In this document: positions 1-64,000 of the stretch, one piece after another
Layout of the letters: each line of letters starts with the position of its first letter
How positions within the stretch are numbered: the stretch's first letter is position 1
Assembly: GCA_014360755.1 (NCBI GenBank)
Contig: JACIWX010000003.1
Location: forward strand, 27,678 to 91,677
Origin: Chloroflexota bacterium
GTDB lineage: Bacteria > Chloroflexota > Anaerolineae > UBA2200
Direction: 5' to 3'
Length of the DNA stretch: 64,000 bases
Translations under genes and position numbers: made by a program
Notes under the pieces: model-generated
Databases searched by the model: none
Seen by the model: the letters and a program-made list of their open reading frames with translations, nothing else
What the model was told of the DNA's origin: nothing

Positions 1-1281
1 GAAGCGGCAACTCGTGTAGGTGAAAGGGTCAAACTCGCCGGATGGATGCATAACTGGCGCGATATGGGACAATTTGGCTTTCTGATTTTACGCGATGGAG
101 CGGGAACGTTCCAGGCTGTCCTGTACAAAGCAGAGGAAATGGAGAAACTCAAGGGCTTGCAATACGAAACGGTATTGCAGATTGAAGGCGTAGTGGCAGA
201 AGAACCTCGCGCGCCAGGAGGTGTCGAGCTGCACGACTGTCAGGTTACGGTCATCTCGCCGGTCCTGGAGCCTTTGCCCTTTGAAATCAACAAAAAAGAA
301 CTTAAACCTGGGCTGGATGTCTTCCTCGATAATGCGCCTGTGGGCTTGCGCCACTTGCGTAAGCGGGCGCTGTTCCGCATCTCGGCTGAGATCATGGCTG
401 GTTTCCGCGAATACCTCATGCAGCAGGGTTTTGTCGAGATTCAGACGCCCAAGATCGTTGGTTCAGCCACTGAAAGCGGAGCAAATGTTTTCGCTCTGGA
501 CTACTTTGGGCGCCCCGCTTACCTTGCCCAGAGCCCACAGTTCTACAAACAAATCATGGTAGGAGTTTTTGAGCGCGTTTTTGAAATCGGCCCGGTCTTT
601 CGCGCAGAGAAGCACAATACTGCAAGGCATACCAATGAATATGTCAGTCTGGACATTGAAATGGGGTTCATCCAGGATCACACTGATGTGATGGCGATGC
701 TCACCGGCGTACTGCGCCATATCTTCAACCGATTGACTCAAGTATGCCCGCGCGAGTTGGAGCTACTCAAGGTAAAGGTGCCCAATATTGGCCAGACGAT
801 CCCTGCCCTCCGCCTACCGGATGCTCAGGAACTCATTTTCAAGCGTTATGGTGAAGATTGCCGAGGTGAGCCCGACCTCGCGCCACAGCATGAAGAATGG
901 CTTTGCGAGTACGCTGCACAAGAGCTAGGCTCAGAACTGTTGTTCATTACCCATTATCCAACATCCAAGCGCCCGTTTTATGCCATGCCCGATGACGAGG
1001 ATCCGACACTGACAAAGAGCTTTGACTTACTATTTCGTGGATGCGAGGTCGTTACAGGTGGACAGCGCATTCACCGCTACGAGCAGTTGTTGGAAAATGC
1101 ACGAAAGTGGGGCATTAACCCCGAGGACATTGCGGGCTACCTGCAAGCTTTCAAGTTTGGCATGCCCCCGCATGGCGGTTTTGGTATGGGCTTGGAGCGG
1201 CTGCTGATGCAATTAACAGGACTCAAGAACCTGCGCGAGGCTACGCTCTTTCCTAGGGATCTGACTAGGGTAGCTCCTTAG
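1..1281 (+). CDS. aspS: Aspartyl-tRNA synthetase, archaeal/eukaryal short type, 5'-partial (frame continues upstream of the window start)
   Basis: Class II aaRS motifs (FYAMPDDEDP, GGFGMGLERLLMQL) with an N-terminal OB anticodon-binding domain. Total length of about 430 aa is the short non-bacterial type. The frame is open to position 1 (..VGERVKLAGW-MHNWRD). Confidence 0.9.
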   Translation, partial: EAATRVGERVKLAGWMHNWRDMGQFGFLILRDGAGTFQAVLYKAEEMEKLKGLQYETVLQIEGVVAEEPRAPGGVELHDCQVTVISPVLEPLPFEINKKELKPGLDVFLDNAPVGLRHLRKRALFRISAEIMAGFREYLMQQGFVEIQTPKIVGSATESGANVFALDYFGRPAYLAQSPQFYKQIMVGVFERVFEIGPVFRAEKHNTARHTNEYVSLDIEMGFIQDHTDVMAMLTGVLRHIFNRLTQVCPRELELLKVKVPNIGQTIPALRLPDAQELIFKRYGEDCRGEPDLAPQHEEWLCEYAAQELGSELLFITHYPTSKRPFYAMPDDEDPTLTKSFDLLFRGCEVVTGGQRIHRYEQLLENARKWGINPEDIAGYLQAFKFGMPPHGGFGMGLERLLMQLTGLKNLREATLFPRDLTRVAP

Positions 1282-1307
1282 AAAATCGCTCTAACCCCAG
1301 CGAAGGC

Positions 1308-1357
1308 GGCTCCCATGCTGCCGAACGTCGGGCATGGGAGCCCGCTTTGCTTCTTTT
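1308..1357. terminator. Bidirectional rho-independent terminator between convergent aspS and the isomerase gene
   Basis: Perfect 11-bp stem ggctcccatgc/gcatgggagcc with a 13-nt loop, followed by gctttgcttcttttg. Confidence 0.6.
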
Positions 1358-1375
1358 GAAATAGGCTTTCATTTG

Positions 1376-2196
1376 TCACTCTGCCTCGCACTGCTGCACA
1401 AATTCAAGCAGTTGGAGCAACTTCTGACGCACTCGTGCCAGGCTCCATGCCCCAATGGCTGTCGGGCTGACCTCGAGAGTGAAGATGCCTGAGTAGCCGG
1501 TAGCGACGAGATGCCGCACAAATTCTGCCAGTGGCAGACTGCCCTCGCCTGGCATCTGGTGATGTTTCAGGATACTGTACAGCGGCGGCCAATCCGGGAA
1601 GATGCGGCGCTGCACCAGGTCACTAAAATGCACATTCACTATCCGCCCATGAAATAGTTTGTACGCTTCCATGAGCGGGTAAGGTGATGCACCGGCATGG
1701 GCCGTATCAAACGTAATCGGTATATCATATTGGTCAGCAAATGCGCGTAGCCGATGGGCATCGTGGAGGATGTACTGGATATCGGATGGTCGAAAGAAGC
1801 CGGGGTTCTCCAGAGAGATCTGCACGCCTGGATTGCAGCGGGTCCGCTCGTACAACAGGGTGTCCACAAATTCCGTCCATCGCGCATCTCGCGGTGTGGT
1901 TACCTTGGGCACGTGCAGCACGACCAAGGGGCAATTCACCTGCTCAGCGAGGGAGACCAAACGCGGCAAGATGGACGCGGCGCTGTTGTGGCCAGGATAG
2001 GGGATAATCGGAGGGTGTACGCTGAACACGGGAAGGGCGTATTCCTGGCTTAGCGTGCGTACATACGCAGCTCCACGTAGGATGACCTCAGGGCTGAGAA
2101 CCAACTCTACTCCCGCAAAACCAGCTTCGTGCGCCAGAGCAAAGGCGGTCCGCAGCGGTAGATGGTACAGAGTGCCCGTAGAGAAGCTCCATTTCA

Positions 2197-2200
<4 letters not shown>
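1376..2200 (-). CDS. Sugar phosphate isomerase/epimerase (xylose isomerase-like TIM barrel) family protein
   Basis: 274-aa ORF with family-typical spacing of AGFAGVEL and ...HVP/FDTAHA motifs. The call is by recognition, not search. Confidence 0.65.
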
Positions 2201-4114
<1,914 letters not shown>

Positions 4115-4158
4115 TCATCCGTCAGTCAAGGCAACAGTGCAGGACCTCACACCATTTT

Positions 4159-4312
4159 GAGAGTGTTGAAAATCTTGTTACCCTGAGCAAAGCGAAGGTC
4201 TCGCGTAACTTTAGCCGTATTTTTCCAAGTACTGCGAGATGCTTCACTTCCCCTTCGCTTTGCTCAGCGCGAAGGTTCAGCATGACATTGGAAGGGCTTT
4301 TTCAACACCCTC
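4159..4312. mobile_element. MITE-like element copy A, about 154 bp. Its inverted ends are GAGAGTGTTGAAAAT and ATTTTTCAACACCCTC. A direct repeat acaccatt flanks it.
   Basis: A near-identical element with indels sits at 59239-59390. Both have the same inverted ends and an internal ctcgcgtaactttagccgtattttc...gcgagatgcttcac...cagcatgacattggaagggc core, and each is flanked by a short direct repeat. Confidence 0.55.
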
Positions 4313-4646
4313 ACACCATTGTATATCGCTCCAAAAACAGAGACGGTCAAGTTTCGTAACACGTCATGCAGCGCACAATTATATCACGGCAATGCATTGT
4401 GGGCAATTGTGCAAGGGCTGCGCTTGGTCTTTTTGCCCCGCAATTGAGGCTGCAAAGTGGAGCAAGGCGGTTTCATTATTTCGCCAAAATGCGCGCTTTT
4501 GACCGAAGATGTGATATAATGGGGATAAGAAAAAGCGCGCGTGGATGTGACGTGTACCATTGATGTCACTCGCTTGCGCAATCTCTTAGTGTGCTGTGGT
4601 GAAGAAACACAGAATGAGACGCTCCTACTAGCCTGCGAGGTAAAGA

Positions 4647-5126
4647 TTGGACATATATTCCCTGGCAAAAACAGTGGGTGAGTTACTACAAGAGCGCCAT
4701 CTTACTTTGGCGGTCGCCGAATCCTGCACTGGAGGGCTGCTGGCTGCGCATATCACAGACATCCCTGGCAGTTCGGCTTATTTCGAGGGGGGCGTAGTCG
4801 CCTATTCTTATGAAGCAAAGAAACGAGTGCTTGGGGTACCAGCCAGCACATTGGAGGTTTATGGCGCCGTCAGTGCAGAAACGGCGATTGCTATGGCCAG
4901 AGGGGTGCGTCATCTCCTGGGAGTAGATTGGGCCATCGCGATCACGGGCATTGCTGGGCCTACCGGTGCTACCCCTCAGAAACCGGTCGGGCTCACTTAT
5001 ATTGCCCTCGCCTCAGCCCAAGGGGAAGAGTGCAGGAAATACCTCTGGGGCGGAAACCGCTGGGAGAACCGCGCGCAGTCGGTTCGCGCAGCGCTGGAGT
5101 TGCTGCGAGAGTACTTGGCAAAGTGA
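4647..5126 (+). CDS. pncC: CinA C-terminal domain protein / nicotinamide-nucleotide amidohydrolase PncC
   Basis: LTLAVAESCTGGLLAAHITDIPGSSAYFEGGVVAYS matches the CinA-C signature. An extended -10 tgtgatataat lies about 120 nt upstream. Confidence 0.8.
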   Translation: MDIYSLAKTVGELLQERHLTLAVAESCTGGLLAAHITDIPGSSAYFEGGVVAYSYEAKKRVLGVPASTLEVYGAVSAETAIAMARGVRHLLGVDWAIAITGIAGPTGATPQKPVGLTYIALASAQGEECRKYLWGGNRWENRAQSVRAALELLREYLAK

Positions 5127-5190
5127 GGAGTGAGGAGTGATGAGTGAGAAGTGATGAGTGAGAGGTGAGGAATGAGGCGTAGGAGGTGAG
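5123..5190. repeat. Heptanucleotide tandem repeat (GTGAGGA/GTGATGA/GTGAGAA, about 9 units) in a convergent intergenic spacer; it includes the cinA stop codon
   Basis: Direct reading gives gtgagga gtgagga gtgatga gtgagaa gtgatga gtgagag gtgagga. A related repeat on the opposite strand lies at 37764-37805. Confidence 0.6.
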
Positions 5191-5191
5191 G

Positions 5192-6094
5192 CTAGAGTGA
5201 GGGGGTTATGCTGAAGCGTTGGCGTGCTGCTTCGAACAACAAAATGCCGGTTGCCACTGCCGTATTCAAAGATTCAACACCAGCACGCATCGGAATAGTG
5301 ACATAACCGGAGGCTAGCTTTTCTGCTTCTATCCCTGCGCCCTCCGCTTCCCCGCCAATCACCAAGGCGACTGGCTGTCGCCAGTCAATTTCCCAATAGG
5401 GAGTTCCCTCTCCAGGTTTGGCGAGAAGCACACACAAGCCGCGCACGATGTGCTCAATTGCCTGCCAGTCTTGGTTCACCAAAAAATTCAGGCGAAAATG
5501 CGCTCCCATAGCTGCGCGCACTACCTTAGGGCTGTAAATATCCACCGTGCCTTTGCTGGTGACCACTAATTCAACGCCTGCAGCAAGAGCAGAGCGCAGG
5601 ATCGTCCCCAAATTCCCTGGATCGCGTACAGAATCAATGACCAATCCCCACGCGAACGGATTGGGGATGGCATGTTCTCGCATTGGGAGCACTGCGAGGA
5701 TGCCTGAAGGGGCAACCGTATCCGACATGTGCACCATCACTGATTCATTGACTACCTTCGCCTGAATGCCTCGCGCCTCTGCCTGAGCCAAGATCAAACG
5801 AGCGCGCGGTTCATCCAACAGGGCTGGAGTGTGGAAAAGGACAGTGGGCTGGACGCCTGCTTTGAGTGCTTCTTCCACTGTGCGCAAGCCCTCGGCGATG
5901 AAAACACGCTCCTGATACCTGCTGCGCCGGCGGTGCAAAGAGCGCACATATTTGACGCTTTCATTCGCTGTGCTGGTAATAATCTCCAAATCGTCTACCC
6001 TTAGGACTTGTAGCGGAAGGCAGCATTGCACGCCAATAAGTAGCGACACACTGCCCCGCAAATATATGATTGTCTCCAAATAAAATCTCGCCAC
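5192..6094 (-). CDS. TrmH/SpoU-family RNA 2'-O-methyltransferase (RlmB-like); N-terminal start uncertain
   Basis: SPOUT motifs are present (DPGNLGTILRSA, IGGEAEGAG, ESLNTAVATGILLFE). Confidence 0.75.
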   Translation of the reverse strand: MARFYLETIIYLRGSVSLLIGVQCCLPLQVLRVDDLEIITSTANESVKYVRSLHRRRSRYQERVFIAEGLRTVEEALKAGVQPTVLFHTPALLDEPRARLILAQAEARGIQAKVVNESVMVHMSDTVAPSGILAVLPMREHAIPNPFAWGLVIDSVRDPGNLGTILRSALAAGVELVVTSKGTVDIYSPKVVRAAMGAHFRLNFLVNQDWQAIEHIVRGLCVLLAKPGEGTPYWEIDWRQPVALVIGGEAEGAGIEAEKLASGYVTIPMRAGVESLNTAVATGILLFEAARQRFSITPSL

Positions 6095-6162
6095 CTGGTC
6101 TCATAGCGCTATCCAGGGGCGAGATGTGTCCCTTTTGCGGAGCGATGAACAAAGGTGTGGTA

Positions 6163-6522
6163 TCAGGCTGCCACCGCTTTCTTTGCGATATCCGCAAGGC
6201 GCGCAAAAGTTGCGCTGTCGCGCACCGCCAGGTCTGCCAATGTCTTGCGGTCAACATCCACCCCAGCCTTGTTGAGGCCAGCGATCAACTGATGATAGGT
6301 TGTCCCACAAAGGCGAGCAGCGGCATTGATGCGCACAATCCACAGGCGACGAAAGTCACGCTTGCGGTTTCGGCGGTCACGGTAAGCGTACCAGAGCGAC
6401 TTCATGCGCGCTTCATTGGCTCGCCTGTACAGCAGATGCTTGCTTCCTCGCTGCCCTTCAGTAAATTTCAATACCTTTTTATGCCGCTTGTGGGCCGGCA
6501 CTCCCCTCTTTACTCTAGGCAA
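6163..6522 (-). CDS. rplT: 50S ribosomal protein L20
   Basis: [19 protein letters not shown]... matches the L20 N-terminus. It sits in the infC-rpmI-rplT order. Confidence 0.95.
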
Positions 6523-6549
6523 TCCAAAAACCTCCCTTCAATAAAGTTA

Positions 6550-6753
6550 TTACTTCGAGTATGGCATAAGGCGCTTAATACGCGCCTTCTCGCCCCTTGT
6601 TTCCACTTCGAGTTTGCGGTCATATAGCCGCTGGACGCGCTTGGCTTTTCTGCGTCGCAAATGGCTCCGATGGCCCTTGAGCCGCATGATCTTACCCGTG
6701 CCAGTTACGTGAAAGCGTTTGGCCGTGGTTTTATGGGTTTTCATCTTTGGCAC
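6550..6753 (-). CDS. rpmI: 50S ribosomal protein L35 (GTG start after a GGAGGTGA RBS)
   Basis: VPKMKTHKTTAKRF... matches L35. A GTG at 6751-6753 is preceded by ggaggtga. Confidence 0.9.
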   Translation of the reverse strand: MPKMKTHKTTAKRFHVTGTGKIMRLKGHRSHLRRRKAKRVQRLYDRKLEVETRGEKARIKRLMPYSK

Positions 6754-6780
6754 TGAACATTCACCTCCCTGAACTATCAC

Positions 6781-7380
6781 TCATCCTATCGTCTCGTATA
6801 CACTCTCATCGCTTTTGGGCTTTTCTGGAGTCGCTGGGCGTTGGCTTTCTGAACGGCGAGCGGACGGTTTGGGTGCCAGCAATAAGAATACGCTCTTTGC
6901 TCCTTCCTCCATTGTTGGCGCTTGCTCAACCGTGGCTACATCTGCAAGTTCAGCCGCCAGTCGTTCCAAGAGGTCGCGTCCAATCTCTGGATAGCTTCTC
7001 TCTCGCCCTCGAAACCGTACCCGCAACCGTACCTTTGCCCCATCCGCCAAGAACTCGCGCACTCGCCTAGTTTTGAACGCCAGGTCGTGGGCCCCAATCT
7101 TAGGGTGCATACGGATTTCCTTAATCTCCACCGTGCGTTGGCTTTTACGGGCCAACCTTTCCTTTTTTGTCCGTTCATAGATGAACTTGCCATAGTTCAG
7201 CAGACGGCACACAGGGGGATTGGCGGCAGGAGCAACTTCAACCAGATCCAAGTCCCGCTCCTGAGCAATGCGCAAGGCTTCTCGAATGGGGAATACTCCC
7301 ATCTGCTTGCCTGTTTCGTCAACCAGTCGCACCTCGCTGGCCGTAATCGCCTCATTGATGCGGTGTTCTCTACTGCTTAT
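6781..7380 (-). CDS. infC: Translation initiation factor IF-3, with an atypical ATA start codon
   Basis: ...INEAITASEVRLVDETGKQ is the IF3 N-terminus. An in-frame stop lies just upstream, and ggtgga-N6-ATA fits the known AUU/AUA autoregulatory start. Confidence 0.85.
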   Translation of the reverse strand: MSSREHRINEAITASEVRLVDETGKQMGVFPIREALRIAQERDLDLVEVAPAANPPVCRLLNYGKFIYERTKKERLARKSQRTVEIKEIRMHPKIGAHDLAFKTRRVREFLADGAKVRLRVRFRGRERSYPEIGRDLLERLAAELADVATVEQAPTMEEGAKSVFLLLAPKPSARRSESQRPATPEKPKSDESVYETIG

Positions 7381-7509
7381 TTCGCTTCCACCTCACGTCT
7401 CGATGATTTGGGCAATCGTAACCTTCCCAAGTGACCGGAAACATGCCCATTTAGTGGGCTATCTTATCATATTTATCGTTACTAGTCAAGTTTGCACTGC
7501 TAGCTAAGG

Positions 7510-8025
7510 GGGTGTAGTTCAGTTTGGGGGCAGGATATGGATAAGTGTATACGGCGGACTGTGGTCCGCCTGGAGCGGGATGGATTAGACCTGTCAGGTC
7601 TGTTTAAGATCCCTGGAGTGTGGACGGCGGCGTTTGCCATTGAGCCTGCCAGGGAATTGATTCCCTGGCGGCATCTGGGCATGGGAGCCCATGCCCAGGC
7701 GAGGTGGTCTCTTGCGTCACCCTGAGGCGAAGCCGAGGGGTCTCATGGAACTGAGGGGGAGATTCTTCGCCGCTACGCGGCTCAGAATGACAACGGGAAA
7801 GCAGGTGCTCTCACGTTTGGCGTGGACAGCGGGTGGTCCACCTGGAGCAGTCTCACGCTCAGCGTGGACCGCAGTCCACGCTGGGTATAAGATAGCCCCG
7901 TCTACTTGAGGAGCGAATCCGTTCCCCAAATCTGCTGACAGTGATTGTTCTTGTCCAGACTTGGCTGCTTTCCATCCGCCTGAGGCGGTGTAAGGCATTT
8001 CTTGCCCCAAAAGTGAACTACACCC
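7510..8025. mobile_element. 516-bp hairpin-rich non-coding element. Its ends are 16-bp inverted repeats, GGGTGTAGTTCAGTTT and AAAGTGAACTACACCC, and gctaagg flanks both sides. It is either a MITE-like insertion or a large structured RNA.
   Basis: No credible ORF lies within it. It contains perfect hairpins (ctgggcatggg-agc-cccatgcccag, gccagggaat-tga-ttccctggc, agcgtggac-cgc-agtccacgct). The terminal pairing of 12 bp plus 3 bp spans the whole element. Confidence 0.4.
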
Positions 8026-8092
8026 GTGCTAAGGCTTTCAGGGCTTGGCTAGATTTTTGCTTCGCGCCTTGTCTTGTGCATTCTTTATAAAA

Positions 8093-8127
8093 TTTGACCT
8101 TTCTGAATTTTGGGTATAAAATAGTGC
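8093..8127 (+). promoter_or_regulatory. Sigma70-like promoter for the ABC operon (TTGACC-17 bp-TAAAAT)
   Basis: The sequence tttgacctttctgaattttgggtataaaat lies about 35 nt before the aggaggg RBS and the ATG at 8162. Confidence 0.4.
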
Positions 8128-8161
8128 AAATTGGGAAAATATTCACTGATAGGAGGGATGA

Positions 8162-9082
8162 ATGTTCCGTTATATTGTGCGTCGGTTACTGTGGATGATC
8201 CCGGTACTATTTTTCATCTCAGTAATCACGTTTTCCTTGGCACATGCTGTTCCTGGCGGGCCCTTTGACCGCGAAAAAGCATTGCCCGCTGAGATCATTG
8301 CCAACCTGAATAAATACTATGGACTGGATCAACCGGTGTGGAAACAGTATGTGAAATATATGAGCGATATCCTATTGCGCTTTGACTTTGGGCCGGTGTA
8401 CTCTTCGCGCAGCCGGAGGGTGAATGATATCTTCCGTGACCACCTGCCGATATCAGCGCAATTAGGAGTTCTTGCCATGCTTATTGCGCTGGGCATTGGA
8501 ATTCCTCTGGGCATTCTGGCAGCGCTGAAGCAGAATTCATTCTGGGACTATTTAGGCATGGCTGTGGCTATCTTTGGTGTCTCTGTGCCGGGCATTGTGC
8601 TTGGCCCATTGCTAATACTGATCTTTGCCCTCACGCTAAAGTGGTTCCCCGTAGCCGGTTGGGGCACACCTGCCAAAATGGTCCTGCCCTCTATCGCCTT
8701 GGGCATGCGCGAGTCCGCCATCATTGCACGTTTGACGCGAGCAAGCATGTTGCAGGTGATCCGCGAGGATTACATCCGCACGGCGCGAGCCAAAGGCTTG
8801 ACCGAACGTGCCGTTATGATCCGTCATGCGCTGAAAAATGCTTTCATTCCGGTGGCAACGATCCTCGGACCGATGTTTGCGGTATTGGTAACAGGCACGT
8901 TCGTGATCGAGCAGATCTTTGCCATCCCGGGGATGGGCAAGTATTTTATTACCAGTATTACCAATCGCGATTATCCAGTAGTGATGGGCACGATTTTGCT
9001 CTATGCTGTGTTTTTGGTTATTGCCAACTTAGCGGTAGACATTACGTATGCCTTCCTGGATCCGCGTATTCGGTACACGTGA
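8162..9082 (+). CDS. ABC transporter permease, DppB/OppB type
   Basis: Six transmembrane segments with the EAA-like loop (IRTARAKGL) typical of peptide/oligosaccharide BPD permeases. Confidence 0.9.
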   Translation: MFRYIVRRLLWMIPVLFFISVITFSLAHAVPGGPFDREKALPAEIIANLNKYYGLDQPVWKQYVKYMSDILLRFDFGPVYSSRSRRVNDIFRDHLPISAQLGVLAMLIALGIGIPLGILAALKQNSFWDYLGMAVAIFGVSVPGIVLGPLLILIFALTLKWFPVAGWGTPAKMVLPSIALGMRESAIIARLTRASMLQVIREDYIRTARAKGLTERAVMIRHALKNAFIPVATILGPMFAVLVTGTFVIEQIFAIPGMGKYFITSITNRDYPVVMGTILLYAVFLVIANLAVDITYAFLDPRIRYT

Positions 9083-9094
9083 GGTTATGAGGAT

Positions 9095-10150
9095 ATGGCA
9101 ACACAAGAATTGACCGCACAACAGAAAGCAGCCTTGCGCCTGAGCGAGCGGCAGGGCAAGCCAGCAAATCTGTGGTTAGATGCGTGGAACAGGCTGATAC
9201 GTAACCGAGCAGCAGTCCTGGGCGGGATCGTTGTGATCTTGTTGATCCTTACAGCCATCCTAGCCCCTGTCATTGCTCCCTACCATTATGCCAAAGGCGA
9301 CTCCGCCGAAGCCTATACCGTTCCCAATTGGTTGATTGGCCTGCTACCGGGGAACATCTCTGCCTATGCCAAGACAAGTTCCAAGTTCCTGCTGGGCTCT
9401 GACTACCTTGGGCGTGATATGCTCAGCCGGTTGATTTATGGCACGCGCGTCTCACTGCCTGTTGGGTTTATGGGGGCTTTTACAGCGCTGATCATTGGCT
9501 TGGTCTATGGCTGTATCTCAGGCTACTATGGCGGCAGGGTGGACAACATCATGATGCGCATCGTAGACATCATGTACGCTTTTCCCACGATGTTGCTGAT
9601 TATCCTGATGATGGCATTTTTCAAATCCACCTTTGCTAAAGTGGAACCTGGGACGGTAGCCTATACCTTCAACCAAGTGAACCGCGTTGTGGATCGCATC
9701 CTGGGCTTGCAAGGCGGCGGAATGCTGTTCATCTTCATGGGCATTGGCATCACCGCCTGGATGGGCATGGCACGGCTGGCGCGGGGGCAAATTTTGTCGC
9801 TGAAGGAGAAAGAGTTTATTGAAGCAGCGCACATGATCGGGGCGGGGGACATCCGCATCATTGTGCGCCACATCCTGCCCAATATCATTGGCCCATGCAT
9901 CGTAGCGGAGACGCTGGCTATCCCAGGCTATATCAACACAGAAGTCTTCCTCAGTTTCATTGGCCTAGGCGTGGACCCGCCAACGCCGAGCTGGGGAGCG
10001 ATGATTTCCGAAGGAGCGCAATCTATACGCTCTTATCCGCATATGGTGTTGTTCCCAGCCTTGGCCTTGTCGCTGACCATGTTCGCTTTCAATTTCCTGG
10101 GCGATGGCTTGCGCGACGCACTCGATCCTAAGATGAAGGGCACGAGTTAG
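9095..10150 (+). CDS. ABC transporter permease, DppC/OppC type
   Basis: N-terminal OppC-like extension with the C-type permease signature (EAAHMIGAG, PSWGAMISEG). Confidence 0.9.
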   Translation: MATQELTAQQKAALRLSERQGKPANLWLDAWNRLIRNRAAVLGGIVVILLILTAILAPVIAPYHYAKGDSAEAYTVPNWLIGLLPGNISAYAKTSSKFLLGSDYLGRDMLSRLIYGTRVSLPVGFMGAFTALIIGLVYGCISGYYGGRVDNIMMRIVDIMYAFPTMLLIILMMAFFKSTFAKVEPGTVAYTFNQVNRVVDRILGLQGGGMLFIFMGIGITAWMGMARLARGQILSLKEKEFIEAAHMIGAGDIRIIVRHILPNIIGPCIVAETLAIPGYINTEVFLSFIGLGVDPPTPSWGAMISEGAQSIRSYPHMVLFPALALSLTMFAFNFLGDGLRDALDPKMKGTS

Positions 10151-10278
10151 CACTCAGAATAATACCGTGGGAATGTCCAAGCATCGTCCTTAGCATCATT
10201 GGATTGGCAGCGGAGTAGCTTGACTGTCCCTCTATCCATGCGGAGCAGGGACAGATTCTTTTTGAATGTTAGGCAGGA

Positions 10279-11892
10279 ATGTCGAGGAATCACTGGCCCG
10301 TTTTGGTGCTTGTTCCCCTGCTGCTCTGTCTTGTGTTGGCTCTGTGTCTGGGCTGCGCAGCAGCGGGGTGGTTTTTGTACCGTTCTGTGTCGCGTTCTGG
10401 GGTAGTGCCCATTGTGCCTTCCACCGATGGCGGCACATTGCGTCTTTTTGGTAGTGAACCGCTAACGCTTGATCCAGCATTGGTTGTGGATGCGACCTCG
10501 GCAGAATACGTGGTGGAAATTTTCGGCGGGCTGGTGACATTGGATGAGAGACTCGACGTGGTGCCAGATCTAGCGGAACGCTGGGAGGTCAGCGAGGATG
10601 GCAGGACATACACGTTCTTTCTGCGCGAAGGAGCCAGGTTCCACGACGGACACCCTGTTACAGCTGCCGATTTCAAGTATTCGCTAGAACGTGCTTGTGA
10701 CCCGCGTACGGGCTCTACTGTGGCGGGAGTTTATCTCGGCGATATCGTGGGCGCCAAGGAAAAGCTGGAAGGAAAGGCAAACGAGATACGCGGCATTCAG
10801 GTTGTGGATGAGCGTACCCTGCGGATTACGATAGATGCCCCTAAGGCGTATTTCTTGGCGAAATTGACATATTCTACTGCCTTCGTGGTAGACCAAAGAA
10901 CGGCTGATCGGCCCGGTTGGCTTACACAACCGAACGGCACTGGCCCGTTCAAATTACAAGAATATAGCGGACAGCGCATTGTGCTGCAGCGCAATGAGTA
11001 TTATCATCGGGGCAAGCCCAAACTGGCAAAGGTGGTTTTTATTCTTTCCGGCGGCTCGCCGATGAGCATGTATGAAAATGGAGAACTGGACATTGTAGGT
11101 GTAGGTCCAGCAGACATTGAGCGCGTGCGCGATCCGAGCAATCCACTGCATGCGGAGTTGTCTGTTGTTCCACAATTGGATATACAATATTTGGCTTTCG
11201 ATGTGAGGCAAGCACCTTTTCAGGATGTGAGGGTTCGCCAGGCATTTTCCTTGGCTATTGACCGGCAGAAGATCTGCGACGTGGTGTGGAAGGGGATGAG
11301 AATGCCGGCGCAAGGCATCGTGCCTCCTGGCATGCCTGGCTATACGCGCGAGACATCCCTGGTGAGTTATGACCCGGAACGGGCGAGACAACTCATTGCT
11401 GAATCTGAATACGGGGGAGTAGATCGTTTGCCGCCGATAACGCTCAGCATCAGTGGGCGTGATGGGCAGCTTCCTCCGGTCATCGAGGCGATTGTGGCTA
11501 TGTACCGTGACAACCTAGGCATTGAAATCGCTGTGGAACAGACCGAGGACGTCCTGGCGGGAGAACCGCAGTTCTTTTCTCTAGGTTGGATTGCAGATTA
11601 TCCCGACCCCGAGGATTTTTTGGACATTCTCTTTCACAGTCAGAGCGGGCTGAACCATACCCATTACGCAAACCCGCAGGTGGATCGGCTTTTGGAAGAA
11701 GCGCGTGTGGAAAGCAACACACAGCGACGGATGCAGTTATACAAACAAGCAGAGGAAATGCTCGTGGCAGAAGCGCCATGGGTGCCATTGTGGCACAGTG
11801 TGGACTATATCCTGACCAAGCCCTATGTCAAAGGCGCGGCGTATGCAGCGGCCATTTACCCATGGCTAAGCACTGTGTACATAGAGCGATGA
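10279..11892 (+). CDS. ABC transporter substrate-binding protein, family 5 (peptide/nickel/oligosaccharide)
   Basis: N-terminal transmembrane/signal anchor followed by the SBP_bac_5 architecture (..VVPDLAERWEVSEDGRTYTFFLREGARFHDG..). Confidence 0.85.
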   Translation: MSRNHWPVLVLVPLLLCLVLALCLGCAAAGWFLYRSVSRSGVVPIVPSTDGGTLRLFGSEPLTLDPALVVDATSAEYVVEIFGGLVTLDERLDVVPDLAERWEVSEDGRTYTFFLREGARFHDGHPVTAADFKYSLERACDPRTGSTVAGVYLGDIVGAKEKLEGKANEIRGIQVVDERTLRITIDAPKAYFLAKLTYSTAFVVDQRTADRPGWLTQPNGTGPFKLQEYSGQRIVLQRNEYYHRGKPKLAKVVFILSGGSPMSMYENGELDIVGVGPADIERVRDPSNPLHAELSVVPQLDIQYLAFDVRQAPFQDVRVRQAFSLAIDRQKICDVVWKGMRMPAQGIVPPGMPGYTRETSLVSYDPERARQLIAESEYGGVDRLPPITLSISGRDGQLPPVIEAIVAMYRDNLGIEIAVEQTEDVLAGEPQFFSLGWIADYPDPEDFLDILFHSQSGLNHTHYANPQVDRLLEEARVESNTQRRMQLYKQAEEMLVAEAPWVPLWHSVDYILTKPYVKGAAYAAAIYPWLSTVYIER

Positions 11893-11974
11893 GAAGAGCA
11901 ACCCCATTTATCTTTCGAGGAGGGGTTTTGTAGAACTTTTGCAATGATAGGATTCTTTGGAAGGAGGAGATTTT

Positions 11975-12958
11975 ATGGGAACATTGCTGCAGGTGAAGGG
12001 ACTGAAGACACAATTTTTCACGCAGGATGGTGTGGTCAATGCCGTGAACGGCATTGACTTCGACCTGAATGAAGGTGAGACGTTGGGCATTGTGGGCGAA
12101 AGCGGCTGTGGAAAGAGCGTTAGCGTTCTGTCCCTGATGCGCCTTATCCCTTCACCCCCTGGTCGAATTGTAGGAGGAGAAGCCTGGTTTCAAGGACGAG
12201 ATTTGTTGAAGATGAGCGAGGAGGAGATCCGCTCTGTACGTGGCAACAAGATTGCCATGATCTTCCAAGACCCTATGACTTCTCTGAATCCGGTTCTTAC
12301 CATTAACCAGCAGGTGAGTGAGGCACTGGAGCTTCACCTGGGCATGGATAAACGGCAAGCCCGCAAGCGCACGATCGAACTTCTGGAGATGGTGCGTATC
12401 CCAGACGCCGCGAACCGCGTGGATGACTATCCCCATCAATTCTCTGGCGGCATGCGCCAAAGAGTGATGATTGCCATGGGGCTGTCCTGCAACCCGCAAT
12501 TGCTGATTGCCGATGAGCCAACGACTGCTTTGGACGTTACGATTCAAGCGCAGATTATAGACCTGGTCAAGCAGTTGAAAAAGGAAATCGGCATGGCTGT
12601 GATTTGGATCACCCATGATTTGGGGGTGGTTGCTGGCTTGGCGGATCGCGTGAATGTCATGTACGCCGGCTACATTGTGGAAAGCGCGGATGTGAAGGAC
12701 ATGTATGCAGATCCACGGCACCCTTACACGCTGGGCTTGCTGGGATCTATCCCTCGCTTGGATGCCGAGCGCAAAGCGAAATTGACACCAATTGAGGGCT
12801 TGCCGCCAGACTTGATTGATATGCCGCCGGGATGCCCCTTTGCACCGCGGTGCCGTTATGCCATTGATCGCTGCCTTGAGGAGAATCCCAAATTGGAGAC
12901 TGTCGCTCGGCGGCATAGCGTTGCCTGCTGGGTAGATGTTACGGGAGGGAAGAGATAA
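11975..12958 (+). CDS. ABC transporter ATP-binding protein, DppD/OppD type
   Basis: Walker A GESGCGKS, the signature FSGGMRQRV, Walker [13 protein letters not shown], and a C-terminal oligopeptide-ABC extension with a Cys cluster. The RBS is aaggagga. Confidence 0.9.
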
Positions 12959-12959
12959 C

Positions 12960-13946
12960 ATGCCTGAGAACGAGATCCTGCTCGAAGTCAAAAATCTAAA
13001 AATGTGGTTCCCTATCACTCAGGGGATCATATTCCAGCGCCATATCGGGGACATCAAAGCGGTGGATGGGATCAGCTTTTACATCCGACGTGGCGAGACG
13101 TTAGGACTGGTAGGCGAAAGCGGCTGTGGCAAATCTACCACTGGCCGTGCCATTCTGCAACTGTACCGGCCTACGGCAGGGGATGTGTACTTTGAGGGCA
13201 AAAACTTGTGCAAACTCAAGGGCGAAGAACTGCGCCGCATGCGCCGCAAGATGCAGATGATTTTCCAAGACCCCTACGCCTCGCTGAATCCGCGTATGAC
13301 CGTCGGTGACATCATCGGCGAACCCCTTGAAGTACACAACATCATGAAGGGCAAGGAACTGCGTGAGCGGGTAATGGAATTGCTGGAGATCGTCGGACTG
13401 AACCGTTACTTCATCAACCGCTACCCTCATGAATTCTCCGGTGGGCAGCGCCAGCGCATCGGCGTAGCTAGAGCTTTGGCCGTGCAACCTGACTTTATCG
13501 TCTGCGATGAGCCTATCTCGGCATTGGATGTGTCCATTCAAGCGCAGATTATCAACCTATTGGAGGAGCTGCAGGCGAAATTCCACCTGACGTATCTGTT
13601 CATTGCCCATGACCTATCAGTAGTCAGGCACATCAGCGACCGTGTCGCTGTGATGTATCTGGGCAAAATCGTGGAACTGACCACACGGGATAAGCTCTAC
13701 TCCGATGCCCGTCACCCCTATACGCAGGCGTTGCTCTCTGCAGTGCCTATCCCGGACCCGGTGGTGGAGGAAAAGCGCAAGCGCATTATCCTGGTGGGCG
13801 ATGTGCCTAGCCCGGCGAATCCGCCCAAGGGATGCCATTTCCATACACGTTGTGCGCTCAAGATCGAAGGGACCTGCGATGTAGTTGAGCCTGAGTTCAA
13901 GGACATCGGCGGAGAACACTGGGTAGCCTGCCATCGGGTGGCATAG
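12960..13946 (+). CDS. ABC transporter ATP-binding protein, DppF/OppF type
   Basis: Walker [10 protein letters not shown], signature FSGGQRQRI, Walker [13 protein letters not shown]. Confidence 0.9.
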
Positions 13947-14008
13947 TGGATACATTTCCATGCGTTTCGTCGCAGCCTTTGTAACACAAGAAGAACAAGA
14001 TTCCTCCA

Positions 14009-14047
14009 AGAGAGGCCAGTTCCATGTCTGGCCTCTCTTTTATCATC
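14009..14047 (+). terminator. Rho-independent terminator after the ABC ATPase gene
   Basis: Stem agagaggccag/ctggcctctct (11 bp) with loop ttccatgt, followed by tttatcatc. Confidence 0.55.
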
Positions 14048-14062
14048 TTAGGGAGGGTTGCG

Positions 14063-16405
14063 ATGTCTGAGCAGGAAATCTACATTCGCGATCAACTCGT
14101 TCTACAGCCTGGCATTGGCTCCGTCCGATTTGTGCGTCAGGGCAGGGCATTGCTCGAGCGCGCTACGGCGGGAGTGGTATACACTAGCGCAAAAGGGCAA
14201 AAGAAACGCCTGGCTTTGGCTGGCCATGCTGTGTCCTACGGCTTGGCGCAAGACAGTGTCAGCCTGAGCGTCGCCAACGATGAGGTACAGCTCACCTGGC
14301 AGTTGCTGCTCGGCGAGGAACTGCGTTTGAACCTTGAGGTCAAAAACATCGGGGCTCAAACAGTGCGCGTTGAGGAATTCTATGTGCTGGATGTAGATGC
14401 ACAAAAGGGTGGTTCGCTGCGTTTTACCTCCTCACCTCAAAATTGGCGCTGCTACCAGAACGGCTGGCAGTCATGGACGCCTACATTCGCCCGTCACATC
14501 GCCGATGGCTTGTGGGTGGATCCCAACACGGACGATTATCGCGTCAAGCACCAGCCCCACGCCCCACTGCCGAGCAGAAAAACCATCAGCAGCGAGTGGT
14601 TTACCGTTATCGTGCCTGCCGGGGAAGAAAAGGCTACTGCATCAAGTGCCGCAAGGGGGCAGGTGGGCGCTGCTGCGGATCCTTCTATCCTCCTAGGTTT
14701 TATCACGACTGCCGATCAACTGGCTGAACTGCGCCTTGCCCTTTCGGACAGCACTCGATTCCAAAGGCTGGTTGCCATAACGTATGCGGATGGCGTGCCA
14801 CTGGCACCTGGTGAGAAGCTGCTCTCGGAAACGCTCCTCCTTGCGCTTGGTGATGACCCCCTGGGGTTATTGGACTTGTATGCGACGCACGTGGGGGAAA
14901 CGATGCACGCACGAACAGCCGCAGAAATCCCCACCGGATGGTGTACCTGGTACTATTTCTTTGGTGAGGATACTGCCGATGACGTCCTGAACAATTTGAC
15001 CTGGATTGAGAAAAGGCAGTTGCCGCTGGATGTGATCCTCATTGACGACGGTTATGAAATGGCCATCGGTGACTGGCTGGATGTCCACAGTGCCAAGTAC
15101 CCGCAGGGCATGAAACACATGGCGGAGCAAATTGCAGCGGCAGGTCACAAGCCAGGGATCTGGACGGCGCCCTTTGCCGCTAGTTCCGCCTCCAAACTCT
15201 ATGCGGAGCATCCTGATTGGGTGCTGCGCAATAAGCAGGGAGAACCGCTCGTCGCCTGGCAGCATTGGGGGGTGGATGTCTATGGGCTGGACCTGTCATT
15301 GCCTGACGTGCAGGACTGGCTGCGCGACCTGTTTCGCGTTCTGAGCGATGATTGGGGCTTTCGCTTTTTCAAGGTTGATTTCCTGTATGCAGCAGCGCTC
15401 CCTGGAGTGCGCCATGATCGCCGTATGACCCGTGCCCAAGCCGTACGGCGCGGGCTGGAGATCATCCGGGCAGCAATTGGCGATCACTTCCTGTTGGGTT
15501 GTGGAGCGCCCCTTGGGCCTTCTATTGGCATGGTGGATGCCATGCGTATTGGCCCTGATGTCCATGTGGATTGGGAGCCATTTTGGCAGGATTTGTCGGC
15601 GCCCTCGGCGGCAAATGCCATCCTCAACTCTATCGCTCGTAGTTTCATGCACGGCAAGCTCTGGGTGAATGACCCCGATTGCTTGGTTCTCAGGCCCCGT
15701 GGCGATGACTCCAACCTGGTCCTGAATGAGATGCGTACCCTGACAACCATTGTTGGGCTGAGCGGCGGCTCCGTGCTGAGCAGCGATAACCTGCCTTCCC
15801 TCCGCCGTGGCCGGCCCAGATACCTGCAGCGCATCCTGCCTCCCTATGGCCGTAGCATGATCCCCTTGGACCTCTTCCACAACGAACGCCCGCGGCTACT
15901 GGTCCTCCCGGTGGAGACTTTATGGGGTTCCTGGGTGATTGTTGCCCTGCTCAATTGGGACGACCATTCTCGCGTTACCCAACTTGACCTGGCCCAGCTT
16001 GGCCTGCCTCAGGGCGCCTATCATGTGTACAACTACTGGCGCCAGCGCTATCTGGGCGTCGTGCAAGACCACATCGTAATTGACCCGCACCAACCGCACG
16101 AAACTGTGCTGTTGTTGCTCAAACCCGTATCCGACCAACCGCAATTGCTGAGTTCAACATTTCACATACTGCAGGGGGCGGTGGAAGTGAAAGAGGTGTA
16201 CCTAGCGCCGCACAGGCTGGTGGTCGAATTGGAAAAGCAAGGGAACCAGTTTGGTCGTCTGGTTTTCGCCGTCCCTGGCGAGCGCACGGTGTCCAAAGTG
16301 CTGGTCAACGGCCGCCCCCAGCGCCCACGCCAGATTGCGGCTGGCATCTGGCAAGCTGGATTCTTCCTACAGGATCGGGCTACGGTAGAGCTCACGCTGA
16401 GTTGA
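14063..16405 (+). CDS. Alpha-galactosidase, GH36 family (start moved to ATG 14063, after RBS ggaggg)
   Basis: Clan GH-D motifs TGWCTWYYF, ILIDDGYE and FRFFKVDF (K-x-D nucleophile region). Length is about 780 aa. Confidence 0.7.
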   Translation: MSEQEIYIRDQLVLQPGIGSVRFVRQGRALLERATAGVVYTSAKGQKKRLALAGHAVSYGLAQDSVSLSVANDEVQLTWQLLLGEELRLNLEVKNIGAQTVRVEEFYVLDVDAQKGGSLRFTSSPQNWRCYQNGWQSWTPTFARHIADGLWVDPNTDDYRVKHQPHAPLPSRKTISSEWFTVIVPAGEEKATASSAARGQVGAAADPSILLGFITTADQLAELRLALSDSTRFQRLVAITYADGVPLAPGEKLLSETLLLALGDDPLGLLDLYATHVGETMHARTAAEIPTGWCTWYYFFGEDTADDVLNNLTWIEKRQLPLDVILIDDGYEMAIGDWLDVHSAKYPQGMKHMAEQIAAAGHKPGIWTAPFAASSASKLYAEHPDWVLRNKQGEPLVAWQHWGVDVYGLDLSLPDVQDWLRDLFRVLSDDWGFRFFKVDFLYAAALPGVRHDRRMTRAQAVRRGLEIIRAAIGDHFLLGCGAPLGPSIGMVDAMRIGPDVHVDWEPFWQDLSAPSAANAILNSIARSFMHGKLWVNDPDCLVLRPRGDDSNLVLNEMRTLTTIVGLSGGSVLSSDNLPSLRRGRPRYLQRILPPYGRSMIPLDLFHNERPRLLVLPVETLWGSWVIVALLNWDDHSRVTQLDLAQLGLPQGAYHVYNYWRQRYLGVVQDHIVIDPHQPHETVLLLLKPVSDQPQLLSSTFHILQGAVEVKEVYLAPHRLVVELEKQGNQFGRLVFAVPGERTVSKVLVNGRPQRPRQIAAGIWQAGFFLQDRATVELTLS

Positions 16406-17270
16406 GCTCGTGGGTCGCAGAGAGCGCTTCTATCTGCGCCCGATACACGCCCCATAACGCCGGAGGCAACTGGGCTCCGATGGCTACCATTACCTGCGTG
16501 CTTGCCTGGTGGTCCTGTTCTTCCTTGCCTAGTTCGGGCCAGGAGCCAAGGACGAAAGGTGGGCCAAAGCGAGCCGTAAGCACACCATCTACTTCAGCCA
16601 CCCCGACGGGCAGTATTTGCCACCCATAGCCAGCCATGCGCAGCAAGAACCGTCCATTGCCCGGCGGAGGTTCAATCAAGCTGCCATCGGGGCTATCGCG
16701 TCCCTCTGGGGCGAGGCCAATCAATGGTTTACGTTCCCCTGTGGCGTTGCTGAGCAGAGACAATACCTGCCGCACCGCACATACCCCCTCCTGTGCGTAC
16801 TCGGGATGGGGGGGCATGGGAGGCATGGGGATGAAGCCATAGGTTCGGGCAAGCCGGGTGAAGAAGAGGTGCGTGGTGGGCGTTACCAGGTGATGGCGCA
16901 GCGCATCGGGATACGTCCAGCGGTTGGTCATCAACCACACAATCTCCTCAGAGGAACATCGCGCTTGGGCAATGACTGCCGTGATGAGCGCGATGCCCCA
17001 CCATACTCCATAACCCGGCTTGCAATAGTGGTTGGTAACGACAATGAAGGCGTCCTGGGGAGGGATCAAGTGCGCATTTTCTACGCAGGGCGCCGGCTGG
17101 ATGCCAGCGATCAATTGCTGGGCATCAGCGCGAAAGCTGCGTTTTTTGCCCAGAAGGACGCATGTCGCGATGGACAGCACCAGCCGAGGCGGGTAGGAAT
17201 AGTGTGGACTGGCCTCGGCGGCTACGGCACGGGATGACCAACGCGGCAATGGGATCGCTCGCCAGCTCAC
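16392..17270 (-). CDS. Acyltransferase family protein (PlsC/lysophospholipid acyltransferase-like), tentative
   Basis: VVTNH...(H-x4-D-like block) and a later APEGRDS block (PEGTR-like motif III). The call is weak. Confidence 0.4.
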   Translation of the reverse strand: MSWRAIPLPRWSSRAVAAEASPHYSYPPRLVLSIATCVLLGKKRSFRADAQQLIAGIQPAPCVENAHLIPPQDAFIVVTNHYCKPGYGVWWGIALITAVIAQARCSSEEIVWLMTNRWTYPDALRHHLVTPTTHLFFTRLARTYGFIPMPPMPPHPEYAQEGVCAVRQVLSLLSNATGERKPLIGLAPEGRDSPDGSLIEPPPGNGRFLLRMAGYGWQILPVGVAEVDGVLTARFGPPFVLGSWPELGKEEQDHQASTQVMVAIGAQLPPALWGVYRAQIEALSATHELNSA

Positions 17271-17280
17271 TGTAGTCCTT

Positions 17281-18312
17281 CTACACGCTTTTGTGTGCCA
17301 ATCCTACGCCGTCAATCGCGGCACCGCAATAAGGGCATTGGGAGTTCGGGAGGATGACGTTTTCCAGAATGTTGAAGCCAAAGCGGCGAATGAGCAATTT
17401 ATGGCAGTTGTAGCAGTAGGTGTTTTCGCCCTCGCTGCCAGGCACGTTTCCCTCATAGACATAACGCAGCCCAGCTTCCACGCCAATCTCACGCGCACGG
17501 TGTAGGGTGGATAGTGGCGTAGGAATAGCATTGCGCATCTCGTAGTCAGGGCGAAAGCGGCTGACATGCCAAGGCGTGTCCACCCCTACTTCTTCTGCGA
17601 TGAATTTCGCCAACTGGCGCAGTTCTTCTTCTGAGTCGTTCTGCCCGGGAACTACCAAGGTGGTGATCTCCACCCAGATTCCCCTCTTCTTCATCGCCTT
17701 GATGGCATCGAGCACCGGCTGCAAACGGGCACCGCAGATCTTGCGGTAAAAATCATCGCGGAAAGATTTCAAATCCACGTTCGCAGCATGGAGATGGGTT
17801 CCAAAGGCATCCAGCATCTCCTCGGTCATATAGCCATTGGTGACGTAAATGCTCTTGATGCCCCACTTTTCTGCCAGTACTGCCGTATCGTAGGCGTATT
17901 CGAAAAAGATGGTGGGTTCGGTATAGGTGTAAGCGATGCTCTTGCAGCCATAATGGCGCGCCGCAGCGGCAAGGTGATCGGGGGAAGCTTCGTGCCCGTC
18001 AATCTGGCCCCCATCGCGTACCACCTGCGAAATCTGCCAGTTCTGGCAGAAGGAGCAGCGGAAATTGCAACCCACGGTGGCAAAGGAAAACGTGGACGAC
18101 CCGGGATAAAAGTGGAAAAGCGGCTTTTTCTCCACGGGGTCAATGGCTTGAGAAATGGCCAAGCCGTACACTAGCGTATAGAGCACGCCATCCCTGTTCT
18201 CGCGTACCAGGCAGATCCCTCGTTTCCCATCCGCGATTGTGCAGCGATGAGCACATAAATGGCATTTTACCTTCTTGTCCTCTAGCCGCTCATAAAGCCG
18301 CGCTTCTCGCAT
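17281..18312 (-). CDS. AmmeMemoRadiSam system radical SAM enzyme (PFL-activase-like)
   Basis: CNFRCSFCQNW radical-SAM cysteine triad. The N-terminus (KCHLCAHRC, GICLVREN) and overall pattern match that family. The true start is probably MREARLY. Confidence 0.8.
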   Translation of the reverse strand: MREARLYERLEDKKVKCHLCAHRCTIADGKRGICLVRENRDGVLYTLVYGLAISQAIDPVEKKPLFHFYPGSSTFSFATVGCNFRCSFCQNWQISQVVRDGGQIDGHEASPDHLAAAARHYGCKSIAYTYTEPTIFFEYAYDTAVLAEKWGIKSIYVTNGYMTEEMLDAFGTHLHAANVDLKSFRDDFYRKICGARLQPVLDAIKAMKKRGIWVEITTLVVPGQNDSEEELRQLAKFIAEEVGVDTPWHVSRFRPDYEMRNAIPTPLSTLHRAREIGVEAGLRYVYEGNVPGSEGENTYCYNCHKLLIRRFGFNILENVILPNSQCPYCGAAIDGVGLAHKSV

Positions 18313-18839
18313 TATGACACCTCCTTTAAGCCTAGCGGATACCTCCGCGCCAGGTCCTGGTAGATGCTCTTGAAATTGGACCACTCTGCTTTATATTCTT
18401 CACTGACCTGTTTGTCCAACAACCTGGCTGGCACGCCCACGGCAATACAGCCATCCGGAACCTCCTGGCCCTGCCGGACGACTGCTCCTTCGCCGACCAC
18501 TGCCCATTCTCCGACCTGAGCCCAGTCGCTGACCACGGATCCCATACCAATTACCGCATGGTCTTTGATGGTCGCGTTGTGTATGACACAGCCATGGCCG
18601 ATAGTCACGTTCCTGCCGATGCGCGTAATCTCACCGGGGCGGGCGTGGATGACGCAATTATCCTCGATACTCGTGCCATCCCCGATGATAATCGTACCAT
18701 AGTCGCCACGCAGACGTGCGCCAGGTCCAATCCAACAATTAGCGCCAATGGTTACCGCACCGATGACATCAGCGGAAGGATGGATATAGGTGTCCTGCCC
18801 TAGTTCTGGTTTGCGTCCCTCGAATTCGTAGATGGCCAT
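18312..18839 (-). CDS. Gamma carbonic anhydrase family protein (hexapeptide-repeat, PaaY/CaiE-like)
   Basis: Left-handed beta-helix hexapeptide repeats with His ligands (IHPSADVIG..., CVIHARPG, IGHGCVIH). Confidence 0.8.
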   Translation of the reverse strand: MAIYEFEGRKPELGQDTYIHPSADVIGAVTIGANCWIGPGARLRGDYGTIIIGDGTSIEDNCVIHARPGEITRIGRNVTIGHGCVIHNATIKDHAVIGMGSVVSDWAQVGEWAVVGEGAVVRQGQEVPDGCIAVGVPARLLDKQVSEEYKAEWSNFKSIYQDLARRYPLGLKEVS

Positions 18840-19165
18840 TGCTCAATGCTCCTCTCGATGAATCCAATCTTTCGCCCCATTTTACTGCACGGCGGTGGGG
18901 GAAGCAAAAGGAGTGCGGAAGTATTGCTCCATGGTATTACAGAGGCTATTCCAAGTAGATTTAAAGGGAGATGTTGGGGGAAAGAGGGGAAGATCGAAGT
19001 TAGTGCCGAGGTCTGCTATTCATAGTCCGCCGAGTTACATGCATCCCAGAACCTTGGCGAATCGGCCTCTTGCACCTATATTGCACGTGCTTGCTGGTAC
19101 TTGCCTATCTTCGTGGGATAGTGCTCAGCGACAGCGCAGATAGCGTACGCAAGTCGGCTCAGGTT

Positions 19166-19410
19166 TGTCTTCTTGGCCGATACTGTATCACCTCCGCCAG
19201 GTGATGCGTCTTGATCTCCGCCGCACCCTCCAGGACTGCCCTGAGCCTGTCGAAGGGTCAGCGATAGTGCGCGCCAGCTTGAGGGCTTGTCCTGAGCAAA
19301 GCGAAGGGATGCGGTGAAAGGCCCGTGCGCTCATGCCCAGTTGCGTCATGACAGCGCGCAGCAAACTCTTGCCGGAGTCATCCAAGCGGCAGTATTCGCG
19401 TACTTCGGGT
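19166..19410 (-). pseudogene. Degenerate duplicate of the comM 3' end (about 245 bp), with two small repeat-unit insertions
   Basis: It aligns base for base to 19963-20175 (...cttcttggccgatactg...caggtgatgcgtcttgatctccgc...atgcggtgaaaggc...ctcatgcccagttgcgtcatg...cttgccggagtc...caagcggcagta.tcgcgtac). The fragment translates to [25 protein letters not shown]. Confidence 0.65.
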
Positions 19411-19411
19411 A

Positions 19412-19642
19412 TTACTCTTCCAACAGCTCCATCAATTCCTCTAGTGACAGCTCTGCATCACGTAAAATCTTGCGCAGCAAGCCGCGCCCAATATCCTGAC
19501 CTATATGAACAGGTACTGTCACTACTCGACCATCTGCGTGTTTGCGTCGAGCGTGGCTTCCCCGCTGCCGAGCAACTTTGAACCCAACTTTCTCCAGGAC
19601 TCGGAGCACCTGTCCTGCCTTCAGTACCGGAAGACGGGGCAT
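19412..19642 (-). CDS. hicA: Type II toxin HicA (YcfA family)
   Basis: KAGQVLRVLEKVGFKVARQRGSHARRKHADGRVVTVPVH matches the HicA signature (GSHxxxxHxDGRxxTVPxH). Confidence 0.8.
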   Translation of the reverse strand: MPRLPVLKAGQVLRVLEKVGFKVARQRGSHARRKHADGRVVTVPVHIGQDIGRGLLRKILRDAELSLEELMELLEE

Positions 19643-19878
19643 CAAATCAGCACCTTTTGCAGGCCAATGAACTCTGGCCACCCTTCGGTTTGGGGTTGTT
19701 CTTCCAGACACAGTTCGATCACTTCGCGGATGTTCTGCAACAATTCATCTATCGTTCGTCCTTGCGCATAACATCCGCGCAACTGGGGAACCTCTCCGAT
19801 AAAGAAACCATCCTCATCCTGTTCAATTAGGACATAAAACTCTCGTTTCATCAGGCTATCCTCCACTCTGCCAACCAT
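19642..19878 (-). CDS. hicB: Type II antitoxin HicB (UPF0150 family)
   Basis: YVLIEQDEDGFFIGEVPQLRGCYAQGRTIDELLQNIREVIELCLE has the HicB/UPF0150 fold pattern. Its stop overlaps the hicA start. Confidence 0.75.
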   Translation of the reverse strand: MVGRVEDSLMKREFYVLIEQDEDGFFIGEVPQLRGCYAQGRTIDELLQNIREVIELCLEEQPQTEGWPEFIGLQKVLI

Positions 19879-19957
19879 CTCTGCTTTTTCGACTGTCCTG
19901 ATGCTTGATTATAGTATAGGAAAGACATACAAGCCAAGAGCGCTGTGAAACTATGGA

Positions 19958-21502
19958 TCACATCTGCCTTCTTGGCCGATACTGGATTGCCTCTGCCAGG
20001 TGATGCGTCTTGATCTCCGCTGCACCCTCCAAATCGGCGATGGTGCGCGCCAGTTTGAGGATGCGGTGAAAGGCGCGGGCGCTCATGCCCAGTTGCGTCA
20101 TGGCGGCGCGCAGCAGGCTCTTGCCGGAGTCGTCCAAGCGGCAGTACTCGCGTACCTCCGCTGGGCCCATGTCGGCGTTGCAGAGGAGTGGCAAGTTGCC
20201 CTTGACTCCGCCCAGCCGACCGGCAAAGCGTTGGCGTTGGATTTCCCGCGCTTGCTCGATGCGGGCGCGGATAGTAGCGCTCGGTTCGCCCAGGCGGTCA
20301 TCGGTCAGTTTCTCGTACTCCACGCGTGGCACTTCGACGTGGATGTCAATGCGGTCCAAGAGCGGGCCAGAAATGCGCTTGCGGTAGCGGGTGATCATGC
20401 TTGGCGAGCAGGTGCACTCTTTGACCGGGTCACCGAAGTAGCCGCACGGACAGGGGTTCATCGCCGCCACCAGCATAAAGTTGGCTGGGAAGGTCAGCGT
20501 GGTTGTGGCGCGGCTGATGGTAACGATCTTGTCCTCCAACGGCTGGCGTAGCACCTCCAGCACGTGCTGGCTGAACTCGGGTAGCTCATCTAGGAAAAGC
20601 ACCCCGCGATGTGCTAATGAGATCTCACCTGGACGTGGCCAATGACCACCACCAACCAACCCGGCATGGCTGATGGTATGATGGGGTGCGCGGAAAGGAC
20701 GCTCGGTAATCAGCGGCTGGTCAGCGGGTAAAAGCCCGCTTACAGAATAAATCTTGGTGATTTCCAGTGCTTCTTCTACGGTTAGTTTAGGTAGAATAGA
20801 GGGCAAAGCCCGTGCCAGCAGTGTCTTGCCTGCGCCTGGGGGTCCAGTCATCAGCACGCAGTGGGCACCGGCAGCCGCTACTTCTAAGGCGCGCTTGACA
20901 TGCTCCTGGCCCTTGATGTCGCGAAAGTCAGTGCCATAGCGCGGCTGATCCAACAGGTCATAATCGAATGCAGAATGATAAGGCGGTATAGGGTGCAAGC
21001 CCTGCAGGTGCCCTACTAGCTCTGCCAAGTTGGACACTGGGATGATCTCTATGCCAGGCACCAGTGCAGCCTCTGGAGCATCCTCAGCCGGCACAAATGC
21101 CCTTTTGTAGCCCTGCGCCTGCGCTATGCTGATCATAGGCAATACGCCAGTGGTATGGCGCACGTTGCCGTCCAGCGAAAGTTCGCCAAGGAAAATGCTT
21201 GACTCTAAATCAGGCCAAATTTGCCCGGAGGCAGCAATGATGCCCACCGCGATAGGGAGGTCATAAGCGGGACCTTCTTTGCGCAAATCCGCCGGAGCCA
21301 GGTTCACCGTAATGCGCTGGCCAGGGAACCTACAGCCCGAGTTCTTAATCGCTGCGCGGACGCGCTCACGGGATTCCTGCACGGCAGTATCAGGCAAACC
21401 AACGATAATGAAACTGCTGAGGCCATGTGAGATGTCCACTTCCACTTGGATGGCTGCACCGTCCAGACCGACCACAGCGAAACTGGTTACTTTGGCAAGC
21501 AT
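19958..21502 (-). CDS. comM: YifB/ComM family Mg-chelatase-like AAA+ ATPase
   Basis: N-terminal Lon-protease-like domain, AAA+ Walker A GPPGAGKT and a C-terminal ChlI-C domain. Length is 514 aa. Confidence 0.9.
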
Positions 21503-21793
21503 GAGGGTCTCCTAAGCAATGATGAAATCCAAATGAGCAAATAGTGCAATGACCAATAACGAAACCTCAGGCGATCTCTCATTGGGTTACCAACGGATGA
21601 CTTCGTCCGGGCGGATTTCTTGCCGGTCCGGGTAGAGCCATTGCGCTGCCAGCGCAGACTGGAGCACTGCCCTGCTGGTTGGCCCATTGAGCACGGGTTT
21701 ATTACTTTTCAGTGGAAAGATATGTACATAATTGTAGTGCCAATACACTGTTTCTACAAAATGCGGGGGATATCACGAAGCGCAGTGTGAATT

Positions 21794-21828
21794 TGACATT
21801 TTGGGGAAAATATCTATAATGTGAGCCC
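21794..21828 (+). promoter_or_regulatory. Sigma70 consensus-like promoter (TTGACA-16 bp-TATAAT) about 390 nt upstream of the M24 peptidase gene
   Basis: The sequence gaatttgacattttggggaaaatatctataatgtg. Confidence 0.4.
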
Positions 21829-22216
21829 ACAAAGCAATCGGCAACTTCCTCGTTGCCAGAGTTATGTATTGATAGCCCATGCTTGAATCCTGAGCATTGT
21901 TGCTCCCCACGAAAGATCCTCATTGCCAGGAATTCCTGGCGCACCGCCGCCAAGGCCAAGGCTGGCCACAAGATCACCATCAATGATTGCACCGTGTAGT
22001 TGATGCTGCTGGGCATGCTGCCCAACCCATATTCCGTATGGTCAATTGCTATTTGGCCCTTGCTGGCCATTGTGTTGTCTTGCTTTTTCTTTAGCGCTAA
22101 ACCATTGCCGGTGCTCGCAACGCCTGCTTTTCCAAAGGCGCCCCTGTCATCACTGCTGATGTTCCTTTTGGCCTGTCAATAGGCAGAGCCATATCTCTGG
22201 ACGTACTTATCTCAGA

Positions 22217-23383
22217 TTGGAGGTCGCGATGATTGATTATGCGAGGCGTTTGGATAACGCTCGAACGCGCATGGCTGAACAGAACATTGGCCTGATGTTC
22301 CTCAAACCAGGGGCAAATCTGTTCTATTTGACCGGTATCCGACGGCAGGAAGCAGATAATACCGATGCCAACGCGTATGGTGACTGGGCTGTGGGCGGCT
22401 ACATTGGTCTAAAAGATGGCATTACCCTCACTGCGCCGAGGATGGGCGGTGCCTTTTTCCAAGCAGAGGCTGAGGACAAGCCATGGTTCGAGTCCGTGCG
22501 TTTGATCCTCGAATCAGAAGATCCGGAACAAGTCATGCGTCAAGTGATCAGCCGGTTTGACCTACGCGGTAAAAAGGTCGCACTCGATGACCGCGCTTGG
22601 GCGCAAACTGTGCTTGCCTTTCGCCGGCTCCTTCCGGATACTGAATTCGTCCTGGCTTCCGCGGTGATCGAGCCAATGCGCATGATTAAAGAGGATGCTG
22701 CTATCGAACTCATGCGCAAGGCTGGGCAGATTACCGATAGTGCCTTTCAGCGCGCTCTGGCGATGCTCAAACCAGGCGTTACCGAACTCGAAGTTGCCAG
22801 GGAAATTGATTATCAATTGAAGCTGCTAGGAGCGGATTACACCTCTTTTGTTACGGGTATTCGTTTCACCGGTCCCGGACGAGCGACTCCGAGTGCCCTC
22901 GGTAGGGTTACTGAAAGACGCTTATTGCCCGGCGATTCCGTTACTTTTGACTTTGGCTGTGTTTACCAGGGCTATTGTTCCGATTTTGGCCGCTCCGCGT
23001 TTGTCGGTGACCCACCAGCAGAGTATATCAAGATCCATGAGATCGTGCTGCGCGCCCAACGAGAAGCTATGCAGGCAATGAAGGCGGGCCAGATCACGGC
23101 TAGCCAGACAGATCGAATTGCACGCAGCGTGATTGAGGCTGAGGGCTATGGAGAGTATTTCACGCATCGTCTAGGACATGGCATCGGTGTAACAGTGCAT
23201 GAGGAGCCATTCTTGGATGCCGTGAACCAAACTGTGTTGCAGACCAATATGACTTTTACCGTCGAGCCTAGTATCCGCATCCCTGATCGCTTCAGCAACC
23301 GCGTAGAGGATGTGGTGCAAGTAACACCGTCCGGAGCAGTATCGCTTTATACCACGGACCATCGCCTCTATGTGATTGGTTAG
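22217..23383 (+). CDS. M24 family metallopeptidase (Xaa-Pro aminopeptidase/prolidase-like)
   Basis: Creatinase N-terminal domain followed by a pita-bread catalytic domain (HRLGHGIGVTVHE, metal-ligand pattern D..D..H..E..E). Confidence 0.8.
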   Translation: MEVAMIDYARRLDNARTRMAEQNIGLMFLKPGANLFYLTGIRRQEADNTDANAYGDWAVGGYIGLKDGITLTAPRMGGAFFQAEAEDKPWFESVRLILESEDPEQVMRQVISRFDLRGKKVALDDRAWAQTVLAFRRLLPDTEFVLASAVIEPMRMIKEDAAIELMRKAGQITDSAFQRALAMLKPGVTELEVAREIDYQLKLLGADYTSFVTGIRFTGPGRATPSALGRVTERRLLPGDSVTFDFGCVYQGYCSDFGRSAFVGDPPAEYIKIHEIVLRAQREAMQAMKAGQITASQTDRIARSVIEAEGYGEYFTHRLGHGIGVTVHEEPFLDAVNQTVLQTNMTFTVEPSIRIPDRFSNRVEDVVQVTPSGAVSLYTTDHRLYVIG

Positions 23384-23420
23384 GGCAAGCGGCATAGATT
23401 CCGAGCGAGGGGAAGAAAAG

Positions 23421-24572
23421 ATGCCAAACTTTTACCGAGAACGCCTGGAACGAGTACGGCAAGCCATGCGCCAATGGGGCGCAGATTGGATGTTCCTGAA
23501 CTATGGGGCGGACTTTACCTATCTCACAGGTATCACCACCCCCATGTACTACCCCATCCTGAAAGGGCTGGGCGATTGGATCACTGGTCTGTTCCTCGGC
23601 TTGGACGGGGATCCAGTGCTTTTCCTCCAAAAGAGCTTTGCCATCAATGTAGAGGGACAGACTTGGATACAGGATATCCGCGTACTGCCTGAGGGCGAAG
23701 ATCCAGACGCTTTTCTGGCGAGGAATCTGGCTGCATTCCCAACAGCGGGCAAGACCATTGCGGTCAGCAAGATGCTGTGGGCTCAGTCTCTCCTGTCCTT
23801 GCAGGCAGCTGCACCGGGGGCACGATTTATCCCTGCTACCAATGAGATGATGGACCGCATTCGTGCCATTAAGGATGAGCAAGAGATCCGGCTTATGCAA
23901 CGAGCTGCCGAAATTACAGACGCTGCATTGGCAGCGACTATTAAGGTCATGAAAGCCGGCATGACTGAACGCGATGTAGCCATTGAAGTGGATTATCAGA
24001 TTCGGCGCTGCGGCGGCGATGGTTACTCCTTCTACCCTGGTATTATCTGCGTCGGCAATGGCAGTGATCCCCAAAGGCATATCTTGACACGCAACACCGA
24101 TATGCTACTGGCCCCTGGCACAACGGTCGCTTTTGACTTTGGTGTCCTATACCAAGGCTACTGCTCTGATTTTGGCCGCTCTGCGTTCATTGGAGAGCCT
24201 CAGGCTGATGCCCTAGCAGCTTATCGCTCTATCACACAGGCATCTCAGGCAGCTATGAACATAATGGCTGATGGTCAGGTCACACCGGCGCAGATTGCTG
24301 ACTTTGTCCGAGACCGCGTCACGGCAGATGGCTTTGGGGAATGGTATTGGTACCTAGGCCTCGGGCATGGCATTGGGTTGGAAGTACATGAATGGCCGTG
24401 GCTACGCCCTGGGTTTAACGAACCCGTCCGCGCTGGGATGTGCTTCACCCTGGAGCCAAAGGTGTGGAAGCCGGGTGTGTTCTATGTGCGTTGTGAGGAT
24501 GTGGTCGTGGTAGGCAAAGATCGAGCAAATTCACTAACCAAGTTTTGCTATGAGCCTATCGTCATCGAGTGA
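23421..24572 (+). CDS. M24 family metallopeptidase, paralogue of the preceding gene
   Basis: Same architecture (GLGHGIGLEVHE). The RBS is gaggggaag and the start is MPNFYRE. Confidence 0.8.
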   Translation: MPNFYRERLERVRQAMRQWGADWMFLNYGADFTYLTGITTPMYYPILKGLGDWITGLFLGLDGDPVLFLQKSFAINVEGQTWIQDIRVLPEGEDPDAFLARNLAAFPTAGKTIAVSKMLWAQSLLSLQAAAPGARFIPATNEMMDRIRAIKDEQEIRLMQRAAEITDAALAATIKVMKAGMTERDVAIEVDYQIRRCGGDGYSFYPGIICVGNGSDPQRHILTRNTDMLLAPGTTVAFDFGVLYQGYCSDFGRSAFIGEPQADALAAYRSITQASQAAMNIMADGQVTPAQIADFVRDRVTADGFGEWYWYLGLGHGIGLEVHEWPWLRPGFNEPVRAGMCFTLEPKVWKPGVFYVRCEDVVVVGKDRANSLTKFCYEPIVIE

Positions 24573-24588
24573 AAGGTAGGCATAAGCC

Positions 24589-25506
24589 ATGGAAGAAGGT
24601 ATTGCTCAGCAATTGGTGGTCGGCACGCGCGCAGCCACCGCACAAGAGTGCATAAGGCTGAAGCAGCAAAGCCAATTGTCCATCGTGTTGCGTCAGCTGC
24701 GTCGTAATCGAGGGGCAATCGTTGGCTTGTCCTTGCTCATCTTGGAAGTTCTGATCGCGATTGCTGCGCCATTGGTTGCCCCCTACAATCCTTTGGAACA
24801 GTCCCCGCTCGCCGCGCTTAAGGGACCTTCAACGAAGCATCTCTTTGGCACTGATGATGTCGGGCGGGACATCCTCAGCCGGGTCATTTATGGTGCGCGC
24901 ATCTCTCTGCGTGTAGGACTGATTTCCGTAAGCATTGCCGCTACGATAGGTACCACGCTTGGCATCATCGCGGGTTTTTATGGCGGGCGCTTGGATAGTG
25001 TCATTATGGGTTTGGCAAATGTCTTGCTGGCATTTCCTGGTATTTTGCTCGCGCTGGCGATCATCGCTGTTCTGGGTCCAGGTCTCTTTAATGTGATGAT
25101 CGCGGTCGGCATTGGAGGCATCCCTACCTATATCCGTGTGGCTCGTGGCTCCACTCTAAGTATCCGCAATTGTGATTACGTAACAGGTGCAAGAGCTGTT
25201 GGTTGCAATAACAATCGGATCATGTTGCGCTATATCCTGCCCAATGCCCTTCCCCCGTTGATTGTGCTCATGACGGTAGGCGTAGCGGGGGCTATCTTGA
25301 CCGCATCGGGCTTGAGTTTCCTCGGTTTAGGCGCACAACCGCCGACGCCAGAGTGGGGCGCGATGCTGAACGCTGGTCGCACATATTTGCGTCAGGCATG
25401 GTGGGTAGCGGTATTTCCAGGGCTGGCGATTACCATCACGGTGTTGAGCATCAACATGCTTGGCGATGGCTTACGCGATGCTCTGGATCCAAAGTTAAGA
25501 CGCTGA
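24589..25506 (+). CDS. ABC transporter permease, DppC/OppC type
   Basis: C-type permease signature (ARAVGCNN, PEWGAML). Confidence 0.85.
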   Translation: MEEGIAQQLVVGTRAATAQECIRLKQQSQLSIVLRQLRRNRGAIVGLSLLILEVLIAIAAPLVAPYNPLEQSPLAALKGPSTKHLFGTDDVGRDILSRVIYGARISLRVGLISVSIAATIGTTLGIIAGFYGGRLDSVIMGLANVLLAFPGILLALAIIAVLGPGLFNVMIAVGIGGIPTYIRVARGSTLSIRNCDYVTGARAVGCNNNRIMLRYILPNALPPLIVLMTVGVAGAILTASGLSFLGLGAQPPTPEWGAMLNAGRTYLRQAWWVAVFPGLAITITVLSINMLGDGLRDALDPKLRR

Positions 25507-25794
25507 GGAGTACGATGGACAGGCGCACCCGGTTTGATATCCTGAGTATGGGGTTACACAGCGTGGTCCGGTCGAATCACCACGATGGTGAACTGGCCCT
25601 CGAATCAAAAGGAAGGAGGTGAAACGTGCGACAGGCCCTCATCCTTTGTTCCTGGGCCAGCCCCCAGGATTGATATGACTGGCTACTGCTAGGGTTAGGC
25701 TCTAAGCAATTAGCCATAGCCGGGTGTCCCGGCTGGTGGGCGGTGGGCTGGCACCCCCACAACCTTACTATACTAATTACCAGGAGGTTACACC

Positions 25795-27492
25795 ATGTCT
25801 CGTTCACATTTCATCATTTGCTTGTTGGTACTGGCGGTGGTCCTGGCAGGCTGTGCTGCTCCTAAGGCAACACCAACGCCCACGCCAACAGCAGCCCCAG
25901 CACAGGCTCCAACGTCGGCTCCGCCTACAGCAGCACCAACAGAAGCACCAACGCAACCCGCTGGCCCGCAACCCGTCAGGGGTGGTACGCTGGTTGTGTC
26001 CCACGGCAGGAACGTTGCCGACACCTTGAACCAGCATACTAGCATCTATACGGTATCGCGCATGGTCGCGCGTCATGTCCTTGACACGCTCGTTGCCGTC
26101 AATCCTGCCGATGGTTCCATCCATCCCTGCCTGGCTACCTCGTGGGAGATTTCTCCGGACGGCAGGGTCTACACTTTCAAACTGCGACAGGGTGTCAAGT
26201 TCCACGATGGCACGCCGTTCAATGCCCAGGCAGTCAAGTTCAACTTCGACTATACCGTTCGGCCTGATATCCGACACGGATTTGCCTGGTCGGCTATTGG
26301 AGGCGAGAACTATGAAAAGTGCGAAGTCGTGGATGATTACACGGTCAAGATTTATTTCAAAGAACCCAACTCCGCGTTTTTGATCAGCCTGAGCGATGGC
26401 GGACTGGGCATTGACTCGCCTACGGCGATGCAACAGGCGGGAGATGACTATGGCGTCAAGGTGCTCGTCGGCACAGGTCCGTTCAAATTCAAAGAATGGG
26501 TGAAGGACGACCACACCACTCTAGTGCGCAATGACGAATACAACTGGGCGCCAGAATTCTTCAAGCACCAGGGCCCGCCATATCTGGATGAGATTATCTA
26601 CCGTGATGTGCAAGATGTTGCCACGCGGGTAGCTGCTCTGGAAGCAGGTGAACTGCATGTAGCGACGGTAACCGAACCCTTTGTGGCTCAGTTACGGGCG
26701 AATAAGGATCTCCAGATCGTGACCACACCCAAAGCGGGCACGTCGCGTATGTTTACGATGAACCTGGGTAAACCGCCCACGGATGACATCCGCGTGCGCA
26801 GAGCCATCAACCACGCCATCAACAAAGAAGCGCTATTGCAACTCCCAGCCTGGTCGGGCATCGGCAAGGTTGCTATTGCCCCGCTGCCTTCCAATATGGT
26901 GCCCAACGGCGATTTGAGCAGCCTCAAGCCCTATGACTATGAGTACGATCCAGAGAAAGCCAAAGCGCTTCTCGAAGAAGCGGGGTGGAAAGTTGGTGCG
27001 GATGGTATCCGTGAAAAAGACGGGCAGAAGCTCGTCTTGGACATGGTCACTACGGCTACCAGCGTTCCCCAGGTGGAGCCGATCGAGCAGATGTTGCGCG
27101 AAGTAGGCATTAAGATGAACATCCGCACTGGCGATTTCAACTTCTGGATTGCTGAGTGCGAGAAGGGGAATTACAACATCACGCTGATGAGCGATAGCGG
27201 CTACAACGCGTTGTTCCTGTTAGAGGAGTTCTGGCTTTCGACCTCCGCTGGCAACTGGCAAGCGTATAAAAACCCAGTTGTTGACGAGCAGTTGGCTAAG
27301 ATGCGCGCTGCAACGAACCAGGAGGACTATTGGAAAGCTGCCTTTGCGGTCATGGCAGAGACCATGAAGGATGCCCAAGGTGTCAATGCTTGGGAACAAC
27401 AGTACATCTATGGTGTTTCTGCCAAAGTGCGCGACATCGGCTTCAACGAAATCGGCTTCCCCTTCTTCTATGATACCTGGATTGAGAAATAG
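25795..27492 (+). CDS. ABC transporter substrate-binding lipoprotein, family 5
   Basis: Signal peptide with lipobox LAGC, a Pro/Thr/Ala-rich linker, then an SBP_bac_5 domain. Confidence 0.85.
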   Translation: MSRSHFIICLLVLAVVLAGCAAPKATPTPTPTAAPAQAPTSAPPTAAPTEAPTQPAGPQPVRGGTLVVSHGRNVADTLNQHTSIYTVSRMVARHVLDTLVAVNPADGSIHPCLATSWEISPDGRVYTFKLRQGVKFHDGTPFNAQAVKFNFDYTVRPDIRHGFAWSAIGGENYEKCEVVDDYTVKIYFKEPNSAFLISLSDGGLGIDSPTAMQQAGDDYGVKVLVGTGPFKFKEWVKDDHTTLVRNDEYNWAPEFFKHQGPPYLDEIIYRDVQDVATRVAALEAGELHVATVTEPFVAQLRANKDLQIVTTPKAGTSRMFTMNLGKPPTDDIRVRRAINHAINKEALLQLPAWSGIGKVAIAPLPSNMVPNGDLSSLKPYDYEYDPEKAKALLEEAGWKVGADGIREKDGQKLVLDMVTTATSVPQVEPIEQMLREVGIKMNIRTGDFNFWIAECEKGNYNITLMSDSGYNALFLLEEFWLSTSAGNWQAYKNPVVDEQLAKMRAATNQEDYWKAAFAVMAETMKDAQGVNAWEQQYIYGVSAKVRDIGFNEIGFPFFYDTWIEK

Positions 27493-27565
27493 GAGGGGCA
27501 ACCAAGCTAGGGAGCAAGGACATGTCCTTGCTCCCTAGCCCTAGCCATGTCGGGAGGTAGAAAGT

Positions 27566-28510
27566 ATGTGGCGTTACATCATCAATCGGCTGACGTGGGT
27601 TGTCCCAGTGCTTTTAGCCATTTCGATCCTCGTTTTTTCCATGCTCCATTTGGTACCGGGCGACCCTGTGCGCGCCATGTTCGTCGAGTCGGGGGGTGCG
27701 ACAGCGGAACAGCTTGCCCAAATCCGCCACTTGCTCGGCCTGGATAAGCCCCTGCATATGCAGTATTTGGATTACATCAGCAAGGCGCTTCGAGGCAATC
27801 TGGGCCAGTCCATTATTACACAGCAATCCGTTTCCGAGCTGATCCGTGCGAATTTCCCCAGCACCTTTCAACTTGCACTAGCAGGGATGAGTTTAGCCGT
27901 CCTCTTAGGCACGTTTCTGGGCATAGTCGCTGCTCTGCACCACGACTCGTGGTTTGATAATCTGATCATGCTCATTGCTACACTAGGCGTTTCCATGCCG
28001 AGTTTCTGGCTGGGTTTATTGCTCATCTATGTGTTTGGCATCAAACTGCGCTGGGTGCCGATCACTTCTGGTACGGATCTGAAACGCCTTGCACTGCCAG
28101 CAGTTGCACTCGGTTTCCAGGCGGCGGCAATCATTGCCCGCATGGTGCGTTCTAGCTTGCTCGAAGTACTCAAAGAGGACTATATCCGCACCGCTCATGC
28201 CAAAGGCCTTAGCAATTCGGTCGTTATTCTGCGTCATGCTCTCCGCAATGCCCTTATCCCCGTAGTAACCGTGGTTGGCTTGCAATTTGGGGGCTTACTA
28301 GGTGGCGCTGTCATTGTGGAAAGTGTATTTGCGCGACGCGGGATTGGACAGCTACTGGTTGGGGCGCTCCAAGCACGCGACTTTCCCCTTGCGCAGGGAT
28401 GTGTGCTATTTGTTGCGGTTACCTATGTGCTGGTCAACCTGGCAGTGGATCTCATTTACGGATTTCTTGACCCGCGCATACAATACCACACGGAGTCAAC
28501 TGCTCTTTAA
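27566..28510 (+). CDS. ABC transporter permease, DppB/OppB type
   Basis: IRTAHAKGL EAA loop with six transmembrane segments. Confidence 0.9.
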   Translation: MWRYIINRLTWVVPVLLAISILVFSMLHLVPGDPVRAMFVESGGATAEQLAQIRHLLGLDKPLHMQYLDYISKALRGNLGQSIITQQSVSELIRANFPSTFQLALAGMSLAVLLGTFLGIVAALHHDSWFDNLIMLIATLGVSMPSFWLGLLLIYVFGIKLRWVPITSGTDLKRLALPAVALGFQAAAIIARMVRSSLLEVLKEDYIRTAHAKGLSNSVVILRHALRNALIPVVTVVGLQFGGLLGGAVIVESVFARRGIGQLLVGALQARDFPLAQGCVLFVAVTYVLVNLAVDLIYGFLDPRIQYHTESTAL

Positions 28511-28616
28511 GGGCAAACAACGTTGGTTTCAGCCTTCTCTCCATTGGGCTCCCAATGGCAGATTACCGTGCGTTTGAACTTGAATCACATTGACTACGGC
28601 AACGAAGGGAGTATAG

Positions 28617-29864
28617 GTGTCTGACCTAGGATTTGCTTTGCGCAGAACTTTGCGCAGCGATGTTTTGACGATTTGTCTGGTCATCTTCTGCGCCGATATT
28701 ATGTCGGGCGTTGTCTCGCCAACTTTCTCGCTCTATGCACGGCAACTCGGCGCATCGCTGACACTCATTGGTATACTCAGCAGCACAGTTGGGCTAACGC
28801 GCTTGCTCGTCTCGATGCCGTTGGGTCTGCTATCAGACCGAGTAGGGCGGAAAACGGTGGTTACGCTCGGGATGGTCAGCTTTGCTGCTGCGTTAGTGCT
28901 TTTTGCCATAGCACCTAATGCCTATTTTCTGCTGATCGGACGGATTATTGATGGCATAGCTATGGTTTGCACCTTTTTGATTGGTGCGGCGTATGTCAGT
29001 GACATCACTTCTCCAGAGGAGCGAGGACTGGCATTTGGGCTGTATTCCACCGCAATGGGACTTGGTTTCACGGTAGGTCCTCTGTTTGGCGCGGCTGTTG
29101 CCGTACGCTATGGCATTGCTGGCAGTTATTGGGCTGGGGCGGCAGTAGGCCTTACAGGTGCCCTGATCGCAGCCTGGCGCTTAAAGAACATACATCCTGA
29201 TGATGTGACGGTGGTCAACCAAGCACGTTCACCGTGGGCAGATTTGCGTCAGATGATGCATAATCGCAATCTAATGGCGGGTTCTCTGGCAAACTTGCTG
29301 ATGAGTATGGTTTTTAGCGGAGCGGTGGTCAATTTCTTTCCCGTATATGCGGCACAGTTAGGCATACCTCAGACAACGATCAGTTCGATGTTTTCCGCTC
29401 GCGCACTCACTTCTGCATCTGCTCGATTGCCAACCGGGGCTATCGCAAGCAAGATATCGAGCCGGGCAGTAATGCTGACGGCCCTCCTTATCGCAGTGGT
29501 AGCGATGTTCTTGTTGCCACAAACAGAGCAGCGCGTTGTCCTGAGTTTGTTGCTGATCCTGGAAGGCGTAGCCTTTGGGTCATTCCTAACCTCGGGTCAG
29601 ATCTTCGTAGCGCAGTATTCCGCTGTTGATACCCGCGGAGCAGCGGTGGGCGCCTATAGTGCTGCCGGCAGCCTAGGGAGCATCTTCAGCCCAATTGTAT
29701 TGGGCGTAGTCGCTGATTTAGGCGGAGTGCAGACTGTTTTTTGGCTGACTGGCCTCTTGGTCTTACTGGGAATCGTAGTCATCACATACCTATATAGTGG
29801 CAAGAACCCTGTTCAACCCGTGCTCAGGCGGATTGAAAGGCTAGCCAAACGTTCAGAGCTTTGA
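28617..29864 (+). CDS. MFS transporter
   Basis: Twelve predicted transmembrane segments with MFS motif A-like GRxxDRxGRK (LSDRVGRKT). Confidence 0.8.
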   Translation: MSDLGFALRRTLRSDVLTICLVIFCADIMSGVVSPTFSLYARQLGASLTLIGILSSTVGLTRLLVSMPLGLLSDRVGRKTVVTLGMVSFAAALVLFAIAPNAYFLLIGRIIDGIAMVCTFLIGAAYVSDITSPEERGLAFGLYSTAMGLGFTVGPLFGAAVAVRYGIAGSYWAGAAVGLTGALIAAWRLKNIHPDDVTVVNQARSPWADLRQMMHNRNLMAGSLANLLMSMVFSGAVVNFFPVYAAQLGIPQTTISSMFSARALTSASARLPTGAIASKISSRAVMLTALLIAVVAMFLLPQTEQRVVLSLLLILEGVAFGSFLTSGQIFVAQYSAVDTRGAAVGAYSAAGSLGSIFSPIVLGVVADLGGVQTVFWLTGLLVLLGIVVITYLYSGKNPVQPVLRRIERLAKRSEL

Positions 29865-30047
29865 ACCAGTGCTATTACATTCATCTTGTGGCCGACGGAT
29901 GTATAAACGAGTAGGGCAAACCGCCATCCTTGCTTTTCTCCTCACACCAAAAGTGATTTATCCACAGCATCTGAAAGGATCCATCTCCCCTCCTGTTGCG
30001 CGCTGCTTTGGCATATAGTGGCTTGATATAGTACAATAGCATGTACT

Positions 30048-30917
30048 ATGCCAAAATCCTATCGAGAACCCAAGAGAATATACCGCTTTATCGTCTGTGA
30101 CCTAGATGGAACCGTGCTGACTCATGACTATAAGCTGAGCCCGAGGGTGCGCGAGGCTATGCAAGCAGTGGTAGACGCAGGGGGTTGGATCACCATTTCC
30201 AGCGGCCGGGGATATCAGATGCTCAAACCAGTTCTCCGCTCTTTGCCACTGAATGCTCCCGTTATCGGCTGTAACGGCGGCTTGATTTTCGACCCAGCAA
30301 CTCGGCAAATCCTCTACCTCCAGCCAATGCCGCTTCCATTAGCACAATACATCGTGCGTTTAGCCTTACAAGAGCAGTGGGGAATGCGCATCTACCTGGA
30401 TGATATGGAGACCATGCTCGAATTTCACCCCGAGCAACAACCCGCTTTGGTTCTCGTGCGCGATGGGATCGTAGTGGGCGAAATCACTGACGCGGTGGCA
30501 GCACTGCAACGTCCCCCCCATAAATTGGTCGTTTATTCCCAATCTCCTGATGCAACTCCCGCGCTTGTAGCGCGTTTACAAGAATACGTGGGGGACCGGG
30601 CACACGTAGTGGCTTCGAACACGCAGATTGTAGAAATCATCACGCCGGGCATCTCCAAAGCCACAGGGATGTCATGGGTCGCATCTTATCTGGGGGTGAA
30701 ACGTGAGGAAACCATAGCCATCGGCGATGGGGATAACGACGTCGAGATGCTGGAATGGGCAGGATTGGGGATCGCTATGGGCAATGCCACCCCGGCGGCA
30801 AAAGCCGCTGCGGATTGGATTGCCCCTCCGGTGGAAGAGGATGGCGTAGCAGTCGCGTTGCAGCAGTTCGTATTGCGCCCCGCGCCCGCTAGAGTAACTG
30901 ATTCAGAAAGGATATAA
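30048..30917 (+). CDS. Cof-type HAD-IIB family hydrolase
   Basis: DLDGT motif I, SGRG motif II and the GDGDND motif III/IV. Confidence 0.8.
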   Translation: MPKSYREPKRIYRFIVCDLDGTVLTHDYKLSPRVREAMQAVVDAGGWITISSGRGYQMLKPVLRSLPLNAPVIGCNGGLIFDPATRQILYLQPMPLPLAQYIVRLALQEQWGMRIYLDDMETMLEFHPEQQPALVLVRDGIVVGEITDAVAALQRPPHKLVVYSQSPDATPALVARLQEYVGDRAHVVASNTQIVEIITPGISKATGMSWVASYLGVKREETIAIGDGDNDVEMLEWAGLGIAMGNATPAAKAAADWIAPPVEEDGVAVALQQFVLRPAPARVTDSERI

Positions 30918-30922
30918 GGACA

Positions 30923-31147
30923 ATGAGGCGACGTCAAGGATGTTTGGAAGGGCTGTTCGAACTGTTTATGCTTAACGTGATTTTCGATTGGTTGCAGGAT
31001 CACTTCGGTTTTGGACGCGGTGTTTCCTGCTTTGGTTGTGGTTGTGGCTTTCTGCTGCTCATCCTCTTTATTCTGCTAGCATGTAATATCATCTTTTCAA
31101 CGGATTGGTTCCGTGCGTCGTGGGCCATTCTGCGGGGTTTTATCTAA
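30923..31147 (+). CDS. Small hypothetical membrane protein with a Cys/Gly cluster (CFGCGCGF)
   Basis: The ORF is tightly packed between the Cof hydrolase and murE and has a hydrophobic core. There is no family call. Confidence 0.3.
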   Translation: MRRRQGCLEGLFELFMLNVIFDWLQDHFGFGRGVSCFGCGCGFLLLILFILLACNIIFSTDWFRASWAILRGFI

Positions 31148-31207
31148 GCCTAGCACTGTTCCAGGGGATTTCCCTGCCCCCAGGCGTTCACGGACGGGAT
31201 AAACAGA

Positions 31208-32743
31208 ATGGAACTAGCGAAATTATTGGCTGGTTTGCCTCCAAGGCTCATGCTCTCTGCACAAGCGACCAAGTTCCAAGTGGAAATCACCGGCATTACC
31301 TGTGATTCCCGGCGGGTACAGCCGGGCAATTTGTTTGTTGCCATTCATGGGGTAGAAGCGGACGGCCATGCATTCATCCCTGCTGCTTTGCAGAGGGGAG
31401 CGGCAGCGATTGTAGGGCAGATGCCCGCATCCAGCCTCTTTCCCCGTGGTTCCCCCGTACCCTACCTCGCAGTGACCGACTCTAGAGAAGCACTGGCTTG
31501 GCTTGCAGCAGCCTGGTATGGGTACCCAGCGCGTGAGCTTTGCGTCATTGGCGTTACCGGCACGGATGGCAAGACAACCACCGTGCGCCTGATCGGCGCT
31601 ATCCTGCAAGCAGCCAGGTATCCTGTTGGGTGGATCAGCACGGTGAATGCCCTCATCGGCGATAAAGAAATAGACACAGGCTTGCATACCACTACGCCTG
31701 ACGCACCGGATATACAGAACTACCTGGCGCAGATGGTTGCTCATGGGGCTCGATACGCAGTGATTGAAGCAACCTCACACGGCCTTGCCCAACACCGAGT
31801 TACGGCTTGCGAATTCGACGTGGCAGTAGTAACCAATATTACCCATGAACACCTGGATTACCATGGCACGTTCGAAGAGTATCGGGCAGCCAAGGCTCGC
31901 CTATTCGAGGGCCTGGCAACCTCTTACCAAAAACCAGGCATACCTAAATTCGCGATTCTCAACGCAGATGACCCCTCCTACGATTTTCTCAAAGCCATCT
32001 GCGCGGTGCGCTGTTATTCGTACGGGATAGAAAAGCCCTGCGACATACGGGCACAGCGTATCCACTCTTCACCTTCTGGGCTCGCATTCGAGGTCCTTAC
32101 GCCTGAAGGGGAATTCCCTGTTACGTCGCCGCTCGTTGGTCTTTTCAATGTCTATAACATCCTGGCGGCTATTGCCGTGGGCATGTCACAGGGCCTCTCG
32201 TATGAGGCGATGCAGCGCGGTATCCTTGCCGTGAGCGGAGTACCGGGGCGCATGGAACGCATCGAACTAGGGCAAGATTTCACCGTGCTGATTGATTTTG
32301 CCCATACGCCCAATGCCTTGGAAAAGGCACTGAAAACAGTGCGTAGCATGACGCAAGGCAAAGTGATCGTTGTCTTTGGTTGTGCTGGCTTGCGCGACCG
32401 TGCCAAACGCCCCATTATGGGAGCAATTGCTGGCCGGTTTGCTGACTATATTTTCCTCACTGCCGAAGACCCGCGTACCGAGGATGTCCACGACATCATC
32501 CATCAGATAGCCGTTGGTTGTGAAAGCGCGGGGCGCCGCGAAGGGGTGGATTTCTGGAAGATACCTGATCGGGGTGAAGCCATTTCTGCTGCTATTGCCA
32601 TGGCCCAATCGGGCGATCTGGTCATCGTTACGGGCAAGGGTCACGAGTGCTCGATGTGTTTTGGAACTATAGAGTATCCCTGGAGCGAACACGAAGCAGT
32701 GAAAAAGGCGCTGCGTAGGCGACTTGGCAGCAGCACGGAGTAG
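31208..32743 (+). CDS. murE: UDP-N-acetylmuramoyl-L-alanyl-D-glutamate--2,6-diaminopimelate ligase
   Basis: Mur ligase P-loop GVTGTDGKTTT, central and C-terminal Mur domains, and a DNPR-like region. Confidence 0.9.
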   Translation: MELAKLLAGLPPRLMLSAQATKFQVEITGITCDSRRVQPGNLFVAIHGVEADGHAFIPAALQRGAAAIVGQMPASSLFPRGSPVPYLAVTDSREALAWLAAAWYGYPARELCVIGVTGTDGKTTTVRLIGAILQAARYPVGWISTVNALIGDKEIDTGLHTTTPDAPDIQNYLAQMVAHGARYAVIEATSHGLAQHRVTACEFDVAVVTNITHEHLDYHGTFEEYRAAKARLFEGLATSYQKPGIPKFAILNADDPSYDFLKAICAVRCYSYGIEKPCDIRAQRIHSSPSGLAFEVLTPEGEFPVTSPLVGLFNVYNILAAIAVGMSQGLSYEAMQRGILAVSGVPGRMERIELGQDFTVLIDFAHTPNALEKALKTVRSMTQGKVIVVFGCAGLRDRAKRPIMGAIAGRFADYIFLTAEDPRTEDVHDIIHQIAVGCESAGRREGVDFWKIPDRGEAISAAIAMAQSGDLVIVTGKGHECSMCFGTIEYPWSEHEAVKKALRRRLGSSTE

Positions 32744-32898
32744 TTTCTACCTGCCGCTTAGCCTCTGAAAATCATCTAGCGTCCTGTAGAACTCAGGAGA
32801 TACCTTCGCACCAATCACTCCCGGCCTTGTGAAAATCTCCCCGCGTAGCCCGTCAGGGTATTTGCCAGCATACCAGCAAATATCAAAAGCCAGTTCGC

Positions 32899-33171
32899 CT
32901 AGCTTAACTCCCATAACACAGTTGCAGTATTCTTCCAGGTTTTCTTTGTAGGTGTTGCAGTGGGAGTAAGGGTAAAGGTTGCTGTCGGTGTTGGAGTGGC
33001 TGAGTGCGTGGGAGAAAGGGTCGCAGTAGGAGTTACGGTTGGGAAGGGAGTCGCTGTGTCAGTTGGAGTTGGTACCGGTGTTGCAGTCGGCGTTGGTGCT
33101 GCGCACGCTGTCATCAAGGCTATTACGAGGAGCGCTACTACGCCCGCCCCGCATCGTGCTTGGTGATTCAT
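32899..33171 (-). CDS. Small Pro/Thr-rich secreted or lipoprotein-like protein
   Basis: A signal peptide ([11 protein letters not shown]) mirrors the N-terminal linker of the family-5 SBPs. It overlaps the 3' end of ftcD in another frame, so either it or the ftcD tail may be an artefact. Confidence 0.3.
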
Positions 33172-34063
33172 CTAATCCTCCCCATAATCTAGTTTCTAGT
33201 ACTTGATCGTCGCGAAAGTTCTCCAATTGTAGGTAGTAGCGCGCTGCTTCGAGGATAACTGTGAGCGGCACCAATCCCACAATTTCACTGCCAACTACCG
33301 GCACTCCATAGCGTGCTGCTTCTATGCGCACCATTTCCAGCACACGGTAAAGGGGTGTCTGGAAAGGATCAACGATGTTCATCGTTACCTGCGCCAGATT
33401 GCGCTCTTGGAGCATCACCCCCAGTGCTTTGACATTTTTCAGCCCGCCAGTCTTGGCACGTAGCGCATGAGCAATGGCTTTGGCGAAGCGGACATCAGAT
33501 GTCCCCAGGTTGACATTGTAGGCTACCAGATAGATGCGGGCTCCGACCGCTGTGGCTCCTGCGGTTGGGTGTGGATGGTCTGGGCCAAAGTCAGGCTTCC
33601 ACTCGGGCTTGGCCATCTTTAAGGCCAACCCTTCGTATTCCCCTTGCCGCACATCGGCCAGATTGCGCCTTTCGGGACGTGTGGCTGCTTCTTCGTACAG
33701 ATAGACCGGTATGCCCAATTCTTCGCCAAGCCGCTGCCCCACCTGGCGAGCCACGGCTATCGCTTCTTCCATGCTGGCCTGACCAAGGGGCACAAAGGGA
33801 ATGACATCCACTGCACCCATACGGGGGTGCGCGCCGCGGTGCTGATTCATGTCAATCAGTTCCACCGCCTTGGCGCTGACGCGCAAAGCGGCTTCAGCGG
33901 CTGCTTCTGGTGATCCTACAAAGGTAAGTACTGTGCGGTTATGATCCTTATCTGAAGATACATCGAGCACACGCACTCCCTCTGCTGCAGCCACAATAGC
34001 GCGGATAACGTCCTCTCTCCTTCCTTCGCTAAAGTTCAGCGCACACTCCAGAAGTTTAGCCAT
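33059..34063 (-). CDS. ftcD: Glutamate formimidoyltransferase (FtcD N-terminal-type domain); the last ~30 aa are low-complexity read-through
   Basis: [16 protein letters not shown]...[16 protein letters not shown] matches the formiminotransferase N/C subdomains. Confidence 0.8.
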
Positions 34064-34066
34064 GTG

Positions 34067-34429
34067 TTATGGCTCCTTTTCCCTAGCCGATAACAATGCC
34101 TCAACCAGGACGGAAAGCAGCAAAAGCAGGCTTGCCTTAGCCCAGTTGAAAGCCTGCATCAGGCGCAAAGCGACGCACATGGTCACAAACAGCGCTGCTA
34201 GCGCGCTTTGGCGAGCGATAAGGGACATATTGCCCTCCTGCTGCCCTAATCGCCAATAGATCATATATACCATGGGCAGAAAGGTGGTCAGGAGCGTTGG
34301 CCACAGCGCAACTACAACGATCCAGCGGTTCCAGATGTCAGGAGGATTGTAATAAGTGAAAGAGGCTAGCCCAATCCAGCCAAGCAAAGCCAAAATAATG
34401 CAAAGGGCTAGCGTGCCCCTTGTGCTCAT
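34067..34429 (-). CDS. Small hypothetical membrane protein (three to four transmembrane segments)
   Basis: Hydrophobic ORF starting MSTRGTLALCIIL. The longer alternative start would overlap the upstream gene. Confidence 0.4.
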   Translation of the reverse strand: MSTRGTLALCIILALLGWIGLASFTYYNPPDIWNRWIVVVALWPTLLTTFLPMVYMIYWRLGQQEGNMSLIARQSALAALFVTMCVALRLMQAFNWAKASLLLLLSVLVEALLSAREKEP

Positions 34430-34439
34430 GCACGGCTCC

Positions 34440-35054
34440 TCATCTTGTCTCTCTGCTGCGCAAAGCCTGCAATAGATAGGCAAGAGCCCGCTCATAGAGA
34501 GCCTGGTTTTCAGAACGTAGACGTCCAAAGCGCCGGTCGAATTTCTCTCCAGAAACCAGATAGGCGAGCGCGCCAAGGTAAGTGTGCCAACGCGTGTAGG
34601 AACCCTTGAGAGTTCCCTGAGGATCGAAGAGCAACAGCGGGTGCTGTTCACTAGCGATAATGAAATGCGATGGTAGGTCAAAATGGGTTGCCTGAAGCAG
34701 GATGGCAACGAGCTCTTCGTCCTCGCCTCCGGGAAAGCGTTCTGCATCATGGCTTAAGTATAGAAGAGGATCAAAGCCAATGTCCTGCAGAATGCGGGTA
34801 TAGCATTGTACGCCCCAGCGGCGAACGCTATGCACACAGCCGCTCTCCCCAATCCATACTTCTGGACAGGCATCAGCATACCCCAGGGGTAATTGGATCA
34901 CTGCCCGGCGGCTGTGCAATTGTCCCTGTGGATCAACATCCCAGTAATAGACGGTCCAATCCTCGGTTGGGTAGAGACCAGGCAAGTTATTGATGGGCTT
35001 GCCATCGTCTTTGGCTGTGCTGGGGCGCATCGTATTTCCGGAAGTTTTGGGCAT
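34440..35054 (-). CDS. Hypothetical protein
   Basis: ORF of about 204 aa with protein-like composition and no motif I can name. The longer start would overlap the divergent ABC-F gene. Confidence 0.4.
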   Translation of the reverse strand: MPKTSGNTMRPSTAKDDGKPINNLPGLYPTEDWTVYYWDVDPQGQLHSRRAVIQLPLGYADACPEVWIGESGCVHSVRRWGVQCYTRILQDIGFDPLLYLSHDAERFPGGEDEELVAILLQATHFDLPSHFIIASEQHPLLLFDPQGTLKGSYTRWHTYLGALAYLVSGEKFDRRFGRLRSENQALYERALAYLLQALRSRETR

Positions 35055-35207
35055 ACCAATCCTCTTTACCAAGATGCATGAGGAAAGCCTAACGGCCCTA
35101 GCCTGCGCTTGTTCGATTTGAAGTATAAATCGCAACGGCAGTCCTGTCAATTCCGCTTTCCTCTTGGTTGCATCGTCTATCCTATGGTATAATCCAAACC
35201 AGGAACC

Positions 35208-37085
35208 ATGTCCATCGTGATCGCAGAGCATCTAAGTAAATATTATGGGGCACAGGATATCTTTTCTGCTCTCGCGTTCCAAGTTGCCCATGGTGACAAA
35301 ATCGCCCTAGTTGGAGCCAATGGAGTGGGCAAGACAACCCTGCTGCGCATTATTGCAGGCCTGGAGACGCCTTCTTCTGGGCGCTTGCAGGTAGCTAGGG
35401 GTATACGCATTGGCTACCTAAGCCAAAAAGCGGACATACAGAGTGAGCGCACTTTGTACCAGGAAATGCTCGAAGCGTTTGCCCATCTCCGTGCTCAGCA
35501 AGAGCGGCTGCGCAGGCTGGAAGAGGAAATGGCCGATCCTGACCGCCGAGCCAAAGCGATGGAACGTTATGGCGAATTGTTGCACCTTTTCGAATTGGCG
35601 GGTGGATATACGTTTGAGCAGGAGATTCGGCGGGTGCTGATGGGGCTTGGTTTTGAGGAAGCGGATTTTGAACAACCCATCGCCCTGCTAAGCGGTGGGC
35701 AAAGGACGCGGGCACAACTCGCCAAGCTGCTATTGTCCAACTACAACCTTCTGCTTCTAGATGAGCCAACCAATCACTTGGATCTGGAAGCAACACAGTG
35801 GCTGGAGGAGTACCTATCTCAGTGGAAAGGCAGTCTGATTGTTGTTGCCCATGACCGTTACTTTTTGGACAAGGTCGTCAATCGCGTGTGGGAAATGAGC
35901 TTTGGCGCTTTGGAACAATATCCTGGCAATTACAGCCATTATATGACATTGCGCAATGAACGCTATCGCCAACGCCAAGCGGAATACGAGGCACAAAGGG
36001 AGTACATCGCGCGGGCAGAAGAATTCATCCGTCGCTACAAGGCGGGGCAACGCTCGCGCGAAGCCAGAAGCCGCGAAAAGCGCCTGCAACACCTGGAGCG
36101 CGTGGAGCAACCCAGGCAGCACAAAATGATGAAATTGGAGTTGACCAGCACGGTGCGTGGTGGAAACAACGTGCTGACTCTCCGCGGATTAGAAGTGGGT
36201 TATGACCGTCCTCTTATCCGTTGTCCTGATTTGCTCTTGCTCCGGCGTCAACGAGTGGCTCTATTGGGTCCCAATGGTTGTGGCAAGACTACCTTGCTCA
36301 AGACCATTTTGGGTGAGGTGCCTCCGCTGGCTGGCGAGGTGAAAATAGGCGTCAACGTCCAAGTGGCTTACCTCGCTCAAGGCCATGAAAACCTATGCGA
36401 GGAAAACACCGTGCTCGAAGAGATACTGCGGGCGAAAGACCTGCCTGTAGAAATGGCACGTGGCTATCTAGGACGCTTTCTCTTTTCGGGCGATGACGTG
36501 TTCAAGCGCGTTGCTCATTTGAGCGGGGGAGAACGGAGCAGGGTAGCCTTAGCCATGCTGGCTTTACAAGGAGCGAATTTTTTGCTGCTGGATGAGCCAA
36601 CGAACCAATTAGATATACCATCGCAAGAACTTCTCGAACAGGTGCTGCAGAACTTTGAGGGCACGATCCTGTTTGTCTCACACGACCGCTATTTCATTGA
36701 CGCTGTGGCCACTCAGCTCTGGATAGTGGAAAATGGCGTGTTGCGCGTGTATACTGGAAACTATACTGCATGCCTCGAGCAGTTGGAAAAAGAAAAAGCC
36801 AAAATGGAAGCAACGGTAGCCGCGGGCGAGCGCAAGTCACGCTCTCGGCAAGTGGATCACGAACTCCAACGAGCGCAGACACTCGCTCGGCAACGCGAAG
36901 AGAAGCGCGCCGAATTGGAAGAACAAATCCAGCAACTGGAACTGCGCCTTTCCCTGCTCACCCACGAATTGGAACTGGCTAGCCGAGCGCAACGAGTGGA
37001 CCGCGTGTATGACCTGGGTCGCGAATATGCTGAACTGCAGGAAGAATTGCAAAGGCGGCTGGAAGAGTGGACGAAGTGGGCTTGA
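35208..37085 (+). CDS. ABC-F family ATPase (Uup/EttA-like translation factor) with a C-terminal coiled coil
   Basis: Two ABC cassettes (GANGVGKTT and GPNGCGKTT, with LSGGQRTR and LSGGERSR signatures), an inter-domain linker and a charged C-terminal coiled coil. Confidence 0.9.
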   Translation: MSIVIAEHLSKYYGAQDIFSALAFQVAHGDKIALVGANGVGKTTLLRIIAGLETPSSGRLQVARGIRIGYLSQKADIQSERTLYQEMLEAFAHLRAQQERLRRLEEEMADPDRRAKAMERYGELLHLFELAGGYTFEQEIRRVLMGLGFEEADFEQPIALLSGGQRTRAQLAKLLLSNYNLLLLDEPTNHLDLEATQWLEEYLSQWKGSLIVVAHDRYFLDKVVNRVWEMSFGALEQYPGNYSHYMTLRNERYRQRQAEYEAQREYIARAEEFIRRYKAGQRSREARSREKRLQHLERVEQPRQHKMMKLELTSTVRGGNNVLTLRGLEVGYDRPLIRCPDLLLLRRQRVALLGPNGCGKTTLLKTILGEVPPLAGEVKIGVNVQVAYLAQGHENLCEENTVLEEILRAKDLPVEMARGYLGRFLFSGDDVFKRVAHLSGGERSRVALAMLALQGANFLLLDEPTNQLDIPSQELLEQVLQNFEGTILFVSHDRYFIDAVATQLWIVENGVLRVYTGNYTACLEQLEKEKAKMEATVAAGERKSRSRQVDHELQRAQTLARQREEKRAELEEQIQQLELRLSLLTHELELASRAQRVDRVYDLGREYAELQEELQRRLEEWTKWA

Positions 37086-37789
37086 GTACGTGCAAAAGGT
37101 CCAGCGTGAAAGGCAAAGGTCTATACATTATCGGACTTACTGGCAACATTGCTACAGGAAAAAGCGTGGTCGCAGCCATGCTCGCAGAGCTTGGGGCGCG
37201 GGTTATTGATGCAGATGCGCTCGCCCATGAAGTCATGAAAGCGGGCACTCCTACCTGGCAGCGCGTGGTGGATGAATTCGGAACAGACATCTTGGAACCC
37301 GATGGCCAAATCAGTCGTGCAAGGTTAGGGGCACGGGTTTTTGCTGACCCCAAGGCGCTGCAACGCTTGGAATCCATTGTGCACCCAGCCGTGATTGCCG
37401 AAAGTGAACGTTTGCTGCTCCAATGGCAAAGAGAGTCAAGCGCGCTGGCATTGGAGGAGGCAGGGAACAAGGTTGTAGTTCTGGAAGCGATAAAACTGAT
37501 TGAGTCTGGCATGCACCACCAGTGCGACGAACTCTGGGTGGTAACTTGCCCTTATGAACAGCAGGTACAACGCTTGATGGAAAATCGCGGGCTGAGTCGG
37601 ACCGAAGCAGAGTTGCGCATCCGCGCGCAGCCACCCCAGGAAGAGAAAATCGCTTTGGCAGATGTGGTCATTGATAACAGCGGAGACCTGGAGCAAACAC
37701 GGGCGCAAGTTCTGCGCGAATGGAATCGCATCTGTTGCAGCAATAGGAAACGCAAACTCGACGCTCATCACTTATCACTTAACACTTAA
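37067..37789 (+). CDS. coaE: Dephospho-CoA kinase; the 3' end reads into a heptamer repeat
   Basis: IIGLTGNIATGKS P-loop with the CoaE fold pattern (DADALAHEV, VVLEAIKLIE). Confidence 0.8.
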   Translation: MDEVGLSTCKRSSVKGKGLYIIGLTGNIATGKSVVAAMLAELGARVIDADALAHEVMKAGTPTWQRVVDEFGTDILEPDGQISRARLGARVFADPKALQRLESIVHPAVIAESERLLLQWQRESSALALEEAGNKVVVLEAIKLIESGMHHQCDELWVVTCPYEQQVQRLMENRGLSRTEAELRIRAQPPQEEKIALADVVIDNSGDLEQTRAQVLREWNRICCSNRKRKLDAHHLSLNT

Positions 37790-37805
37790 CACTCATCACT
37801 TCTCA
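37764..37805. repeat. Heptanucleotide tandem repeat (GTGATGA/GTGTTAA/GTGATAA on the minus strand), related to the repeat at 5123-5190
   Basis: The plus strand reads ctcatcacttatcacttaacacttaacactcatcacttctca. Its reverse complement shares gagaagtgatgagtg with the first locus. Confidence 0.55.
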
Positions 37806-37814
37806 GGAGGCAAT

Positions 37815-38006
37815 ATGTCTTCATGGCGAAAATTTATGGAAGAGCATCCCTTTTTGACTATGTGGGCTGTTTTGGCTGTAGGCATGGTCGTCATTTTTTT
37901 GATCACTTCGCGTGGCGTGGATCTGTTGCCCAGCCAGCGCCTGTTCATGGCTGTGGCTTGTGTCCTCCTCGCTGGCCTGTGTGCGTGGATCGTGAGTTGG
38001 GAATAA
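37815..38006 (+). CDS. Small hypothetical membrane protein (63 aa, two transmembrane segments)
   Basis: RBS ggagg 6 nt before the ATG. The hydrophobic ORF lies between coaE and glgA. Confidence 0.4.
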   Translation: MSSWRKFMEEHPFLTMWAVLAVGMVVIFLITSRGVDLLPSQRLFMAVACVLLAGLCAWIVSWE

Positions 38007-38022
38007 ACGAAGGAGGCATGCT

Positions 38023-39525
38023 ATGACAGCACAACAACCTTTGAAGATCCTCTATCTTGCGGCAGAAATGGTCCCTTTTGCCAAGACCGGGGGACTGGCA
38101 GACGTAGCAGGGTCTTTGCCCAAGGCAATCCGCGCGCTTGGACACGACATCCGTGTGTCTATGCCGCGCTATGGGCGCATTGACCCCATCAGATTTGGCC
38201 TCCAAGAAGTGCTCCCTGCTTTTCCTGTGCCTATGGACAAACAGATGGAAGAAGCAGCTGTTTTACAAGGGACCATTGCGTCCGACGTGCCCGTCTACTT
38301 CATTGAGAATGCCAAATATTACGATCGCGATGGCATCTATATGTACCCAGATGACGCGGAGCGTTTTATCTTTTTCTGCCGCAGTGCATTGGAAATGCTG
38401 AAGCGTTTGAATTGGCGTCCTGACATCATCCACTGCAACGATTGGCACACTGCGATTATCCCCAATTGGCTGAAGACGGTTTACAAAGATGATCCCTTCT
38501 TCGCCCAAACGGCCACCGTTTATACGATCCACAATTTGGCTTATCAGGGTATTTTTGGCTACCGCGTCCTTGAGATCGCGGGCATTGCCGAGTATGGCTT
38601 CATGTACCATCCAGAAATGGCTGATTTAGCAGAAGTGGTCGACTTCATGGCACGGGGTATCTTTTTTGCGGATGTGATTAACACGGTTAGTGAAAAGTAT
38701 GCTCAAGAGATCCTCACTCCCGAGTTCGGAGAAAAACTCGATCCCCTCTTACGCGACCGTCGCGATCGCTTATTTGGCATCCTGAATGGCATTGACTACG
38801 AGGTCATGAACCCTGCAACCGATAAGTACATTGTCCAGAATTACGATGTGGAACACCTTGAGAAGCGTGTACAGAACAAATTGGCTTTGCAACAGCAAGC
38901 CAATCTGAAACAGGATGCTGGTATTCCTCTCATCGGCATTATCTCACGGCTGACCGATCAAAAAGGTTTCGATATCCTGGGCGATGTATTGGACCATGTT
39001 CTCGACCTGGATTTACAGCTCATTGTGCTGGGGACCGGAGATCCGCACTACCACGAGATGTTTTCACGCATCGCCCAGGCATACCAGGGCAAGGCTGCAG
39101 TATTCCTCACCTTCAACGCCGAATTGGCGCAGAGAATCTATGCCGGTACGGATATGTTTTTGATGCCCTCGCGGTTTGAGCCTTGTGGGCTTGGCCAAAT
39201 GATCGCTATGCGCTATGGCAGTGTTCCGATTGTCCGTGCCACAGGAGGATTGGCGGATACAGTCAAAGATTTTGATCCACGTACCGGTGAGGGGAATGGT
39301 TTTTCGTTTGCCCGCTATGACCGCTGGGCATTGTTCGCCACAATCGTGCGTGCTTTGGAAAATTACAAATACAAGGATACATGGCGTCGGTTGCAAATCA
39401 AGGGCATGACCGCCGATTTTTCCTGGAATGCGTCAGCCCGGAAGTATGTGGATCTATACTACCGGGCTATCGCTGCCCGAGGCAAAGAAACCAAACTGGA
39501 AGACTATGGCGTGGTGCGAAAATAG
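38023..39525 (+). CDS. glgA: Glycogen synthase (ADP-glucose type, GT5)
   Basis: KILYLAAEMVPFAKTGGLADVAGSLP N-terminal signature with the GT-B fold pattern. Confidence 0.9.
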   Translation: MTAQQPLKILYLAAEMVPFAKTGGLADVAGSLPKAIRALGHDIRVSMPRYGRIDPIRFGLQEVLPAFPVPMDKQMEEAAVLQGTIASDVPVYFIENAKYYDRDGIYMYPDDAERFIFFCRSALEMLKRLNWRPDIIHCNDWHTAIIPNWLKTVYKDDPFFAQTATVYTIHNLAYQGIFGYRVLEIAGIAEYGFMYHPEMADLAEVVDFMARGIFFADVINTVSEKYAQEILTPEFGEKLDPLLRDRRDRLFGILNGIDYEVMNPATDKYIVQNYDVEHLEKRVQNKLALQQQANLKQDAGIPLIGIISRLTDQKGFDILGDVLDHVLDLDLQLIVLGTGDPHYHEMFSRIAQAYQGKAAVFLTFNAELAQRIYAGTDMFLMPSRFEPCGLGQMIAMRYGSVPIVRATGGLADTVKDFDPRTGEGNGFSFARYDRWALFATIVRALENYKYKDTWRRLQIKGMTADFSWNASARKYVDLYYRAIAARGKETKLEDYGVVRK

Positions 39526-39556
39526 CACTCAGCCGCGACTGTACCCCATAAGAGTG

Positions 39557-41308
39557 TTACTGTGCCCTCAAGTTCGCAATGGTTATGCGGTTGAGCAAAC
39601 CGATGCCAGGCTGCGCACTCCAACCCGTGAAATGCTCTTCCCGATACAGGTTCAGCACACGGGGGACATATAGAGGAATCTGTGGCAAGTCAGCAGCCAA
39701 GACTGCTTGGAGTTTGCACAACAGTTCCCGTTTCTCTTCGACGTCCCGCGCTTGCTGTAAGGCTTCGACCATTTCGTCGTATTGGGGGTTGGCATAGCCG
39801 CCATAGTTCAAGCCGGAGACTCGCTCATCTCTCAGTACCCCACACGTGCTATGGAAATAGAAAAAAGCCATCTCGGGCTCTTGAAGCGATAAGCGATGTA
39901 GAATCACGTGAAATTGAGCCTGCATGAGTATGGGCATTATGAGAGCCTGATCCACAGGTTCTGCCTTTGCTGCAATGCCTATAGCCTTCCAATTTGTGGC
40001 TATCCTTTCCCCAATCTCCAAAGCAATATCCTGTTTGGGACACGTAATCGGTATCTGTAAGGCGCTGCCATCCGGGTTTTCCCGCATTCCATCGCCATCT
40101 CTGTCAATAAATCCCGCTGCAGATAATTTTGCGGCTGCTTCCTGTGGGTCGAAGGCAATAGGGAAGATATCGGTATTATGCCAAGGGGAAGCAGGGGGAA
40201 AAAGCCCTGCTGCTACATCTCCAAAACCCATAAGGGCTTGATCTATGATGGCTTGGGTGTCGAGAGCCTCCGCCAGAGCACGGCGCAACACTGGATTGTC
40301 AAATGGCGCAATGCGCAGGTTGAAAAGCAATGTCACTATGGATAGGCCCGGGGCTTCTGCCATGCGGATGCCCGGATAGTCTTCTGGATGATCTCGCACA
40401 TCACGGGCTTGTGCTGGCGTGATTTCCCAACCTAGTGCATCTAACTTGCCATCTTTCAGCGCTTGCAGGGCTTTGCTTTCGTCGTGTTGAATTTCCAGAA
40501 CCAGGGTCCCAATGCTCGGTTGACCGCTGGGATGAATCCCCGTATTGCGCAAGATCAGCCGCTCTCCAGGTATGTGCTCTACCAAGAGAAAAGGTCCTGA
40601 TCCCACAGGGTTGTCCAGGTTAGCATAGTGAAGAGGGTCATCGAGGCGCTCCCAGAGCGTAGCGGGAACAATAGGTAGGCTTGTGCCAAGAAGGCGTACA
40701 GGATCGGGCCATGTAGTAAACAGCGTGAATTCTACCTCTGTGCGGCTGATGGCTTCCGCACGGTGGACGAGAGCAGCCAACCGCGTAAATCCTGGGAATC
40801 CATTCTGCTGTACAAGTCGGAAAGAAAAGACCACGTCGGCTGCCGTTACAGCTTCGCCGTTGTGCCACTTGGCTTGAGGGTTGAGTGTAAACGAGAGCCT
40901 GCTCCCATCGGGTGTCAGCTCCCAATGCTCTGCCAAGTTGGGACGCAAGTCTCCATGTGCATCGGACTCCAAAAGGGTATCGTAAAGCAGGCTCACAACA
41001 AACTCTTCGCTCACGTTTTGGGCAAGGTATGGATTTAGAGTCTGGATATTCTCACGGATAGCCAGGTGTAGTTCTCCAGCGGTGGGAAAGGGCGTGTTCG
41101 TTGCCATAGGTGTGACAGGCCTCACAACCGTGAGTGAGGGGGTGGAATCAGAGGTAGAGGCAACGGTCGGCGTGCTGCCCAAGGAGCGAAGAGATGTCAA
41201 TGCCTCACGCCCATGGGGTGAAGCGCAAGCGGCTAGCAGCATGCAGCCTACTATCAGGATAAGCGCTAATGCCCACTGCGATCGGTTTTTTGTCAATGGA
41301 TTGACCAT
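39557..41308 (-). CDS. ABC transporter substrate-binding lipoprotein, family 5 (orphan; no permease or ATPase adjacent)
   Basis: Lipobox LLAACAS, an S/T-rich linker and an SBP_bac_5 domain. Confidence 0.85.
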   Translation of the reverse strand: MVNPLTKNRSQWALALILIVGCMLLAACASPHGREALTSLRSLGSTPTVASTSDSTPSLTVVRPVTPMATNTPFPTAGELHLAIRENIQTLNPYLAQNVSEEFVVSLLYDTLLESDAHGDLRPNLAEHWELTPDGSRLSFTLNPQAKWHNGEAVTAADVVFSFRLVQQNGFPGFTRLAALVHRAEAISRTEVEFTLFTTWPDPVRLLGTSLPIVPATLWERLDDPLHYANLDNPVGSGPFLLVEHIPGERLILRNTGIHPSGQPSIGTLVLEIQHDESKALQALKDGKLDALGWEITPAQARDVRDHPEDYPGIRMAEAPGLSIVTLLFNLRIAPFDNPVLRRALAEALDTQAIIDQALMGFGDVAAGLFPPASPWHNTDIFPIAFDPQEAAAKLSAAGFIDRDGDGMRENPDGSALQIPITCPKQDIALEIGERIATNWKAIGIAAKAEPVDQALIMPILMQAQFHVILHRLSLQEPEMAFFYFHSTCGVLRDERVSGLNYGGYANPQYDEMVEALQQARDVEEKRELLCKLQAVLAADLPQIPLYVPRVLNLYREEHFTGWSAQPGIGLLNRITIANLRAQ

Positions 41309-41419
41309 GTCACAATGATGTTATCATAGCGAGGTGCTTTTGTCAAAAGCCAGGGGGATTTTGCCCTTTCACCCTGAGTATGGTACTATTTGCCGCTGTA
41401 CCCGATGGGGTAAATCCTA

Positions 41420-42535
41420 TTGCAAGAGGGGAATTTTGTGATGTCTGATTCTGTTAAGAGTATCGTCTATTTAGAGGAAGCAGTGCAGGCTTTGCCACCT
41501 GAGGAGCAGGAACGTTTCCGACGCATCTTTCAGATCAATACCACGGTCGGCGAGCTTACACCACCACCTTCCATGTACGAATGGATCGAACGGTATTTTG
41601 GCTCTGTGGATGCGGTGCGCAAACAGCGCATTGTTAAGGTCACTAACCTGATCACTCTGGAAGGAGCTCTTTTCAACGAATTGCGCGCTAGCCGTCCTAT
41701 GGAAGCCAAAGCATCCGGCGACTTGGAGCAGACCATTCTGAGCAACGTTGGCGACCCTTTCTGCCGTCCTTTGGAGGGCACACCCGAGGATGTTTTTGGT
41801 CGCATTAAGGGCAGATACTGTGTTACTGCTTCTAACGTGGCAAAATACGATGGTTTCCATGGCTTAGTTATTTTTGATGAGCATCATCCATTGCGCTTTA
41901 CTGAGGAAGGGGTCAGAGATTATATTGATACTGCCCTGGCATGGGCACGAAAAGCGCATTGCGTGGACAAAGAGGCGCGGTACTTTTTCCTCATGTGGAA
42001 CTGTTTATGGAAAAGCGGCGCTTCCATTCTGCACGGTCATGCACAGATGACCTTGAGCCGGGGCATCCATTATGCCAAGATAGAGCACCTGCGGCGCGCT
42101 GCGCTGCTCTATAGCATAGCACATGGTGTGAATTATTTTGATGATCTATACGCGGTGCATAAAGCTCTGGGACTCGCTGTGCTCTCCAATGGAGTGCGTG
42201 TCTTGGCTTACCTCGCTCCGATCAAAGAGAAGGAAGTTATCCTGATCTCCGAGCGCCTGGACGACGCATTGAAACACGCTATCTATCAAGTCTTGCAGTG
42301 CTTTGTTGGAGCCTTGGGAGTGACTAGCTTCAACCTTGCCCTGTGTATGAGGCCCATAGATAGCGTACCAGAGGACTGGCGAGGATTTCCTGTTCTAGTG
42401 CGTGTGGTTGACCGCGGGGATCCAAATAACAGGACTGCTGATTTTGCCGCCATGGAACTTTATGCCAGCAGTGTCATCTCCAGTGACCCATTCCATGTCG
42501 CTCAGGCACTGGCCAAGTCCCTCGGCAACTCTTAA
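41420..42535 (+). CDS. Hypothetical protein with a GalT/HIT-superfamily-like HxHxQ motif (HGHAQM); possible nucleotidyltransferase or phosphorylase
   Basis: DPFCRPLEG... and ILHGHAQMT resemble the CPFCxGNE and HPHGQ motifs of galactose-1-phosphate uridylyltransferase-like enzymes. The assignment is weak. Confidence 0.4.
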   Translation: MQEGNFVMSDSVKSIVYLEEAVQALPPEEQERFRRIFQINTTVGELTPPPSMYEWIERYFGSVDAVRKQRIVKVTNLITLEGALFNELRASRPMEAKASGDLEQTILSNVGDPFCRPLEGTPEDVFGRIKGRYCVTASNVAKYDGFHGLVIFDEHHPLRFTEEGVRDYIDTALAWARKAHCVDKEARYFFLMWNCLWKSGASILHGHAQMTLSRGIHYAKIEHLRRAALLYSIAHGVNYFDDLYAVHKALGLAVLSNGVRVLAYLAPIKEKEVILISERLDDALKHAIYQVLQCFVGALGVTSFNLALCMRPIDSVPEDWRGFPVLVRVVDRGDPNNRTADFAAMELYASSVISSDPFHVAQALAKSLGNS

Positions 42536-42544
42536 TCAGGTGCT

Positions 42545-42778
42545 TTATTCAGCTTTTTCAACCTTGATTTTGGTGACCCGCTTCTCGGGTTTGGTTTCCA
42601 ATTTCTCAATGGCTGCATCGAGCAAACTGCGCGCAGCGAGCAATGCCTCGCGGCCAGCAGCACGGCTATGCTCCCAGAACGCTTCCGGAAGCAAAGTCCT
42701 CTTGGTCACCCAGGAACACATGCCCTTTGCACCATTGGACAGCCATTCCCTGAAGCGAAATTCTTGCTCTTGCACCAT
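42545..42778 (-). CDS. Small hypothetical protein (77 aa)
   Basis: The ORF has protein-like composition with a charged C-terminus. No family call. Confidence 0.3.
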   Translation of the reverse strand: MVQEQEFRFREWLSNGAKGMCSWVTKRTLLPEAFWEHSRAAGREALLAARSLLDAAIEKLETKPEKRVTKIKVEKAE

Positions 42779-42871
42779 GGTTATTCACCTCCTCTAACTC
42801 CATAGTGTCAAGATTTGTCTGATACAAATATTATAAAACGAGCAACGAATAGGACAAAATCTTTAGGGGAA

Positions 42872-44284
42872 TTACCAGTTTGACATGAAATAATCCCGGG
42901 GCATACTTTTCGGAGGCGGCCTAGGCAAAACGGAAGCCAATTCAGCCAATGTAGCCACGCATGCTTTGGAAAACTCGACCATCATCTGCGTCTGCAGGCG
43001 CGACAAGGTATCGTTGGTCGAATGATAATAGGGATTGAAATCCTGAAAGTCTTCAATGCCAAGGATGGCTGGATATCCCTGGTTCCAAAAGGAAGCATGG
43101 TCGCTGCGACCGATTGCGCCATTTGTAATTTTCTCAGGGCGAAGGAGCAGGCTATATTTAGCGATTTGGTTCATGAACACATCGGCCAAGGCTATGGAGG
43201 CAGGATTCATTCCTGCATGTATTTCCACGATGTGGTCATTAGGCGGTACGCTTTCATAGGCAATCATATCCAGGTTGATAACCCCGGCAATCACATCGCC
43301 GCGTTGTGCTGCCTGAGCAGCATAATGGGCGCTGCCAAGCAACCCTTGCTCTTCTCCCGCGAAATGGACGAAACGTAGGGTATGGGAATAAGAATAGCGG
43401 CTCAGGACACGTGCTGCTTCCAGCACCGCAGCCGAGCCACTGGCATTGTCATCGGCACCAGGGGCGATATGATATGGGTCATTCGAAGTGGAATCATAAT
43501 GGGCACAGAGGATATAGATATGATCGCTCGCAGGCCCCATTCCTGGCAATTCGGCTACCACGTTGGTCATCACGTGGCTATTGTGGAGGAATGGCTCATA
43601 AGTTACCCGCATGCCTAGTGCCTTGTACTGCTGATAAATATATTGCGCTGCCTCATTAAGTTTGGCCGCCGCATACGAATAACGCGTTCCCCGTTCATTG
43701 CAGTACTCCAAACAGTCGTCATCCTGGAGTTTACAGACGTGGTGGATCAACAGGGTTGGTGACACAGCATCCACCATTGCCTGGATATTACGACGGTACG
43801 CGAGTTTTCCCGCAGGCTGATAGGCATCTGGCAACACTCTACTGAGCACGACCGCGGTGGGAAGCTTCGCGACCTGGATTCCTTTCCTGGCTAGGCTCTC
43901 TACTTGAGCGATTGTGGCTTTGACGATGTAGACGCCCCTTCCGTATGGATACAAGGCTTCTACTGGAGGCCATTGGGCTAAATCATCCCCTGGAGTAGGA
44001 TAAGCCAGGTAGTAGTGTTTTAGATCGGTGTCAGGCTTGGTGTCCAGAACTTGGACCTGAAACCCAGACCGGTGCAATCGCTCGATCTGCTCGTCAGAGC
44101 ATAGGGCTGCAAGGACATTTCCTTGATAGTTGATGATTTGCAATCCCCAGGATGCCAACTGCTGGAGCTGTTCCCATCCCACGTAGGAGACAACTACCAG
44201 GCGCAGGTCTTCCTGCGCATGAACCACCGCAACCAATAGCGCTGTAAGTAGCAGAATAACGGCGATTGTATGAATAAAGCGCAT
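42872..44284 (-). CDS. M28 family peptidase (secreted aminopeptidase)
   Basis: Signal peptide plus M28 zinc-ligand motifs (HYDS, GADDNASG, AGEEQGLLGS). Confidence 0.8.
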   Translation of the reverse strand: MRFIHTIAVILLLTALLVAVVHAQEDLRLVVVSYVGWEQLQQLASWGLQIINYQGNVLAALCSDEQIERLHRSGFQVQVLDTKPDTDLKHYYLAYPTPGDDLAQWPPVEALYPYGRGVYIVKATIAQVESLARKGIQVAKLPTAVVLSRVLPDAYQPAGKLAYRRNIQAMVDAVSPTLLIHHVCKLQDDDCLEYCNERGTRYSYAAAKLNEAAQYIYQQYKALGMRVTYEPFLHNSHVMTNVVAELPGMGPASDHIYILCAHYDSTSNDPYHIAPGADDNASGSAAVLEAARVLSRYSYSHTLRFVHFAGEEQGLLGSAHYAAQAAQRGDVIAGVINLDMIAYESVPPNDHIVEIHAGMNPASIALADVFMNQIAKYSLLLRPEKITNGAIGRSDHASFWNQGYPAILGIEDFQDFNPYYHSTNDTLSRLQTQMMVEFSKACVATLAELASVLPRPPPKSMPRDYFMSNW

Positions 44285-44292
44285 GTTGCCCC

Positions 44293-44895
44293 TTATGGAT
44301 GAACAGTATGCTCAATCAAGAAACTCAGGATTAACGCCAGGATGCCGGCAGCGATCATTTTCAAGCCAGCAAGGAACACGTTCTGCTTAGCTATCTTGCC
44401 CAGAAACGCTCCTAGGGCGAACAAAGAAGACAAGGCAATAGCCAGCGCAGAGTAATAGCTATACAGGATATTGCCCCACAGATAAGTGAGGAAGAAAGGC
44501 AATAAGACAAGGAAAGAAGCGAGAAGCGGAGCAAGGCCGTCCACCATGGCAACGATGACCACCGCCACGCGTGCTGCGCGCCCGATACGCGTATTGCTAA
44601 GGTCAGCAAGTGTGTACTCTTCCAGGTCATCCAGGCTGCGTTGACGTTCGGCAGACTCAGTAAGGTATGCCCCCCATAGACCGGAAATCGCCATGGAGAC
44701 GCTAGTAGCCAGGCCCGTGATAATGACAACAGTTGGCTCCCGCACATGTGCCAGATAGTTACCCATTAGCACGCCCAAGATCGTCAGGACACCATCGAAA
44801 GAATTCATAGCGAAGTAACGGCGGGCTATCTCGCCAACGTCGGCGACTTCCTGATATTCTTTGAGGCGTTTTAGTTTGCTCCGCAGATGTATCAT
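44293..44895 (-). CDS. VIT1/CCC1 family (DUF125) membrane protein, putative Fe/Mn transporter
   Basis: Five transmembrane segments with an N-terminal cytosolic segment and the G-rich TM pattern of the VIT family. Confidence 0.6.
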   Translation of the reverse strand: MIHLRSKLKRLKEYQEVADVGEIARRYFAMNSFDGVLTILGVLMGNYLAHVREPTVVIITGLATSVSMAISGLWGAYLTESAERQRSLDDLEEYTLADLSNTRIGRAARVAVVIVAMVDGLAPLLASFLVLLPFFLTYLWGNILYSYYSALAIALSSLFALGAFLGKIAKQNVFLAGLKMIAAGILALILSFLIEHTVHP

Positions 44896-44954
44896 TTACC
44901 GGAATAGAGATGGCTTTTCCTTATGCGCAGGGGGTAGACGCTGGGAAACTGTCC

Positions 44955-45251
44955 TTATCCCAGCGGATCCTGCGGCGTTTCTGCATCTTCGATGATCATG
45001 CGGCCTGCTACCACTTCATCAATGGAGTGCACGGTGCCACCATTTTCACCGATCACTTTCAGGATATCATCATAATGAAGGTCATTGCCTTCCACAGTGA
45101 TCTTGGCGTTTTCGACCCTCCGATCCATCTCGTAAATGCTGATATTCACTGCCTCTACACCAGGCAGTTCGCTCAGCTCTCCGGCTACCTCAATGATAGA
45201 GGGCTCATGAGGCTTCAACACATCCAGAACCAACCTGCGAATCTTGCCCAT
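44955..45251 (-). CDS. DUF211 domain protein
   Basis: RRLVLDVLKPHEPSI... matches the DUF211 N-terminus as I recall it. About 98 aa. Confidence 0.55.
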   Translation of the reverse strand: MGKIRRLVLDVLKPHEPSIIEVAGELSELPGVEAVNISIYEMDRRVENAKITVEGNDLHYDDILKVIGENGGTVHSIDEVVAGRMIIEDAETPQDPLG

Positions 45252-45266
45252 CTAATCCAACTCCTC

Positions 45267-46094
45267 CTACCCGTTCGTTAGCTCCTCCAGGGATATTTGT
45301 CCTTTTGGCATGCTTTGATGAGAAAGCGCCTTCTCGATGCGGCGCGCAAAGACCAGGTAACCCGTATGTGCTACCATACGATCTGCGGGACGCAGACGGG
45401 CTGCTACCGGCTTATAGGGGCGCAGTAGAATCTCGCTCACTTCGATGTCACCGAAATAGCTGCTCTCCAGCGCAGCGATCAGCTCCGAAACCTGATTGGC
45501 GGTTGGGACAATCGCTCCAAAGAAGCCCCCTTCTGCCAAGGCATTCCACACCGCTTGCAGATACAGCCATGGAGTGCGTACATCCAAGAATGCAGCGTCT
45601 ATATCTCGCTCATCGAAGCCCGTTGCAATATCCCGCTGTTTCAACTCTACCCATTCCTGAAGGCCGGTGTCAGCCAGGTTTCGTGCCGCTACACGCAACA
45701 TGTCTTCACGGATTTCATAAGAGTACACGCGCCCATTGGGACGGACCGCGTGTGCCAATGCAATCGTGAGCGCACCACTGCCAGTGCCGGCTTCTATAAT
45801 GCGGCACCCTGGGCCCACGTTCAACTTCAGCAGGATGTAACCAATCTCTTTAGGATACACGATCTGTGAGACGCGCTCTATGCTCATGATCATATCATGA
45901 AGCGAAGGGCGCAATGCGAGAAGCGGATAACCCAAGTGAGTGGTCAAGGAAATGCCAGGTAATTGCCCAATCAAGTCATTGTGGTGAATCAAGCCGTGGT
46001 GGGTATGCTGTACTTGATCCCGCTGCAAGCGCATCAAGAAGCGCTTACGACCAAGGAGGATAAGAACGGTTTCTCCCTCGCTAAAGACACGCAT
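45267..46094 (-). CDS. trmI: tRNA (adenine-N1)-methyltransferase TrmI
   Basis: IIEAGTGSGALT SAM motif I and a Gcd14-like N-terminal beta domain. The start was chosen at the M that abuts the upstream mazG-like stop. Confidence 0.8.
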   Translation of the reverse strand: MRVFSEGETVLILLGRKRFLMRLQRDQVQHTHHGLIHHNDLIGQLPGISLTTHLGYPLLALRPSLHDMIMSIERVSQIVYPKEIGYILLKLNVGPGCRIIEAGTGSGALTIALAHAVRPNGRVYSYEIREDMLRVAARNLADTGLQEWVELKQRDIATGFDERDIDAAFLDVRTPWLYLQAVWNALAEGGFFGAIVPTANQVSELIAALESSYFGDIEVSEILLRPYKPVAARLRPADRMVAHTGYLVFARRIEKALSHQSMPKGQISLEELTNG

Positions 46095-46095
46095 C

Positions 46096-46404
46096 TTATC
46101 CGCCACGCACCGTGCCATATTTATAAGGCCGAGACCAGTTGACCTCCATCTTGTGCTCAAATAGCTCTTCGGCATCCAGCCCCAGGGCAGAGAGCAAGTG
46201 CAGAATACGGATCACCGCATCAATCAATTCTTCTCCGACCTTGTCCAGAGGTTGCCCCTTCTTATAGGCATCGGTTGCCTCTGATACTTCGGTGTGGATC
46301 AAAGCAAGCATTTCCCAGATACGCGCCGGGTCAGAGGAAAAACCTTTGGCATCAGCCATCTCGCGCACCTGCCGCATCTTGATATTCAATCCCTCATCTC
46401 GCAT
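46096..46404 (-). CDS. MazG-like nucleotide pyrophosphohydrolase family protein
   Basis: EVSEATDAYKKG...ELIDAVIRIL matches the MazG/NTP-PPase EExxE/D helix motif pair. About 102 aa. Confidence 0.6.
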   Translation of the reverse strand: MRDEGLNIKMRQVREMADAKGFSSDPARIWEMLALIHTEVSEATDAYKKGQPLDKVGEELIDAVIRILHLLSALGLDAEELFEHKMEVNWSRPYKYGTVRGG

Positions 46405-46504
46405 CTGTACTCCTCTCCCCAGTTGCCAGCGCTCGGTCCCGCTGCTAGCGGCAAAAATCGTAGGGCTGGGAACGTGTTTCCCAAGCAGGATACTAGAGAA
46501 CTAC

Positions 46505-47950
<1,446 letters not shown>

Positions 47951-47965
47951 TTACAATAAGTTAGT

Positions 47966-49786
47966 TCAGTCTAATGGCTCTCCTGATTCATCACCCAGGA
48001 GGTGAGATGGACGGAAAGGAACTGGAAGCAATTCGCGTAAGGTATATACCTTATGATTGCCTGAAACATCCGTTGCCAGGACGCGCATCTCCGGCCCGAA
48101 CTCGGCGAGCACCTGCCGACAGGCACCACACGGTGCTCCCCCGTTCTCAGTAACTACTGCTATGGCAACAAACTCGCGTTCACCATCGCAGACTGCCTTC
48201 AATGCGGCTACTCGTTCCGCACAAACAGTCAAACCGTAAGATACATTTTCGACATTGCAACCGGTATAGACCTTGCCCGAAGCGGTCAAAAGCGCTGCTC
48301 CTACCCGATAGTGCGAGTAAGGTGCATAGGCTTTCTGACGTGCCTCAATCGCCAGGGCAATAAGTTCTTTATCTTCCACGTTTTTCTCCTTGTTCGTTTG
48401 GTGTGGAGATGGATCTGCATCGCTGGCGGCCTCTGTTCCGCTCCCCATCTTGGGCTTCACCCGGGCTGGTACCCCGTAAGCCGTGCTATCCGGCGGTATA
48501 TCGCGGGTGACCACCGAACCTGCCCCAATTCGCGCCCGTGCTCCAATACGCACTGGCGCTACCAACATGGTGTCGCTGCCAATAAATGCCCCATCCTCTA
48601 TCACCGTACGATGCTTTTTAATGCCATCAAAATTGCAGGTAACAGTCCCTGCACCAATGTTTACATCAGCCCCTATCGTAGCATCCCCAATGTAACTGAA
48701 ATGTCCCATCTTTACGCCTGGGCCGAGGTAAGAGGCCTTGACCTCGCCAAAGTTGCCCATGTGCACGCCCTCGGCCAAATGGGCTCCTGGACGCAGGTGA
48801 GCAAAAGGCCCGATGGAGACTTGGTTTTCCACGATTGCGCCTTCAATCACAGAGGCTTCAAGACGGCAGTCATTTCCAATCGTGGAATCGCGGATGATCG
48901 TATTCGGCCCCACCAGGCAGTTCGACCCAATACGGGTAGTGCCTTGTAAATAGGTATTGGGATAGATCACCGTGTCTTGCCCCATCTGCACAGTGGCGTC
49001 AATATAGATGGAAGAGGGATTCACGAGAGTCACTCCGGCACGCATCCAATTTTCGCGGATGCGTTGCCGCACAACCTCCTCAACCTTAGCCAGGTGCAAC
49101 CGATCGTTGACCCCAAGGGTCTCCAGTGGGTCCTCAACCTGGATAGCCTCCACTGCATGGCCTTCGGCTACAGCCATGCCTACCAGATCGGTCAGGTAAT
49201 ATTCGCCTTTTGGGCTGCGTGGCAGCCGTGGTAAATGTGCCCAAAGCCAAGCGGCCTCAAAGCAATAGACGCCGGGGTTTAACTCTTGAATTGCCAATTG
49301 CTCTGGTGTTGCCTGACTTTCTTCGACGATGCCAATCACCCGTCCCTTTGCATCTCGCAGAATGCGACCAAATCCCATCGACTCCTCGTGCACACACGTG
49401 AGCATGGTGATTGGAGTTGAGCGCGTCTCATGAGCCCGAACCAGGGTGTGCAGTGTTGTACCCGAAAGCAACGGCATGTCTCCATACAGCACGAGAACTG
49501 CTTCTGCACGGCCTTCTAATTGCTCGCGTGTCTGAAGCACTGCGTGCCCTGTACCTAACTGTTGTTCTTGAAAAACATAGGTAACGGCGTCACCTAATGT
49601 CTGACGTACCAAGTCCGCTCCGTAGCCCACGACCAGCACAGGTTTCTCTTCACCCAATCCCATTACTGCGTTGAGGACGTATTTGACCATCGGCTGGCCA
49701 GCAATGGGATGCAAAACCTTGGGTAGTTTGGATTTCATCCGTGTGCCTTGTCCAGCGGCCAGTATCACTACCGCCAGCTTGTTCAT
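47966..49786 (-). CDS. glmU: Fusion protein: bifunctional GlmU (GlcNAc-1-P uridyltransferase and GlcN-1-P acetyltransferase) with a C-terminal cytidine deaminase domain
   Basis: A GlmU N-terminus (AVILAAGQGTRMKS, hexapeptide LbH domain) spans about 455 aa. After a ~25-aa linker comes a complete Cdd domain (AYAPYSHYRVGAALL, CAERVAAL, PCGACRQV) in the same frame with no stop. Confidence 0.85.
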   Translation of the reverse strand: MNKLAVVILAAGQGTRMKSKLPKVLHPIAGQPMVKYVLNAVMGLGEEKPVLVVGYGADLVRQTLGDAVTYVFQEQQLGTGHAVLQTREQLEGRAEAVLVLYGDMPLLSGTTLHTLVRAHETRSTPITMLTCVHEESMGFGRILRDAKGRVIGIVEESQATPEQLAIQELNPGVYCFEAAWLWAHLPRLPRSPKGEYYLTDLVGMAVAEGHAVEAIQVEDPLETLGVNDRLHLAKVEEVVRQRIRENWMRAGVTLVNPSSIYIDATVQMGQDTVIYPNTYLQGTTRIGSNCLVGPNTIIRDSTIGNDCRLEASVIEGAIVENQVSIGPFAHLRPGAHLAEGVHMGNFGEVKASYLGPGVKMGHFSYIGDATIGADVNIGAGTVTCNFDGIKKHRTVIEDGAFIGSDTMLVAPVRIGARARIGAGSVVTRDIPPDSTAYGVPARVKPKMGSGTEAASDADPSPHQTNKEKNVEDKELIALAIEARQKAYAPYSHYRVGAALLTASGKVYTGCNVENVSYGLTVCAERVAALKAVCDGEREFVAIAVVTENGGAPCGACRQVLAEFGPEMRVLATDVSGNHKVYTLRELLPVPFRPSHLLGDESGEPLD

Positions 49787-49877
49787 CCCGCCTCCACAGG
49801 AATATGAGTCCAAGAAACCCGTTCTCGCAGGGAAAACGGGTTTCTGAATCGCATTCTAGTACTTTGCGTATAAAGAA

Positions 49878-49948
49878 CTGGGGCGGGAGGGTTCGAACCT
49901 CCGTTAACGGATCCAAAGTCCGCTGTGCTACCATTGCACCACGCCCCA
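49878..49948 (-). tRNA. tRNA-Gln (anticodon UUG)
   Basis: The reverse complement folds as a cloverleaf: acceptor TGGGGCG/CGCCCCA (U1-A72, typical of tRNA-Gln), D stem GTGC/GCAC, anticodon stem GCGGA/TCCGT with loop CTTTGGA, and T arm GGAGG-TTCGAAC-CCTCC. CCA is not encoded. Confidence 0.85.
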
Positions 49949-50016
49949 AAACAATTACAACTTATTGTAACACAAACCAATCATATCTGCAAATGTACCG
50001 AATGATTTAGCGGGGA

Positions 50017-51066
50017 CTAAGCTGCTTTTCGCTGGCGCGACCGCAATTGCCCACATCCTGCTTGGATGTCAATGCCACGTCCCAAACGCACGGTGCTCGC
50101 GATGCCCATGCGATTCAGTTCACGTCGAAATGCCATAATTCGCTCGCGAGTAGATGGCTGATAATCGCATTCAGCAGTGGGATTCAGAGGGATGAGATTC
50201 ACATGGCAGAGCAAGCCTCGCAACAGATGGGCTAATTCCCTGGCTTGTCCTGGGTCGTCGTTAACTCCCTGGATCAGGGCATATTCGAAGCTAATGCGCC
50301 GGCCGGTGCGTTGCACATATTCCTGGCAAGCAGCGAGCAATTCTGCCAAGGGATAACGTTTGTTGATAGGCACTAGACGGTCGCGCAGTGCGTTGTTCGC
50401 TGCATGCAACGAGACTGCCAAACCCACGGAAAGCCCTTCCTGTGCCATACGGCGGATGCCCGGTACCAATCCTACCGTCGAGATAGTGAAGCGCCGTGCA
50501 CCTAAATTGAAGCCGCGATGGTCATTCAAAATTCGTATCGCTTGCCAGGTTGCCTCATAGTTGGCTAATGGCTCGCCCATGCCCATGAACACCACATTGG
50601 TAATGGCTGTCCCTTGCTCTTGCAATTGCCTGGCAAAATAGAGCACTTGGCCCACGATTTCACCGCCGCTCAAATTGCGCTTGAACCCGCTCTGGCCTGT
50701 AGCACAGAAGGGACAACCCAGTGCACAGCCCACTTGGGTCGAGACGCATACCGTATGGCGCCCCTCATAGTGCATGAGCACGCTTTCGATGGTATCGCCA
50801 TCCGGCAACTCCAGCAATACCTTGGTGGTTAAGCCATCCGCAGAAGTGAGGGTTTCCAGAGGCTGCAATGGCTGGATGATCGCCAAGTCGCTCCACTTCT
50901 GACGCAAACCCAATGGTAAATTGGTCATATCGGCAAAATCGAACACCAGCGAGTGGTAAATCCACGCGAAGAGTTGCTGAGCACGGAAGGAAGGCTCACC
51001 CTGCTCAGCAACCCAGGATGCTAGTTGCTCATAAGGCAAGTCCGTGAGTAGAATTTTGGCGCTCAT
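50017..51066 (-). CDS. rlmN: Dual-specificity RNA methyltransferase RlmN (radical SAM)
   Basis: CVSTQVGCALGCPFCATGQ radical-SAM cluster with the RlmN/Cfr family pattern. Confidence 0.9.
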   Translation of the reverse strand: MSAKILLTDLPYEQLASWVAEQGEPSFRAQQLFAWIYHSLVFDFADMTNLPLGLRQKWSDLAIIQPLQPLETLTSADGLTTKVLLELPDGDTIESVLMHYEGRHTVCVSTQVGCALGCPFCATGQSGFKRNLSGGEIVGQVLYFARQLQEQGTAITNVVFMGMGEPLANYEATWQAIRILNDHRGFNLGARRFTISTVGLVPGIRRMAQEGLSVGLAVSLHAANNALRDRLVPINKRYPLAELLAACQEYVQRTGRRISFEYALIQGVNDDPGQARELAHLLRGLLCHVNLIPLNPTAECDYQPSTRERIMAFRRELNRMGIASTVRLGRGIDIQAGCGQLRSRQRKAA

Positions 51067-51869
51067 CCCACAACCCTCTGCCAATCCCGATGTAGAGCAG
51101 CGACATCCTCATAAACCAGATCTGGTACGAGGGGAGAATTTGCTAATTGTTGCTGGTCTGTCACACCGCTCAGGACCAGGATGGTCATTAACCCCAATCG
51201 TTTCCCGCCAAGGATGTCGGTATCGAGACGGTCGCCCAGTATCGCCGTCGTCTTTGGGTCAGTCTGGAGCTTTTGGAATGCGATTTCAAAGATGGCTGGC
51301 TGCGGCTTGCCGATGACCAAGGGAGCAGTATCCGTAGCGGCTTCGATCGCTGCCAAAAGCGCTCCTGCACCGGGAGTCAATTCGCCCTCGGAGGGGAAAG
51401 TTTTGTCGGGATTGGTACCAATGAATTGGGCCCCTGCTCTGATGGCACGGGTGGCGCGCGTCATCTTCTCATAGTCGAACTGGTGATCGAGACCCACTAC
51501 CACGTAGGCAACGTCCGTGTCCTCGCTGAGAATGAACCCTCTCTTTTCCAGCTCCTTTCGCACACCCTGTTCGCCGATCAGGTAGACCTTGGTTCCAGGA
51601 GGAGCAATCTCAGCCAGGTACATAGCCGTAGCTTCTCCCGAGGTCAAAATTTCTTTTTCTTCCACTTGGATGCCCATGCGCGCTAATTTGGCCACATATT
51701 GCGCTGCAGTGAGGGTGGAATTGTTTGTTAATAGGAGAAAGCGCACTCCTATCTGACGTAGGAAACGGAGAAATTCGCCTGCGCCTTGGATAGGGGCATT
51801 TCCGCGGTAGAGGACGCCATCCATGTCAATAAGCAGGCTACGTAGTTGGTTCAACTTAGAAACGGTCAT
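51063..51869 (-). CDS. HAD-IIA family hydrolase (NagD-like sugar phosphatase)
   Basis: DMDGVLY motif I, LTNNS motif II and GDRLDTDI motif IV. Confidence 0.8.
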   Translation of the reverse strand: MTVSKLNQLRSLLIDMDGVLYRGNAPIQGAGEFLRFLRQIGVRFLLLTNNSTLTAAQYVAKLARMGIQVEEKEILTSGEATAMYLAEIAPPGTKVYLIGEQGVRKELEKRGFILSEDTDVAYVVVGLDHQFDYEKMTRATRAIRAGAQFIGTNPDKTFPSEGELTPGAGALLAAIEAATDTAPLVIGKPQPAIFEIAFQKLQTDPKTTAILGDRLDTDILGGKRLGLMTILVLSGVTDQQQLANSPLVPDLVYEDVAALHRDWQRVVG

Positions 51870-51896
51870 GCGGTTTTGCTCATTCCCTCCCCAATA

Positions 51897-53249
51897 TCAC
51901 GATGTCATTCGTTTCGTTCGCTCTAAAATCTTTTCATAGTCAGTAGCTGTATCAATATCCCATAGAAATTCTGGGGACTCTACTTCCACTGACACCACTT
52001 TGTCCGGAAAGCGCGCGATGATTTGCCGTCCACCAACGTCTCCTTGCAGATTCTTCAATTCAGGGAAGAGACAACGGTCGAACAGGGCAGGGATGCCCCG
52101 CTGTCCTTGACACTCAGAAGCCACAATGGGCTTTGTCGTGGCATAATAGGCTTCTAGGATGCGCTCCAGTGCCGCTACGGTAACCAGCGGTTGGTCAGCT
52201 AGGACAAAGAGGGCAGCTTCTGCCCGGCGATCAATGGCATCCAGCCCCGCACGTATGGAGGAGCTGATGCCCGCTTCCCAGTTCTCGTTGAATACCATTC
52301 GGCAGTCTGCTGGAATGTGTTCCGCAATCTGTCCTGCAGCGTGCCCCAGAACGACCACCACTTCATCTACACTGATGGCCCTCACCGCTTCCAGCACGTG
52401 CTCGATCATGGTTTTCCCCGCGAGTGGCAAAAGTTGCTTCGGAACCCCGAAACGCTTGGAAGCCCCGGCAGCCAGGACAATCGCTGAAACCTGACGCCAG
52501 CACTCTAAAACCGGGGTATCGGTTTCAGCGGCGCCAATGAGCACCCTTGTCAATGGAGGAGCGCCTTTGATCTGGCGCGCTATCTGGCGGGCACTAGCCA
52601 GGGCATTTGCGCCCTGAACTTTGTTGATAAAAGGCATCACGCGAGCATGAGCAGGCGCTCCTTTGAGTGCTCCTCGTTCATGGATCAAAAGCCTAGCCAA
52701 GGCCGCAGCAGGGATCACTTCTCCGGGTGCCAAGCCTGTCAATTCGGCAACCAATTGCGGGCGGTGAACGGCTTCTTCGCTCAGCGTGCATCCGACCGCA
52801 TCTATCCCCACGATGGGAACGAAAAGGGTGGTAGCAGTAGGGACGACAGGCTCATAAGCAGCGGGAGCCTTGAGCGAACGCCCTCTAGCTCCATCTGCCT
52901 CAACAATCACTGCATCTGCCAGACTCAAAAGCTCTTCAACTAGGTCTGGTTCAATCCCTTTCAGTTTGTTCTCTGCCTCAATCCGCTTGGCAGCCAGTGT
53001 AATCAGGCTATGAAGGCGCAATGTCTCCTTTGCTAGGTGCAATACCTCTACAGGATCGCTGGACAGCACCAAGGCTTCTCCCACTCCAAGGGATGGCGGG
53101 CGTATCATGGTTGTTGTAGTGGCAATGACCCGCCAGCCTTGGCTGGCTAACTCACGGCCCAGGCGGTACATAACGGTAGTCTTTCCCCCTGCGCCCACCA
53201 GGGAGATAACCTCACCTTTATGAACCTGCAATGCCTCCCAGAGCTGCAT
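51897..53249 (-). CDS. Fusion: YqeC-family selenium-dependent hydroxylase accessory domain (N-terminal) and MocA-like molybdenum cofactor cytidylyltransferase (C-terminal)
   Basis: N-terminal ISLVGAGGKTTVMYRL P-loop and CoA-ligase-like fold match the YqeC family. C-terminal AIVLAAGASKRFG...KQLLPL matches MobA-like NTP_transf_3. The start was chosen where a 4-nt overlap couples it to ygfK. Confidence 0.7.
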   Translation of the reverse strand: MQLWEALQVHKGEVISLVGAGGKTTVMYRLGRELASQGWRVIATTTTMIRPPSLGVGEALVLSSDPVEVLHLAKETLRLHSLITLAAKRIEAENKLKGIEPDLVEELLSLADAVIVEADGARGRSLKAPAAYEPVVPTATTLFVPIVGIDAVGCTLSEEAVHRPQLVAELTGLAPGEVIPAAALARLLIHERGALKGAPAHARVMPFINKVQGANALASARQIARQIKGAPPLTRVLIGAAETDTPVLECWRQVSAIVLAAGASKRFGVPKQLLPLAGKTMIEHVLEAVRAISVDEVVVVLGHAAGQIAEHIPADCRMVFNENWEAGISSSIRAGLDAIDRRAEAALFVLADQPLVTVAALERILEAYYATTKPIVASECQGQRGIPALFDRCLFPELKNLQGDVGGRQIIARFPDKVVSVEVESPEFLWDIDTATDYEKILERTKRMTS

Positions 53250-53251
53250 TT

Positions 53252-56200
53252 CTATCCACTGCCAAAGGGCAAGAAAGGCAGAGTGGACCTCACACCCTGG
53301 AGGATAGCGTACATTTCTGCCGCGCCGATGGTTGAGAACTCTCCTGGAAACTCCTGCTTGAGCTCCATGGCTTTGGCTAGAAATCCAGGAAGCGAGAAAG
53401 TAATGTTCAACCAATCGTTCTCAAAAACCGCCTCATCTGTAGCGTCTGCTATTAAGAGATACGATTCCTTCCCACTTTCTCGCCTCTTGATCATCCATCC
53501 TCTGCTGTCCCTTCCAATGTAAAAAGCATTGTTTTCTTCTTGCCCAAAATCGCTTTCGCTGAGGAAAAGCCGAGGCTTCTCCTGATAAGGTTTTCCTTGG
53601 TGCACACAGAAGGTGGCGCAGTTTCCGCACTCGTTGCAAAAATCATCTATGTGGATGATCTGCCGGCGCTGCTCCACTTGAAACGCCTGTTCTCCTAATA
53701 TGACCAGTTTGCCATTGCGACAGGAGAGTTTGGGTAAGGTCATCTTCATTGGCGAAATCACATAAGCGTAGTTGGCACGGTTAGGGCAGACTTCGACGCA
53801 CTTGTCACAGAGGGTGGAGCATTGCAAACAGCGAGCGGCTTCGCTACGCGCTGCGCTCTCGGTCAGCGTGCGTTCCACTAAATCAAAGTGGTTGCGCCAG
53901 GCAGGAGGAAGTGTCTCTGGTTTGTATTGTGCTTCTTTTCTGGCACGTGCGCGTTTTAGCTGCAAGATGTCCGCTTCTGAGATCTCTGCCATTTTGGCCG
54001 GCAACCGTGTAAACTCGATTCCCAGTTCGGAGCAAATGGCTTCGGCAGCACGTAATCCATCCGCGCAGGCTTCGATAACCGTTGCGGGACCTCGCACCAC
54101 ATCCCCACCTGCATATATGCAGCCCTCTCCCGCGCGTCCGCTCTGAGGATCAACGGCGATGGTGCCGTCTTTGCGTAGAGAAACTGAACTTCCATCGAGA
54201 AAAGCAATGTCCGGCTTCTGGCCAATAGCCACGATAATGGAATCAGCCTCAATGGTAAACTCACTCCCCTGAATGGGAATAGGCTCTCTTCGTCCATCCG
54301 CACCAGGTTCGCCTAACCGGTTGCGCACACATTCCAATGCCGCTACCCGTCCATCCTTCACAATGACCCTCGTTGGAGAAGCGAGTTCGATCAAGGCGTT
54401 GCCTTCGGCGAAGAATGCCTCCTTCTCTTCTTCCGAGGCTGGCATCTCGTGCTTTGTGCGCCGATAGACAACGGTAACGGGCTTCCCCGTGAGTCGACGC
54501 GCCGTGCGAGCGGCATCCATGGCAGTGTTCCCACCGCCAATGACCAACACCTTGGAGCCTAGGTGCAACTTTTCTCCTCCCGCTACCCGTTCCAATAGGT
54601 CAAGAGCCGCAAAGACGCCCGTTGCTTCGATCCCTTCGATATTTAATGGGGTATCCTTAGCAAAGCCACATGCGATGTAGACCGCATCAAAGCCTTGTTT
54701 GAACAACTCTTCTGGTGGTGTGGTGATAGGATGGGCAAGCTCAATTTTGACCCCCATCCTGGCAATGCGCTCGATGTCCTCCTTTACAACAGAGGCAGGC
54801 AACCGGAAGGCAGGGGCGATACGCAACATACCGCCCGGTTTGTCCCTGGCTTCGTAAATGGTTACCTGAACGCCGTTCAAAGCGAGGAAATAGGCTGCAG
54901 CCAATCCTGAGGGACCGCTGCCAATAATAGCCACCTTTCGGCTACGAGACGAGCCTGCCTCGCACTCGCTTTTTCCTTTTACCGGCACTGTAACGTTTCC
55001 CTTTTCAACGGCGACTCGTTTGAGCGCTCGGATGGCTACTGGTTCGTCGTAGTTATTGCGGGTGCAACGGGTCTGACACAGGTGTGTGCAAATATAACCC
55101 GTTACACCCGGTAGGGGATTGCGGCTGAGAATAACTTCCAGGGCGCGATCGTACTCTCTTTGGGCGATCCACCAGACATACTCTGGGATATCCTGGCGTA
55201 CGGCGCATTGCTCCTTACAGGGTGCAGTGATGCAGTCAAAAAGACCGAGCCCCGATGCCACCTTTGGTAAGCCATACGGATGATAACTTTTCTTATACCG
55301 TGGATTCTCTAAAGCCTCGCCGGCTGCTTTTTCCAGGTTAACCAATCTGTTCCAGGTGAGTTCTTCTAGACTGGTAACCCCCTGGTCACGCATCGTTTGT
55401 TCCAAATTTTCCAGGAATTGAAGGAGCCTGGAATAGCCGCCTGGTTTGAGCAGATCAGTAACCGCCGTGACGGGACAAGCGCCGGCTGCCAGAATCGTTG
55501 CCACATTGAAGGCATCGGCTCCTGCCGAATATGAGACGTTTAAATCGCCATTGAACTCTTGAACCAGTTTGTGGAATAGGTTTATGGTAATAGGATAGAG
55601 AGCGCGGCCTGACATGTACATCTCATCCCCAGGAAGAAGCCCCTTGTGGTTCGCCATGGCGAGCGTATTGCTCAGCTTGATACCGAAAGTCAGGTTATGC
55701 TCTGCAGCTACTTGCTTCAGTGTCTTGATCAATTCTACGGCGCGATCGTATTGCAAATCGTGCTCAAATACTGCATCGGGGATATGGATCTCGCGGAAGC
55801 CCAAACGCTCATGGAGGATATGCATCACCATTTCCTTGCCCAGCAGGGTGGGGTTCAATTTCACTGTGGTATGCAGTCCCCTTTCCTCCAACAGGTAGCG
55901 GACGATGCGCTCGATTTCATCCGGGGGGCAACCATGCATGGTGGAGAGAGTAACGTTGTTCGTCAGTTGGGTGGGGATCTCGATATCCGCAAACTGAGGG
56001 AATTGTGTACGTAGGATGCCCTTGATTGCGGCAATTTCTTCCGAGGCGTCAACCATGCGTTCCATAAAGCGCGTCAAGGGTGGGCTTTGTATCCCAGCCA
56101 GGTTATAGCCAACGCTCATATTGAAGATCGTTCCAAGGGGCGCCTTATCCTCAAAACCGAGCAGACGGTGCAGGATATGGATTAGTACCCATGCCTTGAT

Positions 56201-56575
56201 GTACTCGTGCGCGGACTGCTCCAGTTTGAGTTCCTGCGACCACTCCACATTATAGCCCTCGTCCTCCATATCAATACAAGGACGAGGGATTTCCAGTTCG
56301 TCTAGAATCTGCACAGTTTTGAGTTCAATAAAGCGGCCTCCAGAAAGCCAGGCGCAGACAATGTTCTGCGCCAGCTGCGTATGTGGGCCCGCTGCCGGCC
56401 CAATCGGGGTAGCCAGATAATGCCCGAACATGTCCTTAACAGCATAAGGGCTATCCTTGCTGGGCGTGTAGAACAGCGAGCGGGGGATGCCAAAGACCGA
56501 TTGCTTTTCCTTAAGCTCTTTCACGATCCACTCCAGCAGGACCTCAAAAGGTTGGGCGCGCATTTTATCAGACAT
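53252..56575 (-). CDS. ygfK: YgfK-like putative selenate reductase / Fe-S flavoprotein (DPD-like TIM barrel, FAD/NADPH-binding GltD-like domain and 4Fe-4S ferredoxin domains)
   Basis: 1107 aa. It has VAIIGSGPSGLAAAYFLA and VLVIGGGNTAMDAA dinucleotide folds plus Cys clusters (CTHLCQTRC, CLQCSTLCDKCVEVCP, CNECGNCATFC). The architecture matches E. coli YgfK. Confidence 0.8.
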   Translation of the reverse strand: MSDKMRAQPFEVLLEWIVKELKEKQSVFGIPRSLFYTPSKDSPYAVKDMFGHYLATPIGPAAGPHTQLAQNIVCAWLSGGRFIELKTVQILDELEIPRPCIDMEDEGYNVEWSQELKLEQSAHEYIKAWVLIHILHRLLGFEDKAPLGTIFNMSVGYNLAGIQSPPLTRFMERMVDASEEIAAIKGILRTQFPQFADIEIPTQLTNNVTLSTMHGCPPDEIERIVRYLLEERGLHTTVKLNPTLLGKEMVMHILHERLGFREIHIPDAVFEHDLQYDRAVELIKTLKQVAAEHNLTFGIKLSNTLAMANHKGLLPGDEMYMSGRALYPITINLFHKLVQEFNGDLNVSYSAGADAFNVATILAAGACPVTAVTDLLKPGGYSRLLQFLENLEQTMRDQGVTSLEELTWNRLVNLEKAAGEALENPRYKKSYHPYGLPKVASGLGLFDCITAPCKEQCAVRQDIPEYVWWIAQREYDRALEVILSRNPLPGVTGYICTHLCQTRCTRNNYDEPVAIRALKRVAVEKGNVTVPVKGKSECEAGSSRSRKVAIIGSGPSGLAAAYFLALNGVQVTIYEARDKPGGMLRIAPAFRLPASVVKEDIERIARMGVKIELAHPITTPPEELFKQGFDAVYIACGFAKDTPLNIEGIEATGVFAALDLLERVAGGEKLHLGSKVLVIGGGNTAMDAARTARRLTGKPVTVVYRRTKHEMPASEEEKEAFFAEGNALIELASPTRVIVKDGRVAALECVRNRLGEPGADGRREPIPIQGSEFTIEADSIIVAIGQKPDIAFLDGSSVSLRKDGTIAVDPQSGRAGEGCIYAGGDVVRGPATVIEACADGLRAAEAICSELGIEFTRLPAKMAEISEADILQLKRARARKEAQYKPETLPPAWRNHFDLVERTLTESAARSEAARCLQCSTLCDKCVEVCPNRANYAYVISPMKMTLPKLSCRNGKLVILGEQAFQVEQRRQIIHIDDFCNECGNCATFCVHQGKPYQEKPRLFLSESDFGQEENNAFYIGRDSRGWMIKRRESGKESYLLIADATDEAVFENDWLNITFSLPGFLAKAMELKQEFPGEFSTIGAAEMYAILQGVRSTLPFLPFGSG

Positions 56576-56649
56576 ATTTCCCTCCTATTGGCCAGCACTC
56601 TGGAAGACACATTGGAACCCTTAGGTACAACAAGACCATTGTGGGCTTT

Positions 56650-56913
56650 TTACCGGCCTTTCCTTGCCGCAACGTCTTCCTCAACCTGTACAGCAGCGGT
56701 TGCAATGGCCCAACTAACCAGACCCCAAGTGCCGCCACAGAGTGCTATCGCCAGCAGGATGTTACGCAGGGATAGGTTTTGTGCTCGCCATAGGCCCACA
56801 ATGGTTAGTAAAATCGCCAAAACAGCGAAAAAGAGCCCAACCATCACTGGTCCACTCAACCTGCTTTTTCTTTCTCTTGCGCCTTGCTTCATGATTTCCT
56901 CTCCATGCTTCAT
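56650..56913 (-). CDS. Small hypothetical membrane protein (two transmembrane segments)
   Basis: Hydrophobic 87-aa ORF between ssnA and ygfK on the same strand. Confidence 0.35.
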   Translation of the reverse strand: MKHGEEIMKQGARERKSRLSGPVMVGLFFAVLAILLTIVGLWRAQNLSLRNILLAIALCGGTWGLVSWAIATAAVQVEEDVAARKGR

Positions 56914-56918
56914 TAGTG

Positions 56919-58244
56919 CTATATCCGTTGCCAGAGCTTGGCTGCCCGTTCCCGCGCTTTCGCTCCAATCTCTTCTTCGTCCAGCGTCTTCAGCTCGCGG
57001 TTGTGCATGAGCACCTTGCCGGCGACAATCGTTGTGCTCACATGAGCGCCATCCATGCCAAAGATGAGATGCCAGGGCAAATTCCCTGCCGTCAGCGGAG
57101 TGGGTGGGATATAGTCCAAGAAGATGATATCTGCGTACGCGCCAGGAGTCAGTTCAGCCAATGGCCGGGGGTAGAAAATTCCCGCCGTCTGCGCATTGTT
57201 GCGCACAGCCATGGTCAAGACCTGATCAGCGCCTAGCACGCGAGGGTCCTCCTTCGCCAGTTTGTGCAAAAGATACGCTGTTTTCATCTCCATGAACATG
57301 TTGTTCGAGAAGCCATCGTTGCCCAGGCCGACCTCAATGCCGCTCGCCAACATCTGGGGTACATTGGCTACCCCTACGGCGTTGTTCATGTTGGAGCGTG
57401 GGTTGTGCACCACACGGGTACCCGTTTCACGCAGGATATCCATCTCGTGGGCATCCACATGGACACAGTGTGCGGCGATGGTTTTGGGCCCCAAGATTCC
57501 GCGCTGTGCTAAGCGTTCCACCACGCGCAGTCCGTATTTCTTCAGCGAGTCCTGCACGTCAGCAATGCCTTCAGCGACGTGGATGTGGAAGCCGACGTCC
57601 AGACTTCGCACTATCTCTACGGCACGGTCGAGCGTTTCATCCGACAGCGTCAGCGAAGCGTGCAGCCCGAAAGTGCTAGCAAGCAGTCCCTCTTTACCCT
57701 TCACGCGTTGAATGAAGCGGGCGTTCTCATCCAAACCCTCTTGTGCTGCCTTTGGCCCATCCCGATCCGAGACCTCGTAGCACAAACAACACCGTACCCC
57801 TGCTTGGGTTGCTGCCTCAGCGATGGCATCTAGGGAATACGGGATGGCATGTGGCGAAGCGTGGTGATCGAGAAGTGTGGTGGTTCCATTGCGAATGGCA
57901 TCAATGAGGCAAACGAGAGCGCTGTAGCGGATGTCTTCGAGGGTAAGCGCCTTGTCCAGGCGCCACCAGAGACGCTCCAGGATTTGCGGAAAGTCTGCGG
58001 GAGGCTCTCCCCGCAGGCTCATGCCCCGTGCAAACAAGCCATAGAAGTGGGTGTGTGCGCAAATCATGCCGGGCATGACAATCTTGCCACCTGCATCGAG
58101 TTCCTCCTCCCCTGGATATCGGGCTTTCAAATCCGAAGTAGTGGAAACCTCCGCAATAGTGTCACCCCGGATTTGTATTGCTCCGTCGGGTATAATGCGC
58201 GGGTTAGCTCCAAATGTCACCACCGTCCCCTTAACGATTAACAT
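56919..58244 (-). CDS. ssnA: SsnA-like amidohydrolase (chlorohydrolase/aminohydrolase family; putative selenium-metabolism protein SsnA)
   Basis: Amidohydrolase metal-binding motif CAHTHFYG, later HIHVAEG and a conserved Asp. Length, pattern and the YgfK/MocA context all fit SsnA. Confidence 0.75.
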   Translation of the reverse strand: MLIVKGTVVTFGANPRIIPDGAIQIRGDTIAEVSTTSDLKARYPGEEELDAGGKIVMPGMICAHTHFYGLFARGMSLRGEPPADFPQILERLWWRLDKALTLEDIRYSALVCLIDAIRNGTTTLLDHHASPHAIPYSLDAIAEAATQAGVRCCLCYEVSDRDGPKAAQEGLDENARFIQRVKGKEGLLASTFGLHASLTLSDETLDRAVEIVRSLDVGFHIHVAEGIADVQDSLKKYGLRVVERLAQRGILGPKTIAAHCVHVDAHEMDILRETGTRVVHNPRSNMNNAVGVANVPQMLASGIEVGLGNDGFSNNMFMEMKTAYLLHKLAKEDPRVLGADQVLTMAVRNNAQTAGIFYPRPLAELTPGAYADIIFLDYIPPTPLTAGNLPWHLIFGMDGAHVSTTIVAGKVLMHNRELKTLDEEEIGAKARERAAKLWQRI

Positions 58245-58245
58245 G

Positions 58246-59154
58246 TTATCCTCCTTCCGACCCAACTGTGTACCACAGCAGCCGGTTGTCCTTCACTTGG
58301 TATGCGATCTGTCCCGTGTTGCGCAGATGGCTCAGATAGGCATGAAGTGTAGGGTAGAAAAGATAGTATTCTCGGATATTGCGCATCTCGATCTTGTAGT
58401 GCTCGCAGACGGCACTTAGAAGGTTATTGGCTTCAGCGGGGGCTTGAGCAAGATAGCGCCAGATAAAATGCAGGACATCCATTATCTGCGCGATGTTGCG
58501 TTCGATTAGTTCGGTGATGTCACGTTCCAATGAGCCATGCCCTAACACGTAATATGAACAGAAGTAATTACGCAGTTTTTGCAGGCTTTCGAGGCGCTTG
58601 GTAATGCTGTACGCATAGGAAATGGGTGCATTTGCCAATTCCTCTTCTCCAGCCAGGATATCGCCAGTGAAGAAAACATCGTTCACAATATACCCAGTAT
58701 GACTGCCAGTATGGCCAGGCAAGGGTACTGCTTGAACCGTTACTCCAGCGATCTGGACCTCACCTTCGGTGACAATCACATCTGTCGCGCATGGTTGTGG
58801 AGCAAAGCGAGGCGTGCTTAATTCGTTGATGGGTTCTGCACCGCCGAATACGCACATCGAACCCCATGCGGGATGCTGTAACACGATCGAGTCATACAAC
58901 GGGGCATAAACTTTGGCACCTGTATGCTCCACCAGATAGGCATTACCGCCGGTATGATCACCATGGCCATGGGTATTAAAGATAGCAGCTAGCTTGAGGC
59001 CTCGTTCTTCGAGTATTTGCAACAGTTGTCGGCCAGAACGTTGCCCAACGCCTGTGTCAATCAGAAGTGCCTGGTTCCCTTCGCCTACAATAAGGCCGAT
59101 GTTGCTCGCGCCAGGGAGATAATAGACGTTGTGCAGTACATGTTGCAAAGCCAA
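58246..59154 (-). CDS. MBL-fold metallo-hydrolase
   Basis: HGHGDHTGG (HxHxDH) motif with later His and Asp ligands. Its stop abuts the ssnA start. Confidence 0.8.
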   Translation of the reverse strand: MALQHVLHNVYYLPGASNIGLIVGEGNQALLIDTGVGQRSGRQLLQILEERGLKLAAIFNTHGHGDHTGGNAYLVEHTGAKVYAPLYDSIVLQHPAWGSMCVFGGAEPINELSTPRFAPQPCATDVIVTEGEVQIAGVTVQAVPLPGHTGSHTGYIVNDVFFTGDILAGEEELANAPISYAYSITKRLESLQKLRNYFCSYYVLGHGSLERDITELIERNIAQIMDVLHFIWRYLAQAPAEANNLLSAVCEHYKIEMRNIREYYLFYPTLHAYLSHLRNTGQIAYQVKDNRLLWYTVGSEGG

Positions 59155-59238
59155 GGCTTATCCCCTTTGAATTCCTTTTGGCAAGATTATACACGAGTTT
59201 ATGGCAACAATCCAAAAGGAGTTCTGGTTTCTACGCAA

Positions 59239-59390
59239 GAGAGTGTTGAAAATCTTGTCACCCTGAGCAAGCGAAGAGCCTGCCCTGAGTACAACGAAGG
59301 GGTCTCGCGTAACTTTAGCCGTATTTTCAAGTACCGCGAGATGCTTCACTCCGTTCAGCATGACATTGGAAGGGCTTTTTCAACACTCTC
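59239..59390. mobile_element. MITE-like element copy B, about 152 bp. Its inverted ends are GAGAGTGTTGAAAA and TTTTCAACACTCTC. A direct repeat cgcaag flanks it.
   Basis: Homologous to 4159-4312 over its full length, with indels in the CCTGAGC...CGAAGG sub-repeat region. Confidence 0.55.
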
Positions 59391-59462
59391 CGCAAGAGCG
59401 CTTTGCGTTTTCTCTCGAAGGGTGATATACTGGTCTATACTGAACGCAGGAGAAACAATCCC

Positions 59463-60251
59463 GTGCACGAGAGGAGCATTCAGCCAGTCTATCTATCGCC
59501 ACATCTCGATGATGCGGTTCTTTCCTGCGGTGGCTTGATTCATCAGCAGAAACAACAGGGCTTTCAGCCGTTTGTTATCACTTGCTTCGCTGGTGTGCCG
59601 GATTACCAGCTGCTTTCCCCATTTGCGACTATGCAGCATCAGCGTTGGGGAGAAACATTGCATCCCACCGAGCACCGACGCAAGGAAGATGTCCTGGCTA
59701 TGGCGTGCCTCGGTGCAGCCTATGAACACTGGGATTATCTGGATTGCATTTATCGTCGCCATCCGGAGAGCGGTGAGTTTCTTTACACAACGGAAGAAGC
59801 CTTATTCAGTGCTGTGGCAAGTGTGGAACATTATCTGGTTGACGAGCTGGCTGCGCGTCTGAAAGGGGCTTTTTCGGCTCATAATGCGCTCATCTATGCG
59901 CCTCTCGCCGTCGGGCAGCACGTAGACCACCAGCTTGTGTCCCAGGCTGCGCTTAGGTTGCGCGATGACGGGTTCTTTATATGGTTCTATGAGGACTATC
60001 CGTACGCTGAAGATGCCCAAAAGATCGCCAATGCTTTACAATGTTGGGCTTCTCCGCCCAAGCCTACCGTCTATCCGCTGCGTGAAGAAGATATGGCTGC
60101 CAAAATCGCTGCTGTTCGCTGCTATGCTTCACAACTTGCTATACTATTTGGCGACGAAGCATCTGTTCCAGCAAAGATCAAAGCCTATGCATTTGCTGTA
60201 GGAAGTGGTCAGGGCTATGGCGAACGCTACTGGAAGGAAGGGGTGCGGTGA
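59463..60251 (+). CDS. PIG-L/LmbE family N-acetylglucosaminyl deacetylase
   Basis: VYLSPHLDDAVLSCGG matches the PIG-L signature. The GTG start at 59463 follows RBS aggag; the longer TTG-start ORF would begin inside the MITE. Confidence 0.75.
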   Translation: MHERSIQPVYLSPHLDDAVLSCGGLIHQQKQQGFQPFVITCFAGVPDYQLLSPFATMQHQRWGETLHPTEHRRKEDVLAMACLGAAYEHWDYLDCIYRRHPESGEFLYTTEEALFSAVASVEHYLVDELAARLKGAFSAHNALIYAPLAVGQHVDHQLVSQAALRLRDDGFFIWFYEDYPYAEDAQKIANALQCWASPPKPTVYPLREEDMAAKIAAVRCYASQLAILFGDEASVPAKIKAYAFAVGSGQGYGERYWKEGVR

Positions 60252-61792
60252 ACAGTAGGCGTTTGGTGCTGTACTCCCTCGTTGTAATAAGCGGTGCAGC
60301 CACGATGGGCGTGGAAATGTGTGCCTCTCGCTTACTGGCTCCGTACTTTGGCACTTCGTTGCCTGTATGGGGTCTCCTGATCGGATTGCTATTGGCGTAC
60401 CTTTCACTCGGTTACTTTTGGGGAGGGAAGCTCGCAGACCGCTATCCGGAGGCAAGTATATTGTATCAGTTCTCCGCCTGGGCCGGTTTCACTATTGGGC
60501 TGATTCCTTATCTCGCTCATCCCATTCTGCGCTACTCCGTAATAGCCTTTACCGGCTACCATGTAGGAGCACTGCTTGGTTCTCTGGTCAGTGTGCTGGT
60601 ATTATTTGCAATTCCTATCATCCTACTGGGTTTCATTTTCCCCTTTGCCATGCGCCTCAGTATCAAGGATGCTACTTCAAGTGGCAACATAGCCGGGCGC
60701 CTGTATGCTTTATCCACTATCGGCAGTCTCTTGGGGACTTTTGGAAGCGTTTTCCTGCTTATTCCTGCCTTCGGCACACGGCGCACCATCTTTGCTTTGT
60801 CGCTCTTGTTGTTGACCATAGCCATTATCGGCCTGCTCCACACTTCCGGGCGTCGAGCATGGCCCTATATCTTGCTGCTGGCTCTCATTGTTGCCCTTCA
60901 GCTTCTACCTCAGGGGGCTATCAAACCCACGCCGGGTTTGATCTACGAGATGGATTCTGCGTATAACTACATCCAGGTGCTGCGGGATGGAGAGAACCTT
61001 GTCCTGAAATTGAACGAAGGAGAGGGCATTCAATCGGTGTATCATCCACAGCGCATATTGACTGGATATATGTATGATTATTTCCTTTTAGTTCCTTTCT
61101 TTAGAAGCGGGCAACCCGAACCGCCCATAGGTAGCCTGTGCTTAATCGGCTTGGCTGGTGGCACTACTGCGCGTCAGTACAGCGCAGTATTCGGTGCAGT
61201 GCCCATAGATGGTGTGGAAATTGATCCCGCTATTATCGAAGTGGGGCAGCGCTTCTTCGACCTGAACTTGCCTAATTTGCATATCGTGGCAGAGGATGGT
61301 CGCTATTACCTGGCGCACACGAGAAATTGCTATGACGTCATCATTGTGGATGCCTATTGTCCACCGTACATCCCCTTTCAACTCACTACAGTTGAGTTTT
61401 TCCGCCAGGCGCAAGCCCATCTGACCGCGGATGGAGTTGTGGCTATGAATGTGGCACGGACTGAGACAGATTACAGCCTCGTCGATGCCATCGCAAGCAC
61501 ATTGAAAGCCGTCTATCCCAATGTGTACATCATGGATACGCTCAGCAATCTCAATAGCATTGTCATTGCTTCGCGTCAACCTACTGATCTGGCCACCATT
61601 ACTGCTAGGCTCGCTAGCCTGAGTGACCCTATTTTGGGAGACGTGGCTCACCGTGCCGCAGGCCGTATACGCGAATTTCTCGCGCCCAATTCACCCATAC
61701 TCTGCGACGACCATGCTCCTGTGGAACAGATGGTGCATGCGATCGTTGCGCGTTATTTTCTTGGCCAATCCAGTCGGGAGGTAAAGAGGTGA
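60248..61792 (+). CDS. Fused membrane domain and spermidine synthase-like aminopropyltransferase family protein
   Basis: About 7 N-terminal transmembrane segments, then an aminopropyltransferase fold (GLAGGTTARQY, VDGVEIDPAIIEVGQRFF, VIIVDAY). Confidence 0.65.
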   Translation: MNSRRLVLYSLVVISGAATMGVEMCASRLLAPYFGTSLPVWGLLIGLLLAYLSLGYFWGGKLADRYPEASILYQFSAWAGFTIGLIPYLAHPILRYSVIAFTGYHVGALLGSLVSVLVLFAIPIILLGFIFPFAMRLSIKDATSSGNIAGRLYALSTIGSLLGTFGSVFLLIPAFGTRRTIFALSLLLLTIAIIGLLHTSGRRAWPYILLLALIVALQLLPQGAIKPTPGLIYEMDSAYNYIQVLRDGENLVLKLNEGEGIQSVYHPQRILTGYMYDYFLLVPFFRSGQPEPPIGSLCLIGLAGGTTARQYSAVFGAVPIDGVEIDPAIIEVGQRFFDLNLPNLHIVAEDGRYYLAHTRNCYDVIIVDAYCPPYIPFQLTTVEFFRQAQAHLTADGVVAMNVARTETDYSLVDAIASTLKAVYPNVYIMDTLSNLNSIVIASRQPTDLATITARLASLSDPILGDVAHRAAGRIREFLAPNSPILCDDHAPVEQMVHAIVARYFLGQSSREVKR

Positions 61793-62463
61793 ACATTTCC
61801 TCGCTCTCTACTCGAGTTGTGCACATCCTCTTTTTGGTCTGCACTCCTTTCATACTTCTCCTATCCAACCTGTACCTTTTGGCTACCCCAGCGTTTATCC
61901 GCCATGAGTATAGCAAGCCGAATTTCCCGCCAGCGGTCTTGTACAGCGATGCTGAACGCCTCTCTCTCGCAGAAGCAACACTGCATTACCTTCGCTCCAC
62001 CGAAAGCGTTGAATATCTCAACAATTTACGCTCTCGAGGGCAAGTGGTCTATAACACCCGGGAGGTGAAGCATTTGGTGGACGTAAAGCGGGTGATGAAC
62101 GCGGCTTTCTGGATACATGGGATCTGTCTCCTGCTATGGATTGCGGCGGCAGCCTTCGTCTGGCGTCAACGCCAGGAGTGGTACAGCGCTTTGCGGGCGA
62201 TCTTCATGGGCTGCCTAGCGCTTTTTGCGGTATTGCTCACTATTGGCTTGTTGGCTTATGCCAATTTTGATTTGTTTTTCACTGCCTTTCACCGTCTTTT
62301 CTTCGAAGGAGATTCCTGGCTGTTTGCGTATTCCGATACGCTCATCCAATTGTTCCCAGTCCCATTCTGGATGGATGCTACCTGGGCGCTGGCTCTGCTA
62401 ACCATGGGCGAATGCCTCATCCTAGGCGCGGCAGCCTGGGCTCTGCTCCGGCGCTTTCAATAG
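61789..62463 (+). CDS. TIGR01906/DUF1461-like integral membrane protein
   Basis: Four transmembrane segments with the N-terminal LLSNLYLLATPAFIRHEY pattern I recall for this family. Low certainty. Confidence 0.45.
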   Translation: MNISSLSTRVVHILFLVCTPFILLLSNLYLLATPAFIRHEYSKPNFPPAVLYSDAERLSLAEATLHYLRSTESVEYLNNLRSRGQVVYNTREVKHLVDVKRVMNAAFWIHGICLLLWIAAAAFVWRQRQEWYSALRAIFMGCLALFAVLLTIGLLAYANFDLFFTAFHRLFFEGDSWLFAYSDTLIQLFPVPFWMDATWALALLTMGECLILGAAAWALLRRFQ

Positions 62464-62516
62464 CAGGTTCCTATGGCGGGTGATTTTCTGGAAGGCTATT
62501 ACCTGGAAGGAGTCCA

Positions 62517-63155
62517 ATGATAAGCATTGAAGAAGCGCGGTTGTATTACTCTGGTGTAGATGCAGCACACAATTTTGACCACGTTTTGCGCGTTTGGAGG
62601 TTGGCTGAACGCATTGGCAAAGCCGAGGGCGCTGACATGGAGATCCTTCAGGCTGCTGTTTTGCTACATGACGTGGCGCGTGTCGCTGAAGATGAAGGTG
62701 GACCTTGTCATGCCCGCGAAGGCGCCGAACGCGTGCGGGCGATTTTGGCGGGGCATCCGCTGGAGAAGGTAGAGGCAGTTGCCCATGCCATTGCTACCCA
62801 TCGTTTCCGTGACTCGGCCATACCCCAGACATTGGAAGCGCGCATCTTGTACGATGCTGATAAATTGGACGCAATCGGTGCCATTGGAGTGGCACGCGCC
62901 TATGCCATAGCGGGGCGGCATGCACAACGGCTTTGGGCTGATGTGCCGCAAGAGTATGCTCAGCGGAGCGTAGAAGAATCACGGGGGGATGTAACAGATG
63001 CGCAACATACGCCGGTGCACGAATACATCTTCAAACTGTCCAAACTCAAAGATACGCTTTTCACGGCCACTGCACGGGCTATTGCCAAGGGCCGCCATGA
63101 ATATATGGTGCAGTTCTTCGAACGGTTAGAGCGTGAGGTAAAGGGTGAGCTTTAA
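62517..63155 (+). CDS. HD domain phosphohydrolase
   Basis: HNFDHVLRV...LLHDVAR (H..HD...D motif). Confidence 0.75.
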   Translation: MISIEEARLYYSGVDAAHNFDHVLRVWRLAERIGKAEGADMEILQAAVLLHDVARVAEDEGGPCHAREGAERVRAILAGHPLEKVEAVAHAIATHRFRDSAIPQTLEARILYDADKLDAIGAIGVARAYAIAGRHAQRLWADVPQEYAQRSVEESRGDVTDAQHTPVHEYIFKLSKLKDTLFTATARAIAKGRHEYMVQFFERLEREVKGEL

Positions 63156-63180
63156 AAGCAAGCATGGGCTTGTAGGTTAT

Positions 63181-63215
63181 TGACAATTGTCTATAGATGG
63201 TGTAGAATATAAGTA
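63181..63215 (+). promoter_or_regulatory. Consensus sigma70 promoter (TTGACA-17 bp-TAGAAT) for rpsA, followed by a leader of about 300 nt
   Basis: The sequence ttgacaattgtctatagatggtgtagaatat. Confidence 0.55.
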
Positions 63216-63515
63216 CCTGAAGTGTAATCAATAATAACAGATGGTCTAATCGTGTTTTATAGGCCGTTCGGCTGCGCCGGGCCGGACTAGGAACGGTACA
63301 CTGTTCAGAGCATAGTTGGAAAGAAACATACTCTCAGCGTTGTAGCATCATTGCATCGTGGGGAGAGTAAAGACAGTCAGTCTTCTCTGATCTTGTGTGG
63401 ATCCGCTTGGGTGGGTCTCGATTTCTGGCACTCGGTTTCCGTCTGCATTTGGCGAAGCTGAACACCGAGTGTTTTTGTTTTCGACTGTCAAACAAGGCAT
63501 TATGGAGGATAATTC

Positions 63516-64000
63516 ATGAGCAATGATGTAACTCCCATGGGCAAGGATCTTATGTCGCCAGGGGAGGAGGAAAAGCAGACAAATTCTCTTTTATCCACGC
63601 ACGCAAGAAATGGACCTGCTATGGAGCAGGCGCCATCTCTCGCAGCGCAGCAAACATCCTCAACAGCAGAGCCCACGGAGACCGCAGTCCCATCCACCCA
63701 GCGTCCGGCAAATGAAGGTGCGGCGGCTGCAGCACCAGCAAGCAATGCGCCGTTGCAGTCCATTGTCATGCAGCAAGCGCTTTCTGATGAATATGCTTAT
63801 GTGCGGCCCAAGCGAGGAGAGATCCGCCTGGGGAGAGTCATGGACATCCGGCAGGATAGTATCTTGGTAGATCTGGGGCTCAAACATGAGGGCATCATCC
63901 CAGCAGAAGACCTGCAGCGGGTGGGCCAGAATGCAATCGAATCCGTCTCCGTTGGGGACGAAATACCAGTGTATATTCTCAGGCCGGAAGGAGGTCCAGA
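63516..64000 (+). CDS. rpsA: 30S ribosomal protein S1, 5' part only (runs off the window end; absent from the ORF track because no stop is reached)
   Basis: RBS ggagga then ATG 63516. An S/T/A/P-rich N-terminal extension is followed by an S1 domain (EIRLGRVMDIRQDSILVDLGLKHEGIIPAEDL...VGDEIPVYIL). Confidence 0.8.
   Translation, partial: MSNDVTPMGKDLMSPGEEEKQTNSLLSTHARNGPAMEQAPSLAAQQTSSTAEPTETAVPSTQRPANEGAAAAAPASNAPLQSIVMQQALSDEYAYVRPKRGEIRLGRVMDIRQDSILVDLGLKHEGIIPAEDLQRVGQNAIESVSVGDEIPVYILRPEGGP

Follow-up and report, generated by a model that had tools for sequence, protein, structure and literature searches.

The question raised by this locus is whether two short and closely similar intergenic segments, found about 55 kb apart in DNA of an uncultured member of the Anaerolineae (Chloroflexota), are copies of a mobile element or regulatory sites of the genes next to which they lie. 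The whole stretch of DNA that was analyzed, here called the window, comprises 64,000 nucleotides. The original prediction, made from this DNA, had recognized in it two copies of a non-autonomous DNA transposon (MITE) family with terminal inverted repeats (TIRs), a shared core, and flanking direct repeats. The two copies, their termini, and the modules in which they differ are located as follows:

4159..4312, + strand: candidate MITE copy A, 154 bp, the right-arm-module variant, inside the obg 5' leader
59239..59390, + strand: candidate MITE copy B, 152 bp, the left-arm-module variant, between the divergent MBL-hydrolase and PIG-L genes
4159..4172, + strand: left TIR of copy A, GAGAGTGTTGAAAA, from the TIR pattern search
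4299..4312, − strand: right TIR of copy A, GAGGGTGTTGAAAA as read on the minus strand, 13/14 identical to the left TIR
59239..59252, + strand: left TIR of copy B, from the TIR pattern search
59377..59390, − strand: right TIR of copy B, 14/14 identical
4251..4274, + strand: 24-nt hairpin half-module present in copy A only (neither in copy B nor in the 131-nt master copy), pairing with 4181-4199
59277..59300, + strand: 24-nt hairpin half-module AGCCTGCCCTGAGTACAACGAAGG, present in copy B and in the 155-nt variants, neither in copy A nor in the 131-nt master copy

When up to two mismatches were allowed, the TIR (GAGAGTGTTGAAAA / TTTTCAACACYCTC) was found at four sites in the 64 kb, all of which are ends of copies A and B, against 0.46 sites expected, and a count of four was reached by no shuffle of the window. 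The predicted coordinates and the 14-bp TIRs were thus confirmed, with no occurrence elsewhere in the window. The proposed shared core is likewise borne out by two segments of 23-24 nt, each of which occurs exactly twice in the window against zero expected occurrences. An nhmmer profile built from 20 members of the family recovered no copies in the window other than these two, apart from a weak match at 7716-7798. Copies A and B are near-identical except for two 24-nt insertions/deletions, and their flanks are unrelated beyond the element. Outside the window, copy A is 93% identical to L070:4815-4969 and copy B 95% identical to L036:5039-5193. On either strand, each copy is predicted to fold into one long, imperfect hairpin; the folding energies lie between -53 and -60 kcal/mol, and the z-scores relative to shuffled sequence between -4.2 and -5.7. 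Neither copy has coding capacity, the open reading frames being spurious read-through frames that differ between the copies. Two such spurious frames, at 59017-59538 (+ strand, 173 aa) and 4239-4502 (+ strand, 87 aa), cross or begin within the elements, and automated annotation will probably list peptides such as ESVENLVTLS... and MLH..VQHDIGRAFST as "hypothetical proteins".

A comparison that included 47 additional complete copies defined the basic unit as an imperfect palindrome of 131 nt. From one end to the other, it is made up of a 14-bp TIR, the left arm TCTTGTCACCCTGAGCGAAGCGAAGGGTCTCGCG, a loop of approximately 25 nt, the right arm CGCGAGATGCTTCACTTCGTTCAGCATGACATTGGAAGGGC, and the other TIR. 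The arms of this unit carry GTCACCCTGAGCGAAGCGAAGGGTCTCGCG and CGCGAGATGCTTCACTTCGTTCAGCATGAC, and its ends are GAGAGTGTTGAAAA on the left and the complement of GAGGGTGTTGAAAA on the right. The TIRs are kept in 49/49 complete copies, and the outer termini are GAG...CTC, with no GTAG head. The element has a polarity: most left ends are GAGAGTG, and nearly all right ends are the complement of GAGGGTG. Family members range from 107 to 204 bp, within the limit of approximately 600 bp usual for MITEs, and fall into discrete classes of 107-108, 128-132 (the commonest, with 29 copies), 152-155, and 179-204 nt, which result from the gain or loss of half-hairpin modules of approximately 24 nt, of the CCCTGAG-N5-CGAAGG type, in either arm.

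The distribution of the family was determined by searching for a degenerate pattern, matching both element ends, in 185,579 species-representative genomes, and by scanning metagenomes. In the genome scan, the Anaerolineae MAG KM4338-63 was found to contain ten complete copies and six ends at contig edges, and four other Anaerolineae MAGs contain elements with the same termini and unrelated interiors. The metagenome scan yielded 61 loci, 50 of them from the single sample Ga0315298, which holds a lineage approximately 95% identical in DNA to the window, and in this metagenome the family is represented by 33 complete copies and by 25 ends at contig edges. Six of the 131-nt copies in Ga0315298 are 100% identical to each other, and some identical copies occupy different loci. 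The identity of these six copies points to a recent amplification of the family. For the genome of the window itself, the countable copies are the two in the window and one just outside it. The Obg protein of the window is identical to MBC7232698.1, recorded on a contig of 415 kb. Short-read contigs of the same strain end 77 nt upstream of obg, i.e., within copy A. One such contig has an element end at its other extremity as well, from which a third copy can be placed approximately 1.4 kb beyond the start of the window. The search for further copies that had been suggested with the original prediction was thus successful, with this third copy and dozens of others in sister lineages.

Some of the recovered loci depart from the common form. 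Those designated L003, L008, L010, L014, and L022 (MAGs H76_765 and Phototrophicaceae), together with L015 and L021, have one exact GAGGGTGTTGAAAAAG terminus and a close variant at the other end, and their interior is wholly different, G+C-rich, and made up of GGGAGAGGG-type hairpins. The elements of H76_765 and Phototrophicaceae are nested between inverted GTAGGGGCACGCCAT arms; either the TIR is longer there or these elements target a REP-like palindrome. Besides, two 155-nt copies, L036:5039-5193 and L044:8676-8830, have identical right flanks and unrelated left flanks, which could be due to recombination of one copy with another, to strain variation, or to a chimeric assembly. At L007:2213-2430 in KM4338-63, a copy without a right TIR is preceded at a distance of 77 nt by a solo left end; this insertion is rearranged or truncated.

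The most direct evidence for insertion was obtained from relatives of the window, recovered by means of the neighboring proteins, with a DNA identity of 95.2-95.4%. Their DNA alignments to the window break at 4157-4308 and 59242-59386. Comparison with these empty sites defined the following target-site duplications, none of which is assigned to a strand:

4149..4158: left target-site duplication of copy A, ACACCATTTT, present as a single copy in the empty site ...CCGCACACCATTGCGC... of L220-L224
4313..4322: right target-site duplication of copy A, ACACCATTGT, from the empty-site comparison
59234..59238: left target-site duplication of copy B, CGCAA, from the empty-site comparison
59391..59395: right target-site duplication of copy B, CGCAA, from the empty-site comparison

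Locus A is empty in five contigs (L220-L224), which read ...CCGCACACCATTGCGCATCG and have the flanking repeat only once, as ACACCATTG(T), whereas the window has ACACCATTTT, the 154-bp element, and ACACCATTGT. The duplication at copy A thus comprises 10 bp, with 9/10 positions matching between the two sides. Locus B is empty in two contigs (L214 and L215), which read GGTTTCTA-CGCAA-GAGCGCTTTGC with CGCAA once, whereas in the window the 152-bp element is enclosed by CGCAA on both sides. The flanking direct repeats of the original prediction are therefore real, and their extents were refined by the empty sites. In more distant relatives, in which Obg is 82-87% or the MBL hydrolase 81-85% identical, both loci are likewise without the element. 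Because the loci of the relatives with approximately 95% identity are empty, both window copies were inserted after the split from these relatives. The comparison of orthologous loci, also suggested with the original prediction, thus showed two empty sites with a single target copy each. The finding that would have spoken for a conserved motif, namely that there are no further copies and that relatives share the sequence at both loci, was not made, and the assignment to a MITE family is supported by the further copies, the duplications, and the empty sites. Two other comparisons gave no usable empty site: the synteny of L027 with positions 14203-18926 of the window stops short of the element, and the intergenic region of L080/L025 was too divergent.

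The choice of target sites was examined across the family. In 35/43 oriented copies, a direct repeat with at most one mismatch abuts both ends. The lengths of these 35 duplications are mostly 6-8 bp (5 bp in two copies, 6 bp in 14, 7 bp in eight, 8 bp in eight, and 9, 10, and 13 bp in one copy each), and the duplications vary in sequence as well as in length, with no fixed flanking oligonucleotide. This spread of lengths is unusually wide for one transposase. A C directly 5' of the duplication, and a G directly 3' of it, are seen in about half of the sites, against 25% expected. In addition, the terminal tetranucleotide of the element itself adjoins the duplication in the native target in 8/35 insertions, against approximately 0.27 expected, as CCTC on the 5' side or as GAGA, GAGG, or GGGA on the 3' side. 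Such a preference for end-like targets is not predicted by a simple staggered-cut model. We also considered a duplication of fixed length in which the target supplies the terminal G/C or CCTC, and rejected it because no single length fits several of the copies, e.g., L063 and L049 (6 bp each) and L012 (9 bp). In the window, end-like target sequences are present as CCTC at 4145-4148 and as GAG at 59396-59398.

A crude ORF call placed every copy between genes; three apparent exceptions proved to be spurious read-through frames. The flanking genes are arranged divergently in ten cases, convergently in eight, and in tandem in 16, showing no arrangement bias. The genes checked next to the copies are of ordinary cellular types and unrelated to one another, and Pfam identified no transposase among them. 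They encode fumarate hydratase, ArgRS, a HAD hydrolase, a response-regulator/ABC-ATPase ORF, and a TrkA-N/RyR-domain protein, besides obg, cinA, PIG-L, and the MBL hydrolase.

At the obg locus, the position of copy A relative to the gene is given by the conserved promoter:

4378..4406, − strand: conserved obg promoter, TTGCCC, 17-nt spacer, TG-n-TATAAT, from the promoter scan (10/12 match, extended -10)

This promoter is kept in the relatives L090-L093 and L220-L224, where it lies approximately 85-115 nt upstream of the obg ATG. In the window it is 266 nt from the ATG, with copy A in between, in the 5' leader of obg and 47 nt upstream of the start codon. The copy had been predicted to lie between obg and the cinA promoter; it is instead situated between the obg promoter (4406..4378) and the obg start codon. 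Since copy A is downstream of the promoter, obg transcripts must read through the element. The obg mRNA would then carry a leader hairpin predicted at approximately -60 kcal/mol, which could plausibly act as an RNase III substrate or as a determinant of transcript stability.

A distance of 12 nt separates the end of copy B from the -35 box of a putative PIG-L promoter (TTGCGT, 17-nt spacer, TATACT), which was read by eye and was not reported by the promoter scan; its -10 block GGTGATATACTGGTC is kept in KM4338-63. On its other side, the copy lies approximately 30 nt beyond the region where, as read by eye, the divergent MBL promoter should lie. The start of the longest PIG-L ORF had been expected to fall inside copy B. 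This ORF begins at 59403, 13 nt past the element, and the start codon is likely the GTG at 59463, which gives a protein of 262 aa with a PIG-L domain and the same length as the KM4338-63 orthologue. Neither of these starts falls within copy B. The original prediction also considered that such elements can supply promoters or terminators to neighboring genes, a suggestion not supported here, as the promoter and terminator scans detected no promoter or intrinsic terminator within either copy.

The window contains other repeats and features. A second, unrelated element with TIRs, approximately 520 bp long, is present at 7508-8027; it has inverted ends of 30 nt, GGGTGTAGTTCAGTTTGGGGGCAGGATATG, is flanked by GCTAAGG repeats, and is missing in the approximately 95%-identical relatives L220, L221, and L223, where the empty site reads CACTGCAAAGGCTTT. 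Its interior includes a GTCACCCTGAG...GAATGACA hairpin of the same type as in the MITE core, and its TIR also adjoins several MITE copies in Ga0315298. At 19156-19406, the 3' end of a Mg-chelatase/ComM-like gene (19958-21502) is duplicated in part, with 87-91% identity. The sequence of this duplicate, which adjoins a HicA toxin gene (19412-19711, minus strand), is broken by solo hairpin half-modules at two places, 19240-19256 and 19291-19307, and the arrangement looks like an insertion scar. A search of the whole window against Rfam 15 at the gathering threshold returned only a tRNA gene, at 49878-49948 on the minus strand, and at E ≤ 10 the regions around both copies gave only noise.

Based on the termini, the duplications, the copy number, and the empty sites, we conclude that copies A and B very probably represent a MITE specific to a group of uncultured Anaerolineae. 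The family is real and recently active and has apparently not been described before, and elements of this kind are well known. We propose that a DDE-type transposase, whose gene would lie elsewhere in the genome, would mobilize the element in trans by binding the TIRs and making staggered cuts in the target, and that the insertions are most likely near-neutral passengers. An autonomous partner with matching TIRs, for which the original prediction had suggested a search, was not found in approximately 0.9 Mb of recovered loci: TIR pairs 0.6-4 kb apart, sought with relaxed matching, proved to be only adjacent MITEs or chance matches, none of them enclosing an ORF, and all-against-all clustering of ORFs across the loci revealed no multi-copy transposase-like protein. 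A scan of viral contigs with the 16-nt TIR returned 120 matches, all of them single and chance-like, and no plasmid was matched by the master copy in a BLAST search. Full-text literature searches retrieved no description of MITEs in Anaerolineae or Chloroflexi, nor the TIR and module sequences.

Two less ordinary variants of this explanation can be considered: a transposase with an unusual mode of integration, and half-modules that spread on their own as a unit which different MITE families have in common. An unusual integration, by capture of end-like targets or guided by microhomology, would fit the 5-10 bp range of the duplications and the 8/35 end-like targets, and the half-modules may spread independently, given their gain and loss within the arms and their presence in the element at 7508-8027 and as solo units at 19240-19307. 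We regard these variants as rather improbable. The single-strand alternative considers the copies as REP/REPIN-type or IS200/IS605-derived palindromes that are moved as single-stranded DNA by an HUH (Y1) enzyme, either RAYT or TnpA. The organization of the whole element as a long hairpin made of smaller hairpin modules would agree with such an origin, as would the nesting of the related elements of other Anaerolineae MAGs in GTAGGGGC... palindromes that resemble REP heads. To our knowledge, however, REPINs and IS200/IS605 derivatives have neither target-site duplications nor true TIRs, whereas here duplications directly abut the 14-bp TIRs in 35/43 copies, both empty sites show a simple target duplication, and the termini are without a GTAG head, so that we consider this origin very unlikely.

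The two remaining explanations do not involve transposition. If the repeats were paralogous regulatory sites, i.e., copies of a structured cis-regulatory RNA or of a small RNA gene, the location of both window copies on the + strand and upstream of + strand genes would be accounted for, as would folds far more stable than those of shuffled sequence and the transcription of copy A within the obg leader. Such a function is effectively refuted by the empty orthologous loci of relatives with approximately 95% identity, and it is at odds with the presence of target-site duplications. The reading as an RNA gene was also rejected because Rfam gave nothing meaningful up to E ≤ 10, covariation is absent (the RNAalifold covariation term is -0.08, with a compensatory change in 1/46 pairs), and there is no bias in orientation or arrangement relative to neighboring genes that are themselves unrelated; we consider it extremely unlikely. 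A segmental duplication of an intergenic segment, or relics of recombination, could be suspected from the presence of only two copies within the window, and the shared right flank of L036 and L044 indicates that recombination or assembly chimerism does occur. On the other hand, the sequences on either side of A and B show no relationship, dozens of dispersed copies have differing target-site duplications, and identical copies are found at different loci. The precise empty sites with a single target copy each refute this explanation, which we regard as having practically no chance of being correct. Overall, transposition of a MITE is the explanation that we retain.

A family that separates lineages approximately 95% identical to each other has been recently active and is a useful strain marker. 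As the copies break short-read assemblies, they also offer an explanation for fragmented MAGs of the Anaerolineae, and the spurious ORFs, e.g., the 173-aa frame across copy B, can mislead the calling of start codons. The presence of copy A in the leader of obg, the gene of an essential GTPase, provides a natural test of the effect of a hairpin of approximately 150 nt on an essential transcript. The general understanding of MITEs is unchanged by the Anaerolineae family.

Known bacterial MITEs include the Correia elements of Neisseria, RUP of Streptococcus pneumoniae, and Nezha of cyanobacteria. Judged by their descriptions, the Anaerolineae family resembles these in its length of 100-200 bp, its non-coding nature, its TIRs and target-site duplications, and its multiple intergenic copies, often near gene starts, as well as in forming a long hairpin when transcribed and in being polymorphic between close strains. 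By the same descriptions, it differs from Correia, RUP, and Nezha in that its TIR GAGRGTGTTGAAAA and its interior match nothing retrievable, and in its host, an uncultured member of the Anaerolineae. MITEs derived from IS630 or IS5, such as Correia and RUP, typically have a TA or TNA target-site duplication. Unlike these IS630/Tc1- or IS5/PIF-type MITEs, the Anaerolineae element duplicates a variable 5-10 bp with no fixed TA or TNA, and we take a duplication of 6-8 bp to exclude IS630 (TA) and most IS5 (TNA) sources.

With REP/REPIN sequences, the family shares its hairpin-based structure and the occurrence of short palindromic units elsewhere in the genome, but it has duplications of 5-10 bp and GAG...CTC termini, whereas REPINs, which are mobilized by RAYT transposases and go together with a RAYT gene, carry a conserved GTAG-type head. 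PATEs, which derive from IS200/IS605, have subterminal hairpins, lack TIRs and a duplication, and insert 3' of a fixed tetra- or pentanucleotide; the Anaerolineae element differs from them by its true TIRs and duplications and by having no fixed flanking oligonucleotide. ERIC/IRU and BOX, known from enterobacteria and pneumococci, are modular palindromic repeats, and the Anaerolineae family is similar to them in being an imperfect palindrome of approximately 130 bp with discrete size classes generated by short internal modules (here 131, 155, and approximately 200 nt). We know of no clear combination of TIRs with a duplication in ERIC or BOX, nor of evidence for their recent transposition, whereas the Anaerolineae family is distinguished by identical copies, clean duplications, and empty sites.

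Follow-up and report, generated by a model that had tools for sequence, protein, structure and literature searches.

The 516-bp block between infC and an ABC transporter operon in the 64,000-nucleotide stretch of Chloroflexota DNA analysed here (the window) is best explained as a non-autonomous MITE of the ISKra4 group which was inserted by promoter-targeted transposition. We assign this reading a probability of roughly 0.93. The terminal inverted repeats (TIRs) of the block are shared with transposase-bearing insertion sequences (IS), a target duplication flanks it, it is small and carries no transposase, several copies are present in its genome, and close relatives have an empty site at the orthologous position, making its presence polymorphic. 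A MITE was one of two interpretations offered earlier by a sequence-only reading of the window, and it is the one that has held up. The element represents no new RNA class and no new mechanism, and is a fairly ordinary mobile element.

The element occupies positions 7510–8025, with infC (minus strand) on one side and an ABC permease gene (plus strand, ATG at 8162; MBC7232705.1) on the other, the latter being the first permease of an Opp/Dpp-type ABC operon. The identities of the neighbouring genes are backed by Pfam matches on syntenic contigs (IF3_N/IF3_C, Ribosomal_L20, and BPD_transp_1). Two divergent sigma70-like promoters flank the element and read away from it, and the insertion leaves both of them intact. 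The features of the locus are as follows.

7489..7461, minus strand: infC promoter TTGACT-17-TAAGAT, sigma70-like, from the promoter scan; read as the targeted promoter.
7498..7509, plus strand: left target-site duplication TGCTA[GCTA]AGG, an 8-bp target with a 4-nt tandem duplication; the left copy is TGCTAGCTAAGG.
7510..8025, no strand: the whole non-autonomous element (MITE), with TIRs; site empty in three related contigs (L081–L083); no similarity to the ISKra4 transposase; diverged copy at 8506–9083 of metagenome contig L080.
7510..7539, plus strand: left TIR; its outer 22 nt, GGGTGTAGTTCAGTTTGGGGGC, exactly match the IS end in which the transposase stop codon lies.
7996..8025, minus strand: right TIR, complementary to the left TIR at 26/30 positions; the 30-mer is identical in L080 and three Logan contigs start here.
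8026..8034, plus strand: right target-site duplication, TGCTAAGG (8027–8034) after an extra G (8026), or alternatively 9 bp with one substitution.
8094..8122, plus strand: ABC operon promoter TTGACC-17-TAAAAT, sigma70-like, from the promoter scan.

The extent of the element had been proposed from the sequence alone, and the boundaries at 7510 and 8025 proved exact on three independent lines of evidence. Firstly, the TIRs of the family begin with GGG and end with CCC, and these triplets lie at 7510 and 8025, respectively. Secondly, Logan contigs from three sequencing runs, which carry an identical permease, all begin at window position 7996. Logan uses k = 31, and a start k-1 = 30 nt inside the right end therefore indicates a branch of the de Bruijn graph at the repeat boundary, 8025. 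Thirdly, BLAST alignment with the empty site joins window position 7500 to 8027. The description of the block as non-coding was also confirmed, as its ORFs are short and not protein-like, and neither transposase similarity, an Rfam match, nor a tRNA was found within it. Exact database look-ups of two ORFs inside the element (97 aa and 72 aa) and of rplT returned no record.

The TIRs are 30 nt long and complementary at 26 of 30 positions, with the outer 12 nt pairing perfectly. They had been described as 16 bp in length; the repeats are real but longer, and the 16-mer itself matches at 15 of 16 positions rather than perfectly, the mismatch being position 13, where the left arm has G and the right arm, once reverse-complemented, has C. 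The earlier suggestion that the ends are able to pair across the whole element holds over this greater length. A 20-mer of the TIR occurs in the window at the two element ends only (0 expected), and no further copy of the element was found in the 64-kb window with the TIR at three mismatches or with short-word BLAST. The first 18 nt, GGGTGTAGTTCAGTTTGG, have a superficially tRNA-like look which was rejected, as ARAGORN and the Rfam tRNA model were both negative; with these tools, no tRNA was found in 7300–8200.

The ends of the element define a family which is found throughout the phylum. When the end pattern GGGTGTAGTTCANTTTNGGGG was scanned against one genome per GTDB species, 76 stretches were recovered compared to ~4 expected by chance, an estimate of our own based on 19 specified bases and ~1.2e12 positions. 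All 76 are in ~24 Chloroflexota MAGs (Anaerolineae, Caldilineaceae, Chloroflexia, and others). Many lie 119–139 nt from the ends of k141 contigs, which gives them the look of collapsed multi-copy repeats, and many contig ends of JPAS_maxbin.107 carry identical 22-nt ends.

Two loci contain elements of ~1.45 kb bounded by two inverted copies of the pattern, L067 (715–2172, 1458 bp) and L012 (5919–7366, 1448 bp). A 417-aa ORF of L067 matches NCBIfam NF033572 (ISKra4 family transposase) with E = 2.5e-59; its score of 201.5 bits is below the curated cut-off of 205, with the ORF being split and its N-terminal piece adding a further 41.7 bits. The same transposase matches the ISLre2 model weakly (E = 1.6e-15). 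The transposase gene of L012 is also split, with pieces that match NF033572 at 2e-33 and 2.5e-25. Over its first 22 nt, the IS repeat shows 100% identity with the left end of the window element. The stop codon of the transposase lies within the inverted repeat (IR), which in reverse complement reads CCC CCA AAC TGA (PPN*); in L067 the ORF ends at 724 and the IR spans 715–735. This arrangement is probably part of the explanation for the strong conservation of the repeat across the phylum. The shared ends suggest that the TIRs of the window element are those recognised by an ISKra4-family transposase, and GGGTGTAGTTCAGTTTGGGGG is the end sequence expected on a full-length partner IS of the ISKra4 type. 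REP/RAYT-type 'GTAG' palindromes were considered for the ends and rejected, as the ends belong to IS with a DDE transposase.

The same ends, with up to three mismatches allowed, also bound fifteen short elements of 62–184 bp. Perfect duplications abut the GGG.../...CCC ends in eight cases, seven of 8 bp and one of 9 bp. Other Chloroflexota MAGs with short MITEs of this kind are represented by loci L014, L017, L024, L028, L030–L038, L042, L064, L066, and L068. These short elements suggest that the ISKra4 end family spawns MITEs readily, and that the boundaries of the window element are those of the family. No transposase gene or remnant was found inside the window element by six-frame (blastx) comparison with the L067 transposase, and an autonomous ISKra4 copy was not found in the 64-kb window. 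The element shares its inverted repeat with transposase-encoding members of the ISKra4 group and has their promoter distance, but lacks a DDE transposase gene of its own, and is therefore a derivative of the group rather than an IS belonging to it.

The insertion itself can be read from related contigs in which the site is empty. L081 (JGI Ga0315298_1003413), L082 (ENA ERZ27247713, 108 kb), and L083 encode a permease 99% identical to that of the window, share the gene order CinA-SpoU-L20-IF3 followed by the ABC operon, and have DNA flanks that are 95.7–96.9% identical. All three are without the element, and the spacing between infC and the permease gene is ~529 bp shorter than in the window. 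The empty site reads ...GTTTGCAC TGCAAAGG CTTTCAGGG..., in the context GCAC-TGCAAAGG-CTTTC. The filled site reads ...GTTTGCAC TGCTA[GCTA]AGG, then the element, then G TGCTAAGG CTTTCAGGG....

The target TGCTAAGG flanks the element on both sides and is present singly, as TGCAAAGG, in the empty site. Both copies in the window share a T which differs from the relatives. The duplication measures 9 bp if the preceding C/G is counted and 8 bp otherwise; within the family, 8 bp is the norm and 9 bp was observed once. Taken together, the two sites show that the target duplication is real but imperfect. The heptamer GCTAAGG had been noted to abut the left end and to lie 2 nt beyond the right end, and it is indeed found at 7503–7509 and 8028–8034. 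The heptamer is not rare in the window (11 copies vs. 7.8 expected), and its placement is explained by the empty site, in which the TGCTAAGG target was duplicated on insertion. As a target-site duplication, however, GCTAAGG is only the core, and a length of 7 bp was replaced by the 8/9-bp TGCTAAGG after comparison with the empty site. The uncleanness of the duplication (TGCTAGCTAAGG vs. G+TGCTAAGG) counts against the MITE reading, as two small secondary events must be assumed.

The position of the insertion follows a known preference of the group. Guerillot et al. defined the ISKra4 group in 2014, naming it after Ktedonobacter racemifer, a member of the Chloroflexi (PMC3942029). Its members are reported to insert, as TnGBS and ISLre2 do, 13–17 bp upstream of sigma-A promoters, and where the two repeats come close to perfect complementarity, the promoter may lie next to either end of the element; the 2014 paper makes no mention of MITEs (PMC3942029). 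Among 99 unique repeat-flank junctions of the end family, 35 are followed by a sigma70-like promoter that reads outward and has the start of its -35 hexamer at a distance of 15–17 nt, with 13, 18, and 4 junctions at offsets of 15, 16, and 17 nt, respectively. Other offsets average ~0.3 matches each, and the opposite strand gave 3 in all. The short MITEs L034, L036, L038, L042, L064, and L066 follow this promoter rule as well as the IS ends do. At the window locus, 20 nt separate the infC -35 box from the left end of the element, compared to exactly 16 nt from the target end in the empty site, a difference accounted for by the 4-nt GCTA duplication. The L080 copy has its promoter on the other side, 17 nt from the right end. 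The location of the element next to the infC promoter thus reflects the target choice of the family rather than coincidence. A search of the published full-text literature found no description of ISKra4-derived MITEs or of their promoter targeting. The upstream targeting known for ISKra4 and TnGBS transposases is extended here to non-autonomous MITEs.

Counting copies in the genome had been proposed as a check, and the element is multi-copy. A protein search with the 97-aa ORF from the minus strand of the element returned four 'hypothetical proteins', which a cluster look-up extended to eight (H5T68_01850, 03205, 04010, 05520, 10465, 10620, 10650, and 11345), located on five contigs of one MAG (H5T68_). 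These are translations of other copies of the element, and are 81–96% identical to the translated window over the shared part. In the tails, where they diverge, these proteins are translated from the hairpin modules; AARESIPW, for instance, corresponds to GCCGCCAGGGAATCAATTCCCTGG. H5T68_05520 is encoded on the same contig as the window permease, whose accession (MBC7232705.1) falls in the same series, and the H5T68_ MAG is therefore the source genome. With the H5T68_ copies known from their protein translations, this genome has at least nine copies, the window copy included. A further, diverged copy of 578 bp was found by scanning JGI metagenomes with the right-end 30-mer (L080, 8506–9083); it lies in an unrelated gene context and has no recognisable target duplication.

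These copies bear on whether the element is an amplifying MITE at all, or instead a decayed and immobile remnant left by internal deletion of a full-length ISKra4 element. Decay would account for the imperfect TIRs (26/30), the blurred target duplication, and the lack of a transposase within the window. It is nevertheless highly improbable, as six-frame comparison reveals no trace of transposase coding sequence and one genome contains at least nine copies that have this non-coding interior in common. The insertion is also polymorphic among close relatives, which indicates that the element moved recently and in its short form. The interior is unlike both full-length IS that were examined (L067 and L012), and hence the element is not a simple internal-deletion derivative. 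More broadly, the interior gave no match when compared to all 76 TIR-bearing loci, and L080 is the one place outside its own genome where it was found.

The interior is dense in hairpins and repeats, the main features of which are as follows.

7561..7576, plus strand: direct repeat copy 1, GTGGTCCRCCTGGAGC, within a recurring module of ~42 nt (...GCGTGGACrGCGG..GTCCrCCTGGAGC...) of which L080 has one extra copy.
7648..7669, no strand: perfect 10-bp hairpin GCCAGGGAAT-TG-ATTCCCTGGC, present twice in L080, where one of the two has a compensated change from A:T to T:A.
7675..7698, no strand: perfect 11-bp palindromic hairpin, shortened to 7 bp in L080.
7833..7848, plus strand: direct repeat copy 2, GTGGTCCRCCTGGAGC; two occurrences vs. 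0.12 expected.
7865..7893, plus strand: putative promoter-like site TGGACC-17-TAAGAT, sub-threshold (8/12 positions) and not called by the promoter scan.

Further hairpins of 7–8 bp lie at 7553–7570, 7587–7601, and 7862–7881. The claim of several perfect hairpins of 9–11 bp was slightly generous, since two are perfect at 10 and 11 bp while the others are of this shorter kind. The two internal direct repeats were correctly identified at 7561 and 7833. Tandem Repeats Finder returned nothing on the element; the ~42-nt modules are dispersed rather than tandem. The scan for intrinsic terminators found none inside it.

Comparison with L080 shows how the interior varies. Identity between the two copies is ~95% in the leftmost ~50 nt and the rightmost ~225 nt, while the centre differs by whole modules. 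These comprise an extra unit of ~41 nt of the GCGTGGAC..GCGG..GTCC.CCTGGAGC module, a duplicated AGACCTG.CAGGTCT hairpin, and a 117-nt palindromic block bounded by two GCCAGGGAAT..ATTCCCTGGC hairpins. L080 also lacks a segment of ~100 nt that the window and the H5T68 copies have in common. The conserved right-hand stretch extends well beyond what transposase binding would need, leaving room for an added function.

The folding potential of the block was the basis of the second earlier proposal, that of a structured RNA of ~500 nt with a long-range P1-like helix closing it. Such a non-coding RNA gene would be comparable to the large, ornate RNAs of bacteria. Folding energies are predicted to be very low, far below those of shuffled sequences (z = -7.2 on the plus strand and -9.5 on the minus strand), the termini can pair, and local hairpins are numerous. 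However, both strands fold equally well, as is expected of DNA palindromes, and the supposed closing helix is the end of a transposase-bearing IS and of 62–184-bp MITEs with unrelated interiors. Searches of the window region and the L080 copy against Rfam 15 gave nothing at the gathering score and only chance hairpin matches at E ≤ 10, with no match to RNase P, tmRNA, 6S, SRP, OLE, GOLLD, HEARO, ROOL, raiA, or group I/II introns. The first four had already been set aside from the sequence, correctly, and the proposed Rfam check turned up no known RNA family. The element is also missing from the same locus in relatives that are 96–97% identical, and sits upstream of both flanking promoters without a strong promoter of its own.

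Covariation, another check that had been suggested, was assessed between the window and L080 only. When the minimum free energy structure of the window is mapped onto L080, the reliably aligned parts contain ~12 disrupted pairs and 2 compensated ones, a comparison of two DNA copies with low power. One of the two compensated pairs is inside the 10-bp palindrome. Whole hairpins come and go between the copies and the global fold is not kept. The structured-RNA reading is largely refuted by these results, and we regard it as the least probable of the explanations considered. The interior instead appears to be made up of the DNA palindrome modules of a mobile element rather than a conserved RNA architecture.

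A different possibility accepts the MITE but gives it an acquired regulatory role in the host, either as a transcriptional insulator or roadblock, which the homing of the family to promoter-upstream positions would favour, or through the internal promoter-like site at 7865–7893, which points towards the ABC operon. The right ~225 nt have been retained in both DNA copies while the centre was rearranged, a gene lies beyond the right end on the plus strand in each, and local palindromes are kept, one via a compensated change. The -10 region of the promoter-like site, TGGGTATAAGATAGCCCC, is identical in L080 and resembles the -10 regions of both neighbouring promoters, with a 13/14 direct match to 8111–8124 and a 12/12 inverted match to 7456–7467. 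By our estimate, each of these matches would arise by chance in 750 bp with a probability of a few per cent. Against this, the putative promoter agrees with the consensus at only 8 of 12 positions and escapes the promoter scan, and no intrinsic-terminator-like site is present inside the element. The argument is based on two DNA copies whose similarity may reflect recent common ancestry of the end segments, and the locus lacks the element in close relatives. A regulatory role is consequently doubtful, although less so than either decay or an RNA gene. It could be speculated further that a promoter-homing MITE family, exploiting the affinity of the ISKra4 transposase for sigma-A promoters, systematically deposits a hairpin-dense cassette ~16 bp upstream of -35 boxes across the Chloroflexota, with the 516–578-bp form being retained for a function of its right ~225 nt. 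This broader proposal is equally unlikely, but if true, the element would be a mobile regulatory module, acting as an internal promoter or as an insulator between divergent units, and not pure passenger DNA.

Under the preferred reading of a promoter-targeted MITE, an ISKra4-type transposase made elsewhere in the genome would bind both repeats and excise or copy the element through a circular intermediate, as in the superfamily; both steps are modelled on the family. Mobilisation in trans in the source genome is thus presumed. Integration would occur at the preferred target of the family, the upstream edge of a sigma-A promoter, here 16 bp upstream of the infC -35 box, and would duplicate TGCTAAGG. 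A later duplication of GCTA and the gain of an extra G would have blurred this duplication. The hairpin-rich interior would be passenger DNA, with its palindromic and ~42-nt modules gained, lost, and duplicated between copies.

The MITE accounts for the 516-bp 'orphan' intergenic block and for eight spurious hypothetical proteins (H5T68_) in the annotation. It also accounts for the breaking of short-read assemblies of these Chloroflexota at the element. The filled and empty sites form a clean pair which is usable for dating the insertion and for studying its effects on the infC and ABC promoters. Filled sites are present in samples SRR28822775, SRR11866715, and SRR28822773, and empty sites in JGI 3300031749 and ERZ27247713.

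Among short repeats of other bacteria, the Correia elements of Neisseria, ERIC/IRU, RUP, and BOX are likewise short non-coding sequences with TIRs at both ends, present in multiple copies between genes. They have a strong tendency to fold, and promoter-like sequences occur in some cases, but they differ from the window element in their ends, target sites, and parent transposases, where parents are known. None of them is known to home to promoter-upstream positions. This targeting is shared with TnGBS and ISLre2 (p-MULT 3), which have related Mutator-like transposases and insert 15–17 bp upstream of sigma-A promoters (PMC3942029). However, these form another transposase lineage, which is mostly one of Firmicutes and has large conjugative elements among its members; owing to the asymmetry of their repeats, they insert in an oriented manner. 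The 62–184-bp Chloroflexota MITEs are closer, with the same TIR, an 8-bp duplication, and a promoter-upstream position, although the window element is 3–8 times longer and has a modular hairpin interior. Closest of all is the ISKra4 group itself, comprising ISKra2/4/5/6 of Ktedonobacter racemifer and relatives with Mutator-like DDE transposases of p-MULT 4 (PMC3942029). The window element differs from these IS in having no transposase gene, in being one third of their length, in an interior unrelated to the IS examined, and in the need for mobilisation in trans. It nonetheless has the identical terminal repeat with ends that begin GGG, a duplication of 8–9 bp, a position 15–17 bp upstream of sigma-A -35 boxes with either side of the element facing the promoter, and a host in the same phylum, the Chloroflexota.

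In the ISKra4-type insertion sequence of locus L067 (715-2172), the stop codon and final three codons of the transposase gene (PPN*) fall within the terminal inverted repeat (TIR; L067 715-735). The TIR is therefore under double constraint, as coding sequence and as binding site. The counterpart of this repeat in the 516-bp element lies at window 7510-7531.

The target-site junctions of the element are irregular. In the left target copy, GCTA is duplicated in tandem over 4 nt (window 7501-7504), and an additional G at window 8026 separates the right repeat from its target copy. These irregularities possibly arose because cleavage was imprecise or because sequence was carried over from a circular intermediate. 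Within the element, at window 7865-7898, is a -10-like sequence, TGGGTATAAGATAGCCCC, that also matches the -10/start regions of both flanking promoters, as listed here.

Matches to the -10-like sequence in the flanking promoters
Window 7456-7467: match in one flanking promoter
Window 8111-8124: match in the other flanking promoter

The -10-like sequence is identical in the diverged 578-bp copy of the element on a metagenome contig (L080). It could represent an internal promoter, or simply a promoter consensus held in common. The L080 copy also contains a nearly palindromic 117-nt block (L080 8703-8819), with 58-nt arms that are 71% complementary, flanked by two copies of a GCCAGGGA..TCCCTGGC hairpin. 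This block resembles a nested insertion or the product of a palindromic duplication.

Related elements in Chloroflexota MAGs display unusual arrangements. L049 2517-2845 (JAKOPZ010000072.1) consists of a 154-nt unit repeated three times in tandem and in direct orientation, each unit having one TIR at its start and an identical flank (..CGCTGAGAATAG) at its end. This is a one-ended tandem array and not a set of normal MITEs. At L031 2969-3331 (JAKOPZ010000001.1), a pair of 180-bp MITEs carrying the TIRs of the element lie back to back with a gap of 3 nt, and a sigma70-like promoter lies 15 nt beyond each outer end, which suggests that this promoter region was hit repeatedly. In a further MAG, JAKPJZ01 (JPAS_maxbin.107), more than 25 contig ends (within L005-L079) stop 118-141 nt into the insertion sequence, many of them carrying the transposase C-terminus. 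This indicates an expansion of the insertion sequence that is breaking up the assembly.

Across the 64-kb window, the sole Rfam match at gathering level is a tRNA gene (49878-49948, minus strand; 68.9 bits). In more distant relatives, whose permeases are 95% (L084-L086) and 90% (L087-L090) identical, the ABC operon does not adjoin infC; in one set it is preceded by AIM24/PAD_porph genes, and the other set has a second SBP_bac_5 gene in that position. Only the close lineage of the window therefore has the infC-ABC junction.

The infC gene itself probably starts at a non-canonical codon, as follows.

Probable start region of infC
Window 7378-7395, minus strand: ATA codon (7380..7378) and GAGGTGG Shine-Dalgarno sequence

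The Shine-Dalgarno sequence precedes the ATA by 7 nt. Upstream of the listed GTG (7332), the infC frame encodes ISSREHRINEAITASEVRLVD, which resembles the N-terminus of IF3; in the syntenic contigs, gene callers truncate IF3, giving products of 156 or 183 aa. IF3 autoregulation typically involves an unusual start codon.

Follow-up and report, generated by a model that had tools for sequence, protein, structure and literature searches.

What recombination left the bacterial gene comM with its 3′ end displaced downstream, and with a small hicBA operon between the two copies of that end? We addressed this question in a 64,000-nucleotide stretch of Chloroflexota DNA (the window). A preliminary description had read the locus as a mini-island, the residue of an integrative element that entered the terminus of comM, supplied a replacement end, and decayed until only its addiction module was left.

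The 3′ End of comM Is Duplicated around a hicBA Operon

The features of the locus, in window coordinates, are as follows.

18312–18839, minus strand: hexapeptide-repeat gene
18840–19155, no strand: native intergenic DNA separating the hexapeptide-repeat gene from the array, collinear with positions 10229–10547 of sister strain L092, past that strain's last cassette
19156–19410, minus strand: distal repeat D, a comM pseudo-copy (comM′), codons ~448 to stop (repeat search, alignments)
19234–19256, minus strand: mini-insertion 2, 23 nt, CCTTCGACAGGCTCAGGGCAGTC, after the IAD codons (alignments)
19284–19307, minus strand: mini-insertion 1, 24 nt, CCTTCGCTTTGCTCAGGACAAGC plus C, after the HRI codons (alignments)
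19412–19642, minus strand: predicted hicA toxin gene, 76 aa (Pfam HicA_toxin)
19642–19851 (start 19851/78), minus strand: predicted hicB antitoxin gene, short form, 69 aa (Pfam UPF0150/HicB_lk_antitox; gene calls on public contigs agree)
19908–19937, minus strand: putative hicBA promoter, TTGGCT-18-TATAAT, sigma-70-like (promoter scan, 10 of 12 matches)
19955–20162, minus strand: proximal repeat P, the functional comM 3′ end, codons ~448–514 plus stop (repeat search, alignments)
19958–21502, minus strand: comM (yifB), intact, 514 aa, Mg-chelatase-like AAA+ ATPase (Pfam)

The product of comM matches the Pfam families ChlI, Mg_chelatase, and Mg_chelatase_C (1.7e-97) and is identical to MBC7232717.1, from a Chloroflexota metagenome-assembled genome (MAG). 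A repeat search and pairwise alignment showed that the last ~205 nt of the gene (19955–20162) recur at 19156–19410 with 88.4% identity (23 differences in 199 shared columns), so that the duplication reported in the preliminary description is real. It consists of three collinear blocks in direct orientation (19156–19232 and 19955–20031, 77 nt, 87%; 19258–19284 and 20034–20060, 27 nt, 89%; 19307–19406 and 20059–20158, 100 nt, 91%). This repeat is far above chance expectation, and no other of comparable length was found in the 2.5-kb region searched. Homology begins in D 2–5 nt past the hicA stop codon and extends as far as the comM stop codon (TGA in both copies). D is frameshifted by the two mini-insertions and runs on into native downstream DNA. 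The duplication is, as had been proposed, a genuine scar of recombination or insertion: the intact end stays with the functional gene, the displaced copy is a pseudogene, and the repeats are att-like in being direct, derived from the target gene, and compatible with its integrity.

The variation among the copies is a mosaic of coding type. P and D are distinguished by 19 synonymous-type differences and three changed codons. When P and D are aligned with copies C1 and C2 of sister strains (described below), 31 of the 42 variable columns fall at third codon positions, frameshifted copies included, and the tails of the copies differ by multi-step synonymous changes at Arg codons. We considered and set aside a diversity-generating retroelement (the differences are ordinary third-position transitions rather than adenine-specific changes, and no reverse transcriptase is present), antigenic variation of ComM from silent cassettes as for pilS (the variation is almost wholly synonymous, and in 118 of 120 full-length ComM homologues the spacing is the same and there is no insertion), and a structured RNA or attC-like site in D (the folding z-score against shuffled sequence is +0.51). 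The sole Rfam match in the window is a tRNA.

Between the copies lie ~545 nt that, as first described, hold only hicB and hicA, together with a leader. HicA matches PF07927 (5.8e-19, with 55 of 58 profile positions covered), and its translation displays the motif RGSHARRKH, with the GSH motif and conserved His. HicB matches PF21748 and PF15919 above the gathering score; Pfam covers its N-terminal fold alone, and no C-terminal DNA-binding domain (RHH or HTH) of the kind that serves autoregulation was detected. The start of hicA overlaps the stop of hicB in a hicB-first operon. Judged by domains and operon layout, hicBA is predicted to be a HicAB type II toxin–antitoxin (TA) system of the short-HicB, hicB-first variant. 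Its putative promoter sits in a 106-nt leader after the comM stop codon, and in the alignment ~55 nt of this promoter region also follow the comM′ copy C2 in L092.

The Window Carries the Shortest Form of a Strain-Variable Array

Rather than standing alone as a mini-island, the locus represents the shortest haplotype of a multi-cassette TA array that varies among strains and in which dead comM 3′ ends separate the cassettes. Sister strains whose ComM is 98.4% identical have one or two more TA cassettes, and a comM′ copy precedes each of these. In L092, L093, and L095 the order is comM, hicBA, C1, a RelB-like gene with parE, C2, a gene for an 87-aa protein with a DUF2283 gene, and C3. In L094 the ParE cassette is missing, and comM and hicBA are followed by a hybrid copy and then by the 87-aa/DUF2283 cassette; the hybrid is C1 up to its last ~40 nt and C2 beyond. 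L097 has an antitoxin gene with mazF, then comM′, a promoter, and the next open reading frame, the MazF cassette coming from a 1.2-kb contig. Cassette content differs among strains that are 95–99.9% identical. All of the locus data come from metagenome assemblies, in which repeats can misassemble; independent samples and sources nevertheless yielded the same structures.

The arrays extend well beyond the sister strains. In L111, another Chloroflexota MAG, eight comM′ copies on the same strand occupy 13 kb, and most of the segments between them are TA cassettes, including a DUF2283 pair, a TumA/TumE-like pair, DUF433/DUF5615, and RelB/ParE; L112–L116 are variants of L111 with differing content. 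The stretch of L092 comprising C1, a promoter, and the RelB/ParE cassette matches positions 9061–9897 of L111 (82.7% over 884 nt), where the surrounding array is different. In L013 a different hicA–hicB pair lies between comM′ copies, an independent recurrence, and in more distant relatives comM′ fragments follow other cargo. Fragments of this kind lie downstream of comM in at least nine independent lineages. All copies extend to the comM stop codon, whereas the starts are spread between codons ~309 and ~505. Repeat lengths vary from ~25 to ~480 nt, and a copy often starts 0–15 nt after the last stop codon of the cargo.

The downstream side of comM had been called an integration hot spot, and within the clade this holds true: eight related lineages keep the upstream synteny and differ in their downstream genes. 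The tail of D and the DNA beyond it are orthologous to L092 10211–11186 (90%). The empty site expected in relatives did not turn up. All five window-type contigs, all four sister-type contigs, and a relative at ~80% nucleotide identity carry hicBA and comM′, and exact-protein look-ups with ComM, HicA, and the downstream hexapeptide protein returned the occupied arrangement every time; in 80 genome loci with ComM of 73% identity or less, no flank synteny was shared and no empty site was identifiable. Because all sampled close relatives are occupied, the association of hicBA with comM′ must be old.

Meanwhile, hicBA itself has been exchanged recently between lineages, as judged by its being less diverged than its flanks. 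Against the sister lineage, hicB differs at 1 of 210 nt and hicA at 8 of 231, and the block from 19984 to 19399 (the last 27 nt of comM, the promoter, and hicBA) at 12 of 586 (2%), compared with a background of ~5% and with 8–14% in the repeat arms adjoining the block. Within comM as a whole, pN/pS is 0.04 (pS 0.18); from 20210 to 19985 divergence is raised to 8–14 per 100 nt, every change being synonymous. The left edge of the low-divergence block, the start of C3, and the junction in the L094 hybrid all meet at the QYR codons (CAGTATCGG), close to the stop.

How Cassettes May Be Gained and Lost

The explanation toward which we lean, though not strongly, is that cassettes accrete and are lost when the comM-derived repeats recombine, and that TA addiction counteracts deletion. 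The window would then represent the one-cassette state of a comM-anchored array whose unit is a comM 3′-end segment (with a variable start codon and ending at the comM stop) joined to a small, promoter-bearing TA operon. Such units would stack head to tail behind an intact comM, entering and leaving by recombination inside the repeats, presumably carried out by the host's homologous recombination machinery or else by an unlinked site-specific recombinase. Entry could occur by a single crossover with a small circle or by a double crossover with DNA of a relative that already carries comM, a cassette, and comM′, the left crossover falling in the body of comM and the right one joining the donor comM′ to the recipient comM end. 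By either route the cassette would be inserted, comM would be kept intact, and its former end would be displaced downstream as a pseudo-copy. Since direct repeats make each cassette deletable, cargo that kills cells upon its loss, as TA modules may do, would persist. HicA, predicted to be a toxin that cleaves mRNA, and its antitoxin HicB would in the window be expressed from their own putative promoter after the comM stop.

Some observations sit uneasily with this proposal. The meeting of three boundaries at the QYR codons would be easier to reconcile with a site-specific core than with homologous crossovers at random positions, and left junctions as tight as 0–15 nt are not predicted by homologous recombination alone. 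On the upstream side of the L111 array, full-length comM is absent within the fetched DNA. Finally, the first duplication would itself need an illegitimate or site-specific event.

A pair of attL/attR-like repeats with an intact target and a displaced pseudo-end is also the textbook signature of a classical integrase element (a prophage, ICE, or IME), which would have entered the comM 3′ end, supplied a replacement end, and kept only hicBA. Indeed, comM does serve as an attachment site elsewhere: in the IMG/VR contigs L086 and L087 a large serine recombinase abuts a comM fragment beginning at codon 351, in L085 a primase-polymerase/D5 element abuts comM′ from codon 339, and comM′ starts cluster near codons 339–357 in several lineages. 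We nevertheless regard this origin as improbable. The preliminary description was correct that no integrase remains between the repeats, but among ~15 cargo segments from at least 10 lineages, eight consecutive L111 units included, there is no recombinase, phage, or conjugation gene whatsoever. Had each segment decayed independently, some intermediates should have been seen, and loss of the integrase from a decayed element is unlikely to account for the loci in general. Copy starts are scattered from codon 309 to codon 505 rather than gathered at one core, although three boundaries do coincide at the QYR codons; hicA lies within 2–5 nt of the copy with no remnant DNA, and cassettes are swapped singly between strains. 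Thus, the duplication is probably not the product of one decayed integrase element. Probing the 64-kb window by tblastn with large serine recombinase and XerD sequences, which are probes of limited sensitivity, detected none, and a cognate autonomous element with an integrase on the same att site was not found in ~115 loci, in scans of viral contigs, or in the window. The viral-contig scans yielded no matches with HicA or comM tail DNA and, with the ComM C-terminus, only prophage or satellite junctions from other lineages; we found no literature report of comM or yifB as an attB site. We also considered a hidden recombinase family among the unknown cargo proteins and found no homology to support it; a 562-aa candidate is a multihaem cytochrome, judging from its CxxCH motifs.

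The small size of the mostly two-gene cassettes between ~90%-similar repeats, the attC-like tightness with which a repeat follows the cargo stop, the convergence of three boundaries on CAGTATCGG, the position of the L111 array away from comM, and the occurrence of one RelB/ParE unit in different arrays would all suit an integron- or Xer/pdif-like system, in which the comM repeats or the QYR core are sites for a recombinase encoded elsewhere that moves cassettes of promoter, TA operon, and comM′. We think this unlikely. No integrase adjoins any array, and the repeat, which varies in length from ~25 to ~480 nt, neither folds like attC (z = +0.51) nor contains an evident dif-like site. The coding-type variation of the repeats is what exchange with a functional comM would produce, rather than selection on a recombination site, and the core is defined by only three boundary observations. 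There is a similarly small chance that Anaerolineae-type Chloroflexota harbor an undescribed integron-like system whose unlinked recombinase excises, captures, and shuffles small comM′-bearing cassettes, mostly TA pairs with promoters, at the QYR codons, in arrays of at least eight units and even away from comM. Least credible of all is a purely local origin, in which the comM end and downstream DNA were duplicated in tandem and then diverged, with no horizontally acquired DNA. Tandem duplications are common, and in L092, C2 and its promoter show homology to P and 55 nt of promoter. But the cassettes between copies are unrelated TA families, cassette content varies among strains that are 95–99.9% identical, the copy tails bear multi-step synonymous changes typical of different comM alleles, and hicBA is less diverged than its flanks; the strain comparisons have already largely refuted this origin.

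Relation to Known Systems

The comM array is a new form of tandem accretion, a concept introduced by Pavlovic et al. (2004, as cited in PMC3146451). In Dehalococcoides, also a member of the Chloroflexota, islands at ssrA are arranged in tandem, bounded by direct repeats of the gene's 3′ end, and variable among strains; 15 of them lack integration modules and are proposed to be cis-mobilizable elements (McMurdie et al. 2011, PMC3146451). The comM arrays resemble these islands in phylum, in the stacking of several units behind one conserved gene, in the bounding of each unit by a repeat of the gene's 3′ end, and in strain variability, and in L092–L095, L097, and L111–L116 we found att-flanked units without recombination genes stacked at one target. 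However, the ssrA islands have as their repeat a 20-bp core fixed at a single position, whereas the comM repeats are 25- to 480-nt pieces of protein-coding sequence with variable starts, and many ssrA islands carry a CcrB-like serine recombinase module, whereas no comM unit examined does. The comM units also differ from ssrA islands in being ~0.5–1 kb in size and mostly TA pairs.

The prophages e14 and phage 21 insert at the 3′ end of a protein-coding gene, icd of Escherichia coli, and supply a replacement end. As at icd, the target is intact, the displaced 3′ pseudo-copy differs mainly at synonymous positions, and homology ends at the stop codon; but e14 and phage 21 are each one large element that encodes an integrase and crosses over at a fixed site, whereas the comM locus is an array of multiple cassettes without an integrase. 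Sedentary chromosomal integrons hold cassette arrays rich in TA cassettes, which are thought to stabilize the array. They share with the comM arrays small cassettes, separators of similar repeats, frequent TA modules, and a repeat close behind the cargo stop. Unlike theirs, the comM repeats are coding-derived and have no attC fold, and the cassettes have their own promoters. No intI or attI was found at the head of the array, where the gene is comM, encoding an AAA+ ATPase, with no tyrosine recombinase nearby, and inspection by eye of the aligned repeats revealed no attC-type R′ and R″ cores. Neisserial minimal mobile elements and Acinetobacter pdif modules are likewise small, integrase-less cassettes, often TA modules, that are exchanged between strains, the former through conserved flanking homology and the latter through host recombinases. 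The pdif modules, which reside on plasmids, are bounded by inverted 28-nt XerC/D sites, which we did not see in the comM array; minimal mobile elements are not known to involve a duplicated gene end, and the comM array does. It had also been noted that comM is an island target in other bacteria. The gene name is indeed the same for the AbaR/AbGRI islands of Acinetobacter, but their mechanism is unrelated: they have Tn6019/Tn6022 transposon backbones with transposition genes and commonly disrupt comM (PMC7253598). Here comM is intact and transposition genes are absent.

If our reading holds, the end of a conserved housekeeping or competence gene provides portable homology by which very small, integrase-less cassettes build up and pass between strains of uncultured Chloroflexota, a low-tech counterpart of integrons and of the tandem accretion of genomic islands; if an unlinked recombinase is responsible, the arrays would represent a new cassette-capture system. 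They also offer a concrete case for testing whether TA addiction protects repeat-flanked DNA against deletion. Arrays of comM′ would explain the dozens of orphan Mg_chelatase_C mini-ORFs that gene callers predict in metagenomes, and also possible contig breaks at the comM locus.

A Dispersed Mini-Repeat in comM′ Copies

The two insertions in D, whose presence had been noted at a size of 25–35 bp, measure 24 and 23 nt. They are not simple decay but copies of a separate, dispersed mini-repeat. In sister strains the unit of mini-insertion 1 is 23 nt long, and both insertions fit CCTTCG-N4-GCTCAGG-RCAAGC on the minus strand. The motif CCTGAGC..CGAAGG, recognized earlier, has five matches in the window versus 0.16 expected. 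Other comM′ copies carry the mini-repeat at the same CCT sites. Some copies have the unit at one site only, or at a third site, which weakens the idea of a single, already interrupted ancestor for all pseudo-copies. A scan of metagenome DNA for the insertion-bearing copy matched nothing beyond the sister strain and a single 1.2-kb contig, and we found no literature report of the mini-repeat sequence or of its peptide translation. The mini-insertion, 20 nt plus CCT, may represent an undescribed kind of tiny mobile repeat.

Anatomy of the comM Locus

The preliminary description held that a hicBA pair lies between duplicated 3′ ends of comM at 19166–20175, and the duplication proved correct in all material respects. 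The features of the locus, in the order of transcription, are as follows.

19958–21502, minus strand: comM (yifB), an AAA+ gene encoding 514 amino acids (Pfam ChlI, Mg_chelatase and Mg_chelatase_C)
19955–20162, minus strand: P, the functional end of comM
19937–19908, minus strand: putative sigma-70-like promoter (TTGGCT-18-TATAAT) in the 106-nt leader after comM
19642–19851, minus strand: hicB, 69 amino acids (Pfam)
19412–19642, minus strand: hicA, 76 amino acids (Pfam)
19156–19410, minus strand: D, the distal copy of the comM 3′ end

The inferred product of comM exactly matches MBC7232717.1 of a Chloroflexota MAG. D matches P in three blocks at 87%–91% identity (88.4% across 199 shared columns), and the homology ends at the TGA stop codon that the two have in common. 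The reading frame of D is broken by two insertions, which are 24 nt (19284–19307) and 23 nt (19234–19256) long and not 25–35 bp as had been estimated. Only 2–5 nt separate the hicA stop codon from the start of D, beyond which lie 316 nt of intergenic DNA and then a hexapeptide-repeat gene on the minus strand. The sole Rfam match in the window is a tRNA gene at 49878–49948 (minus strand).

A Strain-Variable Array of Cassettes

The arrangement of the window recurs in five Logan contigs from other samples. Comparison with four contigs of a sister lineage (ComM 98.4% identical, DNA approximately 95% identical) revealed that the comM locus is an array. In three of them (L092, L093, and L095) the order is comM, hicBA, C1, a RelB-like gene with parE, C2, an 87-codon open reading frame with a DUF2283 gene, C3, and then the native downstream DNA of the window, where C1 to C3 are displaced pseudo-copies of the comM 3′ end (comM′). 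C1 begins at codon 449 and C2 at codon ~353, whereas C3 retains just the final ~25 nt of comM′. The fourth contig, L094, lacks the ParE cassette and has in its place one comM′ copy that matches C1 until the last ~40 nt and C2 thereafter, as would be expected of recombination between C1 and C2. A 1.2-kb JGI contig (L097) carries an antitoxin gene with pemK/mazF, comM′ (from codon ~403), a promoter, and a further small open reading frame. The preliminary description had suggested comparing relatives for an empty site; none was found among the close relatives sampled.

Cassettes of this kind are not confined to these strains. A search of the protein collection with the open reading frame spanning D yielded 43 clusters of open reading frames of 50–115 amino acids containing Mg_chelatase_C alone. 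The genomic context of one of them led to L111 (GCA_964587435.1, CAZPNZ010000001.1, 1–13341), in which eight comM′ copies, all on one strand, occupy 13 kb. Its cassettes encode a DUF2283 pair, a TumA/TumE-like pair, DUF433/DUF5615, RelB-like/ParE, a 373-residue product with an NYN-domain protein, and a single large CBM-domain protein; no full-length comM was present upstream of the array within the fetched stretch. Cassette content varies among five loci related to L111 (L112–L116). The unit of C1, promoter, and RelB/ParE from L092 is also present in L111 (82.7% identity over 884 nt), with other neighbors.

We also compared relatives (L098–L108) whose ComM is 85%–92% identical. L098 has comM, IS fragments, hicB-hicA (81% identical to the window at the DNA level), and a decayed comM′; L101 has comM, a 277-codon open reading frame, and comM′ from codon 449; L102–L105 have comM, a DinB_2 gene, and comM′ spanning codons ~309–374; and L099 has a faint comM′ remnant ~4 kb downstream of comM. 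In L106–L108 no comM fragment was present downstream of comM. In L099–L108 upstream synteny is conserved (HAD hydrolase, Mur ligase, FTCD), and the downstream genes vary between lineages. Immediately upstream of the decayed remnant, L099 contains approximately three copies of a ~32-nt tandem repeat (GGGACGCAAGCAGCCCCGCCCGAAAGATGGCG; 12630–12730).

Among 80 more distant loci, downstream comM fragments were found in L012, L013, L030, L031, and L056. In L013, two comM′ pieces bracket a hicA-hicB pair unrelated to that of the window. L031 (5608–8656) has a short fragment (codons ~357–390) 3.2 kb downstream of comM, and the intervening open reading frames resemble proA and proB, as judged from their translations. 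If so, housekeeping genes too could come to sit between comM and a comM′ piece.

Ends and Variation of the Repeat Copies

The right end of every comM′ copy is the comM stop codon. The left ends are spread over codons ~309, 339, 346, 353, 357, 403, 414, 429, 448, 459, 483, and 505 and mostly lie 0–15 nt from the cargo stop codon before them. Each tail encodes a distinct yet plausible ComM C-terminus (PRRQM in P, PRRQT in D, PRRQA in C1, and PRQHT in C2), the arginine codons differing by multi-step synonymous changes. Although D, C1, and C2 are frameshifted, variation falls mostly at third codon positions: across five sequences (P and D from the window; P, C1, and C2 from L092) these make up 31 of the 42 variable columns. 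Likewise, between P and D of the window, 19 differences are of the synonymous type and just three codons are altered. This pattern argues that variation in the dead copies was largely acquired from functional comM ends by crossover or gene conversion, rather than through neutral decay in situ. Supporting this view, the L098 copy, which is split from comM by IS fragments, is heavily decayed.

Recent Movement of hicBA

Between the window and L092, comM differs with pS = 0.183 and pN = 0.008. The ~225 nt of the comM end that precede the QYR codons, a site near the stop codon, are unusually diverged, every one of the 8–14 differences per 100 nt being synonymous. In the 586 nt that follow (the last 27 nt of comM, the promoter, hicB, and hicA) only 12 positions differ: hicB differs at one of 210 nt and hicA (window 19412–19642, L092 8001–8231) at eight of 231 (pS = 0.033). 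At the start of D/C1, divergence returns to nine per 100 nt. A block of such low divergence between diverged arms indicates that the hicBA cassette is younger than the surrounding genomic background, and its homology arms are mosaics. Three boundaries meet at the QYR codons (CAGTATCGG), namely the point where the young block begins on its left, the start of C3, and the L094 junction; these three observations hint, though not conclusively, at a favored crossover site there.

Six of the hicA differences between the sister lineages are non-synonymous and two synonymous (pN/pS ~1), which suggests that the HicA toxin is under relaxed or diversifying selection. Elsewhere in the window, 200 nt of a radical-SAM gene (17396–17595) differ by 17% from the sister lineage (background ~5%) and may represent a further recombination tract.

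Origin of the Array

The feature is thus a real, strain-variable array of toxin–antitoxin cassettes that is anchored on the comM 3′ end and lacks an integrase. All of the evidence comes from metagenome assemblies. The simplest account covering all of the data, and one that we modestly favor, is that cassettes accrete and are lost when recombination takes place inside the comM-derived repeats. Starting from one existing comM–X–comM′ structure, a cassette would be gained by an ordinary double crossover with DNA of a relative, the left crossover lying inside the body of comM and the right one joining donor comM′ to the recipient comM end. X would thereby be placed upstream of the existing cassettes, and comM would be left intact. 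The pseudo-copy so formed would be a hybrid, with its tail and stop codon still joined to the cassette downstream of them, which matches the conserved units of comM′ tail, promoter, and toxin–antitoxin pair. The same product would result from one crossover with a small circular molecule. Loss would occur by recombination between direct repeats, as seen in L094, and cargo whose loss is penalized by the cargo itself would become enriched, which fits the predominance of toxin–antitoxin pairs. Either the homologous-recombination enzymes of the host or an unlinked recombinase of the site-specific kind could carry out these exchanges.

A dedicated integron- or Xer-like system is a possibility that we consider doubtful: the architecture resembles that of integron arrays, and the hallmarks intI/attI and attC were sought at the comM array and not found. 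We regard as unlikely the original reading of a decayed integrase element, which is partly supported, in that the duplication is a genuine recombination or insertion scar, but which is at odds with the absence of a recombinase from the cargo of every segment examined; tblastn probes also detected none in the 64-kb window. That reading appealed to comM as an island target elsewhere. However, the AbaR-type islands that occupy comM in Acinetobacter are built on transposon backbones and often interrupt the gene (PMC7253598), and so the likeness is only nominal. Finally, a purely local duplication is highly improbable.

Phages do use comM as an attachment site. In two IMG/VR contigs of 52–53 kb (L086 and L087, 6070–8222), a 585-residue large serine recombinase (Resolvase, Recombinase, and Zn_ribbon_recom domains) abuts a comM fragment that starts at codon 351 and lies at the extreme end of the viral contig, an arrangement suggestive of comM being split by a prophage in another lineage. 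In a further IMG/VR contig (L085, 1–5854), a primase-polymerase/D5 element with terminase-small-subunit-like and HNH-like open reading frames adjoins comM′ from codon 339. An apparent RHS-core toxin fragment follows that comM′.

The nearest described case, in the same phylum, is that of the tandem ssrA islands of Dehalococcoides (PMC3146451); 15 of these have no integration module, and it was suggested that they are cis-mobilizable elements. The comM array differs in that its target is a protein-coding gene, its repeats are long and variable in length, no unit has a recombinase, and its units are tiny and mostly toxin–antitoxin pairs. It is a new form of tandem accretion at the end of a gene.

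A Dispersed Mini-Insertion

Both insertions in D match CCTTCG-N4-GCTCAGG-RCAAGC, for which we found no description in the literature. This 23–24-nt unit is a dispersed repeat of Chloroflexota that behaves like an independent mini-insertion. It is found at unrelated loci (L016 2052; L019 1717, 2593, and 12907; L029 9960) and at five places in the window.

4176–4198
4252–4275
19234–19256
19284–19307
59278–59300

Two window copies (~4160–4312 and ~59241–59393) of a MITE-like element of ~150 nt, in apparently non-coding DNA, contain the unit; they have 14-nt terminal inverted repeats (GAGAGTGTTGAAAA / TTTTCAACACYCTC) and are ~95% identical, save for one extra 24-nt unit at a different spot in each. 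In comM′ copies the unit recurs at three sites (after KSL, HRI, and IAD) in varying combinations, and of 120 full-length ComM homologues, the 118 that could be scored all lack it at site 1 (after HRI) and site 2 (after IAD). These two sites read as a 20-nt insert between duplicated CCT, in the contexts AT-CCT-[20]-CCT-CAAG and GA-CCT-[20]-CCT-GGAG.

Follow-up and report, generated by a model that had tools for sequence, protein, structure and literature searches.

A glmU–cdd gene fusion in Anaerolineae that retains a putative internal start for its cytidine deaminase

The window, the whole stretch of 64,000 nucleotides that was analysed, carries on its minus strand an open reading frame in which a complete GlmU (aa 1–445) is followed by a disordered linker and a complete homotetramer-type cytidine deaminase (Cdd, aa 470–606). 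Reading through the junction DNA revealed neither a stop codon nor a change of frame between the two parts. The ORF listing gives a single minus-strand frame, 47966..49813, of 615 aa if a TTG start is used. The 606-aa form starts at an ATG (MNKLAVVIL) with GGAGG 4 nt upstream and is the version deposited publicly (P0001, identical), where records label the fused protein GlmU alone. An earlier note on this DNA had placed a protein of 615 aa at 47966–49786; the coordinates hold for the 606-aa ATG form, on the minus strand, whereas the length belongs to the TTG start.

The fused gene is flanked by a tRNA gene upstream and by proS, 27 nt past its end, and fused and unfused relatives share this downstream position of proS (Table 1). 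A scan for promoters and terminators yielded a number of sites not above that of shuffled sequence.

Table 1. Coordinates of features at the fused locus (positions in the window)
Feature	Position	Strand	Remarks
proS (prolyl-tRNA synthetase)	46505..47938	minus	directly downstream of fused ORF
fused glmU–cdd ORF	47966..49786	minus	606 aa + stop; ATG 49786..49784, TGA 47968..47966
cytidine deaminase module (homotetrameric type), aa 470–606	47969..48379	minus	TIGR01354 and NF004064 above cut-off
Cdd motif LLPVPF, aa 586–591	48014–48031	minus	
Cdd motif PCGACRQ, aa 552–558	48113–48133	minus	
Cdd motif CAER, aa 522–525	48212–48223	minus	
Cdd motif CNVEN, aa 510–514	48245–48259	minus	
internal in-frame GTG (V470), ancestral cdd start codon	48377..48379	minus	ATG in orthologue L008
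linker, aa 446–469 (KPKMGSGTEAASDADPSPHQTNKEKN)	48380..48451	minus	low-complexity, disordered
internal Shine–Dalgarno AAGGAG, ancestral cdd ribosome-binding site	48386..48391	minus	6 nt upstream of internal GTG
GlmU left-handed beta-helix acetyltransferase domain and C-terminal arm, ~aa 251–445	48452..49036	minus	Hexapep E=1e-29, 5 stretches
GlmU N-terminal uridyltransferase (nucleotidyltransferase) domain, ~aa 1–230	49097..49786	minus	Pfam NTP_transferase aa 6–216, NTP_transf_3 aa 6–131
tRNA-Gln(TTG)	49877..49949	minus	upstream of fused gene
promoter-like site	49993..49964	minus	upstream of tRNA-Gln(TTG); consensus match only

The GlmU part scored above the cut-offs of two GlmU equivalog models, with 550.6 bits against 366.85 for TIGR01173 (aa 5–438, on a model of 452 positions) and 550.4 bits against 450 for NF010934. 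The signature LAAGQGTRMKSKLPK at aa 9–23 (49718–49762) corresponds to the L-x2-G-x-G-T-x-M-x4-P-K of the GlmU nucleotidyltransferase, and pLDDT in the AF2 model was mostly >90 in the uridyltransferase domain. Assignment to the GlmU family is based on the equivalog score over both domains, this signature and a hexapeptide-repeat beta-helix seen in the AF2 secondary structure. In these respects the protein resembles GlmU of E. coli and M. tuberculosis (TIGR01173), in which a nucleotidyltransferase domain with LAAGxGTRM...PK is combined with a left-handed beta-helix. Canonical GlmU, however, is ~450 aa long, and that of M. tuberculosis has a short C-terminal tail and is not known to have an additional enzyme domain; the fused protein carries a 160-residue C-terminal addition, made up of a tether and a complete cytidine deaminase.

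The Cdd part also exceeded the cut-offs of its family models (139.9 bits against 113.65 for TIGR01354, cyt_deam_tetra, with aa 474–596 covering model positions 2–126 of 126; 143.5 bits against 74 for NF004064), and it was matched by Pfam dCMP_cyt_deam_1. It aligned end to end with PDB entries 2D30, 1JTK and 1MQ0 (E=1e-36 to 1e-34), and alignment with 2D30 and 8X6U showed the zinc ligands, the catalytic Glu, the ribose-binding CNVEN and the C-terminal LLPxxF all to be intact. In the AF2 model the fused protein consists of two confident modules, with pLDDT of ~90–97 for Cdd, joined by a tether in which pLDDT falls below 50 (aa 439–467). The proposal in the earlier note of an in-frame GlmU–Cdd fusion without an intervening stop is thus borne out by the junction DNA and by the equivalog scores of both parts. 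Likewise, the GlmU uridyltransferase and left-handed beta-helix acetyltransferase domains that it had named were recovered as NTP_transferase and Hexapep, with TIGR01173 and NF010934 above cut-off, and the full homotetrameric-type Cdd with both zinc motifs was found as such, CAER and PCGACRQ being present. We also agree that the architecture is not a standard one; a literature search found no description of a GlmU–cytidine deaminase fusion.

In length, fold family and zinc and catalytic motifs the module is like homotetrameric T-CDA (TIGR01354; B. subtilis Cdd 1JTK, B. anthracis 2D30, human CDA 1MQ0). Known T-CDAs are free proteins of ~130 aa, whereas here, in place of a free-standing polypeptide of ~130–140 aa, Cdd makes up residues 470–606 of a 606-aa frame behind a trimeric enzyme, setting three-fold symmetry against a four-subunit one. 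A degenerate or inactive Cdd remnant is ruled out by the HMM cut-offs, the motifs and the dN/dS values given below.

The window belongs to a metagenome-assembled genome, and we considered whether a missing stop or a frameshift, arising from assembly or sequencing or in a pseudogene, has joined two separate genes. Such errors do occur among the orthologues: L094 is frameshifted in the N-terminal part of GlmU, and the assembly that contains P0276 has many indels. Nevertheless, the identical protein is present on at least six independently assembled contigs, and six diverged orthologues in all hold the frame through a variable linker; those at 88, 87, 83 and 82% identity, from different samples and assemblers, are fused, as is L097. 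These independent contigs and the orthologues at 82–88% identity, together with strong purifying selection on both halves, lead us to reject an artefact, to which we attach almost no probability. Among the related genomes searched for the same fusion, every relative at ≥82% identity had the fusion, and separate genes were confined to more distant relatives; homologues in relatives are therefore not uniformly separate.

In the nearest unfused relatives the gene order is glmU, a separate cdd, proS. The two genes are separate but adjacent in L001, L003, L012, L013, L014, L052 and ~15 further species representatives, and the glmU–cdd neighbourhood is conserved in Chloroflexota loci, across Anaerolineae; no glmU was found in roughly 1.5–3 kb of upstream sequence at each of ~20 non-Chloroflexota cdd loci. 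Exactly one in-frame stop separates glmU and cdd in L012 and L096, and in L013, L014 and L052 a TAG is followed immediately by an ATG in frame. Living relatives display every intermediate, from a gene in between, through separate genes, an abutting stop and start and a single in-frame stop, to fusions with or without the old ribosome-binding site. The fusion arose from two neighbouring, tightly coupled genes of an operon, once the stop codon of glmU and the spacer ahead of cdd had become coding. The earlier alternative of a lost stop between adjacent genes is therefore apt as an account of evolutionary origin, some unfused relatives being one in-frame stop away, but not as an error, the event being old and conserved.

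In a NJ tree of GlmU (200 bootstraps), four fused lineages were nested among unfused ones, with support of 100% for the window clade and 97% for P0026 plus L004. Given this tree, and linkers that are unrelated among the four, we reject a single origin; there were at least four independent glmU–cdd fusions within Anaerolineae. In the immediate neighbourhood of the window clade there could have been a single ancient fusion with later fissions, in which case L012 and L096 could be revertants. P0276 was left out of the count as a fifth fused lineage because its assembly is full of frame errors. The unfused state is the majority (~2 of ~45 species representatives are fused, and standalone Cdd proteins number in the hundreds), a distribution compatible with a nearly neutral fusion. 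A representative-library search with a junction-spanning query listed no full-length fusions, which are probably clustered under unfused GlmU representatives, but did bring up other fusion partners of Cdd. Another search of a large database, with that segment again as query and apparently biased towards targets of comparable length, likewise listed no full-length fusions and gave no count of fusion clusters.

These observations bear on the view that the fusion is a frozen accident, without advantage, in which the fused state drifts in and out. Where the stop and start of translationally coupled glmU and cdd abut, stop loss would be a frequent mutation, and many relatives are one mutation short of fusion, having either TAG–ATG in frame or just one in-frame stop. 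The four independent origins have led to small clades. What the window clade has done since fusing is harder to reconcile with drift. Over a tree length of ~2.7 synonymous substitutions per site, this crown clade has kept the fusion with no reversion and with in-frame indels only, and no unfused GlmU at ≥80% identity was found among the database matches. At dS of 0.7–1.7, dN/dS was 0.056–0.086 for GlmU, 0.04–0.15 for Cdd and 0.3–1.0 for the linker; both domains are under strong purifying selection and the linker is near neutral. The linker, of 24–30 aa, changes in length only by whole codons. A neutral simulation run at the dS rate gave a probability of 0.026 that none of six lineages acquired an in-frame stop; with the rate halved it was 0.095, which is no more than suggestive of a maintained open frame. 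Our reading, which we consider likely, is that this gene fusion is real and kept by selection, and that it encodes a polypeptide for which homology predicts three activities.

The linker is homologous to the glmU–cdd spacer of unfused L012 and L096, and derives from the acidic tail of GlmU together with the former intergenic spacer. The peptide TEAASDADPSPHQTNK is an example of one that spans the GlmU–Cdd junction. At the domain boundary, the DNA reads AAGGAG-N6-GTG in frame (48391..48377), an arrangement comparable to that which precedes proS (AAAGGAGAGCATCC-ATG; AAGGAG-N7-ATG). The standalone Cdd of L001 and L003 begins exactly at the position equivalent to V470, with (L/V)EDK(D/E)LI, and the AAGGAG motif with its spacing is also present in unfused L001, L012, L095 and L096. 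In the window clade, sampled by seven sequences (a metagenome pattern scan returned only four loci), AGGAGA and the (G/A)TG are invariant in all seven, as compared with 26% of the other linker columns, in which the longest invariant run is three. The naive probability of this invariance is ~3e-4, for sequences that are phylogenetically non-independent. Synonymous third positions inside the Shine–Dalgarno are G in seven of seven, while pooled codon usage is 52% for GAG and 48% for AAG. The motif adjoins the conserved N-terminus of Cdd, and part of its conservation could be at the level of the protein.

What is new here is that the ancestral cdd Shine–Dalgarno and start persist within the fused frame while the remaining linker has diverged. 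With these signals kept, the gene may therefore make two products, the fusion and a putative free Cdd. A second fused lineage, of independent origin, retains GGAGG-N7-ATG; lineages 3 (L017) and 4 (P0065) are without an internal Shine–Dalgarno or start, and so free Cdd would not be needed universally. Two fused lineages without an internal start are also what might be seen if these signals were mere leftovers of a frozen accident. Nevertheless, in the window clade the signals are far more conserved than the almost neutral linker around them, synonymous positions included, and we consider a purely neutral fusion rather unlikely.

Internal starts have been mapped genome-wide in E. coli (bioRxiv 10.1101/520783), and Cas11 is produced from within cas8 by internal in-frame initiation (PMC11899642). 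The fused gene is like such dual-product genes in having an in-frame Shine–Dalgarno and start at a domain boundary, conserved among orthologues, and in that its predicted short product would assemble with the long one. It differs from Cas8/Cas11 in that internal initiation is here predicted from sequence, and in its origin from a recent two-gene fusion that retained the initiation signals of the downstream gene.

Translation from the ATG at 49786 would yield GlmU, a disordered tether of ~25–30 residues and a complete tetramer-type cytidine deaminase, and the mRNA probably gives both this 606-aa fusion and a free Cdd of 137 aa, itself an ordinary T-CDA. By homology, the GlmU part would convert GlcN-1-P and acetyl-CoA to GlcNAc-1-P and then, with UTP, to UDP-GlcNAc, and the Cdd part would deaminate cytidine or deoxycytidine, giving uridine or deoxyuridine and NH3. 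Established structures show GlmU as a trimer, whereas Cdd of this type is active only as a tetramer. How a trimer and an obligate tetramer can assemble when fused is a concrete problem, to which the retained internal start suggests a solution: the three Cdd domains tethered to one GlmU trimer could be joined by a single free subunit. Free Cdd would ease the mismatch in this way; without it, Cdd tetramers would need to bridge several GlmU trimers, in 12-mers or larger assemblies.

GlmU and Cdd have no substrate, product or intermediate in common, a point that also sits well with a neutral fusion, so that a metabolic coupling from cytidine through uridine and UTP to UDP-GlcNAc is at this stage conjectural; uridine being three phosphorylation steps from UTP, any such coupling would be indirect. 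The connection that the earlier note proposed between pyrimidine salvage and UTP consumption is nevertheless plausible. The likely benefit would be that cytidine salvage is always co-expressed with, and kept close to, a major UTP consumer, rather than any channelling of substrate. A fuller version of this idea takes the repeated fusion as a sign of functional partnership: a two-product gene, a GlmU3–Cdd4 complex (‘three tethered plus one free’) or a larger lattice, and salvage placed beside a UTP sink, or nucleosides regulating cell-wall precursor synthesis. We regard this ensemble as doubtful; if the partnership is functional, it would tie the supply of UDP-GlcNAc to pyrimidine salvage in a way so far unrecognised.

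The Cdd module might instead have been recruited to another function, catalytic or not: it might sense nucleosides and so regulate GlmU, act as a scaffold for oligomerisation, or deaminate a different substrate, for instance a modified nucleoside or a compound resembling blasticidin. Blasticidin-S deaminase shares its fold family (a weaker match, E=1e-11), the trimer–tetramer mismatch would naturally produce higher-order assemblies, and glmU and cdd remain neighbours across Anaerolineae although their pathways offer no obvious reason for it. The module, however, lies above the cytidine deaminase equivalog cut-off, has kept its zinc ligands, catalytic Glu, CNVEN and LLPxxF, and shares 70–85% identity with the Cdd that unfused relatives encode as a separate protein, which gives no hint of altered function after fusion. 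We therefore consider such a recruitment quite improbable.

As long as the protein bears the public name GlmU only, metabolic reconstructions of these uncultured Anaerolineae, common inhabitants of digesters and sediments, will miss its predicted cytidine deaminase activity. The T-CDA domain accepts fusion elsewhere too, with a concentrative nucleoside transporter (P0137), also trimeric, pyrimidine-nucleoside phosphorylase (P0188, P0262), TrmO (P0141), NADAR (P0150) and CoA-transferase III (P0183). The transporter and phosphorylase use the same nucleosides as T-CDA and hence offer a direct pathway logic, whereas GlmU does not act on these nucleosides. The partner is N-terminal to T-CDA in all of these cases except P0183, in which the CoA-transferase comes after it.

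The fused glmU-cdd ORF crosses the junction without a stop or change of frame, as the earlier note had proposed, and both halves exceed NCBIfam equivalog cut-offs. Residues 5–438 match the GlmU models TIGR01173 (550.6 bits; cut-off 366.85) and NF010934 (550.4; 450), while residues 474–596 match the tetrameric cytidine deaminase model TIGR01354 (139.9; 113.65) and NF004064 (143.5; 74). Pfam domains are NTP_transferase, Hexapep and dCMP_cyt_deam_1. From V470 onward the protein aligns end to end with the solved homotetrameric cytidine deaminases 2D30, 8X6U, 1MQ0 and 1JTK (E=1e-36 to 1e-34), and the CAER, PCGACRQ, CNVEN and C-terminal LLPxxF motifs are unbroken, so the claim of a complete tetramer-type Cdd with its zinc motifs holds. 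In an AF2 model (50-sequence alignment) both modules are confident, residues 439–467 have pLDDT <50 and the first Cdd helix begins at residue 472. We conclude that a single ORF encodes two complete enzyme modules with a disordered tether between them. The length of 615 aa previously assigned to 47966-49786 is correct for the TTG start; those coordinates delimit the ATG form, which is the one deposited publicly (P0001).

Coordinates of the fused gene, its internal initiation signals and associated features
Feature	Position	Strand	Remarks
Fused ORF, long form	47966..49813	minus	615 aa from TTG
Fused ORF, ATG form	47966-49786	minus	606 aa, MNKLAVVIL; GGAGG upstream of ATG
Internal SD AAGGAG (predicted)	48391..48386	minus	6 nt upstream of GTG
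Internal GTG (V470)	48379..48377	minus	in-frame codon
tRNA-Gln(TTG)	49877-49949	as fused gene	between rlmN and fused gene
Sigma-70-like promoter match	49964-49993		extended -10 TG; just upstream of tRNA-Gln(TTG)
rlmN	50017-51084	as fused gene	
Weak GlmU-like match	52110-52496	minus	second nucleotidyltransferase-type N-terminal domain; 28% identity, E=7e-13
Weak GlmU-like match	18420-18806	minus	hexapeptide-repeat protein; 25% identity, E=7e-9
CAGTGAA/CAGTGGA repeats	L055:4017-4108		
CAGTAAC/CAGTTAC repeats	L057:3971-4132		

An assembly artefact is ruled out: independent assemblies of different sequencing runs yielded the identical 606-aa protein on at least six contigs, and other MAGs and runs contain diverged fused orthologues (88, 87, 83 and 82% identity). 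A JGI metagenome (L097) holds a near-identical copy. Among GlmU relatives from a database search, those at ≥82% identity were all fused and those at ≤79% were all ~450 aa; homologues are thus not uniformly separate genes. A sixth fused orthologue, L094, has a fused junction and a frameshift further upstream. Its GlmU part (L094:3006-4836; P0114, GCA_964416415.1) is split into two overlapping ORFs of 258 and 359 aa, by assembly error or as a pseudogene, with the junction, internal SD and start unbroken. Run SRR11866724 holds two fused alleles, L009 (P0005, 82% identity) and L101 (the window's own P0001), and at least two fusion-carrying Anaerolineae populations therefore coexist in that sample.

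The nearest unfused relatives, L001 (78% identity) and L003 (72%), have a separate cdd of 130 or 127 aa directly downstream of glmU, followed in L001 by proS, as in the window. In the GTDB species representatives whose loci were classified (practically all of them MAGs of Anaerolineae or Chloroflexota), glmU and cdd were separated by a CBS/CorC membrane-protein gene (~20 loci), adjacent and separate (~20 loci), or fused. In many adjacent pairs the glmU stop and cdd start overlap or abut, which is typical of translational coupling; L013, L014 and L052 have TAG ATG in the same frame at the boundary. L012 and L096 have exactly one in-frame stop each, at different codons, beyond which the spacer is open and homologous to the linker of the window (the stop is TAA in L012, region 1139-1209, and TGA in L096, minus-strand region at about 3050-3110, counted on the reverse complement). 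Several unfused relatives are one mutation away from fusion, and low-level stop-codon readthrough would yield the fusion protein in L012 and L096 as well; these two may also descend from a fused ancestor whose gene split again. Standalone Cdd proteins begin with (L/V)EDK(D/E)LI, the position of V470-EDKELI in the fusion, and because they start exactly at V470, the linker is made up of the acidic tail of GlmU and what was once the intergenic spacer. The earlier suggestion of a stop lost between two adjacent genes is therefore supported as an origin, by the adjacent unfused genes and single-stop relatives, and fails as an error, given the six or more independent contigs.

In many Anaerolineae (L020, 4076-5620, and about 20 other loci) a CBS-domain/CorC-type gene lies between glmU and cdd; in L004 and L091 cdd is followed by recO. 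The arrangement resembles the ybeY-corC / cdd-era-recO neighbourhood of other bacteria, and suggests that corC loss brought glmU and cdd side by side. No glmU was present in ~20 non-Chloroflexota cdd loci with roughly 1.5–3 kb of upstream sequence. In two more distant Chloroflexota loci (L055 and L057, from Ardenticatenaceae and 'Chloroflexia' MAGs) tandem heptanucleotide repeats fill the interval that separates cdd from a GlmU-like gene.

In a neighbour-joining tree of GlmU domains (51 sequences, 200 bootstraps), fused sequences formed four lineages, each nested among unfused relatives: the window clade (lineage 1; 100% bootstrap), P0026 with L004 (P0039) (lineage 2; 97%), L017 beside unfused L015 (lineage 3) and P0065 beside loci with corC in between (lineage 4). 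Their linkers are unrelated to one another. P0276, a candidate fifth lineage, was left out of the count owing to its error-ridden assembly. The fused state is a minority (2 of ~45 species representatives), and standalone Cdd proteins at 70–85% identity number in the hundreds. We conclude that the GlmU-Cdd fusion is real, old and recurrent.

Codon-aligned pairwise comparison of five fused orthologues (dS 0.7–1.7) gave dN/dS of 0.056–0.086 for GlmU, 0.038–0.152 for Cdd and 0.3–1.0 for the linker, whose length varies in whole codons only. Both modules are under purifying selection. When a 20-codon linker was simulated neutrally along the crown-clade tree (2.69 synonymous substitutions per site, six tips), all six tips were stop-free in 2.6% of runs, and in 9.5% at half rate; this suggests, short of decisively, that the open frame is maintained.

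The internal AAGGAG is the ancestral cdd ribosome-binding site; for comparison, proS in the window has AAGGAG-N7-ATG. AGGAGA and (G/A)TG are invariant in all seven crown-clade sequences, L008 having the start-preserving ATG at the V470 codon, and in the rest of the linker 26% of columns are invariant, with a longest run of 3. For the six SD bases the naive P is ~3e-4, the seven sequences being phylogenetically non-independent and the SD adjoining the conserved Cdd N-terminus. Both synonymous third positions in the SD are G in 7/7 (pooled usage: GAG 52%, AAG 48%). Lineage 2 independently retains GGAGG/AGGGAGG-N5-7-ATG; the internal start is lost in lineages 3 and 4. SD and start are thus conserved in the crown clade, with a predicted role in initiation, and these retained signals are new relative to the earlier note.

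Enzymes of the GlmU family trimerize via the beta-helix and produce UDP-GlcNAc from GlcN-1-P, acetyl-CoA and UTP. T-CDA deaminates cytidine and deoxycytidine in active sites to which more than one subunit contributes, hence its need for a tetramer. By homology, the window's GlmU module would be a trimer making UDP-GlcNAc and its Cdd module a tetramer deaminating both nucleosides. A trimer joined to a tetramer-forming domain could not make a closed particle by itself. The fourth Cdd subunit would be a free one made from the internal start ('3 tethered + 1 free'), or else Cdd tetramers would bridge several GlmU trimers in assemblies no smaller than a 12-mer. Because uridine is three phosphorylations from UTP, the two activities would not be expected to channel substrate directly. 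At most, the benefit would be cytidine salvage fixed in co-expression and co-localization with a large UTP consumer; that the fusion is nearly neutral is a serious rival explanation.

Taken singly, the two halves are unremarkable representatives of well-known families. No description of the combination was found in the searchable literature, and public records name the fusion GlmU only. T-CDA domains are also fused to a concentrative nucleoside transporter, pyrimidine-nucleoside phosphorylase, TrmO, NADAR or CoA-transferase III in metagenomic proteins (P0137, P0188, P0262, P0141, P0150, P0183), so that Cdd fusions as such are not exceptional; in P0121, P0122 and P0271 two Cdd domains stand in tandem. 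The retained putative start resembles the making of Cas11 from within cas8, one gene giving two proteins (PMC11899642), and the start sites within genes that were mapped genome-wide in E. coli (bioRxiv 10.1101/520783). The main value lies in the evolutionary series, the trimer–tetramer and internal-start question, and the annotation correction.

The 64-kb window holds no second cdd, and its other GlmU-like matches are weak. As the promoter match lies upstream of a tRNA gene on the same strand, the tRNA, glmU-cdd and proS may be co-transcribed.
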